Of a stretch of DNA of 64,000 bases, positions 1-64,000 are shown piece after piece. Below the pieces are notes generated by a model. The model ran no database searches. It had not been told where the DNA came from and saw only the letters and a program-made list of their open reading frames with translations. How positions within the stretch are numbered: position 1 is the stretch's first letter; every line of letters begins with the position of its first letter. The position numbers were made by a program, and so were the translations under genes. Source of the stretch: Podarcis erhardii. Its lineage: Eukaryota. The stretch lies in assembly GCA_964252035.1 (NCBI GenBank), contig OZ176212.1, one strand, 5' to 3'.

Positions 1-1144
1 TGTTCTTGGGGATGAAATATGCTGCTGGTCGTTTTATGGGCAGGGCCGCAAGATTGCCGAAGTCTGCTGCACCTCCATTGTATATGCCACCGAGAAGAAG
101 CAGACCAAGGTAATGTGCAGACCCCTGAGCTTCAGATAGGAGCTTTCCCCTTCAGGATAAATTGTACCTGCTCTCCAATATGTCTGATCTTGCTCCTTCC
201 CTCCCTCTCTCCGTGGTTTCTGCCCAAAAATGGCTACTGCCAACCAGCAAAGCAGAAACAAACAAGGAAGTAAGGAAGTTGGCTGTTTGGATAAGTGAAT
301 GTCCTTTATGTGCTGATAAGTGAATTTTTGGATAGCAAGCGTGTGGATCGCAGAACCTGTGTGTACTGCTTTTCAGGCAAACATCATACATTTTCTTTGA
401 AAAAACAATATAAATTAAAACTATATTATAAAGCAATAAAGAGAGAGCCACAGGGAAGAAAGGTTTTTGAAAGTGAGGCCTCTACTTCCTTCAGGGCATG
501 GTGGTCCTTAGATAGCCCTCTGGTGGCATTTGGGGGAGGGAGTGGTCCCATACATGGGAGAACAGAATCTGAGAGGAAGAAGAGGTTTTCCCCATGGCAA
601 CTCAAGTGACTCTCTGGATAAAGTGCTACTTCAGGTCAACTCTCCCAGTTCCAGTTTTTCCCACCTAGCGAAACTGCAGCTCTGCTTACATTTTTATGCA
701 TCAAGGAGTTCAGAGCAGCTGTTGAGTTTTAGCCTTGCACTATGTGAGTTAAGTTAAACTGGAAAAAAACTGTAAAGCTCAAGTTCACCAAGCAAGGATT
801 TGAACCCAGGATTCCATATTGAAACCAAACACTTGCACCACACTGTGGACAGAACTGGTGTTGCTCAGTATGCTCTTGCTTTGCTGCCCCCATGTGCACA
901 GGTGGAGTTCCCAGAGGCACGGATCTTTGAGGAAACCCTGAACATCCTGATCTATGAGACGCCACGAGTGCCAGACAAGGCCCTCCTGGAGGCAACAGGT
1001 GGGGTGGCAGGTGGGGGTGGAGGCCCCCTCCGTGCAGGTGACGACGAAGATGGGCGGGAGCACCGTGTCCGGCGCATACATGTCCGTAGGCACATCATGC
1101 ATGATGAACGTCCTCACGGCCACCAAGCTGTTTTCAAAGACTGA
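1..1144 (+). CDS. KCTD13: KCTD13 (BACURD1, BTB/POZ CUL3 adaptor for RhoA), last two coding exons; 5' part outside window
   Basis: Exon <1..109 (frame from base 2: [36 protein letters not shown], donor AAG|GTAATG). Exon 902..1144 (acceptor CACAG|, [34 protein letters not shown]...[29 protein letters not shown]). The Gly-rich linker and [12 protein letters not shown] tail match KCTD13 rather than TNFAIP1 or KCTD10. Confidence 0.95.
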
Positions 1145-2544
1145 TCCCGCCTCGCTCGCAATGTCCTCATTACTCCATCCATTTAGTGCCAAAGGAGGAC
1201 CTGTTTTCTCCTTTTGATCTTTCACCTCATGGTCTTCTCATTGATGTTTGCATCCTTTTCTAACTTCTCTCTCCCTCTGGGCTGCTTTTCTGCCCTCTTG
1301 CTATCCCTTGACTTTATTAAGCCCTCCTTTTTATTGTGACAATTGACCTCTTGGTCTGCCCCTTCATTTTACTGGCATGCTCTTTCCAGCTGTTAATTTC
1401 CCCTAATGCTTCAGTCTTAAACACCCAACTTCCCACTTCCCCTCACCACCCCACCTATTTCATAATCTGCAAGACACCACTGAAACCTGGTTTGTGGTCC
1501 TTTATTCAAAACCTCTTGACCCTGAGCCTTTCTAACCTGAGACCGACTGACTCTTAACTGTCCTCTAAATTAGGCTCCATGGAACAACAACATTATAACT
1601 GAGAGAGCTATATGTGAGCAAAGCATATGAATCAGGGGAGCTTACATTCCATCTCAGCTTAATACTGGGCCTCTGGTGACTTCCATTTTGTAACACTGTT
1701 ATTGGCCTCTTTCAAAGGTCACAGACGAGGTGCTACCTAGACAGGGGTGTGTCAGTTCTTACATAATTACCAATTTTGATCTCTCCATTCTGGGGTCTTC
1801 TGCCCTTTGCTTTATGGTACATAGTTGTTTTTTTTATTGGGTCAACCCCCAACCCACCCTTGGTTTCTCTTCACCTACTTTTAACTTCTCTGTTGAAGAA
1901 ACTGCCTGGATTTATGAGAAGGCATACATTGTTCAGGCAAAAACTGGCTACACGCCATTTAAAATTTTTGATAATGGCATTGACATAACCGGGATTATAC
2001 AACATATTTATTGGTGTCTTTTTTTTCTGGAATAATTTCAGCTACATTTAGCCTCCTGTGAGCAAAGGAGATTAAATCCAGTGTTAATCAGCCATTTAAA
2101 AAATTCACGCATACAAACGTGGCACCTTTAACCTTTGCATTAGAGCAGGAGATAACACTCGTGAAATTGGTTCTTATTACTTATTGTCCTTCTGGGAAAG
2201 ATGTCAGTCAGATAACAGCTGCTATTTTAAATATTTTTGTCTGAGTCAAAAATACAGTTTGACTGTCTCCTTAAGTGTTGTGTGACCTGGACCCTGATTC
2301 CATCCAAACTATTCTGTCCCACTTACAGGTACGACTTATATCAAAATATGTTAGATGCTTCAATCCCACACTTGATAAGCATCTACACACCATTACAAAA
2401 CAGCGGAACATGGTCAAGTGACTCCCTTCAGACATAGATCTGTGTAGGTACAGAAGTCTTACTTCTTCCTGCAGAGTTTGAGCACTTGCACTCTGCCCCT
2501 GGAATGCCTTCACCCCCTTGTTTCCCATAAGGTTGGGCGGAGGG

Positions 2545-2672
2545 GGAATCAGGGGTCCTCCAGAATACATTGGCCTACCAACTCCCATCAGCCCCAGCCA
2601 GCATAGCCGGTGATCAGATTTGATGGGAGTTGTAGTCCATCCATAACTGGAGGGGCACCATTTCCCCATCCT
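2545..2672. mobile_element. Degenerate hAT-type MITE (squamate 'actacaactcccatca...tgatgggagttgtagt' family)
   Basis: Internal inverted repeat CTACCAACTCCCATCA / TGATGGGAGTTGTAG and 3' end CTGGAGGGGCACCATTTCCCCATCC. Same family as the intact copies at 14977 and 45993. Ends approximate. Confidence 0.55.
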
Positions 2673-2998
2673 ATCACGGGGAATGGTATGCCGCTTCATA
2701 CAAACTTCAGCAAAGTGTAATATGGGACATTTCAACAGCCCTTTCAGTCAATTGTCTCATGGAACAGGGTTTGGATATTAATGGTGGTGGATGGAGAGGG
2801 AGGGTGAAATTGCATTCTGTAAATGCAGACTGGTGCAGGTAACTTTACTGGAGAGAAGGTATTATTTTCCTCCATTCTTTTCCCATCTCTATATCCTCCC
2901 CTCCCTGGAGGAGGTAACTTTCTTGAATTAATTATTGTATTTTTTTGTATTTGCATAATTTATTTTAAAAATGTTTTTTTTTTCTATTAAATTATTGT

Positions 2999-3004
2999 AA
3001 TAAA
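2999..3004 (+). terminator. Probable polyadenylation signal of KCTD13
   Basis: AATAAA after a U-rich stretch (2930-2998), about 1.85 kb downstream of the stop codon. Confidence 0.5.
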
Positions 3005-4602
3005 GGTACCTGCTTAAAAATGGGGAAGTTTCCTGGTGTGTGTGTGTGTTTTAATTGGATAAGGATCTGTGTCTCCAGGGCTTTTCCATGCCTAGACAGG
3101 CACATTTCCCAAAGGATATTAGTGACTTTAGTGAGCTGGATCATCCTTTTTTCTAACCCAGGGGGTTGTGTTTATTGGACAATTACAGTTGTTAAAGAGG
3201 AAGGAGTTTTTGGCATAGTTGGCAGCACATGTGTGTAATCTTACCTTGTTAACACTTGGGCAGCTTCTCTGTTCATCTGCTGCCTGTGGCTTGTTCCAGT
3301 AGTGGAAGAAAATAAGGTGAGCTTCCTTCTGGATTTTTAGGAACCTAAAATTTAAGGTGGGTGCAAGTTTTCTTGAATTCTCCCCTTCTGGATTGTAGTA
3401 ATGGAGAGCGTTTCAGCAGTTTGGTGGATGCCTTGGATTTTGTGAAGAGAGATGCTTTTGGGGAAGGGGATCTGTATGTTGAGTGCCTCAGGCCAGAGGA
3501 AATGGAAGATCTACTGACATTATCCAGCCTGCTGGTATTTAACTGGAGAACATTATAATATGCCTGTCTTTCTATAATAGTATGCCTTGATTTATACTAG
3601 TTGATGGCAGCTGCTGCTGTAACTGGGGCCTTGGAGAAGAAGCAAAAGGGTTGGGCAGGCATGATGGGCTACAATGCAGTGGCTGGATGAGTGTTTTAAT
3701 TTTAAGAAACCATATTTTGGTAACTTGGTATTCCTGCTTCCATATCTTGGTAGTTTCCTATCTCGTATCGTACCCAGGGAAGAAGAGTCAGGCAGAGGTA
3801 CGTTGCTAGTATAGATTCTCATACTAGGATTAAACAAAGGCTTTTGCCCATTCAGAGCAGAACCCACTGTTTACAATGTATCTCAATCTACACTAGTTTC
3901 TGCATTTTAACTCTGCATCCTCCTGTGCAAGAACATCTTATGTAGCTTCCTTCCCTGTGTGGTTGATTCTTCCAAATATAAGCAGTTATGATACAAAAAC
4001 TTAATCCTCAACAATGATCTACACCGTTCAAGTTGTCAAGTGTTAAAGTAGCAAAACCATATTGGCCTTGAGGGAATGAAGTTAACAAACCTTAGATTAC
4101 TATGCTGGAAATTAGTCTTCTCTCAGCTGCGATTAGGCTGTGCTTAGGTACCTTTACCTTTTTTTAGGTTTGTTAATAGCAATTGCCCAACAGTATAAAA
4201 AACTGAAACAAAGTTTACAAAATGACCCAGTGATGCACAGTATCTGCAGTTTTTTTGGGTTTTTTTGTATTACTGTACTGTATTATTATTTAAACATGAA
4301 ATACCTAGTGTTGCAGTTAAGTGGTGATAAACTTTTAACCCTTATATGTATGCAGTAGTTTGCATGTTTGCAATCTGCAAACAATCTCTACATATTTTTT
4401 ATATATAAAAGCAAGCCCCACTGAGCTCTATGTGAGTCACCACCAAGTATATTATTTATGATGGCATTTAAAGTATTTTTACCCTACCCTTCAGCCGACC
4501 AAGCCACCCAAAGCAGTTTACAGTAATGAGTAATATGGTCCCCTCCTTTACAATCTAAAACACCTGGCAAAAGGAAACGAGATTGGAAGGTGGGGAGCAT
4601 TA

Positions 4603-4684
4603 GGGCTGCGATCCTGACCTGGGAGTAAGCCCCACTGAAATTAATGGCGTTTACTTCCGAGCAGACATGGCAGGATTTGCAGCT
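4603..4684. mobile_element. Short palindromic MITE with TTA target-site duplication (PIF/Harbinger-type signature)
   Basis: GGGCTGCGATCCTG ... CAGGATTTGCAGCT imperfect TIRs, flanked by TTA at 4600-4602 and 4685-4687. Core GGGAGTAAGCCCCACTGAA recurs in related copies. Confidence 0.5.
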
Positions 4685-5780
4685 TTAGTTGCGAAACCCT
4701 TACAGCTGCTGGGCCGAAGCAAGAGTCCTGTGGCTGCTACTCATTTTGCTTTATGGATGGGGCCAGGTAGGTCTCACCCTTTCCATAATGTTCTTCGAGG
4801 GCGGCACGGGGAGCAGCCTATATATGAGAAAATACATAAAATTATATGGCGGTGGGGTGGGAAAGCACACGGTGCTTTTAAGCTCCACAAGAAAAACGCA
4901 ACCAACCCAACTGTACGAAAGAAAGTGGGCGGGTCAAGGAGTGGAGAAGCAAAGCAAAGAAGAGAGAGGGGGGGGGAAGCAACTCCCTCTAGTCACGTGA
5001 GAGACGAAGCGATCACATGACAGAGGGCAGGTCACGCGGCACGGTTACCTCCCCGGAAGCTACGGCGCTTTGGGGATCAGGTGACCAGAGGAGGCCAAAG
5101 GGGGGAACCGGTCACGTGGCGGGGGCTGGCTGGGTGAATGTGCCGGGCGGGCTTGGCTGAATCGCCTGGGCCTGAGGAAGGTGAAGGGAGGAGAGCGGGG
5201 CTGGAGCGCAGGGGGGCCGCCTTGTAGTTGGGGGGCAGCCGGCCAGAGGCAAAGCGGGCAGCCGGGGCTCGGGGCGGAAGCGACGGGGCTCCTTGAGTCA
5301 GGGCCTTCCTGGGGAGGTTCTCGGTTTTTTTAATTTAAAAAAGGAAAAAGGATCCCCCTTCAGGCGGAGGGTTCCTGGCTGTGATTTTGAGAGCGTCAGG
5401 CTGGGCCTAGAGTTATCGGAGCTCCGACGAAACAAGGGCCCCAATTGACGGAACCGGGAAAGGGAGGCCGAAAAGGTTGGAAAAGGCTGCGGAGGAAGTT
5501 TGCGACCCTCAAAAGCGGGGGCGGTAGATCTGGGCTGGTGGGTTTTTTAAAAAAAGCAGACTACCGGGAAGCAAAGCTTTTAGCAAAGGTTGCTGGGTGG
5601 GTGGGAGTCGCCTCGAGTGCAGGGGTGTAAGCAAGTGCGGTGCGGGGTGGAAAAAGCTTTTTTTTGCTGCTCGTAAGGAAGAAAGCTTCTGTTACGGTTG
5701 TAGGGAGGTGCCGCGTTTGGGGCTGGATCCTTGGGTTGGTTGGTTTTTCAGCCGAGAAGCGCTAACTGGGGTGGGTGGGG
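4660..5780. promoter_or_regulatory. CpG-island promoter of the NUFIP2-like gene
   Basis: Sharp rise in CpG and GC content. E-boxes GTCACGTGA 4992-5000 and GGTCACGTGG 5110-5119, ETS-like CCGGAAG 5053-5059, GC boxes. Lies about 0.5 kb upstream of the first coding exon. Confidence 0.75.
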
Positions 5781-6232
5781 TACCGTAGGGCAGACAGACA
5801 GCTAAAACGGAAAACGAGGGGACAACTTCCTCCCGAAGTTTTATACAGGTGTTTGTATACAGCGTAGGGTGTTGAAGCCTAAGCTGCGGAGGTGGAAAGG
5901 AGTGTAGGTATAAATAGAAGTAGTTTCCTTTGGTCCTTTAAGCTGCTGTAGCATTTCAGAAGTTGGGGAGCTCTGCAGGTTACCTGGCAACTTTCTCTGC
6001 TACCGAGGTGACTTTTGCAGCTGCAAGAGAGTGAATAGCTTTCAGGCACAGGCTACTAATTTGCAGTGCAGGGAAACAGAGGAAGAGTAGAGTCGCTGGG
6101 CACGCTGTGGTGTTTTGCTTGAAAAGGAGGCTGAGAGCAAGACTGTAGTCAGGACTCTGGGGTTTAGGAATACCTTTCACATCCTCGAAGCTCTATTGCT
6201 GTTGAGATCTGCATCACACACAGTCAGAGGCC

Positions 6233-6344
6233 ATGCAGAAGGAGGAGCTGGGAATGGATGAAAATCGCAACCCAGAGGAGGAGCTGCGTCTCCTTGGTGG
6301 AAAGAAGGAAAAATGCCACAACCTCAGCAACCGCATCCGGACAG
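6233..6344 (+). CDS. NUFIP2-like coding exon 1 (MQKEELGMDENRNPEEELRLLGGKKEKCHNLSNRIRT/G)
   Basis: ATG in good context (GGCCATGC), donor CAG|GTAACT. Phase 1 puts exon 2 in the NUFIP2-like frame. Confidence 0.75.
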
Positions 6345-9300
6345 GTAACTTAAACTGCATCCAGTATTTTATCTTCTTCTAAGTCACTTCTACGAAGTCA
6401 CTTCTGGTCCTCCAGAAAATGTTGGACCCCAATTCCCACGAGCACTAAGTCAGCATGACCATTGGTCAGGGATGATGGAAGTTGTAGTCCAGCAACATCT
6501 GGAGAGCCACAAGTACCCCAACCCTTCACCATCGCCAACTCAAGACTGGCTACTAAAAACCCAGCTTCTTGTGCACCCAGAGCTTTGGTGTTGGTGCTTA
6601 GCATTTTGAAACATTTCCTTTAGTTCCCAACGACCTCAGCAGATCCTTGCCCTTATCAATCCATTCACACACACCCCAAACTCCTTGCATACATCTGTTA
6701 TCCATTTAATCCTAAACTGAACTCCTGGGACAAGCAAGCTTTTTTCACCACTAGAGCGCATCCTTATTTCAATTTCCTTTACCTCAGCCCTATAGTGTCT
6801 ATCTGATTTGTGGAGCTGTGAACCCCCATCCCCCAAGCTAAGTTTCCTGCTCCCCCCCCCCAAAAAAAAGATTCAGACAGCCCATGTTGGGAATCCTACC
6901 CTAAACCATCAGCTGCTGCATCTCCACAGAATCATGCAGACTTGCCCCTTACCTGGTAAATCTCAACTTACTGGATCGCACTCCCTTCCCAGAGTTTGTT
7001 TCCTTTTCCTTACTGGGGCGGGTCCTATTTGGCTATTAATTCAGTGGCTCTGGTTTGATTAACTGCCTTTTGTAGCATGCATCTAAGTTCTAGCTGTCCT
7101 TAATGCATCTAAATGTTGAAAATAAAACCTTCTTTCTGTCACGCAGGGGGTGGAGCAGAGCTGGGCTACAGGCCAAGCCAGGTCTCCAGAGAAGGTGTGT
7201 TGTACTGAACTGGGATTGGGCTTTCCCCTTTTCCTTTCTGTCATGCTTTTTCTGCATGTTTTTCTGTTCCAGAGGTGGCTGCACCTCAGTGCTGGGTGAG
7301 GTACATTCATTCAGAGAACCTAGAGCCCTGAATGCCCACCCTCTATGCTCCCCATCTTCTCTTCCCTGTTGAAAAGATGTGGAGAAGTGATTATCTGCCA
7401 CCGTGCTTCTTTACTAGATACCCATGTGGAAAAAGTAGCATGTTCTTCATATCCCTTTCCTCCTCCTGTTACTCTCCTGGGGTATACTTAGGAGAGGAAT
7501 GAAGGCCTACAGATGGGAAAACGAGGACTCTTTAATTCTCTGGGCAGCAAGGCCAGAGCCCAGTGGCTTACAGGAAGGGATCCTAGAATTATTGGGAAAG
7601 GGTTTGAGGAACCTGAAATTGGTTAGGGCTTGAGAGAAGGAATCTCATAGGTTTGAGTTCTTCAGCATGAACACCTCTGGTTCCATTCCCCCCCTTTGCT
7701 AATCACAATGCAGAGAAGCTTGGAAACTTGAAGACAGCATGTTTTGAATGCTAAATAACCAGAAAAGCGGGGAGTGGGCTAAACCAACCTCCGAAGTGGA
7801 ATTTTCATATGATCTCCTGATGTTGCTGAACTACAACTTCCGTCAGCCCCTGTCAGTATGGCCATAAAGATGCAAAATGTGGTTCAGCAGTTTCTGGAGG
7901 GCAAAAGGTTCCTTGTACTTGTCTTAGAGTTTATAATTCATTAATAAATATCAGAAGAGGAATTCCCCCCCCCCATTTTATTGACTAAAGATCACTGTTT
8001 TGGAATTGACTGAGTTAGCAGCACGGAGAGGGGTTTTGAAATCACTTAAGTGATGTGAAGATTTTAGCCACCTGCACACCCCAGATAAACGACCTCAAGG
8101 GTATTTTAACCCATGGGCTATCTGCCTTATCTATGACCTGTTGACCCCAAACTGAGAGGTGAATGTGTCTGCATTCCAGATAAATGAAAACCAGAAATAT
8201 GTTCAAATATTTAGATATCATATTTAAGCACCTTTTAATCCCCCAACTTTCTTACCAAAACTCCAAACACTAACTGAGCAGTCTGGTATTTTGGGAGGGT
8301 TGGAATGAACTGCGCTGAGGCACCATTTTTGTTGATGGTGCACTTGACAAGAGTTAACATAAGCTCCCTACCTGCCGAAATAAAAAATGGGGTTGCTGCG
8401 GTGCTTACATTCTAGGTGTGAGAGGGTGACAAAGGGACGTGAGACAGGCATGGTCTTCACCCTTCCTCTTCTTCCTCTTCAGGTGCCTGGGAGTCCAACG
8501 GGTATACTGCTCCCTCTGAGATAGCTGACGAACCCAGTGTTCCCCTGAGCCCTTCCAACAGCCTCAACATCCGCAATCTCCAGTTGTCTGAGCGGGACCC
8601 TCCTGTTGCCCACCATCCCCACCGCTACCCTCATCGCTTTTACCATGCCCGCCCCTTCCATGCTACAGCATACCGCAAGACCTACCGAGGCAGCCCCTCA
8701 GACCGCAAGGAATGGGGACCTAGCACAAACGGCCATCACTGTGCTCCTGAGAGCATCTCCAACGGGCGGTGGCAGCACCGGCGCCGCGGCTATTCCGACC
8801 CACCCTCCCCGTCGTCGTCTCCCGAATCCGAACGAGGCAGCACCATCAAAGCCAGTGAGAAGCCTGCCGCCACATCTAATGCCGCCAACACAGCCAACGA
8901 GGATTCTGGGAAGGAAACATGGTCGCTCTTCCGGCCACTTCCCGCTTTCCCTGTCGATAGCAGCAGTGCCCGGATCATCCCCAAGATCTCTTATGCCAGC
9001 AAGCTGAAAGAGAACCTGGATCAACCGGGGAAAGCCTGCCATGTTCCTGCCTCAGCCGTCCGCACCACCAATAGCCTCCCCAACTGTGTCTTGGCGCCAC
9101 CCCCAAGTAGCCCCCCGCCATCTGACAGCAGTCGGCAACAGCACCTGGGAGCCATCTTTCAGAATGAGTGGGGCCTCTCCTTTATCAACGAGCCGGGGGC
9201 TGGGCATGGAGGGGGTGGCGGGACGGCACCAGACGTGGATGAACGAGATGCAGATGCTGGAGCATCCTGGGAGAAAATGGAAGTTAGCGACTGGCAGGCT

Positions 9301-11128
9301 GCAAAAAATTACCATCTGGACGGTAAGGTGCTGGAAGGAGCCCAGTCATTGGGCAAGAGGGCAAGGGAGGAGAACCAGTGCATGTGTGTTGAGGCTTGGG
9401 AGCTGTTCCATAGGTAGCTGGACATAGTCAAGAGAGAAGGGGTGGAAGACACAAGGAAATGCTTCACTTGGAAAGCTAGGGATGTTTGTGGAGATGGTGA
9501 GTGAAGGGACAGTCACACAGCACAAAGAACTTTTGCAGTTCATGAAAGTGGAGAGGTGTTGGGTAGTATTGGCTGTCAGAAGAAATAAAGGACAATCTTT
9601 TCACTGCTCTGAGGTTGAATTCTACTATAGTTTACATTTGCTCTACAGACTAGGGCATGAATTACTTTGGGTAGAAGATGATCAAATAGCCTATCCCTAC
9701 CTTTTCTGATTACTTTGTCAGCTATTGTTTTTAGAAGGCTAAAGAGGTAGTTATAGATGGATATCATTTAGCTCCCTCATAATTTTAAACATTGCTCCAG
9801 AGAGCACAGATTCCCACATCCAGTTTTATGTAGCTTGGGAAAAGGTTTGGATGGGCATATGACCAGTGCACTGAGACCCCAACTTTTCTCAGTGTGGCTG
9901 AACTTTCGGGGCATTGTCTTGAGAAGTGAGCAGCTTCAGCTGTGCTGGAGGGTCTTAGGGTACTGGGGCTTATTTACAAACAGTGCTTGGCTTCTTCTAA
10001 TTTCCCTTTTCCCTCCCCCCCCCTTCTAATACAGAGTGGAGACATATATGGGAGCTACACAGTCAAGGTAAGCAAATGGAGGTGCCTGGGCCTAAATCAG
10101 TGGCTTCATAAATATGACCTTTAGGGCTCAACAGTGGGCTGGATAGCTTCATGTTAAAGGGGGTATGAAGATTTGCAGTAATGTACAACAATGTGAAGTG
10201 GAAGGGAGCAGAGTCCTAGGACAGGGATGTGACTCTAAGAATTGTGGGTGTGTAATTCATACTTTCCAATCCTTGCCATATATTCAGTTGTGTCTCCCTC
10301 TCTACTGTACCACACATGCAAAAAACAAACAAAAACCCACAAATTTAATCTGACCACTCGTATTTTGAACATATCCAGCCTTTTGTGAGGATTGCTTTCA
10401 GAAGCTGAGGGGCACTGATTCAACATTTTAATACTGTGTCTTTTCGTGGTTTGCTTTTTAATGTTGTGCCCTAGATGTGTTTGAGTGCATGTGCTCCATA
10501 GCTTTGAAGCCCTAACTGGTAGGAGTTGCTGGCTTTTGATCATCTAAAACAAGTTTAAAATTACACTTTGAAAATGCTTCTGACCCCACATCATTTGCCT
10601 GGAGAACTTGAGTCGGTGACACTGAAGACAAGTGCCACTGCCAGCCTGGGCCCATGAGCCAGGCAGCCAGGCAGGTTTTCTATTCATGTAGTAGCAGGCA
10701 GGAGCAGGTAGATGCTATCTGAAAAACTGGGGTGATTGGTTCTGTGCAGTATGGGGAAGTGAATAAACTGGGCCTTATGAAGTTGTGTGATGGGAGATAG
10801 GAAAGAGAAGTACAGCTGCCGAAATCCACAACTATCTGGTGTTGGATATGGTATGGAGCTGTCTTAAACAATTCAACCAAATCACAAAAGAGCTGCATAT
10901 GTGGGAGCAGATTAATGAAGGGTCTGTTCTGTGGCCAGCCATTGAGGATAGCGGGGGGAAGAGTGGGGCTTCGGGCAGGGGTGTGTGTGTGTGTGTGTGT
11001 GTGTACACACATTATCTATGGCACATCTCCCTTCAAGGCATTGTTCCTGTTGCCATCACTTTTTCTTTTTCCATGTAGATCCTAGCAGAGTGACGGTCTA
11101 CACAGACACCTTCGATGGGAAGGGTTAA
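6233..11128 (+). CDS. NUFIP2-like protein (compact paralogue of nuclear FMR1-interacting protein 2), 4 coding exons, 344 aa
   Basis: Exons 6233..6344, 8483..9322, 10035..10067, 11079..11128. All introns are GT-AG and phase 1; total 1035 nt with one open frame. NUFIP2-type blocks: TGAWESNG, WSLFRPLPAFPVDSSSARIIPKISYASKLKENL, QQHLGAIFQNEWGLSFINEPGAG, DWQAAKNYHLDEWRHIWELHSQDPSRVTVY. Confidence 0.88.
8483..9322 (+). CDS. NUFIP2-like coding exon 2
   Basis: Polypyrimidine acceptor CTTCCTCTTCAG|, donor GACG|GTAAGG. Contains most of ORF 8584..9417 and the PKISYASK and IFQNEWGLSFINEP blocks. Confidence 0.92.
10035..10067 (+). CDS. NUFIP2-like 33-nt coding exon 3 (E-WRHIWELHSQ-D)
   Basis: Acceptor CCCTTCTAATACAG|, donor CAAG|GTAAGC. 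Aligns to NUFIP2 EMESIWNLQKQD. Confidence 0.88.
10980..11003. repeat. (GT)n microsatellite
   Basis: About 12 GT units in NUFIP2-like intron 3. Confidence 0.9.
11079..11128 (+). CDS. NUFIP2-like terminal coding exon (D-PSRVTVYTDTFDGKG*)
   Basis: Acceptor TTTTCTTTTTCCATGTAG|, stop TAA 11126-11128. Aligns to NUFIP2 DPKRIITYNEAMD. Confidence 0.85.
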
Positions 11129-11419
11129 CTTCAATAATTCCCAGGGGAAGCACCGCTAAGACATGAGGGGGGGCACATGGGGAGAGGCAAGATGCCCACC
11201 CCACCCCCCTTGAAGACTGGAGAAGCCCAAGCATCTTGAAAGGGGAAGCTCTGCCACCTGCCTACCTCCCTCCCTTTGCTGTTATAGCTCAAATTGTCTC
11301 AGTGGGGCTAACGCCTCACCTCTCTTTTTCTCTCTTGCTCTCTCTCTCTTTCTCTCTGATTTAATGCTCTGGTTTTTAATTTCTTCACATGGTTTTTAAT
11401 TTCTCTGGATTCCCCTGAA

Positions 11420-11425
11420 AATAAA
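11420..11425 (+). terminator. Probable polyA signal of the NUFIP2-like gene
   Basis: AATAAA about 290 nt after the stop, preceded by a twice-repeated TGGTTTTTAATTTCT motif. Confidence 0.55.
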
Positions 11426-12779
11426 GGCAAAAAAAGAATTTATTTAAATTCACTTCTCTTGCCTTGTCAGTGTCTCATTATTCATCGCTACACAGGTGTG
11501 TTATCAGCATGGGGTAGGTAGTGATGTGGCTCAAGGCACTGAAAATGGTTTGGGAGGGAAATTATTTTAAGGGATAGAGATGGAAAGACATGATTTTTGA
11601 AAGCACAAAGGAGAAGCTTTGGGAAGTTTACCACAAGGAACTATTAATATATGGCAAAGAAATAGTTTTATTTGTTTATCCACTGAAGAATTTATAAGCT
11701 GCATTCTCTCATAAGTATTGACAAGGTGGTATGCAACATACAAGATAAAACCACCAAAGGCATCATTAAAAACATCAGTAAATACTAGTTACCACAAAGG
11801 AAAGAAATGTGAAGGCCTGTCTATAAACAGTTTTCAGAAGATGTCTTAAAGAAGGCAGGGGTGATTTCTACTGAAATTATGTGACTTGATCAACTTGATT
11901 TAATAGAAATAAAATATTTGCTCAGTGCATCTTCTGCCAGCATAGTGACGAGATTATGCTGCTAAGCATAACTTTACTTCTAGGTATCTTTTAGATGTAC
12001 AGTGCTAGTTTACCTAAATTCTAATTAATTGTTTGATACTCTTTATTTCTATTCTCATGTGCTGAGCTTCTAAGCTGGTTGCCACTGTAAAAAAGCTCCT
12101 CACTTTAAAAAATAAGATTGCCATCTTAAAAGCCAGTGAACTGATGCGGCCAATTTACTGAAGAGTAAAGCCTACAGAGCACAATGGGGCTTCTCAGTAA
12201 AGATGCTTAGTTGCAGTGGTAATGAGGAAGTGTGTGAAATAAATCCCCACCACAATTTATCATGAAAACCAAAGGAAGGAGCCATCTGTGTCCTGTTGGG
12301 TAAGAGTGCAGTGTTGATAGCCTTCATAGGGGCAAAACATTTTCTTAGCCCAGCTGTTTTGTAGAAAAATACAGAAAGCTATGAGCCCAATCTCCCCCTG
12401 CCCCCTGAAATGGTATTAAAATCAATGGGATGGGTCCATGTAAACATTGCACGGTCTGAATTGCTTGCTTATTTGAACCTGAGCCTCCTTTTATACAAAC
12501 CTGAGCTTGGGTTGCTTTGCAGTTACTCTTTTCTGGGCTTAAAAACACAAGTAGACAAGTAACAAAAAATGAGCCATATAACTTACTGTTCCTGACCTGC
12601 ACTGGGGGAGGGGGAGGAGAAAATGCGCTCCTTGTTGGTTTGCCTCTTTTAAAAGGTGAATATTTCATAAGAGTTGACCTAAATGTAGCTAAAACCGGTT
12701 TTGACGATACAATATATTAATGATCTATAAAGAAGTACTCTTTGCCCTCGACCAAAATGGCTCTCAAAGCTTCCAGTAG

Positions 12780-13200
12780 TTGTGGTAGCTCTATGCTCTT
12801 CGGAAGACTCTCCTCTATGGTCCCGAGCAGCCGTTATACGGGAAGGCGCACGGCCTCCTCTCTTCCGAGGCCTAAGTCGATGACGTGATTTACAGTGTAG
12901 GGAGCAGCGCTGTTTCTATGGCGGGAGGGTAGCGCGAGGCGCGTGCGCGCCTGCGCGTCACTCCAAAGCGCCCATTCGCCCGCGGATTGAGAGCGGCGCG
13001 GAGGAGTCTCGCCTGCGCCTGCGCGCGAGAGTAATACCTGATAGGATTCCTTTGCAGGAGTTAGGAAATGGGTGTGCGCAGCTGCCTCTTAAAGGGGCAG
13101 AATCCTCGAGTAAAAGGGGAAGTCGCCTGAGCGCCAGCCTGGAGGGCAGTAGAGAACAGGACGGAGGTAAGATAAGGTTGCACCTTTCTTAACTGTGTGC
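12780..13200. promoter_or_regulatory. CpG-island promoter with non-coding first exon (donor at 13166/13167); putative shared promoter of the Harbinger-derived gene and TMEM219
   Basis: CpG-dense. NRF1-like GCGCCTGCGC motifs (about 12947 and 13015), TGACGTGA 12881-12888, strong donor GGAG|GTAAGA. No other promoter-like CpG island before the TMEM219 ATG apart from the CpG-rich transposase ORF. Confidence 0.7.
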
Positions 13201-13947
13201 CATTCTTGCATTTCCCCCCCCCCCGGGTCTGTTCTCCATCTGGTTATTCTCATCTAAATCCTTTTGTTCAGCTATTTTGGAGCAAGGATTTAGGTTTCGA
13301 AGAATGTAGCCCCTTGGGGGATAAAATAGGGGGGGGGGTTGCCTTCGTTTGCTGCCTCACACCAAGTCAGCCCATTGGTCCATCTTGTATTGTTTACTCT
13401 GACTGGCAGCTGCTCTCCAGGGTCTTTCTCAAGCTGAACGCTTTTAGCTGCATGGCCAGAGGTCGAACTTGCATTTTCTGAATGCCAAATACTGAATTTG
13501 CCTCTGAACGATAGCACCTCTCAGTCAGGGAAAGTCACAATTTGTATCCTATACATGCCGCAATCCTTTGCATATACAGTATATGCCCAGAAGTGAGTTC
13601 CACAGTGGAGCTTATTTCTTAGTAAGTATGCATAGAATTGCAACCTTGTGTGCATACGTTGAGAGAGATTAATACACTCCTGTATTTCTGGAGCTTAGAC
13701 TATTTACAAGTGAATGCATTTTTTTTCTCAGTGCACAGCTGAAAAAGAAGTTATATGTCTACCTTCCATGTGAAATACTGCATTTCCCCAGTATCATTAA
13801 TTATTCCTAAAGCACTTCTTAGCAAGCAATCCTGGTTTTCAGTGCTCTTCTTGTCACTATGGAAGTGAGTCAGCCACATCATTGTTTCTCACCATGCTTG
13901 ATGGACTTTTGCAATTAAGAAAGTTTCTACCTGGATCTCCTAACCCT

Positions 13948-14160
13948 AATGTGGTACTGCGGGTGATGTGCCAGACTAGGACCAGGGAGACCAAGATCCA
14001 AACCCCCATTCAACTATGAAGCTCACAGGGTGGTCAGTCACTGTCTTTCAGCCTTACCTCACCCACAGGGTTGTTGTGAAGATAAAATGCAGGGACAGCT
14101 ACGTATGCCTCTTTGAGCTCCTTGGAGGAAAGGTGGGATATTATGTATTAAACGAATAAT
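13948..14160 (+). mobile_element. Squamate SINE (CORE/MIR-like body, LINE-derived tail)
   Basis: CACAGGGTTGTTGTGAAGATAAAATG core and CTTTGAGCTCCTTGGAGGAAAGGTGGGATAT...AAT tail. Ends approximate. Confidence 0.55.
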
Positions 14161-14976
14161 ACTGCTGTACCACACTAACCATCTTCACATGTGCTTACTC
14201 ATATTTCTCTCTAACCCAAAAGCTTATTTTGAGCTGGGAGCTTAAGCTGCCGGGAACCTGTTTTGAGTGCTACCACTGAACCATGAAATAACAGTAAGCT
14301 GTGCTGATTGGTTCTCATCTGGCAAGGGGGCTCTGGTTTGCACATGGCATGCTGCCTTTTGGCCTTCCCTCCCCAGACTCAATAGCTGAGCAGGCAGTTT
14401 TCGTAAAGATAGGGCAGGATTCAGTTATCCTATTTCACTAGCAGACAAAGACTTCTACTAGCCTAATGGGGCTTCACCCACCTTACGCCTCTCCCAAATC
14501 TGCTCTGAGAACCCACAGAACAGATCACAGGGAGGAGAGGGGAAATTGTTCCATCAAGCAAGCAGCAGACAGAACAATCTCCTTAGCGCTAGCCAGAATT
14601 CCACCCATGGTTGTTGTTTTTAAAATCACAATTGTCCCCTCAGTAATTTAATAAGAGAAAGCTGGTGTAGTGTAGTGCCTGAGAGACTGAGCTATGAGTC
14701 AGAAGTCAGGACTGGTTTGGATCTTACCTCTGCCCTGAGCTCACAAGGTGCCTTGGGGAAGCAATTCTCCCTCAACTCACACCTGTTGCCGTATTGGGGG
14801 ATAATGCAGATTTACAGACTTACAACTGGATGATGCATATGAACTACTGTGAGCACTTGAAAGCAGTCTAGGAATATGAGGTATTGTTATTAACAGGACA
14901 AAAGACACCTCTACAGTTGTAATGTGAGCAGGCTGTGTGCTCCCATTGCACATTTGTGTCTGTGCATTCACACGTG

Positions 14977-15112
14977 CAGGCACCCCCAAACTCGGCCCGC
15001 CAGCTGTTTTGGGACTACAACTCCCATCATCCCTAGCTAACAGGAGCAGTGGTCAGGGATGGTAGGGATTGTAGTCCCAAAGCATCTGGAGGGCCAAGTT
15101 TGGGGATGCCTG
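14977..15112. mobile_element. hAT-type MITE, 136 bp
   Basis: TIRs CAGGCACCCCCAAACTCGGCCC / GGGCCAAGTTTGGGGATGCCTG. Flanks CACACGTG / CACATGTA fit a decayed 8-bp TSD (6/8 match). Confidence 0.8.
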
Positions 15113-16816
15113 CACATGTAGGTGCACTTAAGATGAAACACACCTATAGTTTCAACTGTGTGTGTTTGTGTGTGAGAGATGAATGCTGGAGAATGAGAGC
15201 TCTAGTATGTGATTGCTAACGTGATTTTGGTAACAAATTCCCAAAGGCAGGGCCACACCTAGAAAATAGGGACAGATGGGGTGGATAAGGAGTTTCTTGG
15301 TAGATCCTTTGTTAGAGTTTAAACCAAACCACTTTCTGTCTCCAGACTATCTGTCTTTCCATGCCACTATCTTGGCCACCCTTCCCCTCTTCCCTATACC
15401 CAGTCACTGTTCTCTCATCTCTTCCTTGTCTTTGGCAACTGAGTATGGGATGATGATCAGATTAAATGAAGGGCTCTTCTGCCTTTCAAATAAGTATTTA
15501 GAAGATGCAGTGGCTTGTACAGAACTATGTAGGAACCCAGGCTGCAATTGAAGCTGGTACCTCTATCAGTAATGGGGTCCCAAAGCTCTCTCTGTGTGTC
15601 TATGTGGTTTGCATCCAGCCCTAACCATGTTATTATTTAAAAGTAAGTAAGTAAAAGTGAGTTCAGTGCGATTTGCTTCCAACCAAGGATGTGCAGGGTT
15701 GCAACTCTAATGTACTGAGGACACACGGAAAACTGTGTTGCATGAGAAAAATCAATATTCCCTGTGGAAGGGGGAGTGGGGGGGGGTTATTGTAGCAGAG
15801 AACATGTAGATCAGTTCCCAATGTTCTTCATTGTTTTTGTAGTAAGTCAAAGCTGGGCATTAAATGACTTCTGGGCATTTTGCTAAGGATGGTGGAAGAG
15901 CAACTGAACTGAATTATTTGGGTCAGTAGGCCAACAGAACTGCTCTGATTCCGTGAGCTTTAACCACTGAGAACACATTAGCATTCTGCTCATTTCACAG
16001 AAAAGAGGATTTAAAACTGCTCATTTCGCTGTAGTCATGGTTCAAATGGAATATTTGGGGGAAAATAAAATACAGCTGTCTCACTAACTTGAGCAGAGGT
16101 GGAACTCTGGAAAAGTGGTAAGATTTTAAATCTCACAGGATTTACCTCAGAACCTGATTTTCAAGACTCAGCCTAATTGCCTCTGAGCATGTATAGAGCG
16201 CTTTCCCATCACTGCTGAGTAACTCCTGTTGGGCTGAGCACACCTGGAACAAGCAGGGATGCTGAACCTCTGAAGCCAATTAAGTTACAAATCAGATATC
16301 AGGTGGTTGACCAGTTTTGAGATAAAGTCCTAGCTTCAGAGAGTAGGCAGTTACTGGAGATGGGTGTGGGTTGATGTAAGACGAACACTATGGGAGTAAT
16401 ATAGGAATGTGATTGAGGGGTGCTCAGCTGGAAGACTATTTATGGGCCTGGAGGTAATCTGGGATGGGGAAGACATAGGCAACTCTGAAACCTTTAAGAA
16501 TTTTGAAATGTAGAATGGGCAGAGATTGGACCTTTCCCAAGTGTGGTGGAATAAATTTCTTATGCTCCATCTATTTTGCTGTTTAGAAAAGGCCTTCACG
16601 GTTGAAATACAAATATGATTCTGTTACAATATATTGCCCTTCAGCTCAACAGCACCTTTCCGGCTGAAGCACAAGGACTGGTGATGTCTCGTCCCTGCCC
16701 AGCGACATCATCCCTGCCTTGGCTAAGGGTGTAGCAAGGGGAAGGTTTTTCTCGTAGCGCCTTCACGCCACTTCCCCCCAAGCCTTCTGCAAGCTTCTTC
16801 AAGAGCGGCCGGATAA

Positions 16817-18172
16817 ATGGAGCAGGAGTGCCTGGCTCTGGTTGCTGCCTGCGTCCAAACTTCCCAGTTGCTAGTGCAGCAATGGATGCTCAACAGGCGC
16901 ACGGTGATTTTCGCCATAGCGAGGATTCTGCAGAGGAGGCGCTTCCGCAGGTCGGCTGCGGTGCTGAGGCGCATCCTCTCAGCCAGCGTCCGCCGCAAGA
17001 GAGCCCTGCTGCGGCTTCACCGGAACGCCATCGTCTCCGTGGTCACCATGGTGTACTCGTCTTCCCCCGCGCTGCACTACGAGCACGAGCTGATGGCCTT
17101 GTCTGAGCGCTCCCACTGGATGCTTCCGAGGTGCAGCGAATGGTGGGAGCGGATGATCAACTCCGAGCAGGATGACAAGTGCTGGATTTCCTTGTTCAGG
17201 ATGTCGCGGTCCACGCTGATGTACATCGCCGAGGAGCTGCGCCCTGCCCTGCAGCGCCGGGACACGGGCATGCGGTCTCACATCCCTGTGGAGAAAAGAG
17301 TCGCCATGACTATCTGGAAGCTGGCGCACCACGACAGCTACAAGACCGTCTCGGAGCTCTTCGGGGTGGGGATTTCGTCAGCCTGCTCAATATTTGAAGA
17401 GGTGTGCGAGGAAATAAACAGCAGGCTGCTGACCCAGATCATTAAGCTGGGAGACCCGCAGGAGATCATTGAGGGCTTCAAGGAGATGGGTTTCCCCAAT
17501 TGCCTCGGCGCAATCGATGCAATCCACATCTCCATCCTCTGTCCCCCGTTCTCTGCCGACTCCTACATTAATTGCAAGGGTTTCTATTCTATGGTGCTGC
17601 AGGCCCTGGTGGACAGCAAATCCCGGTTCACAGATATCTACGTCGGCTTTCCGGAGAGGTCCCACGACTCCCGCATCTTGCACAACTCTCCGTTCTTCAA
17701 CAGCATGGACGAAGGCACTTTTGGGCCACAGGCGCCAACGGTGCTAGAAGGTGTTTCGATGACCCCTGTCATAATTGGGGATCCTGCCTATCCACTTCGC
17801 CCCTGGCTCATGAAGCCATACCCAGCGCCAAAAACCGGGGCCCAGGAAAAATTCAACGAGCGGCTCGCTAAGTGCCGAGCGTGTGTGGAGAGAGCTTTTG
17901 GGGTCCTGAGAGCTCGCTGGAGGTGCCTGCAGATGAGGCTGGATGTGAGGGAGAAGCTCATTCCTGTGGTCATAGCCACCTGCTGTATCCTGCACAATAT
18001 CTGCGAGATCAAAGGGGATGAGTTGCTGGAGCCGTTGGAAAGCCCCGCAGTGGCTGAAAGCCAGAATGCTTCAGCCAGGCCAAGGGTGCCCTTGTCAGAG
18101 GCTGGACTGACCAAGAGAGCTTGCCAGATCAGGGCTGCTTATTGCTCTTATTTTGAAAAGAACCCTGTGTAA
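16817..18172 (+). CDS. PIF/Harbinger transposase-derived protein (HARBI1/ALP1-like, DDE_Tnp_4 family), intronless, 451 aa, probably domesticated
   Basis: Uninterrupted ORF. HTH-type region FRMSRSTLMYIAEELRP...IPVEKRVAMTIWKLA...VSELFGVGISSA. Acidic residues D234 (GAIDAIH), D284 (RSHDS), D322 (IGDPAYPLRPWLMKPY), E358 (VERAFGVLRARWRCL), and C-terminal CCILHNIC. Not the HARBI1 orthologue by motif sequence or locus. Confidence 0.93.
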   Translation: MEQECLALVAACVQTSQLLVQQWMLNRRTVIFAIARILQRRRFRRSAAVLRRILSASVRRKRALLRLHRNAIVSVVTMVYSSSPALHYEHELMALSERSHWMLPRCSEWWERMINSEQDDKCWISLFRMSRSTLMYIAEELRPALQRRDTGMRSHIPVEKRVAMTIWKLAHHDSYKTVSELFGVGISSACSIFEEVCEEINSRLLTQIIKLGDPQEIIEGFKEMGFPNCLGAIDAIHISILCPPFSADSYINCKGFYSMVLQALVDSKSRFTDIYVGFPERSHDSRILHNSPFFNSMDEGTFGPQAPTVLEGVSMTPVIIGDPAYPLRPWLMKPYPAPKTGAQEKFNERLAKCRACVERAFGVLRARWRCLQMRLDVREKLIPVVIATCCILHNICEIKGDELLEPLESPAVAESQNASARPRVPLSEAGLTKRACQIRAAYCSYFEKNPV

Positions 18173-18303
18173 AGTGGGGTGGGGGTGGGGGGAAACAAAG
18201 CAGGCTCGTTTGTCCATGTAATTTCTTGGGTGTGTATGACCTGGTTGTAGTATACAGACCCTGTATTGCTGATGCCTAGCATGTGGTAGTTTTCTACATG
18301 TCA

Positions 18304-18309
18304 AATAAA
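18304..18309 (+). terminator. PolyA signal of the Harbinger-derived gene
   Basis: AATAAA 132 nt after the stop, followed by a GT/T-rich downstream sequence. Confidence 0.6.
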
Positions 18310-18656
18310 AAGGCTATGATTTTGAGTGGTCTGCTGCTATATTTTCTAAGAGATGGGATTTTTTAAAAGGTAATTGCTATGGTAAAAGCATAGGGTGGGA
18401 CTTGAACCAATGATGGTGTAAAATAGAAGAGTGAACAGTTTTTCTTAAAGGGGATTTATATACCTACCACTCTATCTCTAAAACATTAACAAAAATACAT
18501 GGTATACCTGCCTAATGAAAATGGAAGTTCATGGACAAATTTTCTAGCCTGTTAGAAAGTACACTCTGGTTGCAATCCTATGTACACTTACCTGGGACTA
18601 CGTTTTACTGAACTCTCTGGGACTTTCTGTAGAATCCTATCATGTTCACCCAGAAA

Positions 18657-18844
18657 CATAGCTGTCAACTTTCAGATTTGAAAATAAGGGATCAGCAGCC
18701 TCGAAAATAAGGGACCAGCAGGCTCACCTGTCCTGGGGACAGTCTACGGGATATCTAACAATCCGGGATAGCAGCGGGAAGCAGCAGGAAACGGTGCTGG
18801 AATAAGGGAATTTCCCACCAAAAAAGGGAAGGTTGACAGCTATG
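18657..18844. mobile_element. Young hAT-type MITE, 188 bp
   Basis: Perfect 13-bp TIRs CATAGCTGTCAAC / GTTGACAGCTATG and perfect 8-bp TSD CCCAGAAA (18649-18656, 18845-18852). Internal repeat GAAAATAAGGGA; CpGs retained. Confidence 0.92.
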
Positions 18845-20979
18845 CCCAGAAATATCTCAAGATGTTTCAGTTGGCTAGTCTAGTATCCAGATGCTTGTGG
18901 GGGAAATCAACAAAGATCATGAAGATGCATGCTACTCCAGCCTCTCCAATACTAAATGCAGGTTTTATGCTACTTTGCTACATGAAGCTATCGTCTTCTG
19001 GGTGTCATCTAAAAGCTGTTTCAGTGTTGCAGGTTCATCTGGACACCCAGGGATTTTTAAGATGAGACACATGGATTCAAGGGGAATGGCTGACGTGAGA
19101 TTTATATGAACCAGTAACCATGGATCCACATAATGAAACAGTTTAGACAGTCTTCTTAAGCTAAGATACGAACAATACTTTTGTTCACACTAAAACCAGG
19201 AATCTTCTAATCATAATTTCCTGGTTTGGTAGGGTCGCCATGTTTCAAAAAGTGAAAACACTAAGTTTTATTTTGTTTTTTTGCAAAATTGCAAAAATGG
19301 CTATTTTTTAAGGGAAATTGACACTGCTGGCTTAACTGGTTTAATTGCAGCTTTCAGGGAAAAGTGAAGGGGCTGTGTTCAGGGGCAAAAAGCTTATGCA
19401 TTTTTCAGCCTAATAAGTCTAATAAGATATTACTAATAAGATATGACTGTCTGAATGCATGTGATAACTCCCACTTTCCATATCTAGGCAGACATGGTTT
19501 TATCCTGGCTTGCAAACCAGAAATGTCAGTAACATTGTTTCTCAGTTCAGATGTCAAGCGAAGCTGATTTAACAAACTGGGAATCTTCCCCTCCTATGGG
19601 GCACATGAGAGAGGAAGCACCCATACTCATGGTTCGCTCCTGCTCTTAAAAAAAAATAAAAATCACTGAGCTGTTTTACGAAAGGAAACAACAAAAACAC
19701 TTGTCCTTCCATATTTAAGATTTTTCTAGGAAAGTATATTTTTTCAATTGGCAGGGAAGCCAAACACAGAATAAATGCATTCATGATGATGGTCATTGTG
19801 CTTAATGCCCTGTTTGCTAATTGCTAGGGATGGTCTTCAAGGGGAGACTTCTGAAGTGATAGTGCAAAGCAGTAACCGGTGTACTTTGGTTGCAAACATG
19901 TTCTGCTGATCCTTTCTTTCACAATGCAATATTGTGCAGACACACAGAATGTGTAGAAAGTGGCTTTTGACAATTACGTGCCATTTGCCACAACTACAAC
20001 GTTGAACAGTTAGTAGGGTCATTTTAACAAAACGGCTTTAAGCAAAAACTGTAGCATGTTCCTCCACTTCAAAGCAAAAAGAGGATTTGTTGCATTTCCT
20101 TTGCTTCCGTAGGCAGCAGTCTAGTGTCACCAGGACTGAATTTGTAGCAGAACTCACCTAAGCTTAGCACTAGAACACAGAGGTTGCTCAAGAGAGTCTC
20201 TGGGTTGTATCCAGCTAAGTTCTACCCTAAAGGAGACCTGAAATTATTGAACCTAAGATAGACTTGTCCATTCAGTTCATTGGGTCTGTTCCGAGTACAG
20301 CTACCACTGGAGACAATCCTCTCCCTCACCACTGAAGGACACTTCCCCTGTTACAAGTACTGGAAACATACAACCCACATTAGAAAATGGGCAACAATCG
20401 CATGTGTAGAATTGTTGCTGCATAAACAGGCTTTGAAGACCACCAGGAGTGTACTTGCCACATGTGATCATCTTTATGTGCTTACCATGATGTTTCTTAC
20501 AGAGGACTTGCCTCCTATGTGTTGTGTAATGTAGGAAGCAATCCAGAAAAACCACAACTCCCCTCCCCCCCCCCCAGCAGCACCACGAACACTCAATCAA
20601 GCAATACATAGCCAAGATCAGGGCTTCTAGGCAGCCTTAAACTCTCCTCCAGCCAATGCCTCTTCATTTAATATGCGATTTAGAAGAAAGATGCTGGGGG
20701 GTGGATATGAAACAGTGGGGTGGGGGGAAGGAGACAAAAAAACAGATTGTCTTAGCCTTTTGAGGACATGGTGGCTGCTATGTGGATCATAGTGGGATGT
20801 GAGAAATCAAAAAGGACCAAGTGTCCCTCAGTTGTCCAGCACTCTATTTTTGAAAGTGTATAAGTTGATTGTTCTGTATTTAGCAGTTACCTTTGGACAC
20901 TTAGGAGGGTGTTGGAGAAGTTGGTTTTGAGGATCACCAGGCAAAATGGCATTAGCAGAACTTTCAGTGTTGGAGAACA

Positions 20980-21260
20980 TCAACAGCTTTGCTGAATCAG
21001 GCCAAAGGTCCATCTAGTCTAGTATCCCCTTTCCTACAGTGGTAAAGTATACACTTCTGGGAAGCTCATAAACAGGCATAGAAGCAATAGCTGTCACGTG
21101 TTATTACTCCCTAGTGACAGTATTATCAGGCATGCTATGTCTTAAGTTTGGAGTTTGTATGTAGACTTTCCTTATACTAATATCAAATCCATTCTCCCAA
21201 GTTTGGATCCTTGTGCAGCTAAAAGCGCATGATGAGTGCACATGGAAGAGTTATTCAGGA
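20980..21260 (+). mobile_element. CR1-type LINE 3' fragment
   Basis: GCTGAATCAGGCCAAAGGTCCATCTAGTCTAGTATCC motif, with related copies at about 21590-21750 (+) and 41030-41280 (-). Family assignment from memory. Confidence 0.45.
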
Positions 21261-23246
21261 AGAACTGAACATGCTCAGTGGCTATAGAAAACTGACTCTC
21301 AGTTGAATGGAGGGATGAATGGACAAGCGGGAGGAGGGAAAATGGAATATCTGGGAAAAGGGTATGGCTGGCTGGCAGGAATTCCAAATAGGAGCCTCCA
21401 TACTACAACTTTTTGTTGCAGGTTCCACTTGTCGTGATTAATAGCTAATGGTAAAACACATTAATTCTCCATGAAAGTGTATTTAATCCATCTATGCTAG
21501 TGCCCATCACCACATCTTGCAGTGTGGCAGGGAACCATTTGTGGGCTTAAAAAGAGCTCATGACCGTGTGAGCACAGCCAAGGGCTAATCTGTATGTTAA
21601 GAATGTATGAAGGGTCTGCTAGATCAGGCCAGTGGCCCATCCAGTTCTCATAGTGGCCAGCCAAATTCCTATCAGAAGTCTGCAAGCAGGGTCTGAGCAC
21701 AACAGCCCTGTCCTCACGTACAGTTCCCTGTAGCTGACATTCCCAGCAGCAAAGGTACAAGAGATCACATGCTGCACAATGATCTTGCTAGCAGTTCACT
21801 GCAGTAACTGCTAGCAAGTTGTGTGATGTAAACAAACCAACGTTGATTTGTGGGATATACAACACAAAACAAGTCTACCATGAAACTACACATTCACATG
21901 CAATTCTTAAGAAATATGGGGAGAAACTCTCACAAGACCAGAAGACTCAAAGGAGGGAAGCCTTATGTAACAAAGGAATGGAACAAAACTTAAGAAATCA
22001 AACAAATGTGGCGTTCAGTTTACCAGTTTATGCTGCTTATTCATTTTGTGGGGGGTTCTCTCTTTTGGTGAATTTTGAAGGCACACACAAAGATCAGCAT
22101 CCCCATATTCTTTTTTAAAAAAACTTTATTTAACAAAGGAAAAACAATGTGATCAACAACAGTGCATCATATGGCACATTATACTTTAAGATTTGACAGA
22201 GATTGTTAAAAATAACCTCCTTATAAAGTTTTCCCCCTTCCTCATTCCCAACAAATAACACCACACTGCGAGAAGACTTGGCAATGATGAGATTGCCATG
22301 TTGGGTGGAGCAAATGAAGCAACTATGGGTTGCAAATATCCAACTTTCTCCTATAATTCCAGCTCTTTCTTTCCAACTTAATTGTGTTGAAATTTGCCAC
22401 CTTCATCAGAAATATAGAGAAGTAGGAAAACCTTACCTGTATATCCTTGAGTGCAACCTTCTTTCATACAAGCAGAGTCATCCAGCCAGTTGCGATGATC
22501 AAGAATCTAGTGGTTGCTAACTTCTAAGTCCCCCCCCCCCCAACGCATAGATTTAGAGCTAATTTAAACAATGAGGTGTATGTAGTGCAGTTTTCCCTGA
22601 GGGCCTTACTATGTCAAGATACACATGGGCGGTGGTTACTTGTCTAAAAACACCCCAGTCAAAATATATTCATTTTATTAATTTTTGAATTGCCTTTCAC
22701 GTGTCTCAATCTGAATTACAATATAAGCAACTAACATACTTTTAAAAGCAATACAAGATGGAGACCTTTTCATCCAGATGGAAATGTTTGTTGAAACAAA
22801 ATGTCTTCAGGTTTTTTTGGAAAGCACATAAAAAATGAATATGAAGTAGCAGTATATCACCTTTCCATTTACGTGGCGATCCTGAGGCAGGGGCAATCTC
22901 AAGGAAACCAATTCCTACTTTATTTTCAGCAAGTTTAGTCCCTTTAGACAACCAGACCGCATGCACGCTGAATATTTAAATAATCACTGAGCAATTTATA
23001 AGATTGAATTAATATCTCTTGGTGTTATTTCCATTCACATTTCTGGGACACAATTTGACTTTTAAAAATTTATTTATTTAATAAAGCAAAGCTTATGATT
23101 GTACCACACAAAATGCAAAGGGGAATAGGTAGCACACCGCCTACCTTTTCCTTACCCTTGATTCTGGCTGTTCCAGCAGATGTTTCAGCTTCTTCTAGTG
23201 CTGGGATGACACTGCAACCTTCTTACCCTCATTCCTAGGGCTGACC

Positions 23247-25104
23247 ATGGTCACCTGCTCCCTGCTGGGCTCCCTGCGTGTCTGCCTGGAGCGACACCCA
23301 CCTCTGGTCACCTTCTTCTTTTGCCTCCTTTCGTTGGCTGTTGCCTTTGTTGGTTTTGCTGCCTACATCCAGTCACATGATGTTCAGAATCCCGATGTCA
23401 AAGAGGTGAGCTAGAGATGATCACCTTAAGTAGAAAATCAGACCAAAATGCTGGGGGTGGAATTGGGTTGTGGTTGTAAAGCACGCATGAGAGACTTTAG
23501 GAGGCAGTGGTGGGTGCTCTACCTTCTCCTTGGTCTCTTACTAACTGTTTAGGCTCAGCAACTGAATGGTTCTCTGACTGAAACTTTCAGGGTGGTTGGG
23601 TATCTTCTCGGATGGAATGCACAGAATGTCCCTAACAATTATGGGCTGTGACGGGTACGTTGGGTGTTCATTGCAGAGGCAGACTTGTGTGATTTATCTT
23701 TTGGCAATTGGTTTTATTTATTACCATTTTCTAACAGACTTGAGAGATTTACCCAAATTTGAACAGCTGCATTGATTTGCTCTCAAAAATAGTGTTGCCT
23801 GTGTTGGCTGCTGTTATCATACCATAATGACCCAAGCTAAACATTCATGAATTACAGAGGGTTGGGTGTTGTTGGTTTTTACAAATACGCTATAAGAAAC
23901 TGTCATTGAAAAGATAGTCCTGAATGGATACTATCACAAGAAGTGGGGAGCAAAAGAATAGGATATTCAACAGTACAAAATTTTTAATTAGTAGGTGCAG
24001 CTATATCTGAAATATTCAACGATCCGGCTGTTCTGAGATGTTTTATGGTACTTTTAAAATACAGTTCCCATCTTTCAATTTTCTAGCTGTTAAGAGCAAA
24101 AGGGAATTTTTAGAGGCAAGATTGGGTGAAATTGGAAAGGTACTTTAAAAGGCAGAAGCAAATGAAAAAAATGCAATCAAGAGAATAGAATCAACTAAGA
24201 GTCAATTCTCATTCCTTTCCCTCCCTCATCTCTAAGGACTGGAATTCTCTGCTAAAGTCTCTGGCACACTTAATGTTCTGTATCCCAAATAAGACGCAGG
24301 AAAGTGCCTTGACACCAGCTCCCTCCACAACCACTGCTGAGACCCCTACAACAGTCTCTGTCATGGTTGGCTTGACCTTTGACCTCCACAATGGCACAGA
24401 TCCTCCCAATGGTACACGTCTAGGTCTGACAGTCACTGGGGAAAAACTGGGTCTCAAAGGTGAGTGATTTCTCACTCCTGACCAATTGCAACATCCTCCC
24501 AAAGATTTCAGGAACTCTGGTTCCGTGTCCGTCTCCCCTTGACCTTTCCTTCCATCAACTTCCAACCACAGGTCCAGATGCCCAGGAATCAATCCACTTC
24601 TTGACTATCATCACGAACTCAGTCTCCCATGAGAACTGCCTTAGCATCACTGCACCTTCATCCCTTCTCCCCAAGACCAGGTGAGCCAAGAGATTTAGTT
24701 TCAAGGAGTTCTTAACCCATTAATGCAATACTCCCATCTTGTCCCCAGACAACCACCTAAATGTGTGATAGAGGAATGGGACATGCACCAAGAAGAGACA
24801 GGAATTTGTTACCAGCCACATTACCAGGCTAATCCTGCCCTGTCCAGCATGCTGGATCAGGTAAGGTGAATGTGGGCAGTGACAGTATCTGGACCTGGGG
24901 ATTCTGGGCTTCTTCAGGATGCAAGCTGGATTCTAAGGGGAGGAGCATTCACTGTTGCACTCCTTTCACTCTCAGGCGGATCGTGCCCTGTGCAGCCAGC
25001 GGCTCCTGATGACCAGTGCTTTCCTTCTCTGCCTCTGTGCCATGCTATGTTGTGCAGCTGGCCTGTGCTATCCTAACCCCAGAGACAAGTGGGGGCAAAT
25101 CTAA
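23247..25104 (+). CDS. TMEM219: TMEM219 (IGFBP-3 receptor), 5 coding exons, 243 aa
   Basis: Exons 23247..23405, 24237..24459, 24572..24680, 24749..24860, 24976..25104; GT-AG, in frame, 732 nt. CLERHPPLVTFFFCLLSLAVAFVGF (TM1), NPDVKEDWNSLLKSL, GEKLGLKG, ALCSQRLLMTSAFLLCLCAMLCCAAGLC (TM2) match TMEM219. Located directly upstream of TAOK2 as in human. Confidence 0.92.
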
Positions 25105-25324
25105 GCGGGTCCAGGAAATGCCGGACCTATATTGCAGCGAAGCCAGGTAGCCTGCCCATTTGCCCTGCTTTCTTCAAGCACCTGGATCATGCAACGCTCA
25201 CCATATTTCAGATATGAAGTTAGCCCATCTACTGTTGTGACAGCTGAGCTGTGAATAAGAGTTTAACTGCTATCTTGGTTCACTGTGGGGTGACTGTATG
25301 AACCCCTATGAGAGCGGATGGTGC

Positions 25325-25330
25325 AATAAA
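25325..25330 (+). terminator. Probable polyA signal of TMEM219
   Basis: AATAAA about 220 nt after the stop. Confidence 0.55.
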
Positions 25331-26770
25331 TAACATACAAATGATAGGAGTATTTGTTTTTTGTATTGTAAGTGGCTGTACCAGTGACACAAATTGAATC
25401 ATGTAGTATTTCTCAGGTAGTTACTGGAGGAGCTTCACGTGTGGTTGAGTAGGTTAATGACTACCGTAGCATTATCCTAAATGGGATTACCATGCCTTTG
25501 CCAGTAAATATTCTGTTAGAATTAGGAGCTTTGGCTACAGGTTAACATAATTTCATTTTTTAAAAAATGAATTAAAACAAAAAAACCAGTATATAACATA
25601 GTATCACTGATCAATGGGGTCAGGGAATGTGATCATAAGAAACCCAATGTTATTTCTTGCTGGTGTGAGTTCTGTCATGATTTGCTTGTGTTATATGTAT
25701 TTATTTCCCACTTTTTAATCAGACAGTTTAAAATCAGAAGTCAGATTAAGAGCAGAGAAGAGTAATTAGAATAGAAATATTAAAAATTCACTGGAGTCTT
25801 CTACGACTGCTTGAAGGTGAAAAGGAAAGCAGCTCAGCAGATCTCAACAGGAAGGCCATTCCACCATTACGGGATAACCACTGAAGTTTTATCTCAAATA
25901 CCCATCCAAGGTTCAAGAGCAGAGCATCTGAAGCTGACATATAGCCTACCCCATCCCAAAGACTTTACCTTATATCTGTCCCATCAAGACAGTTTTAATA
26001 AATACATCTTACATCAAAAGTTCAGAAGATTCACAGGCAAGGACTTTGGTGAATCAGGGTTAGAGGGAGAAGATCCTTGTTCATAACCACCTACCTAATG
26101 TAAGGTGGAGGAGGGTCTGAAATGTGTGCAATTTTGGATCCTACTTCCTAACTGGAGCTGGCTTACATTCCTTTGAGCCTGAAACATGCAGTGATCATGG
26201 CACAGTGACGCTAGCGGAGTGCTGGGTACGCCTTAACTCTTTACATGAGTCACCCATTGGAAAGGAAGGGATCTTCCAGGGCATTCCTTTCTATCAGGAC
26301 AGTAATCTCTCATTAATGCTAAAGGGATCACGAGATGCCATCCTTTTGTACATAAAATTCCAACTTATGGGTTACTGATAGGTAATTCAACCCAGGTTTC
26401 AGCCAAACTGCACTACCAAATAGGAGAATCAGTTAACAGGAGCCTGAACCAAAATTTGGCCAGCCATTTAAAATTAATGTGTGAAATTCAGTCACACCAC
26501 CTCTGCTGCTTCTGAGTCTTTGAGTCCCTATCCCCCCTACTTGCCAGGCTCACAGTGCTGCAGTGACAGCAGAAACCATAACTGGTAGAATGTCTCTGGC
26601 TACACATAGCAACCCAATTCCCCCTTGGCTGCTCCCTTCCCTCCCTGTGTAAAGTACCCGAACCTCCTGTCTCTAGCCCTCCTTTTCCAACTCCATGACC
26701 CTACCACCCATTGCTTCCTCAGGCCACTGCCTACTTTGTTCCCCTTCCTTTCTCTACCATGTTTCTAGAT

Positions 26771-27063
26771 CAGGGGTTCCCAAACTGCACTTCACGGGAC
26801 ACACACACTTCATTCAGGTGATCCATTACATGATCTGTGGCTACTGAAGACAAGAGATGACATATCCATTGCATTAAATACTCATATTGATTTTAATTGT
26901 ATTTCTTCTGTATTGTATTAAATTGTATTACAGTTTGAATTCTATAAAATTGTATTGCACAGTGTATTACAGTTGCTAAACAGGCAGAAAAACCATTAAG
27001 TGGTCCACCAAGATGCTAAGCAGTTTTCAAGTGGAGTACGGATGTGAAGTTTGGAAACCACTG
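26771..27063. mobile_element. hAT (Charlie-like) non-autonomous element, 293 bp
   Basis: TIRs CAGGGGTTCCCAAACT / AGTTTGGAAACCACTG and perfect 8-bp TSD TTCTAGAT (26763-26770, 27064-27071). Confidence 0.9.
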
Positions 27064-27839
27064 TTCTAGATCACTCTCCCTATTTCTCCTTCCATGTGCC
27101 ACATAAAACTCTACTCATCTTAAATGCTTGAAATTCCTTTTGAGATGTAATTTATCTTTGTTGCCCTTTCAGGTCTCAATTCCCTCTTTCTTACCCTACC
27201 TCCAGGTTCCTCCTCCTCTTTTTTATTATTTATTAAATTGACTAGTTACTTTTTTACCATGGGAACGCAAAGTGACTTACAATATTTTAATCAAAAAACA
27301 AATACATGGTGTTATAGAACTTTGGGGGGGGGGTCCCCCGGGGGTAGGAGGAGGAAGTAAGGCTGAGATCCATCTTGGAGAGGGAGATGAAAGAGTCTCC
27401 TGCACTGCTGTGGACCATGCTGTAAAATCTGGACTCCCTTCAGGCAGACTGAAGGTGTAAATAGGCAAATAAACCCTCTTTCTTAAAGCACAACAGTCTC
27501 CACCGTGTCTTCTGTTCTCCAAATGGACACAGACCCTGTGTGTGTGTGCCTTTGGCCCTGAGTGCTCTGGCCACTGCTGGGTGGAGAGAGGGCAGGCACA
27601 GGGCTTTTGTAACAATACATTAAAATCTGCATTTTTTAAAAAATCTGCGTTGAAGAAAGAAGCCACTTTCTCCACTCTGCCCCTTCATTCAGCTTCCTTG
27701 CCTTGGGGCTCCCTGTCCATTAGCTTCTCTACCTCCTCTCAGGGCCATCACAATCTTCAACCATTCCCCTGAGATGTTTTAATGAACACCAACCAACCCT
27801 CTTTTCCTCACAGAAGGTGGACCACGATCTGCTCTGAAC

Positions 27840-29500
27840 TGTCCCAGCCAATGCACCAGCCCAGCCAATCTGTGCCCGATACGTCACCGGGCTCAACAAT
27901 GTACAGGCTGTGCTGCATTAGCATTCGCGGAGTCAACCAGCGAGGCCAAATCACGTGACACTGTGGGGAGGGGGGTTGTTCCGAAGCAGGTAGAGCCTTT
28001 CGATTTTTTTGGAGTGTTTCTATTTTGCCGCTTTTTCATTTTTGCTTGGTTTTGAGGGTTTAAAATTTACGGCGAAAAGGGCGTACGATTTATTCCGCCG
28101 CCGCCGCCGCCCCCTTGAGAAAGGGCGGTTATAGCTCGCCTTGGTCCCAACTGCGCAGGCGCCAAGGTGCCGCTGTTCCCATATAAGGCGAGGGAAAGGT
28201 CACACTAGGGAGACAGCGCGGCACCTGAACATTCCGTCGAGTGAGGGGAGCCTGACCCCGCCCTCCTCCAGAGTGGTTCGGGCGAGTGGCCGCGCGCTCG
28301 TGACGCTTTAACGGTCGCCAAAGCGTCCTTTATTCCTCCCCCTCCCCTTCAACAGCTGTCGTCCCTTCGCCCGTTTCCTATGCGCGCGCGCGCCTGTTTT
28401 TTCGGAATCCTGCCCCAGTAACAGCTGAGCGCTAGAAGCTCCGCCCCCAACAACGCCAACCTACCAATCACATCCCGCCTCCACCGTATGTCCCAATCAA
28501 AACTGGCTGGAGGGCTTGTGCCGTCCCAATCCGACTCCTTTCATTGAACAGCTCTTTCCCCTATCAGCCAACCAGGACGCCGACCTCCTTGTTTGCCCTC
28601 GCCCTTCCCGAAGCCCCGCCTCCTCCAAGCCCGGCGCGGCTTCCTCGCCCCTAGGCCCGGTTCCAGACATCCGCCCGCACTCTTTTCGTATTGTCAAGGG
28701 AAGCCACGGTCCCGCCCATCGACGCCGCAGCAACCCAATGAACGCAGCGCCCTCGCGAGCGATTCGGCTCGCTCGCTCGCTCCCTTTATATTAGTGTACA
28801 TGCGCTTTGTCTCACTCAGCAACACCTTGTTTCCTCACAGCTCATGCTCGGTTAACTCTCTCTCTCTCTCCAGAACGCCCTTACCAAGGCGCAAGTCGTA
28901 CGCTACGTCTCCGCTCCGCTCTACGCATGCGGCCGTTCCTTGGCTTCGGAAAGGCGTTCGGCGCGTGTCCAGTCCGCGGCGCATGCGGCTTTCTCCCGGC
29001 TCCCTCCCACGGCTCACGGCGCGTGCGCCCTCTCCTCCGCCGCGCGCCGCCGCCTATGCGCATGCGCCCGGGCTTCTCTCTGCCTTGGTTCCGGTCTGGC
29101 TCCTGCCTTGGGCGCCATCTTGGATTTGGGGACAACTGGAGTGAGTGAGTGAGTGAGTGAGAAGGCAGAGGAGCCCGAGGAGGCGAGAGAGGGGAGGGGG
29201 GGCCGGATAGCGCCAGGCCCCCCATCCCCACAGTACTCCACATCACCGACCCCACCCTCTGCCGTAGAGAGGTAGCCCCTCCCTTCCCCCGGCCCCCCGC
29301 CCCGCAGGGCTCCCTGGACGTTGGAGGATTTCTGGGGCTCCTGGAGGACCAGCCCGCCCCCGTCCGCCCACCCCGCCCCGGCCCCTCCTGACCCCCCGCC
29401 CCAGTTTCCCCGTGAGGGCGGTGGCGCGTTCCGCTTCGGAGGTGCAAGCCTGAGTCCCCTCCGCATCCATTACCTGTGGCTCCTTTATAGCTCACCCCAC
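27840..29500. promoter_or_regulatory. Large CpG-island promoter of TAOK2
   Basis: CpG-dense. CCAAT boxes at 27848, 27865, 28464, 28493, 28526, 28735; E-box TCACGTGAC 27951-27959; CArG CCATATAAGG 28179-28188; NRF1 GCGCATGCG motifs at about 28923, 28979, 29057; YY1 GCGCCATCTTG 29112-29122. Confidence 0.8.
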
Positions 29501-30019
29501 CTGAAATATATGACAGGGGCTGCAACGTCCCACTTAGCCCGCGTCTTCCTTCCCTTAATAGGCTTCCCAAAGAGTCGTCTGTCGGTAGGGCCTCTTGTCT
29601 GATAGAGATTTCCCCTCCTCTAAATTGGGATATTCTCTCCTCTCCTCCCTCCCCCCCCCACCGCCCTGAAGAGTCTCCGTAGAATTGGGTCTGCTGGGAG
29701 ACTCCTCATTCACCTTTTCAAAGGGATGCCCCCCATCCTTCCCCTTTAAGTAGAGCCCCCTGCACGTCTTCGCTTCTGCGGATCCTTTCTTCCCTAGCCA
29801 AGCCAGAGAGAGGGAGATACTCTAGGTGCCCTATGTCTCCTACGCAGAGGCCTCGCTCGTCCAGGGGAGCCAGTGACAGTTCCCTCTAAACCCTCTTCCT
29901 TGATTGGAGGAGTTGGGGAAGAGGAGGAGGAGGAGGTCGGGGGTGTACTCCCCACCCCCAATATCCTGGAGCTGGAGCCGCAAGGGGAACAGTATCAAGG
30001 CAGCTGCCGAGACTTACAG
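29070..30019 (+). other. TAOK2: Probable non-coding first exon of TAOK2 (start approximate)
   Basis: Follows the NRF1/YY1 core promoter and ends at the strong donor TTACAG|GTGAGA. The next clear acceptor is 39704-39705, before the ATG exon. Confidence 0.55.
29139..29158. repeat. (GAGT)5 microsatellite in the TAOK2 5' region
   Basis: Directly visible. Confidence 0.85.
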
Positions 30020-33000
30020 GTGAGACCTGAACGTACTGATACAGGGGAGAGGTGAAGGGATGTGTGTTTTGGTGGTGGTGATGGGGAGGCTGGGAAGATA
30101 ACAGAAGGTGAAGGTTTGCAGAACAAAGAGGTTGTATGCACCAATTTTGTGGAAATCCGATTTTCTTTCTGTCTGCTTCCCCCGCCTTCCCCCAACAATC
30201 ATCCCTCCTATGTTGAGAAGCACACGCCCTCCCACCCCACCCCGAACTCATTTTCTTCTTCTAAAGGCTTAATGAAGGAGTAGCAACTTGCAGCTTTCCC
30301 CTGCCACATCTGGGCCCCACTTCTCTCTTCTGAAGAAGCCAGGAGTTCTGTTCACCAGAACATGGATCCTGGGTTTCCATTCTGCCACCTCAAATCCTTG
30401 TCTTCTTTTTATTGAGAATAAAAGCTGACACCACCACCCCCATCCCTCCCAAAAACCTCCTTTGCAACCTAGCAATTGCATCTCACTATGACTGCTAGAC
30501 TCATTTCTTGACTATGCAACTAAAAGCCCCTGGCTCCTAGTCCTGTTCCTCTCCATTAGGTCTTGTTCAGCTTTTAAGGAAACCTAGAGGCCTGTTGTTA
30601 TGCCCTTAAATATTTGATGACAAGGTTGGGGGTGTAGGTGTTATCAAGGTAGGTTAACATGATGGACTACTGTTGCCTTCCCTAGGAATCATCATTCAGG
30701 CTGAAACTTTGTTGTAAATATTGAGCATGCAACCAGGAGTGAATTTTGGGGAAATGGGATGATTGCCCTTGGCTTGTGGTCTGGGGTTGGATTTTAACGT
30801 AGCACGCTACCAAAAGTTTTGTATGTGTGTTTATAATGGGTTAGGAGGAAGACATGGTGAAACTGTATTTGGTTGCAGGGGTGCTTCACACAGATACTGC
30901 AGAGTAATAAGGTTTAACATGACCACTTGGAAGGAAGGAGGATGAATGGCTTGTCCTAAATGCTGGATAGTGTTCAGTTTGACATCCTTTTAAGCTACAG
31001 GGACCACTTCCCACTGGGCCTGCTCTTTTTGTATTCTGAGGGGCAACCAGAAAAAGATTTAATGCCATATTCCACAGAGAGGAAAATAAAAATCAGCATT
31101 CAATATAAAACATTGTACAAAAAATATCAATACTGTTAGTATGCAGGAGTTTCACATTTAATTCAGAGTTTTAGGTAAATTGAGCATTATTTAGTACTTG
31201 GTGGTGTGAAGGTGCTGTTAGGAGGCAGTATCTATAAACAGTGGGGTATAAGAAAACCAGGAGTGTGTTCCTTGAGCAATGGCAGTTGTCTGTTTCTCTC
31301 CCCCCACTCCCGCCCACCTGTGGACCAGGATTGTTTTCAGATATCTCTCTAGAAACATGGGGGCTAGTATATTTAAAGAAGAGGTCTTCAGCAGTCTAGA
31401 TTTCTGTACATGTCTTGTCTCAGAAGATCAATTAATGAATGATGGCATGTTTATCAAGCCCATTAACACAAAGCACACAAGTTTCAAGACCTCCACTTTC
31501 ATGGATTGTATTGCTGCTTGACCTGGGTCAAAAAATGGGAGTTGGGAATATTACCACCTCAAGGGATTGCACATTTCTCTGGGACGTACCAATTTAAGGT
31601 AGGAATTTAAAATGAGTCTGAGAATAAGGGGTGTTTCTTGTGGTGTGCATCCAACAATTTTCATCGTAGCTTGAACATCATTCCAGAAGGTTTCAGGAAA
31701 GGTTTTGTGTGGCATGCTTCTATCAAGGGTGAGTAAGAGTCCTTGAGAGCTATGTTGCTTTTGGGGCTCCTCCATCCACTGTCCTAATAGGCAGTAGTTT
31801 TATCATGCAAGATGGGGCCCAGTATCTACTTGGTTGCTTTTTGACAAAGCTTTTCCTGTGATATTTTTTTGAAGGCTCTTTCTGAAGTGCTTGGCCACCG
31901 AGATAATGGGATAAATTGCTTTTCTTTTGTTGACAGGAGCTCCTCAGACTTTTAACCCAGCTGATTCTCTCTTGTGACCAGTAACACTCTTATTTTAGTC
32001 TGTTTAGTTGGGGACAGCCTTGCAAATGAATGCCCCAAAGTTACTAATCTGTCCACATATGTTTATTCAGTCATTTCAATTATATCAAGAGCTCAAAAGA
32101 AAGGAAAAGAACCAACACTTTTTCCAGTTTCTCTGACTTACAGCACACTTCTGTGACAACTTGGAAACATGTCCTGTTGAGTTCAGTGGGGCTTATTCCC
32201 ATGTAAGTGAGGTTAGAATTGCAGCCCCATTCCTCTAATACACATGTCCATTTAAAACCCTGGTTCTGCCCCTGTTGCTACAAAGAGCATGATTTCTCAA
32301 TGAGCATTTAGGATTTTTCCTTTGCTGGATTCCCCCCACCTATGTTCTTGATTATAATACACTTACTTCCAGTAATCTAAAACAGAATCATGAGCCTCCT
32401 TTCAGCTGGACATGTCCTCATGAGAGAAGTTTTATCCTGGAATATTCAGATGTTTTTTTAAAAAGATGATTATGATGGTGTAACAAAAGTGTTGCTTTGA
32501 GCCAAAGGACTGCAAACAAGCCAACCCAGACTAAGAATAAAAGCATCTTACCCCTCTTGCCCAGGCACTACTTAGGGGAGGTGGAATTGTTTCTATATTT
32601 GTGGCTGCTGATTCTGTGTTAAGAGGCTGCCTCTTTTTGCACATCTCACCACAATGTGACATAAAATAATAATTGGTAACACTCTTTGGTCAGATAAATT
32701 TAACAGCCCAAAGTTTCTAACTTTGATCTTGTCCTTTGTCAGAGAATACGTTGTTAAGAAGAGCTGGCAAGCAGAGGAATGAATGAGAGTTCCAGTACAA
32801 TGTCTGAAAGGACACATGTAGAAGCTTGAGATACGATTAGAACTTCTCTTTTTCACACACGCACAACCCACCCCCTCGACACATACAAAAGTTCCCCTTT
32901 AGACACTATGGAGGACTTGCGAAAAGTGGAAGTGCTTTCTATAACATCCAACACCAGTCTTGTTTTCTGCCTTTAGTTTTCAGTTGAATCTGGTTTGGTG

Positions 33001-36000
33001 AGAGTCTGTCTTATGTACGTCTCATGACTACAGGCCTTTCCATGGGCTTAACATATGTGACAGGGTATGCAAAACTAAATCACCTCAGTAGTCTGGACAA
33101 ATGCAATATTTTCTTCCGGCCGGCGAAGGGCATTTGTTAAGGTAACTGAACTCCTTCCAATTCTTTCTTAAAATAGTTTTCTAATGGTTGCAGCAAAATC
33201 TCTGGAAATGACTGCATTGTGTTCTCAAAGCATTATTTTCTGTCATGCTGTTGTGGTAGAATACAACCCCTAGGGCTTGCTTCTGAGTTACCCACAGGTT
33301 ACTCCGTAAGCCCTGTATTCTTCCAGCACAGAAGGAATTGGTCGTGCGGGGGAGAAGACCCCCTGGAATGAAAGCATCCTAGAACCTCTGAAAGGAAAGA
33401 GGCCAGGGCAGGGTATTTCATAATATTTAGGAAAGAGACTTTAAGGCTGGAGTCCATTTACCTGGAGTAAGCCCCATTGAATTCAGAAGGGCTTAGGTCT
33501 AAGTAGGCGTGTAGGATGGCACTGTATGATTTGTAACCCTGTATACTTAATTGAGATGAACCCCATTGAGCACTGTAGGAGTTGCTTCTGAGTAAACATT
33601 CAAAGGATTGTGCTGCCTGGGAAGCAAGGACTAGGAAGCAGTAACAGAACAGAGATGTGCTTCTGTGGACCCAGGATGCTGTAGCTTTGCTGAAGCTAAG
33701 CAGGTCTGGGCCTGGTTAGTTCCTGGATGGCAGGAGTGCCTGGGGACTTGAGTTCCATGATGGAAAAAAGACAGGATATACATCTATTCAATATAGAAAT
33801 TGCTGCCATAATTTTTAATAAGCACTTTATAATCCTTGTAGTTGCAGTGCAAAGCCAGCAAAGATGAAGAGGGCAGCAACAGGTGAAGGGCAGCTCTTCT
33901 GCTGTTTTGTGGCTGGAGCTTTAATGCGTTTCCTAGGTTTCTATCAAGAGGGTACAGTATCCAAATGGGCCACGTGTGAATATTTTGGAGGCTTAAGTAA
34001 GGAGAAGGAATCAGAAGCCCTTTGTAGAGGTGCAGCGGCCTCCCTTGAGTAAGTTCAATAAACTGGACCAGAGTTTGTCCTTTCTTTCATTTTGTGATAG
34101 TATTTCATTGCTCATTGGTGGTATTTGGCACAAGGTGCTGTCTAAAAGCATTTACTGGGCCAGTGAAGAAAGAAAGAAAACCCACAACTTTCTTCTCTGC
34201 CACTACCACAAAGGACAGTGGCTAACATTTGGAGATTGGGAGCAGTCCAGACGTTGTGGCTTCCAGTGTTGCAGGCATGTGATCTTTAGGCCTCTTGATT
34301 TTGGGTGTATGGAAAGATCCACACGGTCCACAACTGTGGCACTATCCCGTTTTCAAATACTTAAAGCCCACCTGTGGGTATTGGATAATTCTGCCCCCTT
34401 CCTCTCTAGGTTCAGATGGCTCTTCCTTACTCCATATCCCCACCGCTGATGATGTTTTGCAATAGGGAGAATCTGATGGAGTTTATATGTTCTTCGCTTT
34501 TTAATGGGACTTCAGCAGCCTAATGCTACCGTCTCCTAGTGTATCTGTTTTCACCTGCAATTTAATGACTTTATGTTTGTGGAAAGTCTGCCTTAGGATT
34601 TTACATTTCACTGTTGCCAAGTGTCTGCTGTCATAAGTTACCTAGCTTTAATTGCCAAGTTAGGCCTGAGGCCTCCTGACCACTTCTCTTAAGACTTTCC
34701 CCTAACCAGCTTTCACTGTATATTGTTTCACTGATTAAACCCAGAATAATCAGGCTGTTCTTTTAGTTCTTCTGTTTACTTTAATCTCTGTATCTTAAAG
34801 AATGCAGTGTAAACAGCTCAATGCTTGATATATTTCAGGTGGTAAAATAGAGTAGAAGCAACCTCACCAATTTTGGCTTTCCAAGCACACATAACAATCC
34901 CAGCAGCTTTTGAGGAAAAACCCTTATTAGTAGATGGGGTACAGTGGCAATCACTTGGGGTGGACATTGGTATACTAGGTAATGCATTTTTGTTCCTTTT
35001 TCCTGCACAGTTGAGCCCATCATTGTCAACCTACTTAGCATGTTGGCATCCCCAGCTAAATAAATAAGCTTGTTGCTACTCCCTGTCAGAAATCTGGTAC
35101 CCCTCTTTGCCATCCAGGCATATGAGGTGCATTTTCTTCAGGAGATCCTCAAGTTACATCCTCAGTTTGTGAAAATGAACAGAAGAATTCAGGATCACTA
35201 TCTGCAGTTCTCTAAATTGTAGTAGCTGGAAAGCCATTAAGGTCAAGGGTCCATCTCCCAGCCTTTGGATAGACACTTAATTTTTTACAACATGTCCGTC
35301 CACCCACCCTTGGCAAATGTCATTCTGGGTAGCGTGTTCTGCAAGCAGATTGTTGAAACTGGCAGCAGGTCCTGTGTCAGAGCTTCCTGACTAATTTTCA
35401 TAACTCACTGTAGCTGGATTGAGCAAGTGAGCCAAAGCACATGCTATAGAAAAAGCAAGGTGTATTGTTTGTCCTGGGTGGTTAACTCCTTTCCAAATGT
35501 GCTTATCCGGTACAGCAGGGATGAGGAACCTTTTTTAGCCCAGTGGCTGCTTTCCCTTCTAGGCAGCCTTCTGAGGGTCACATGCTGGTGGTGCACAGGG
35601 ACGGAGGCAAAAGCGGGCAGAACAACCTTTGAACAGTAGGTTAGTTTCTACGAAAAACTCACACTCCCCTTTCTCTTTCTGCCATCCAGGCAAGCAAGAG
35701 GCATTATCAGAGTTCAAAGACACCTTCCAGCCGGGCAGAAACACACAGGCAGTCAAGCAGGGCCAGTGAGAGCTGTTGCCTGGGGAGAGGGTAATGCCTG
35801 GGGAAAGTTCTGAGGGCCAGATTGAGGGGCCTGAGGTTCCCCACCCCTGTGTTACACTCTGCAGTTGAGAAGAAATCCTTAAGCCTGCCTTCAGGAGTGC
35901 TCTTAACCCTCTAGCACAGGTCCTTTTTAATAGTTATATTACAATAATTAAAGATTATATATTCTTTTTGTGTTTATTGGAAGTGTCTTGTGCATTCATG

Positions 36001-37405
36001 TAAGTGCCATGAGAACTACTGGGAAAGTGGCATAGAAGTATGTTGGCAAATGGTAACTGCTGCTTTCTGTGTCTAATTGCAGCCTCCCAAAGCTTCAGCA
36101 GAAGCAGCAAAATCTTGCACGACTCTTTAAGAGTCACAGGCCTATAAACTGGTTCCACTTTTAGTCTGCACATCTTGGGTCAAGTGTGACTTCCAGACCT
36201 GCTGATGATGACGACCTGAAAGCAGGTCTACTGTTCCATGTTGGGTGAGAGCCTGATCTACTTTTGCAGATCCTTTTTGCAGACGATACAGCTTATGCTG
36301 CAGGGGGCATTTCTTTGTGTGTAAGGAGTAGCCCTAGATGACTTCTCTGAATTCATTGTATAACCCTGTTCCGTTGACTTTAGCCTGGAACCTGAAGACC
36401 AAACTTGAGAGGTTAAATTCTGTGCACTGCTTAGTGAAGTGAGGTACAGCAGAAGGATGCCTTCCCACCCGCATTACTGCTGCCAGGCTGGCCTTGTGAT
36501 TTGCCTTTTTGCTTTGGATTGTTCCGTGGGAAGCAACTGAACAATGCAAGGATTTCCTCTCGCTGACATGGCCTCCCTGCAGGCTCTTGATTTCCTTGTT
36601 TTTCTGTTCATTGGGTGGAGGAGGGGAATTGGTTCAATGAGCTCTGCCCATCCCAGAAGGTGAAGAGGTACCCCAAGAAACTTCTTTTGGCAAACGGAGT
36701 TTAGATGCAGGTTGGTGCCCCTCAAAAGGCAAAGGCCATGGGCCTTGTTTTTCTAATGTTCATCTAGCCAGCCTGGCCTGACCCATTCCCATAAGCAAAG
36801 ACTCCAGGGGGTTACATCCAGCTGACTAATGTCAAGGGCAAGGAATGGATCCACAGTCCAGACATACAAGATGTTTTAGCCTATATGAATACCCTGCTGG
36901 TTCATTCAGCTGATGGAGGCCTGCAAAGGATCACTGTGGAGTTTTGCAGCCTTCAGAGGTGGTATTGGGGGGGGGGAGTAGCTGGTGCCAACTTTTACAG
37001 ACCTCTTTCTTGCCTTTTGTGTTGCGCAAAGATGAAGAGTGCCCAGCCTGCCAGGGTGTGATTAGCAATAAGGTCAGAATAGTGGCTTATACCTGCATTA
37101 AGCATAGACTCCAAAATAGTGAGGTTCCCCCTCTGGAAAGTAGGGTAACCATGTTGGGAGTGTCTTCCTTGGGCCAGGGTGGGAAGCAGCATGGCAGTCC
37201 ACTGCAAGCAGCAAACACATTCTCCTGCTGAAGGATCTCTTCCAGGGAATTTAGGTTGGTATGTCTGGAAATTTGAGTTGTTTGATGTAGGGTTCAGAGC
37301 TAGAGTCTAGGCTGCCTGGATTTGTCTCTGTTCTCTTATAGAAGCTTCAGCCTCTTGTACGCTATATAATGCCACATCAAGAAGTATGGGTCATCTTGCC
37401 ATAGA

Positions 37406-37433
<28 letters not shown>
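37406..37433. repeat. (ATTG)7 microsatellite, tail of an inverted SINE/LINE 3' end
   Basis: Directly visible; followed by a retroelement-tail-like sequence to about 37540. Confidence 0.85.
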
Positions 37434-37436
<3 letters not shown>

Positions 37437-37849
37437 TAGAGCACTTGTACCCCACTCTTCAACCTAAAAGTCTCCTGGAGTGGCTTGCATACAATAGCTT
37501 GCAAGACAGCCCCTGCCTGCAGGCTTACAATCTGAAATGTATTTCTGCTCTTTCCTCCCCTTTTTTTTACTTCTATGCCACCTGCATCTTTTAGTCTTAA
37601 ATACCTTGATTAAAATAAACTCCATAGATGTACCAATTGGGGCAGTGTGTTGCAGGTAAAACATTTCAACGTAGTGACATGCAACTGTTTCATATGTGGA
37701 TGGTTAGCTTTTAACATAAAATTGTATGATGGAGGTGACATTTTCCCAGTGGTGAATAGTTCTGAGCACCTCTTTGAGGACTAATAAGGAGTAAGCAACT
37801 TCTCTACTGTCCATGCTTCCTGTGTACAGGGTTATTGGTCTCTGGGCCC

Positions 37850-38310
37850 AGTTCAGGGTGATCACATTAGTGAGCCCTAAAAAGCTCAGGCCCCAAATAT
37901 CTGAAAGACTGCCTCCACCCCTTCCAAAGTTGTTGGGTGTTAAGATCGACTGAGGGGGCTCCCTTGGTATCCTCATCCTCAGAAGTGTGGGGAAGAGTGG
38001 CCCAGGAGAGGCCTTTCTTTGTGGCAGCCTCTAAATTGTGGGACTCCCTCCCCACAGAGTTGTGTGCAACATCTTCATTGGACAGCTTTCACTGTATGTA
38101 AAATACACACCTCTTTGCCCTGGCCTTTGTTTTTTGGGGACTGAACTTTTGTTGGATTTATACTGTTCTGTTCCATTCAGAGAGGATTTACTACATTATT
38201 ATCATTGCAATGGTCTTAACTGTTTTTATAACCGTATATTATAATATTGTAACCCACCCTGGAACCTGTTGGAAAAGGGCAGGTATAAAATCTTAGAAAT
38301 AAATAAATTA
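37850..38310 (+). mobile_element. L2-type LINE 3' fragment
   Basis: GAGAGGCCTTTCTTTGTGGCAGCCTCTAAATTGTGGGACTCCCTCCCC motif and tail GGGCAGGTATAAAATC...AATAAATAAAT. An inverted relative lies at about 51320-51632. Confidence 0.5.
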
Positions 38311-39746
38311 CCTAGTCCACTTCTCCTGTACCAAGCCCAGTAAAATCTCAGGCAAGCCTCTCAAAAGTCTCATTTGCTACATGTCCCATAATTCCCTTCA
38401 GCCCCTCACAACTGACTGACCTCAGTTTACCCAAGTGGGGAACCTGTGGCCTTCAAGATGGTGGTGGACTATTTAACTTGCATTATTTCTAACCATTGGC
38501 TTATTCTGATAGGGGTTTGAATGCCTACAACCTCTGGAGGTCCACGTGTTCTCCATCCATCCCTGCTCTAGAAAAACTTGTTAAGGAAAGCATCACAATA
38601 TAGCCAAATCACAAAAGCAACCTTGGAAGGGTTGGACTTGATTATTTCTTTTTGGTTTTGTTTATACATCCTTGGGAGTAATTGCCACCGAAGAAGTAGT
38701 CTTTAAAGAAGATCTTATTAATTTCTTCCTCCTCCCTAACTTGACTGTCAACAAGAGCAGAAGGGAAACTAAAGCAAGAAAGAAGTTTATTAAGCTGAGG
38801 CAATTCTTGGTGAGAATGTGGCTGCTGTACATGCAGGTCTTTGCCCACTGCAGGGGGAAGGTGGCACTGCGCATGCAAGTCCGTGGAGCTGGAGCATGTT
38901 CAGTCCTTCCACACTGAAGAGGGAAAACCAGCAAGAACCTTCATCCTGTCATAGAAGGAGCAAGTCATGGAGGTTATTTTAGTTGGGAAAGCAGCAGAGA
39001 CAAGTGTGCTCTGAGTCAGAGTGTATTGTATCTCAGGGAGATACTCCTGAGTTTTCTTAGGAAGAATTGGAGCCTGTAATTTATTTTATAAAAGAAATTT
39101 GCTTGCCAGGGTATATTGTGGTTAGAGCAGAAAAGTTGGAAAACTTAGTGATAAGCAAAGTTTTGGGTGAATGCAGTTCCCCAATTCAGTACATTTTCAG
39201 TTCCCAATTGAATGCTGCTGCTAGTGCAGCAGGAGCGCAACATGAAGAAGAGAAACAGCTATATCTTCTCTGATCTCTATGAAGTCTTACCCCATTTGCT
39301 GGCATTGGTTCCCCCCTTCCAAATTCTTCTCCTTGATTACCATTCTATACCACTTCTCTTATTTTTGTGGGTGGGAACTTGCGACTCCTGGATTCTCTTT
39401 TGAAGGATGTCCTGTATGAGCAGTGACTAGATTGGATGCAGCTGTGGAAGATTCCCCATCCTGGCTGATTTAGCAAAAGAATGGGCCTTTTGTAGGGAGT
39501 CTGATATATTTTTATTACCTGCCTTTCTTCCACTAAGGAACTCAAGGCAACCTACATGAGGTCCTTAAATGCCCCTCCCCCGGTCCAGTCCCCTCACTGA
39601 TCAGGCCTAGATATGTTTAGCTTCAGGAAGGTAGCCTCATTGTGTGTCCTATCAGACCATGTCTTACCCTTGGTGAGCTTGCTAACCTCTGTTTCCCCAC
39701 CTTAGGAGAAGGGCAAAGGTGAAGCCCAGCCTCCTCCACGGCCGCC

Positions 39747-64000
<24,254 letters not shown>

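Follow-up and report, generated by a model that had tools for sequence, protein, structure and literature searches.

The stretch of DNA analysed here (the window; 64,000 nucleotides of contig OZ176212.1 from Podarcis erhardii) raises the question of what the short spliced gene near its 5' end is, and how it is related to NUFIP2. The working parts of NUFIP2, a disordered protein that interacts with FMRP, Roquin, and G3BP1, are poorly mapped. The first-pass annotation had described a four-exon gene for a 344-aa protein, and had regarded it as a paralogue of NUFIP2 beside TAOK2, derived from whole-genome duplication and lacking a known human counterpart at this locus. Taken as a whole, the best explanation is a functional ancient paralogue of NUFIP2, likely of 2R origin, that would act as an mRNP adaptor, with a probability of roughly 0.8.

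The proposed gene model checks out in its borders, lengths, and reading frame. The four exons on the + strand are flanked by AG/GT borders, all introns are of the GT-AG type and in phase 1, and the joined exons of 112, 840, 33, and 50 nt give 1035 nt, corresponding to 344 aa and a stop codon (Table 1). As had been stated, the list of open reading frames (ORFs) contains only 8584–9417, which represents a portion of exon 2. The N-terminus encoded by exon 1 shows no differences in other squamates, and exon 3 has the same length in each of the orthologues as well as in Danio NUFIP2. The 5'UTR reaches upstream beyond position 6100, as a contig of run X5 extends past this point. At the other end of the gene, region 11035–11496 shares 87.7% identity with Rhineura. 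A CpG-rich stretch upstream of exon 1 is a possible promoter, judged by its base composition.

A conserved cassette exon at 7147–7194 had been overlooked. All 48 of its nucleotides are shared with exons of Rhineura and Sceloporus, where it belongs to the 360-aa X1 isoforms, and its flanks are about 95% identical. The exon is absent from the RNA-like contigs that carry the other junctions.

Table 1. Positions of the gene, its conserved protein segments, and adjoining features in the window.
Feature	Position	Strand	Remarks
Possible promoter, CpG-rich, upstream	4750..5750	.	GC 0.55-0.63; CpG observed/expected 0.68-0.83
Coding exon 1	6233..6344	+	ATG, 37 codons and 1 nt
Alternative cassette exon, 48 nt	7147..7194	+	phase 1 to 1; cag|..|gt borders
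Coding exon 2 (840 nt)	8483..9322	+	residues 38-318
Block A, W.LF.P.P.FPVD...PKISYASK.KENL	8920..9024	+	residues 184-218; contains family-invariant columns
Block B, LGAIFQN.WGLSFINEP	9136..9210	+	residues 256-280; from block map
C-terminal helix, first part	9283..9322	+	residues 305-317; predicted by AlphaFold2
Coding exon 3 (33 nt)	10035..10067	+	remainder of the predicted C-terminal helix
Coding exon 4 (50 nt)	11079..11128	+	stop TAA at 11126-11128; junction in run X5
3'UTR	11129..11445	+	AATAAA at 11420; end approximate; X5 contig spans 11077-11319 and beyond

All three exon junctions are seen in transcript-like contigs. Junctions 6344/8483 and 9322/10035 occur as GT..AG joints in contigs from two runs of two studies on a close relative, and junction 10067/11079 occurs as such a joint in one run (X5). 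Sequencing depth in these contigs is 100–200 over the exons vs 5–10 over the introns, a ratio of ~20. The runs themselves are presumed, as a guess, to be RNA. Over the whole gene, dN/dS is 0.09–0.12 in a comparison of four squamates only, and thus not near 1. Values of omega are 0.03–0.05 within the conserved blocks and, within squamates, 0.11–0.15 in the "spacers", which are under purifying selection too. The gene is thereby confirmed as real, expressed, and protein-coding, with the presumed-RNA contigs as the basis for expression.

Zebrafish (Danio) NUFIP2 has exons of 145, 1683, 33, and 53 nt, and is interrupted by three phase-1 introns at positions that align with those of the window gene. 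Because intron positions and phases match, the gene is a duplicate made at the DNA level and not a retrocopy. A retrocopy or decaying pseudogene, for which the marsupial "NUFIP2-like" copies of true NUFIP2 (in Monodelphis without introns) might speak, is hardly credible: the former is refuted by the three conserved introns and the latter by an omega of about 0.1 and the spliced contigs, while the ORFs are unbroken in every squamate, turtle, and amphibian that was checked.

Membership in the NUFIP2 family is evident from exon 2 alone, which matches Pfam PF15293 (NUFIP2) with 97.3 bits (cutoff 27, E 1.4e-27). In the family tree, a branch with 100/100 support divides a short type from true NUFIP2, and the window gene falls in the short clade. 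Short-type genes were found in squamates, turtles, alligator, amphibians, coelacanth, ray-finned fishes, sharks, and rays, and the short-type profile outscores the true-type profile for all relatives of the window gene. Both types occur within one species in Latimeria (P0053, P0183), Polyodon (P0049, P0198), Chanos, and Salarias. The genus Amia carries both types across two species (P0217 from A. ocellicauda, P0126 from A. calva), and Acipenseriformes stand on both sides of the split. The window gene lies outside the clade of mammalian, coelacanth, and fish NUFIP2 and hence is not an orthologue of true NUFIP2. The claimed paralogy is upheld by the clade split and by the coexistence of both types; the gene is supported as an ancient NUFIP2 paralogue and an orthologue of zebrafish si:ch211-214j24.10. 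The split is older than the bony vertebrates, and the short type is also present in sharks and rays, for which no named true NUFIP2 of a shark was retrieved. Within the short clade, branches are long and sharks are not basal, with weak support at that position.

The gene might instead be a translocated, shortened NUFIP2 orthologue and the sole copy in this genome. When an eel NUFIP2 was used as the query of a word search, the best 120 of 434 matches came from fishes, mammals, and coelacanth and included no squamate true NUFIP2. The library searched is clustered at 50% identity, and most tetrapod NUFIP2 proteins are folded under mammal representatives; one representative of 564 aa (P0209) is 73% identical to a mammal. 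The tree speaks against a translocated orthologue, as the window gene is grouped at 100/100 with short-type genes whose genomes also contain a true NUFIP2 in coelacanth, paddlefish, Chanos, and Salarias (in Amia, across two species). Moreover, a turtle shares the position of the gene, flanked by a KCTD13-like gene and TMEM219, and a sole translocated copy is accordingly very improbable.

An exhaustive profile search (80 clusters) retrieved no mammalian or avian short type, which agrees with the claimed lack of a known human counterpart at this locus. The short-type gene in alligator is eroded. No lamprey or invertebrate family member was found among the same 80 clusters.

The order of genes at this locus is a KCTD13-like gene, the short NUFIP2 paralogue, TMEM219, and, ~28 kb downstream of the paralogue, a TAO kinase, with kinase exons at 39.7–44 kb of the window. 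The gene had been placed beside TAOK2. A TAO kinase is indeed near, but it is not adjacent, as TMEM219 and a Harbinger-derived ORF intervene. The kinase exons score almost equally against PDB structures of TAO2 and TAO3, and the kinase may be TAOK2 or TAOK1. A 775-aa ORF at 51995–54322, which has no match in Pfam or the ESM Atlas, is presumed to be the long terminal exon of this kinase. In Rhineura and a turtle, a BTB_2 gene lies upstream and TMEM219 downstream of the orthologue, and Sceloporus and Candoia likewise have the BTB_2 gene as a neighbour. The turtle orthologue has a DOC2-like C2 gene nearby, and that of a shark a KIF22-like kinesin; the flanks of the Xenopus and Polyodon orthologues are uninformative. 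Human NUFIP2, TAOK1, and SEZ6 lie in one 17q11.2 interval (PMC4886423). No kinase was found within the 10-kb flanks of true NUFIP2 in Danio or Salarias.

The short gene would occupy a 16p11.2-type paralogon (KCTD13-like gene, short gene, TMEM219, TAO kinase) and NUFIP2 a 17q11.2-type paralogon with TAOK1. The duplication is proposed to have occurred before the bony-vertebrate ancestor, most likely during the vertebrate whole-genome duplications, an origin that fits the neighbours, since these are the 16p11.2 set. The family tree is unrooted and includes no lamprey or invertebrate outgroup; the link to 1R/2R therefore rests on synteny. Alternatively, a block with the ancestors of TAOK, KCTD, and NUFIP2 could have been copied locally or by translocation in an ancient small-scale or segmental duplication before the bony vertebrates. 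The missing outgroup and the unrooted tree leave room for such an event, and the NUFIP2 family has only two members vs three each for the TAOK family and the KCTD13 group. Against it, the 16p11.2 set accounts for several neighbours that are unrelated to one another, the partner NUFIP2 sits in the 17q11.2 set, and TAOK1/2 and TNFAIP1/KCTD13 are classic 2R pairs. A segmental duplication is therefore considered unlikely. As an ohnologue, the gene is supported but not proven: the paralogy and the neighbours agree with the earlier claim, and the unrooted tree fits both whole-genome and segmental duplication.

What the two proteins have in common was read from family-invariant columns in 36 sequences of both clades. 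FPVD..PKISYASK, then WGLSFI, and a C-terminal Y...P..V..Y region are all present in the window protein in family order. The four blocks that the first-pass annotation had given for human NUFIP2 all occur in mammalian NUFIP2 (P0155, P0159) and have counterparts here in the same order. Block A is the most strongly conserved block family-wide and is essentially the same from sharks to lizards and in NUFIP2. It aligns with residues 336–370 of mammalian NUFIP2, within a fragment (aa 255–411) that binds Roquin-1 and the N-terminus of FMRP (PMC5775257). Block B includes a small hairpin at residues 262–272 in the predicted structure (pLDDT about 72). The sole confident helix in the AlphaFold2 model spans residues 305–328 (pLDDT about 90–95). 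The protein is predicted to be almost wholly disordered overall, and disordered outside the conserved blocks. The idea that the motifs were kept and about half the spacer was lost agrees with the shared blocks and the disordered remainder, but the spacers are themselves under the purifying selection given above.

Mammalian NUFIP2 is the only family member for which an interaction with FMRP, Roquin, or G3BP1 and a location in stress granules are known (PMC5775257, PMC9533235). The short protein, which retains three family-wide elements (block A, block B with its WGLSFI motif, and the C-terminal helix), is most likely a small adaptor in cytoplasmic mRNP complexes, with block A as a putative linear motif docking the same class of partners as NUFIP2. 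A competing view accepts the same origin and assigns another function, in which the NUFIP2 partners were lost and the protein serves an unrelated process by means of block B and the C-terminal helix. Of NUFIP2, the entire N-terminal third and the acidic-Ser/KKRK block are missing from the short protein, and branches in the short clade are long. Since the alligator and ray orthologues retain block B and the C-terminus but lack block A, the essential part may lie outside block A. On the other hand, block A contains the invariant family columns and hardly changed between sharks, lizards, and NUFIP2, and omega in the blocks is as low as 0.03–0.05. A different function is thus possible, though doubtful.

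A bolder version of the adaptor reading regards the short gene as a version of NUFIP2 reduced by nature to a minimum. In that case, docking of FMRP-family or Roquin-type partners and entry into mRNP granules would require no more than block A, block B, and the C-terminal helix, the perfectly conserved 48-nt exon would provide a regulated switch between isoforms, and loss in mammals (probably also birds) together with crocodilian erosion would mark a rewiring of the pathway. This proposal is tentative. If true, the 344-aa lizard protein or the 260–316-aa teleost protein would be a ready map of the functional core of NUFIP2, a protein that has so far withstood dissection.

The gene is already public as an uncharacterised predicted model with a precomputed Pfam NUFIP2 match; the reading is new and the gene is not. 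A literature search found no paper naming si:ch211-214j24.10 and none that treats NUFIP2 as an ohnologue, and the papers that combine NUFIP2 and lizards were irrelevant. Mammals are already known to have lost many ohnologues, and the short gene adds one more human-lost gene to the 16p11.2/17q11.2 paralogon. As a half-size ancient sister of NUFIP2 under strong purifying selection, it shows which segments were kept for >400 million years, namely block A, the WGLSFI block, and the C-terminal helix. The zebrafish and Xenopus orthologues are tractable models.

Compared with known genes, the closest counterparts are the orthologues si:ch211-214j24.10 (zebrafish), LOC114581571 (Podarcis muralis), and LOC100145486 / XB5854344 (Xenopus), which show species-level differences only; NCBI labels such models "uncharacterized LOC" or "NUFIP2-like". 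The P. muralis model (isoform X2, P0001) has the same 344-aa product, with 2 of 344 residues differing (99% identity). Short-type lengths range from 260–316 aa in teleosts to 508–540 aa in coelacanth and axolotl. The marsupial "NUFIP2-like" genes (Monodelphis, Vombatus, Petaurus) are likewise extra family members, but they are nested in mammalian true NUFIP2. Because of this position and because the Monodelphis copy, the one marsupial copy examined, is intronless, they most likely arose as retrogenes and do not correspond to the window gene. With NUFIP2 itself (82-FIP, FMR1-interacting protein), the short gene shares PF15293, four exons, three homologous phase-1 introns, and the 33-nt third exon. 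Both proteins are predicted to be mostly disordered, and the order of block A, block B, a VP.SA..T..S. stretch, and the C-terminal helix is common to the two. Unlike NUFIP2, which has about 695 aa, the short protein is half as long; it has neither the His/Gln-rich N-terminus nor the acidic-Ser/KKRK block, and little is left of the segment that connects block B to the C-terminus. NUFIP2 lies in a 17q11.2-type region, whereas the short gene lies in a 16p11.2-type region and forms a separate ancient clade.

The gene that the first-pass annotation had read as a compact NUFIP2 paralogue is real and was rightly read. All four proposed exons are present, separated by three phase 1 introns, and join to 1035 nt with a single open reading frame of 344 codons plus TAA. 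Only part of exon 2 appears in the ORF track, as had been noted, the mechanical list containing just 8584-9417. Exon 2 alone scores 97.3 bits with the Pfam family PF15293 (NUFIP2), where the cutoff is 27 (E 1.4e-27), which places the family match far beyond chance. A word search retrieved the 344-aa public model 'uncharacterized protein LOC114581571 isoform X2 [Podarcis muralis]' (NCBI), which differs at 2 residues and points to a Podarcis-like lacertid as the source of the window. Orthologues from this search showed 86-92% identity in other squamates, 41-50% in turtles and lower values in frogs, caecilians and others, and all carry a precomputed Pfam NUFIP2 match. Many bear odd automatic names. 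Several of these are misleading: 'formin-like protein 7', 'translation initiation factor IF-2', 'predicted GPI-anchored protein 58', 'splicing factor, proline- and glutamine-rich-like' and, in Bombina and Microcaecilia, simply 'NUFIP2'. The gene adds one more uncharacterised member to a known family, and public annotation already holds both the gene and the family label.

Features of the NUFIP2-family gene, its surroundings and its product (window positions unless a locus of a relative or residues are named)
Feature	Position	Strand	Remarks
Coding exons	6233-6344, 8483-9322, 10035-10067, 11079-11128	+	AG/GT at every internal border
Alternative cassette exon, 48 nt, phase 1	7147-7194	+	cag/gt borders; matches Rhineura and Sceloporus exon
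(GT)n microsatellite	10985-11005		Intron 3, directly upstream of last exon
PIF/Harbinger-type ORF	16817-18172
PIF/Harbinger-type ORF, locus L001	22876-24231
PIF/Harbinger-type ORF, locus L004	23259-24626
PIF/Harbinger-type ORF, locus L005	22008-23363
TAO-kinase exons	~39.7-44 kb	+	Best solved relatives TAO2 and TAO3
775-aa open frame	51995-54322	+	Downstream of TAO-kinase exons
Block A	Residues 184-218		Aligns to 336-370 of 697-aa mammalian NUFIP2
Block B	Residues 256-280		Aligns to 498-522 of 697-aa mammalian NUFIP2

Sequencing runs of about 100 million letters containing 22-34% of the window's sampled words were read as RNA-like, because this share is approximately that expected if mRNA alone were present; none is recorded as RNA. 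Contigs of four such runs were placed on window 6100-11400. Those of two runs, from a close relative and two studies, bridge 6344/8483 and 9322/10035 with GT..AG ends, and 10067 is joined to 11079 in one of the same two, so that each predicted junction was recovered. Depth amounts to 100-200 over exons and 5-10 over introns, a contrast that a processed DNA copy would lack, and the contigs are thus read as spliced mRNA. From these runs, guessed to be RNA, the gene reads as transcribed and spliced. In the remaining two of the four, introns alone are thinly covered, a hint that expression may be limited to some tissues. Interspersed repeats in intron 1 (~6448-6511 and ~7700-7870) have a very high summed contig depth (up to 24,000) in each of the four runs, with many loose contig ends; an expressed, abundant SINE-like element is the probable source.

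The four exons and their junctions stand, but the original model missed the 48-nt cassette exon. Rhineura and Sceloporus include this exon in their X1 isoforms (360 aa), and the RNA-like contigs leave it out. It is identical at 48/48 bases among lacertid, amphisbaenian and iguanian, with flanks (7108-7230) of ~95% identity, in contrast to an exon 2 dS of 0.3-0.65 between the same lineages. Such identity suggests that the nucleotide sequence itself is constrained, for instance by splicing control. The last exon and 3'UTR (11035-11496) are 87.7% identical to Rhineura, compared with 78.8% for the exon 2 region with flanks; judged by this identity, the 3'UTR is conserved.

Codon alignments of exon 2 from the window, Rhineura, Sceloporus and Candoia gave dN/dS values of 0.09-0.12 (dS 0.32-0.69), far from the neutral value near 1 that would have spoken against a functional gene. 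The conserved blocks range from 0.03 to 0.05 in most pairs and the remainder from 0.11 to 0.15, so the 'spacers' are constrained too within squamates. No frameshifts were seen in short-type genes, i.e., this gene and its orthologues, of the squamates, turtles and amphibians examined.

The window and the Rhineura locus are collinear; in Rhineura, a KCTD13-like BTB_2 gene (337 aa) is found upstream of the gene and TMEM219, in which a Harbinger-type ORF is embedded, downstream of it. Sceloporus and Candoia have both the BTB_2 gene (337 and 348 aa, respectively) and this ORF in their 10-kb flanks. This intact PIF/Harbinger-type transposase ORF (DDE_Tnp_4, 451-455 aa) occupies the equivalent place in four squamates, and in Rhineura falls inside the called TMEM219 gene range. 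The turtle order is a DOC2-like C2 gene, BTB_2, the short-type gene and TMEM219, while the shark neighbour is a KIF22-like kinesin with an HHH_3 domain. These neighbouring genes all belong to the human 16p11.2 set. In humans, a single 17q11.2 deletion interval contains NUFIP2, TAOK1 and SEZ6 (PMC4886423). A position beside TAOK2 had been proposed: a TAO kinase is indeed present in the window, but the gene lies between the KCTD13-like gene and TMEM219, the first kinase exon is ~28 kb away, and the kinase can be classed as TAO only. The 775-aa open frame, without a match in Pfam or Atlas, is presumed to be a long terminal exon of this kinase.

The proposed paralogy is supported by phylogeny. A first tree (48 proteins, 506 columns) separated the short type from true NUFIP2 at 100/100 support. 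The short-type clade comprised the window gene, squamates, turtles, frogs, caecilians, axolotl, coelacanth (508 aa), paddlefish and sharks, and the true NUFIP2 clade mammals, coelacanth (644 aa), sturgeon, bowfin and teleosts. A profile search run exhaustively against 1.84 billion representatives yielded just 80 NUFIP2-family clusters, which were sorted by clade-specific profiles and named by cluster look-up. Short-type clusters came from teleosts (several with the zebrafish name si:ch211-214j24.10), bowfin, sturgeon, rays and one alligator; no mammalian or avian short type was among the 80, and the missing bird protein is a weak sign of avian loss. A second tree with added cluster members again gave the split at 100, with Latimeria, Polyodon, Chanos and Salarias each on both sides, as well as the genus Amia via two species. 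Since same-species pairs span the split, the duplication predates the bony-vertebrate ancestor; cartilaginous fishes also have the short type. In the caecilians Rhinatrema (P0027/P0036) and Microcaecilia (P0029/P0038), two short-type proteins each are encoded on the same chromosome-scale record, the Rhinatrema pair having different LOC names and 84% identity, which suggests lineage-specific duplication.

Marsupial 'NUFIP2-like' proteins were rejected as counterparts, as they nest within mammalian true NUFIP2 and the Monodelphis copy (L009 5001-6803) is intronless; most likely, these genes are retrogenes. The copies (P0079, P0230, P0229) are diverged, 507-609 aa long, have intact ORFs and form one clade, apparently an old kept retrogene common to American and Australian marsupials. 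Retroposition is ruled out as the origin of the short type itself by matching intron positions and phases. Exact mapping gave exons of 112/840/33/50 nt in squamates, with similar values in turtle, frog and paddlefish (in the shark model, exon 1 is missing), and 145/1683/33/53 nt in zebrafish true NUFIP2, with all introns in phase 1 and at aligned residues. The gene structures fit a DNA-level duplication such as genome duplication. As no outgroup was found among the 80 clusters, synteny is the basis for linking this duplication to those of the vertebrate genome.

Short-type proteins measure 508-540 aa in coelacanth and axolotl, ~400-460 aa in frogs and caecilians, 330-360 aa in amniotes and sharks, and 260-316 aa in teleosts, a series that fits progressive spacer loss. 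Block A is missing from the alligator model (P0246), in which the N-terminus, block B and the helix are present and unrelated sequence follows; the protein sits on a long branch with turtles, and either gene erosion or a faulty gene prediction may be the cause. P0251, 80% identical to P0246, and P0239 (Mobula) likewise lack this block, which is otherwise invariant, and keep block B and the C-terminal region.

An AlphaFold2 model of the window protein, based on a 36-sequence alignment, averages a pLDDT of 52.6; confidence is high only in a C-terminal helix (305-328, pLDDT ~90-95), and residues 262-272 form a small hairpin. Both clades share three conserved segments, namely block A, block B and the C-terminus. 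In human NUFIP2, the fragment aa 255-411 binds Roquin-1 directly with a KD of 182 nM, in competition with the N-terminus of FMRP (PMC5775257), and the block A equivalent falls within this fragment. NUFIP2 is also a direct binder of G3BP1 and GABARAP (PMC9533235). The short protein would most likely act as a small mRNP adaptor, with block A as a putative docking motif. True NUFIP2 differs from it by an acidic-Ser/KKRK block and a long N-terminus, both of which the short type lacks.

Follow-up and report, generated by a model that had tools for sequence, protein, structure and literature searches.

A domesticated PIF/Harbinger transposase gene between the CpG-island exon and the ATG exon of TMEM219 in squamate reptiles

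Layout of the TMEM219 locus in squamates

The window is a 64,000-nucleotide stretch of the Podarcis erhardii genome (contig OZ176212.1 of assembly GCA_964252035.1). The original prediction placed a Harbinger-derived open reading frame (ORF) between a non-coding CpG-island exon and the TMEM219 ATG exon. Each sequence feature that it listed was recovered at its position in the window, and the arrangement is borne out by flanking splice sites that are conserved across the 8 squamates compared (the window and 7 others, among them cobra, Anolis, Eublepharis, Pogona, Gekko, and Rhineura). The gene order NUFIP2-like, CpG-island exon 1, ORF, and TMEM219 is common to these species, and the ORF lies between the conserved exon 1 donor and the conserved TMEM219 exon 2 acceptor in 8/8. 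Geckos, lizards, an amphisbaenian, and snakes carry the ORF at the same syntenic site. Outside the conserved signals and blocks, intron 1 is unalignable among the 8 squamates; because the exon 1 donor, the acceptor at 16652, the poly(A) signal, and the exon 2 acceptor are conserved within such introns, these signals are beyond chance. The TMEM219 exons were treated one by one and not joined into a spliced model.

Table 1. Features of the locus in window coordinates; slashes mark splice junctions
Feature	Position	Strand	Evidence or details
CpG-island promoter and non-coding exon 1	12751..13166	+	CpG observed/expected ratio (o/e); exon end 13166; putative start
Exon 1 splice donor GTAAGA	13167..13172	+	RAG/GTAAGN aligned in 7 species
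SINE copy, orthologous to exonized cassette in Rhineura	14650..14790	+	alignment with Rhineura copy
Conserved non-coding element	15880..16020	.	72-83% identity, gecko to lizard
ORF-exon 3′ splice region	16617..16652	+	TTGCCCTTCAG (AG 16643-16644) and CAACAG (AG 16651-16652)
5′ UTR part of ORF exon	16653..16816	+	conservation 0.6-0.8
451-codon Harbinger (DDE_Tnp_4) transposase-derived ORF	16817..18172	+	Pfam, dN/dS, ortholog alignment
Short 3′ UTR	18173..18335	+	AATAAA 18304-18309, then T/GT-rich block; putative cleavage end
Pyrimidine tract and acceptor of TMEM219 ATG exon	23210..23238	+	CCTTCTTACCCTCAyyyyTAG/GGC nearly invariant, 8 species
TMEM219 ATG exon (exon 2)	23239..23405	+	ATG 23247; donor GTGAGC after 23405

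The CpG island at the upstream end (12751 to 13200) has a GC content of 0.58 and a CpG o/e of 0.97, and an equivalent island (o/e 0.79 to 1.06) is located 3.5 to 9.5 kb upstream of the ORF in 7/7 other squamates. This upstream island is the only one with an o/e near 1 in every species. No further island was found by a CpG scan between the ORF and the TMEM219 ATG exon, in agreement with the original prediction. Multi-species alignment identified two conserved blocks in exon 1, one GCGCATGCGC-like and the other TCTTAAAGGG, and the exon 1 donor motif can also be seen in cobra, where the compared slice begins. A conserved upstream ORF in exon 1 was considered and rejected because its ATG is missing in Pogona and Anolis sagrei.

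At the downstream end, homologs of the ATG exon start the genes that are called by the Pfam TMEM219 domain at the compared loci. The acceptor attributed to this exon (AG at 23237-23238) is conserved in 8 squamates, and its invariance implies that exon 2 is internal. In turtles, NUFIP2-like, a CpG island, and the TMEM219 ATG exon follow one another within ∼2.4 kb, and no Harbinger ORF is present between the island and the ATG exon at this syntenic locus. The Xenopus NUFIP2-like locus was uninformative, as TMEM219 was not reached within 10 kb.

Two further elements lie between exon 1 and the ORF. The SINE copy of Rhineura, bounded as ag/.../gtaagt, carries the beginning of a TMEM219 coding model of 266 aa, which starts 5′ of the ORF and extends across it; the copy in the window reads GG/GA and therefore has no donor. 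The conserved element at 15880 to 16020 shows no conserved splice sites, no compensatory or covarying pairs in its consensus fold, and no Rfam match. Rfam searches around it returned one chance-level match only, and those over 11 to 26 kb of the window returned nothing at the gathering threshold. A second conserved coding block, such as a Myb/SANT-like partner, is absent between exon 1 and TMEM219, where only this 140-nt non-coding element is conserved.

A constrained Harbinger-derived reading frame

The Harbinger origin of the ORF was confirmed by a Pfam DDE_Tnp_4 match (2.9e-29) that covers the full model (residues 233 to 394), together with a Plant_tran match (2.8e-16); the TMEM219 domain is absent from the product in the Pfam search. 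Among 14 diverse homologs, E358 is nearly invariant and D234 and D322 are fully so, and the 16 squamate orthologs (mean identity, 97%) show no variation at any of the three residues. A PDB sequence search found no match. Over 451 gap-free codons without indels, dN/dS is 0.01 to 0.06, with dS up to saturation. Each species carries one ortholog, at one syntenic site across Squamata, and the flanks of the ORF give chance-level inverted-repeat pairs only, with no terminal inverted repeats (TIRs). The phylogenetic tree displays very short tips and a long stem for the ORF cluster. Its high-identity cluster contains squamates only, the next match being at 48%; the nearest relatives are reptile Harbinger families (identity ≤48%), which are plentiful in reptiles and above all in turtles. 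Judged by its sequence, the ORF is a domesticated PIF/Harbinger transposase gene, single copy and strongly constrained. An active Harbinger transposon is ruled out by the lack of TIRs, of multiple copies, and of an adjacent Myb/SANT-like gene.

HARBI1 is a transposase-derived Harbinger gene of jawed vertebrates with a range that extends from cartilaginous fishes to mammals (PMC9392472). Like the squamate ORF, it descends from a Harbinger transposase, retains the DDE triad, and is single copy and constrained. However, HARBI1 is distributed across jawed vertebrates, whereas the 451-aa ORF occurs exclusively in squamates, at TMEM219. Some databases call the squamate ORF "putative nuclease HARBI1." Orthology to HARBI1 was rejected by distribution, considering the squamate-only cluster, the next match at 48%, the absence from the turtle locus, and the HARBI1 range (PMC9392472). 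The squamate-only occurrence at TMEM219 and the ≤48% identity to the nearest reptile Harbinger families suggest a domestication independent of HARBI1. Searches of the literature on TMEM219 and Harbinger and on squamate Harbinger domestication found no account of the ORF gene, which is apparently undescribed within that literature.

Putative expression from the TMEM219 unit

Four candidate acceptors had been proposed for the ORF exon, AGs ending at 16586, 16644, 16652, and 16757. All are present, and the one conserved in 8 squamates is 16652, whose CAACAG is invariant in 8/8 species at 146 to 164 nt before the ATG; the AG ending at 16757 is kept in 6/8. The top non-coding conservation of the locus (0.86) falls on this 3′ splice region, with the peak in the 25 nt preceding the CAACAG acceptor. 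A TAA at 16814 to 16816 directly precedes the ATG at 16817, as the original prediction described, and an in-frame stop separates the conserved acceptor from the ATG in 8/8 species (3 nt before the ATG in 6 species and 117 nt before it in 2 geckos), which upholds the claim that no N-terminal fusion is possible. Since exon 1 is non-coding and a stop precedes the ATG in all species, the product would be the transposase-derived protein alone. Past the ORF stop, AATAAA or AGTAAA occurs within 62 to 132 nt in 8/8 species, accompanied by a conservation bump at 18292 to 18341. The predicted acceptor and the predicted AATAAA at 18304 are thus both conserved.

These signals make it probable that the TMEM219 unit includes the ORF as an alternative last exon, with the promoter and exon 1 in common; the junctions and the start site are read from conserved sequence. 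A Harbinger transposon would have inserted into a short 5′-UTR intron of TMEM219 in the squamate lineage, and its transposase gene would then have been domesticated into a single-copy, TIR-less gene of 451 aa that is strongly constrained and keeps its DDE triad intact. Transcription by Pol II would start at the conserved CpG-island promoter, and the exon 1 donor (13166/GTAAGA) would be spliced to one of two acceptors. Choice of the proximal acceptor at 16652 (or 16644) would lead to a transcript end at the AATAAA at 18304 and to a ∼1.7-kb terminal exon coding only for the transposase-derived protein, while skipping of the ORF exon and use of the acceptor at 23238 would yield the TMEM219 mRNA.

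Public annotations bear on this reading. In Podarcis, Pogona, Rhineura, Heteronotia, Notechis, Crotalus, and Candoia, the 451-aa protein is titled [quoted passage not shown] by RefSeq, a GenBank record of Vipera uses the same "isoform X1" name, and in several species an identical 451-aa protein is deposited under multiple accessions. The RefSeq entries include XP_028557671.2 and XP_028557672.2 (Podarcis muralis), XP_061446125-8 (Rhineura), and XP_020654611/2 (Pogona). Annotations of at least 8 squamate species group the ORF product under TMEM219, and in those of 6 species (Gekko, Thamnophis, Lacerta, Hemicordylus, Eublepharis, and Anolis sagrei) the ORF is entered as a gene of its own. Filing as an "isoform" of TMEM219 would be expected if the RefSeq pipeline puts isoforms together by shared exons and the shared exon 1 appeared in transcript data. 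A word search for transcript-derived fragments with the first 200 residues returned one genome-derived Crotalus horridus protein only, and exact look-ups of seven orthologs returned genome records only.

It is rather unlikely that the ORF is an independent nested gene, driven by a promoter within the conserved ∼200 nt upstream of its ATG (perhaps the former transposon promoter), any exon 1 junctions being minor. An internal promoter is possible because the conserved 164-nt block before the ATG holds CRE-like (TGATGTCA) and ETS-like (CACTTCC) motifs and is CpG rich in lacertids (o/e 0.60 to 0.69). The 5′ UTR and ORF are CpG rich in lacertids and Gekko, the ORF is kept separate in the 6 annotations listed above, and VAChT in ChAT has internal promoters besides shared ones according to work cited in PMC3053374. 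However, conservation sets in abruptly ∼30 to 60 nt before the invariant AG, like an exon boundary, the proximal 165 nt have a CpG o/e of 0.0 to 0.48 in at least 5 of the 7 other species (among cobra, Anolis, Eublepharis, Pogona, Gekko, and Rhineura), a TATA-like TATAAATA occurs in 2 species only, and the product is assigned to TMEM219 in at least 8 annotations. A CpG-island promoter over the ORF itself is weakened because the ORF o/e (0.37 to 0.85) lies in the range of the window's other coding exons and because the proximal 165 nt are CpG poor in most species.

Translation of the ORF from long intron-retaining TMEM219 transcripts, or an ORF exon running on into the TMEM219 exons, in either case with no separately polyadenylated last exon, appears very improbable. 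ZBED6 itself is made in this way (PMC2780926), the RefSeq "isoform" naming would be explained equally well, and a donor-like AAG/GTAATT is found at 18369 in lacertids and Rhineura. This GGTAAT site is, however, limited to Lacertoidea and missing in geckos, iguanians, and cobra, which argues against an internal exon, and the poly(A) signal and downstream block are retained in 8/8 species. The long mRNA would also be expected to be unstable, as is general for an mRNA with a stop far upstream of later junctions. The idea that the ORF is a transposon relic without host function and that the "isoform" models are annotation artifacts, which the richness of reptiles (turtles especially) in Harbinger families might favor, has been refuted by the data on selection and synteny: the gap-free codons with low dN/dS up to saturating dS, the single copy at a single site across Squamata, the lack of TIRs, and the very short tips on a long stem.

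If the ORF exon serves as an alternative last exon of TMEM219, regulation of the isoform ratio may act as a "switch" that couples two proteins. It seems improbable that the intronic last exon is an obligatory gate of TMEM219 (the IGFBP-3 receptor) in all squamates, such that every transcript would be committed either to a catalytically intact Harbinger-derived nuclease or to a death receptor, the two products would be functionally linked, and the 200-million-year conservation would result from selection on the coupling and not on the ORF alone.

Comparison with known host-transposase arrangements

The original prediction started from the premise that transposase exons exist in host introns and that the known case yields a fusion. 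This is correct for PGBD3 but incomplete, as ZBED6 in intron 1 of ZC3H11A provides a non-fusion precedent (PMC2780926). ZBED6, a domesticated transposase ORF, relies on the promoter of its host gene (PMC2780926). Both it and the squamate ORF are intronless, single-copy, domesticated DNA-transposase ORFs in the first intron of an unrelated host gene, fixed across a large clade and not fused to a host protein; use of the host promoter is predicted for the squamate ORF. They differ in origin (hAT in placental mammals versus PIF/Harbinger) and in the retained part, ZBED6 keeping DNA-binding BED domains and the squamate ORF the catalytic DDE core. While ZBED6 is produced from an intron-retaining long transcript, the squamate ORF has an acceptor and a poly(A) signal of its own, both conserved, which point to a distinct last exon.

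The layout has a further precedent in VAChT, located in intron 1 of ChAT (PMC3053374) and likewise a single-exon ORF of an unrelated protein in a first intron. VAChT is expressed via shared and alternative 5′ exons of the host unit (PMC3053374), to which the expression proposed for the squamate ORF may be likened. Unlike the squamate ORF, VAChT is not transposon derived, acts in one pathway with ChAT, and has documented internal promoters. In PGBD3 in ERCC6/CSB and other host-transposase fusions, an intronic transposase exon is captured by alternative splicing (bioRxiv 10.1101/2020.05.07.082677). An acceptor in front of the transposase and a poly(A) site of its own are shared with the squamate locus; however, those cases give fusion proteins, whereas the reading frame of the squamate ORF is not continuous with host exons.

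The ORF adds a squamate-wide transposase-derived Harbinger gene with a retained catalytic triad to the vertebrate set besides HARBI1. Because at least 8 annotations label the transposase-derived protein as "IGFBP-3 receptor isoform X1," gene-level expression counts and the transfer of function for reptile TMEM219 confound two unrelated proteins. As a counterpart of ZBED6/ZC3H11A in reptiles, the locus is a possible system for the question of how a transposase can come to use a host promoter while staying unfused to the host protein. It may also represent a clean, deeply conserved instance in which intronic polyadenylation competes with splicing, testable in Anolis, for which genome editing exists.

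Identity and squamate origin of the reading frame

The 451-codon Harbinger-derived open reading frame (ORF) in the first intron of TMEM219, the gene of the IGFBP-3 receptor, encodes a product that matches the full DDE_Tnp_4 model of Pfam (2.9e-29), with a further match to Plant_tran (2.8e-16) and a weak one to HTH_Tnp_4; the Pfam search found no TMEM219 domain in it. A word search with the protein returned a single cluster of 44 members at ≥90% identity, the next match reaching only 48%, and every cluster member listed (gecko, skink-like, lacertid, iguanian, and amphisbaenian lizards and snakes) is 451 amino acids (aa) long. Sixteen squamate orthologues align without gaps at a mean identity of 97%. 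Pairwise dN/dS ratios are 0.011 to 0.058 (dS from 0.12 to saturation). When set against diverse Harbinger relatives, the catalytic residues D234, D322, and E358 are conserved, and they are invariant across the 16 squamate sequences. In the phylogenetic tree, the ORF clade has tips of 0.004 to 0.03 on a long stem and is nested among reptile Harbinger families. The window's protein shares 99% identity with its Lacerta agilis counterpart, and the DNA differs from Podarcis muralis by approximately 6%, which places the genome among the lacertids.

Genomic loci were fetched from cobra, Podarcis muralis, Gekko, Pogona, Anolis sagrei, Rhineura, and Eublepharis. Six of the seven carry a NUFIP2-like gene, the ORF, and TMEM219 in this order on one strand; in Anolis sagrei, the ORF precedes TMEM219 and the 10-kb flank stops short of the NUFIP2-like gene. 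The turtles Lepidochelys and Carettochelys have the same neighbors, with the TMEM219 ATG exon at most ∼2.4 kb after the NUFIP2-like gene and a CpG island between the two, and no Harbinger ORF is present in this interval. The coding constraint, the single cluster, the shared position, and the turtle loci lacking the ORF collectively identify the ORF as a domesticated transposase gene acquired in the squamate lineage.

Two other identities were rejected. An active transposable element is at odds with the conserved, gap-free, squamate-wide ORF and with an inverted-repeat search that found no terminal inverted repeats around it. HARBI1 is present in all jawed vertebrates (PMC9392472), whereas the ORF is found only in squamates; the likeness between the two products lies in the kept DDE triad and HTH. 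Nuclear import of HARBI1 depends on the Myb-like partner NAIF1 (PMC9392472), and the nuclear localization of the ORF product in the original prediction is an assumption.

Squamates as a whole also carry another family of Harbinger origin, named "ALP1-like" (468 to 515 aa; proteins P0003, P0004, P0006, P0009-P0013, and P0016 of the search results and locus L013:10001-12513). It forms a separate short-branched clade on a long stem and is therefore probably a further domesticated gene. Its Thamnophis member has introns and a G at the position of the catalytic glutamate. A 639-aa protein of Apteryx mantelli (kiwi), P0050, combines KRAB (PF01352) and Harbinger DDE_Tnp_4 domains and is a candidate host-transposase fusion.

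Conserved transcript signals

Direct reading of the region recovered all features listed in the original prediction at their positions, and an island scan found no CpG island between the ORF and the TMEM219 ATG exon in the window. The TMEM219 exons were handled one at a time rather than as a joined spliced model.

Positions of the main features of the ORF/TMEM219 locus in the window
Feature	Position	Detail
CpG island	12751-13200	GC 0.58, CpG o/e 0.97
Exon 1 donor	13166 (final exon base)	...GACGGAG/GTAAGA
AG dinucleotides before the ORF	ends at 16586, 16644, 16652, 16757	
TAA	16814-16816	abuts the ORF ATG
ORF (+)	16817-18172	451 codons
AATAAA of the ORF	18304	
TMEM219 start-codon exon	ATG 23247	acceptor AG 23237-23238; donor after 23405

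Between distant squamates, the introns of this locus cannot otherwise be aligned, so the signals conserved among the eight species (the window and the seven loci) carry weight. The promoter-like blocks of the noncoding exon 1 and its RAG/GTAAGN donor align in seven species (alignment A4), and the same motif is seen in cobra. At the ORF exon, conservation rises abruptly 30 to 60 nucleotides (nt) ahead of the acceptor TTGCCCTTCAG-yTCAACAG; CAACAG is invariant in all eight species, 146 to 164 nt upstream of the ORF ATG, and the 25 nt preceding it are the most conserved noncoding stretch of the locus (0.86). The cobra has lost the first AG of this acceptor and kept the second. An in-frame stop separates acceptor and ORF ATG in every species, which bears out the earlier claim that no N-terminal fusion is possible. 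In 8/8 species, the stop codon is followed after 62 to 132 nt by a poly(A) signal, which reads AGTAAA in Rhineura and AATAAA in the others, and then by a conserved T/GT-rich block. The ORF exon looks terminal because no donor downstream of it is conserved across the eight species, a donor-like AAG/GTAATT at 18369 being limited to lacertids and Rhineura. The acceptor region of the TMEM219 ATG exon, a long pyrimidine tract followed by TAG/G, is nearly invariant, from which the exon is predicted to be always internal and to need an upstream donor.

Other elements were observed around the ORF. A 140-nt noncoding element (15880-16020), ∼800 nt upstream, is 72 to 83% conserved from geckos to lizards and was not detected in cobra; it yielded no splice sites, RNA-structure covariation, or Rfam match and could act as an enhancer or in the regulation of splicing. 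In the conserved 5′ UTR (16690-16725), two TCCCTGCC copies lie ∼19 nt apart around a TGATGTCA-like motif and could be transcription factor sites or a remnant of transposon subterminal repeats. A tRNA-like SINE common to Rhineura (L006:7316-7429) and lacertids (window 14650-14790, without a GT donor) is a cassette exon in Rhineura, where its ATG adds 26 residues to the TMEM219 model. The called 266-aa product begins within it (L006:7368); this exonized SINE has its own acceptor and donor and lies upstream of the ORF, and the TMEM219 coding model therefore spans the ORF as intron. Podarcis muralis carries a ∼360-bp CpG-rich insertion (L002:15134-15494; o/e 0.82) between the ORF and TMEM219 exon 2; the window's genome lacks this insertion, probably a lineage-specific repeat.

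Probable shared promoter and proposed isoform choice

These signals make it probable that a single promoter and a single noncoding first exon serve both products. Splicing to the proximal acceptor, followed by the intronic poly(A) site, would give the transposase-derived protein, and splicing to the distal acceptor would give TMEM219, a layout of the standard alternative-last-exon/intronic-polyadenylation type. The ORF isoform may be the minor or regulated one, given that the proximal acceptor has the shorter of the two pyrimidine tracts. The original prediction of a shared promoter with a splice/polyadenylation choice is thus partly supported, and the comparative side of that support is strong. 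When the first 200 residues of the protein served as the query, no transcript-assembly fragments of the ORF were retrieved.

An internal promoter within the conserved 5′ block is a less probable driver of the ORF, for which the CRE-like and ETS-like motifs in that block would speak. Only at the upstream island does the CpG o/e come close to 1 in all species; for the 165 nt preceding the ORF ATG it is 0.60 to 0.69 in lacertids and 0.0 to 0.48 elsewhere, and the ORF itself has 0.37 to 0.85, similar to other coding exons. ZBED6-like transcripts that retain the intron or read through are more doubtful still, and a functionless relic is excluded by selection and synteny.

Database names also bear on the proposed shared first exon. 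For seven taxa (Podarcis muralis, Pogona, Rhineura, Heteronotia, Notechis, Crotalus tigris, and Candoia), the RefSeq name of the 451-aa product is [quoted passage not shown]; a GenBank record for Vipera uses this name too, and the same protein often has two to four accessions per species. Isoform grouping in RefSeq would be expected to require shared exons, and exon 1 is the only candidate for an exon common to the two isoforms. Six other annotations treat the ORF as a separate gene under the similarity-based names "putative nuclease HARBI1," "protein ALP1-like," or "uncharacterized." Neither these names nor "IGFBP-3 receptor isoform X1" describe the protein correctly.

Precedents and significance

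The closest known system is ZBED6, a domesticated hAT transposase gene that lacks introns, lies within intron 1 of ZC3H11A, and is fixed in placental mammals. It has no sequence relationship to its host, is expressed from the promoter common to both, and originally appeared in annotation as a host "splice form" (PMC2780926). VAChT/ChAT has the same layout as ORF/TMEM219 but involves non-transposon genes (PMC3053374). Host-transposase fusion genes are known to arise by capture through an acceptor ahead of the transposase (bioRxiv 10.1101/2020.05.07.082677); the route would be the same here, but the end product is not a fusion. The earlier premise that known cases give fusion proteins is therefore incomplete. 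We found no description of this squamate ORF or its TMEM219 arrangement in the literature. The finding is of practical use for annotation, and the locus lends itself well to serving as a model.

What the first reader, a model, noticed from the sequence alone, without database searches (positions are those of the whole stretch)
16817..18172. Intact, TIR-less PIF/Harbinger transposase-derived gene: candidate new domestication independent of HARBI1
Seen: a 1356-nt ORF without stops or frameshifts, while nearby TE relics are short non-coding MITEs or decayed fragments. It has splice acceptors upstream and a polyA signal downstream. I found no TIR pair with TWA TSD around it. Established: Harbinger transposases have been domesticated repeatedly (vertebrate HARBI1 with NAIF1; plant ALP1 with ALP2 antagonising PRC2; HDP1 with HDP2 in a DNA-demethylation-linked complex). 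Human HARBI1 lies beside ATG13, not at this locus, and human 16p11.2 has no known such gene. Inference: a reptile- or squamate-level domestication that may act as a chromatin-complex subunit.
Basis: partly seen in the sequence, partly recalled or inferred. Interest (0 to 1): 0.85.

Follow-up and report, generated by a model that had tools for sequence, protein, structure and literature searches.

The report
Squamate-wide domesticated Harbinger transposase gene
A jumping-gene enzyme that landed in the first intron of TMEM219 has been kept almost unchanged, at the same spot, in lizards, geckos and snakes, so it is now an unnamed host gene and a second vertebrate Harbinger-derived gene besides HARBI1.

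Summary
Window 16817-18172 (+) is an intact 451-codon ORF with a full PIF/Harbinger DDE_Tnp_4 domain and no terminal inverted repeats.

The domestication reading also holds:
- **Orthologues.** 451-aa orthologues with no indels and 94-99% identity occur in geckos, lacertids, an amphisbaenian, iguanians, a cordylid and snakes.
- **Synteny.** In all five loci fetched the ORF lies upstream of TMEM219 on the same strand. A NUFIP2-like gene lies upstream in four of the five.
- **Selection.** Pairwise dN/dS is 0.012-0.043. The DDE triad (D234, D322, E358) is invariant.
- **Copy number.** Genomic read depth equals that of the unique flanks, so the gene is single-copy.
- **Expression.** RNA contigs of a close relative cover only 16643-18325. 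They start at a conserved splice acceptor and end 16 nt after AATAAA.
- **Outgroup.** The same interval is empty in two turtles. Tuatara could not be checked.
- **Independence from HARBI1.** HARBI1 is only 20-22% identical. The nearest kin are two other squamate-conserved Harbinger derivatives whose catalytic triad has changed.

RefSeq mislabels the protein "IGFBP-3 receptor isoform X1", "HARBI1" or "ALP1-like". I found no paper describing it. Its function is untested. My best guess is a nuclear DDE nuclease or DNA-binding factor.

The scan had already noted this ORF on this same window (s1-254831), not on other DNA.

The parts
16817..18172 (+). Complete CDS (451 aa plus stop) of the Harbinger transposase-derived gene
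   Evidence: ORF. Pfam DDE_Tnp_4. 94-99% identical 451-aa orthologues across Squamata. dN/dS 0.012-0.043.
16645..18325 (+). Transcribed terminal exon: 172-nt leader, CDS and about 150-nt 3' UTR
   Evidence: RNA contigs of a related species lie on 16643-18325 (X9), 16662-18185 (X3) and 16643-18235 (X1, in pieces). Depth is zero in the unique flanks. The acceptor motif TTGCCCTTCAG is conserved in 5 of 6 squamates.
16643..16644 (+). Splice acceptor AG after a pyrimidine tract
   Evidence: Sequence. Two independent RNA contigs begin here. Conserved in window, Lacerta, Rhineura, Anolis and Gekko; Crotalus has another AG 8 nt downstream.
16814..16816 (+). In-frame TAA directly upstream of the ATG, so there is no protein fusion with upstream exons
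   Evidence: Sequence. Present in 5 of 6 species.
18304..18309 (+). AATAAA polyadenylation signal
   Evidence: Sequence. The X9 RNA contig ends at 18325. The signal or a close variant is conserved in all six squamates.
16823..17056 (+). N-terminal long basic helix (residues 3-80), absent from HARBI1 and ALP1
   Evidence: AF2 model, helix 3-80. Fold matches to HARBI1 and ALP1 start at residue 82-118. This is the most constrained part: dN/dS 0.011 for residues 1-110.
17285..17428 (+). Helix-turn-helix region (residues 157-204)
   Evidence: HTH_Tnp_4 match, E=0.0011, below the Pfam cut-off. Helices 158-170, 175-182 and 186-208 in the model.
17513..17998 (+). DDE_Tnp_4 catalytic core (residues 233-394). 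Triad codons: D234 at 17516-17518, D322 at 17780-17782, E358 at 17888-17890
   Evidence: Pfam. Triad invariant in 16 of 16 squamate orthologues and present as DDE in 43 of 45 more distant family members. The three residues were assigned from their places in the predicted RNase H-like fold.
13039..13166 (+). Non-coding exon 1 of the TMEM219 transcription unit; candidate shared 5' exon (inferred)
   Evidence: RNA contigs X1 13039-13166 and X9 13043-13166 end exactly before GTAAGA at 13167. CpG-rich sequence lies upstream at about 12900-13030. The Lacerta TMEM219 gene call starts at the equivalent place.
15870..16040 (.). Conserved non-coding element about 0.7 kb upstream of the terminal exon; possible enhancer or alternative first exon
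   Evidence: Alignable to Gekko (82%), Anolis and Rhineura although the surrounding intron is not. Low-depth RNA contigs at 15899-16056 and 16050-16230. No Rfam match.
23247..23411 (+). First coding exon of the host gene TMEM219, whose first intron holds the Harbinger-derived exon
   Evidence: ORF. tblastn control matches upstream of or within the TMEM219 gene calls in Lacerta, Gekko and turtles. PF14940 gene calls downstream in all loci.

Best explanation
**What it is.** This is a host gene made from a PIF/Harbinger transposase. An element inserted between the non-coding first exon and the first coding exon of TMEM219, in the lineage leading to squamates and after its split from turtles. It lost its ends and any second ORF, and has stayed single-copy and immobile since.

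**How it is expressed.** It is expressed as a self-contained terminal exon: acceptor at 16644/16645, a 172-nt leader, its own ATG preceded by an in-frame stop, and its own polyA signal. The exon most probably splices from the TMEM219 5' exon. One promoter would then yield either TMEM219 or this unrelated 451-aa protein.

**What is shown.**
- Orthology and synteny across the squamate crown.
- Very strong purifying selection over the whole length.
- Single-copy status.
- Transcription with these exon borders in a close relative.
- An invariant DDE triad.

**What is inferred.** The exon 1 to exon junction was not seen directly. The biochemical role is also inferred, with about 40% confidence. Every module of an active transposase is under strong constraint: the N-terminal helix, the HTH, an intact D234/D322/E358 triad and the C-terminal helix. 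I therefore propose a nuclear, DNA-binding, metal-dependent DDE nuclease or strand-transfer-like enzyme acting on host DNA or chromatin. It probably works with a Myb/SANT-type partner, as HARBI1 does with NAIF1.
For: **Conservation and synteny**
- Intact ORF with a full DDE_Tnp_4 domain.
- The 90%-identity cluster has 44 members. The 15 listed are all 451 aa and come from snakes, geckos, lacertids, Rhineura, Anolis, Pogona and Hemicordylus.
- A 16-sequence alignment shows 97% mean column identity and no indels.
- The ORF sits upstream of TMEM219 on the same strand in Lacerta, Gekko, Crotalus, Anolis and Rhineura. A NUFIP2-like gene is called upstream in four of them. Each protein is found on one contig.

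**Selection**
- NG86 dN/dS is 0.012-0.043. dS rises from 0.11 (Lacerta) to 0.57-1.58 (Rhineura, Gekko, Anolis, Crotalus).
- All four protein regions are below 0.05.
- 289 codon columns vary only synonymously, against 40 with amino-acid change.
- The neighbouring NUFIP2-like exon gives 0.14-0.52.

**Copy number and transcription**
- Genomic run X19 has flat depth 17.3 over the ORF, against 15-20 in the unique flanks and 10^2-10^6 in repeats.
- RNA contigs of a relative that is 96-97% identical cover only 16643-18325.
- By my count, 19 of the 20 listed in-ORF differences fall at third codon positions.
- Acceptor and polyA signal are conserved.
- RefSeq names the 451-aa protein an isoform of the TMEM219 gene in at least 8 species, which implies shared exons in their transcript models.

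**Origin**
- No TIRs.
- Turtle loci have the NUFIP2-like gene and TMEM219 adjacent, with no Harbinger match between them at E<=10.
- HARBI1 is 20-22% identical and ALP1 is 29% identical.
- The triad is invariant here but changed in the two sister squamate clades.
Against: - No read or contig spanning 13166 to 16645 was displayed, so the shared-promoter model rests on contig ends and RefSeq naming. Run X3 showed the terminal exon but no exon-1 contig.
- The RNA evidence comes from a related species, and the runs' RNA label is itself a guess.
- Tuatara, crocodilians and birds were not examined at the locus, so 'squamate-specific' could be 'lepidosaur-wide', or older with loss in turtles.
- No Myb/SANT partner was found in the window or in a search seeded with the Myb domain of the related fusion protein.
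- An intact DDE triad does not prove catalysis. HARBI1's own activity is still unknown (PMC9392472).
- The triad was assigned from fold position and family invariance, not from an experimental structure.
Confidence: 0.85

Rival explanations
1. Same domesticated gene, but a non-catalytic scaffold. It would act as an adaptor in a chromatin or transcription complex, as plant ALP1 does in PRC2. The acidic triad would be kept for folding or metal-dependent DNA binding rather than cleavage.
For: Known domesticated Harbinger transposases with an assigned role work in chromatin complexes (ALP1-PRC2, PMC4671723; HDP1 in a histone acetyltransferase complex, PMC5339849). ALP1 is the closest Swiss-Prot relative by identity, at 29%. 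Uniform constraint over the whole length, including the non-catalytic N-terminal helix at dN/dS 0.011, fits a protein with many interaction surfaces.
Against: ALP1 has DGA in place of DDE (PMC4671723). The two sister squamate clades also changed the triad: E/D/G at the third position in one, and D-G-T/A in the other. This gene keeps D, D and E in 16 of 16 species, which suggests selection on the active site itself.
Confidence: 0.35
2. The domestication is older than squamates. It would be lepidosaur-wide or sauropsid-wide, with the gene secondarily lost from turtles.
For: Tuatara, crocodilian and bird loci could not be fetched. A tuatara orthologue at 90% identity or more would be hidden inside the 44-member cluster, of which only 15 members are listed. 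The gene evolves so slowly that great age is plausible.
Against: No annotated protein between 54% and 93% identity exists in either protein collection. Two turtle species from distant families have a short interval between the NUFIP2-like gene and the first TMEM219 coding exon (1.3-2.7 kb) with no trace of the ORF.
Confidence: 0.3
3. It is just an unusually well-preserved or recently active autonomous Harbinger copy. Alternatively, the high cross-species identity reflects horizontal transfer between squamates.
For: Harbinger elements have been active and horizontally transferred in squamates (PMC8437027). The ORF keeps all transposase modules.
Against: Same flanking genes and orientation in five other species spanning the squamate crown. 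Single-copy depth. No TIRs and no second ORF. dS grows with phylogenetic distance while dN stays near 0.005-0.03.
Confidence: 0.01
4. It is a protein isoform of TMEM219 (IGFBP-3 receptor), as RefSeq names it.
For: RefSeq names the protein 'insulin-like growth factor-binding protein 3 receptor isoform X1' in at least 8 species.
Against: An in-frame TAA precedes the ATG. The TMEM219 ATG lies 6.4 kb downstream, at 23247. The protein has only transposase domains and no PF14940 match. At most a non-coding exon is shared.
Confidence: 0.01

Closest known systems
HARBI1 (vertebrate Harbinger transposase-derived 'putative nuclease')
   Same: Both derive from a PIF/Harbinger DDE_Tnp_4 transposase. Both are single-copy and syntenic, lack TIRs, and are under purifying selection. 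The predicted fold is the same (TM by hit about 0.8). From my own knowledge, HARBI1 also retains its triad.
   Different: Only 20-22% identity. This protein is 451 aa against 349 aa, with an extra N-terminal helix of about 80 residues. Its range is squamates, against all jawed vertebrates (PMC9392472). It is therefore an independent domestication, not a HARBI1 duplicate.
ALP1 / ALP1-like (Arabidopsis domesticated Harbinger transposases, PRC2 accessory subunit)
   Same: Closest Swiss-Prot relatives by sequence (29% and 25% identity). Both are domesticated transposases conserved across a large clade.
   Different: ALP1 has DGA instead of DDE (PMC4671723), whereas this gene keeps DDE in every species. 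A plant and an animal lineage cannot share this domestication event.
CSB-PGBD3 and other transposase captures by alternative splicing (Cosby et al., bioRxiv 10.1101/2020.05.07.082677)
   Same: A DNA transposon inserted in an intron is used as an alternative 3' terminal exon through an acceptor just upstream of the transposase ORF. The parental transcript persists alongside.
   Different: In those cases host coding exons are fused to the transposase. Here only a non-coding exon can be shared and the protein is pure transposase, so screens for fusion proteins would not list it. That paper's main text contains no 'TMEM219' or 'PIF'.
Two other squamate-conserved Harbinger derivatives found here: the ~485-aa 'ALP1-like' gene and the ~1120-aa KRAB-ZnF-Myb-transposase fusion
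   Same: Same Harbinger lineage in the tree, 41-54% identity. The first is conserved from snakes to geckos and the second between two lizard families.
   Different: Different loci and gene structures. Their catalytic triad is variable or lost. They are much less constrained: 85% snake-gecko identity for the first, 71% agamid-anguid identity for the second, against 94-99% for the window gene.

Membership tests
PIF/Harbinger transposase superfamily (DDE_Tnp_4) | Full-length DDE_Tnp_4 catalytic domain above the Pfam gathering score | tested here: met
   102.2 bits against a cut-off of 24.8, profile 1-158/158.
PIF/Harbinger transposase superfamily (DDE_Tnp_4) | D-D-E acidic triad on the RNase H-like fold | tested here: met
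   D234 lies on strand 1, D322 follows the last core strand, and E358 lies on helix 341-367 of the model. The triad is invariant in 16 orthologues and DDE in 43 of 45 distant members. The assignment was not checked against an experimental structure.
PIF/Harbinger transposase superfamily (DDE_Tnp_4) | N-terminal helix-turn-helix DNA-binding region | tested here: inconclusive
   HTH_Tnp_4 scores 18.9 bits, below the 27-bit cut-off. Three helices are predicted at 158-208.
Autonomous Harbinger transposon | Terminal inverted repeats with a 3-bp TSD flanking the element | tested here: not met
   No bracketing inverted repeat in 13000-22000.
Autonomous Harbinger transposon | Second ORF encoding a Myb/SANT-like DNA-binding protein next to the transposase | tested here: not met
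   No gene is called between the NUFIP2-like gene and TMEM219 other than the ORF. Of the ORFs of 140 aa or more, the eight scanned gave no Myb domain. Short exons were not scanned.
Autonomous Harbinger transposon | Multiple copies per genome | tested here: not met
   Genomic depth of 17.3 equals that of the unique flanks. One contig per protein in each genome looked up.
Domesticated (exapted) transposase gene | Orthologous copy at a fixed syntenic position across deeply diverged species | tested here: met
   Upstream of TMEM219 on the same strand in a lacertid, gecko, viper, anole and amphisbaenian, with a NUFIP2-like gene upstream in four of them.
Domesticated (exapted) transposase gene | Purifying selection on the coding sequence (dN/dS well below 1) | tested here: met
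   0.012-0.043 in 15 pairs. This is pairwise NG86 only; codeml was not run.
Domesticated (exapted) transposase gene | Transcribed as a host mRNA | tested here: met
   RNA contigs are limited to 16643-18325 in three runs of a close relative. The window's own species and the tissue of origin are unknown.
Domesticated (exapted) transposase gene | A host function shown by phenotype or biochemistry | not testable with these tools
   Needs a knock-out, IP-MS or enzyme assay.
HARBI1 orthologue group | About 349 aa and close sequence similarity to vertebrate HARBI1 | tested here: not met
   451 aa, and 20-22% identity to human, mouse, cow, frog and zebrafish HARBI1.
HARBI1 orthologue group | HARBI1 genomic neighbourhood | tested here: not met

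The most novel reading that the evidence does not exclude
Squamates have kept, for roughly 200 million years, a catalytically competent Harbinger DDE enzyme that still cuts or rearranges specific host DNA. This would be programmed cleavage in the manner of RAG or ciliate PiggyMac, or cleavage of related MITEs. Two sister genes from the same transposon lineage would have become non-catalytic regulators, one of them a KRAB-ZnF-Myb-transposase fusion. Together they would form a lineage-specific module born from a single element family.
Probability: 0.12. Interest if true: 0.88.

Novelty: new member of a known kind. Interest (0 to 1): 0.66.

Why it matters
As of 2022, HARBI1 was the only transposase-derived Harbinger gene described in vertebrates (PMC9392472), and its function is still unknown.

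- **A second, independent case.** This one is far more constrained, with dN/dS around 0.02 and no indel across the squamate crown. It keeps an intact active site, so it offers a fresh and genetically tractable way to ask what such enzymes do for a host. Genome editing is established in Anolis sagrei and in geckos (my own knowledge).
- **A capture route that current screens miss.** The transposase becomes an alternative terminal exon that borrows only a promoter and a non-coding exon. Screens for host-transposase fusion proteins would not list it.
- **An annotation error.** RefSeq propagates the label 'IGFBP-3 receptor isoform X1' for this protein through squamate genomes.

Tried and rejected
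- **PDB sequence search and Foldseek against PDB**: no meaningful match below E=1e-3. No Harbinger structure exists to anchor the triad.
- **Rfam over 12.5-23.5 kb**: only weak miRNA-like hits on a palindromic MITE at about 15.0 kb. Nothing on the conserved element at 15.87-16.04 kb.
- **Splice junction.** None of those shown was 13166 to 16645, so the junction stays inferred.
- **Tuatara.** No route was available. The cluster listing shows the same 15 of 44 members each time, and the 50%-identity library hides close orthologues.
- **Xenopus**: TMEM219 is not within 10 kb of the NUFIP2-like gene, so the locus says nothing about polarity.
- **Myb partner.** A search seeded with the Myb domain of the related fusion protein returned only fragments of that same gene. 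The Myb gene upstream of the 485-aa paralogue in a gecko was not found within 10 kb in a snake.
- **Protein-atlas search**: returned generic Harbinger clusters only.
- **Literature**: searches on Harbinger with TMEM219, squamate, domesticated and host-transposase fusion found no description of this gene.
- **Rejected readings:** active transposon, horizontal transfer, TMEM219 protein isoform, HARBI1 paralogue.
Full report
**Observation**

The ORF is real. The ORF listing gives 16817..18172 on the + strand, ATG start, 451 codons. Only one other ORF in the 64-kb window exceeds 300 aa.

Pfam matches DDE_Tnp_4 over the whole profile (residues 233-394, E=2.9e-29). It also matches Plant_tran, and HTH_Tnp_4 below threshold at 157-204.

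No inverted repeat brackets the ORF. An in-frame TAA at 16814-16816 sits directly before the ATG. A pyrimidine tract plus AG lies at 16643-16644, and AATAAA lies at 18304-18309.

**Orthologues**

The best database hit is a 451-aa king cobra protein at 94% identity. The next hits drop to about 48%.

The 90%-identity cluster of that hit has 44 members. The 15 listed are all exactly 451 aa. They come from snakes (Ophiophagus, Notechis, Vipera, Crotalus, Candoia, Thamnophis), geckos (Gekko, Eublepharis, Heteronotia), lacertids (Podarcis, Lacerta), Rhineura, Anolis, Pogona and Hemicordylus.

Aligned with the window protein, they show 97% mean column identity and not one indel. The window is closest to Lacerta agilis (99%) and Podarcis (98%), so it comes from a lacertid.

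RefSeq names are inconsistent: 'IGFBP-3 receptor isoform X1' (that is, TMEM219), 'putative nuclease HARBI1', 'ALP1-like' and 'uncharacterized'.

**Synteny and copy number**

In Lacerta, Gekko, Crotalus, Anolis and Rhineura the ORF lies upstream of TMEM219 on the same strand. A NUFIP2-like gene is called upstream in four of the five (not within the Anolis locus). Each protein is found on one contig.

Outside the ORF, only three things align between the window and gecko or anole:
- about 190 nt just upstream of the ATG,
- a 170-nt element at about 15.87-16.04 kb,
- the TMEM219 exons.

A genomic run of apparently the same species (X19) has flat depth of 17.3 across the ORF. The unique flanks have 15-20, while nearby repeats reach 10^2 to 10^6. 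The gene is single-copy.

**Selection**

Pairwise Nei-Gojobori dN/dS among the six CDS is 0.012-0.043. dS is 0.11 to Lacerta, 0.57 to Rhineura, 0.78 to Gekko, 1.05 to Anolis and 1.58 to Crotalus, so dS grows with distance as vertical descent predicts.

| Region (residues) | dN/dS |
|---|---|
| N-terminus (1-110) | 0.011 |
| HTH region (111-225) | 0.026 |
| DDE core (226-400) | 0.023 |
| C-terminus (401-451) | 0.049 |

Of 451 codon columns, 289 vary only synonymously and 40 change the amino acid. As a local control, the neighbouring NUFIP2-like exon gives 0.14 (to Crotalus) and 0.52 (to Lacerta). These results, together with synteny, exclude a neutral relic, an active element and horizontal transfer.

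**Transcription and gene structure**

Three runs labelled RNA, from a species 96-97% identical to the window, carry contigs on 16643-18325 (X9, 1683 nt), 16662-18185 (X3) and 16643-18235 (X1, in pieces). Depth there is about 7-34, and it is zero in the unique intron stretches on either side.

The 5' border coincides with the AG acceptor. The motif TTGCCCTTCAG is conserved in five of six squamates, and the snake has another AG 8 nt downstream. The 3' border lies 16 nt after AATAAA, and that signal is conserved in all six.

By my count, 19 of the 20 listed in-ORF differences between the window and these contigs fall at third codon positions.

Small RNA contigs also cover 13039-13166 and stop exactly before GTAAGA at 13167. 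CpG-rich sequence lies upstream. This is the non-coding first exon of TMEM219, whose ATG is at 23247.

Exon 1 ends in AG. That would explain why the contigs align two bases past the acceptor, to 16643. No contig spanning the junction was shown, and run X3 lacked an exon-1 contig. The join 13166 to 16645 is therefore an inference. It is supported by RefSeq treating the protein as a TMEM219-gene isoform in at least 8 species.

At the protein level there is no fusion, because the stop codon before the ATG rules it out.

**Age**

In Lepidochelys kempii (two assemblies) and Carettochelys insculpta, the NUFIP2-like gene and TMEM219 are adjacent. Only 1.3-2.7 kb separates the NUFIP2-like gene from the first TMEM219 coding exon.

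tblastn with the 451-aa protein finds nothing in that interval at E<=10, while both control peptides hit. The only turtle hit is a 75-residue fragment at the far upstream end of the Carettochelys locus, outside the interval.

The Xenopus locus has no TMEM219 within 10 kb and is uninformative. Tuatara, crocodilians and birds could not be reached. The insertion is therefore dated after the turtle split and before the squamate crown, with tuatara open.

**Relation to known genes**

An AlphaFold model built on a 74-sequence alignment has pLDDT 81.8 and pTM 0.72. It shows an N-terminal helix at 3-80, an HTH region, an RNase H-like core and a C-terminal helix.

Foldseek against Swiss-Prot gives these identities:

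| Relative | Identity |
|---|---|
| Arabidopsis ALP1 | 29% |
| Arabidopsis ALP1-like | 25% |
| HARBI1 (human, mouse, rat, cow, frog, zebrafish) | 20-22% |
| IS5-type transposases | below that |

All of these alignments begin at residue 82-118, so the N-terminal helix is not shared. The gene is not a HARBI1 duplicate.

By fold position and family-wide invariance, the triad is D234, D322 (in GDxAYPL) and E358 (in VERAFG). It is invariant in all 16 orthologues. ALP1, by contrast, has DGA (PMC4671723).

**The wider lineage (side finding)**

A tree of 45 relatives places the window clade with two other squamate groups.

*The ~485-aa group.* This is a set of 'ALP1-like' proteins from Varanus, Thamnophis, Rhineura, geckos, Anolis and agamids. 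Branches are short and the grouping resembles the species tree. The gene has two coding exons with the same intron position in a snake and a gecko, and snake-gecko identity is 85%. In the gecko it lies just downstream of a Myb_DNA-bind_4 gene. Its catalytic glutamate varies between E, D and G.

*The ~1120-aa group.* This group is the nearest to the window gene. Its proteins carry KRAB, C2H2 fingers, Myb_DNA-bind_4, HTH_Tnp_4 and DDE_Tnp_4 domains (Phrynocephalus and Elgaria). The triad has degenerated to D-G-T/A.

One Harbinger lineage thus seems to have given squamates at least three host genes, and only the TMEM219-nested one keeps DDE. A 2025 preprint notes an 'apparently domesticated' Harbinger of about 200 My beside a squamate TRIM cluster (PMC12262214). 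That is a different locus and probably one of these two relatives.

**Literature**

A 2022 survey lists HARBI1 as the only transposase-derived Harbinger gene in vertebrates, alongside the Myb-derived NAIF1 and MSANTD1-4 (PMC9392472). The host-transposase fusion survey does not mention TMEM219 or PIF in its main text. Searches combining Harbinger with TMEM219, squamate, domesticated and reptiles found no description of this gene. I rate it a new member of a known kind.

**Mechanism**

Shown:
- a single-copy, immobile, transcribed gene under very strong constraint,
- every transposase module intact.

Inferred:
- It is expressed as an alternative terminal exon of the TMEM219 transcription unit, so the two proteins are mutually exclusive products of one pre-mRNA.
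- The protein works as a nuclear DDE nuclease or DNA-binding factor, likely with a Myb/SANT partner. Sister genes that lost or varied the triad suggest that the triad here is kept by selection.

The main rival is a non-catalytic chromatin adaptor in the manner of ALP1. No partner was found in the window or by search, and function was not testable with these tools.

**Earlier scan notes**

Note s1-254831, on this same window, proposed the one-promoter, two-proteins arrangement. My results agree with it in part. Note s1-254802 flagged the NUFIP2-like neighbour, which I used as the synteny anchor and found conserved in squamates, turtles and amphibians.

Noticed in passing
L009:10001-12513 (Thamnophis), L010:10001-13148 (Sphaerodactylus); proteins P0003, P0004, P0006-P0013, P0016: A second squamate-wide Harbinger-derived gene of about 485 aa, labelled 'ALP1-like'. 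It has two coding exons, and the intron after residue 26 is conserved between a snake and a gecko (85% aa identity). The catalytic glutamate varies (E/D/G). In the gecko it sits just downstream of a Myb_DNA-bind_4 gene, which may be a co-domesticated pair.
   Followed up: partly
P0188 (Phrynocephalus, 1125 aa), P0334 (Elgaria, 1116 aa); L013:10001-35816: The nearest relative of the window gene (48-54% identity) is a multi-exon fusion protein: KRAB + C2H2 zinc fingers + Harbinger Myb-like domain + Harbinger transposase. Its triad has degenerated to D-G-T/A. In Elgaria it is flanked by an ABC transporter gene and a ribosomal S12/S23-family gene. It may be the 'domesticated Harbinger' mentioned beside the squamate harbiTRIM cluster (PMC12262214).
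   Followed up: partly
window 15870-16040: A non-coding element of about 170 nt in the TMEM219 first intron is conserved from lacertid to gecko (82%) while the surrounding intron is unalignable. Low-depth RNA contigs overlap it and there is no Rfam match. It could be an enhancer or an alternative first exon for the Harbinger-derived gene.
   Followed up: partly
window 14962-15127: A palindromic MITE-like element (73-nt arms, 82% complementary) reaches summed contig depth above 10^6 in the genomic run and high depth in the RNA runs. It gives weak sub-threshold hits to the mir-5408 and mir-727 models.
   Followed up: no
window 8584-9417 (and about 6233-11128): The NUFIP2-domain paralogue upstream is 69-99% identical across squamates. 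Homologues at 36-50% identity occur in turtles and amphibians, adjacent to TMEM219 in turtles. It evolves much faster than the Harbinger-derived gene (dN/dS 0.14-0.52).
   Followed up: partly
P0050 (Apteryx mantelli, 639 aa): A kiwi protein combines a KRAB box with a Harbinger DDE_Tnp_4 domain (41% identity to the window protein). This may be another KRAB-Harbinger capture, in a bird.
   Followed up: no
window 51995-54322: A 775-aa ORF on the + strand has no Pfam match. This was not verified.
   Followed up: no
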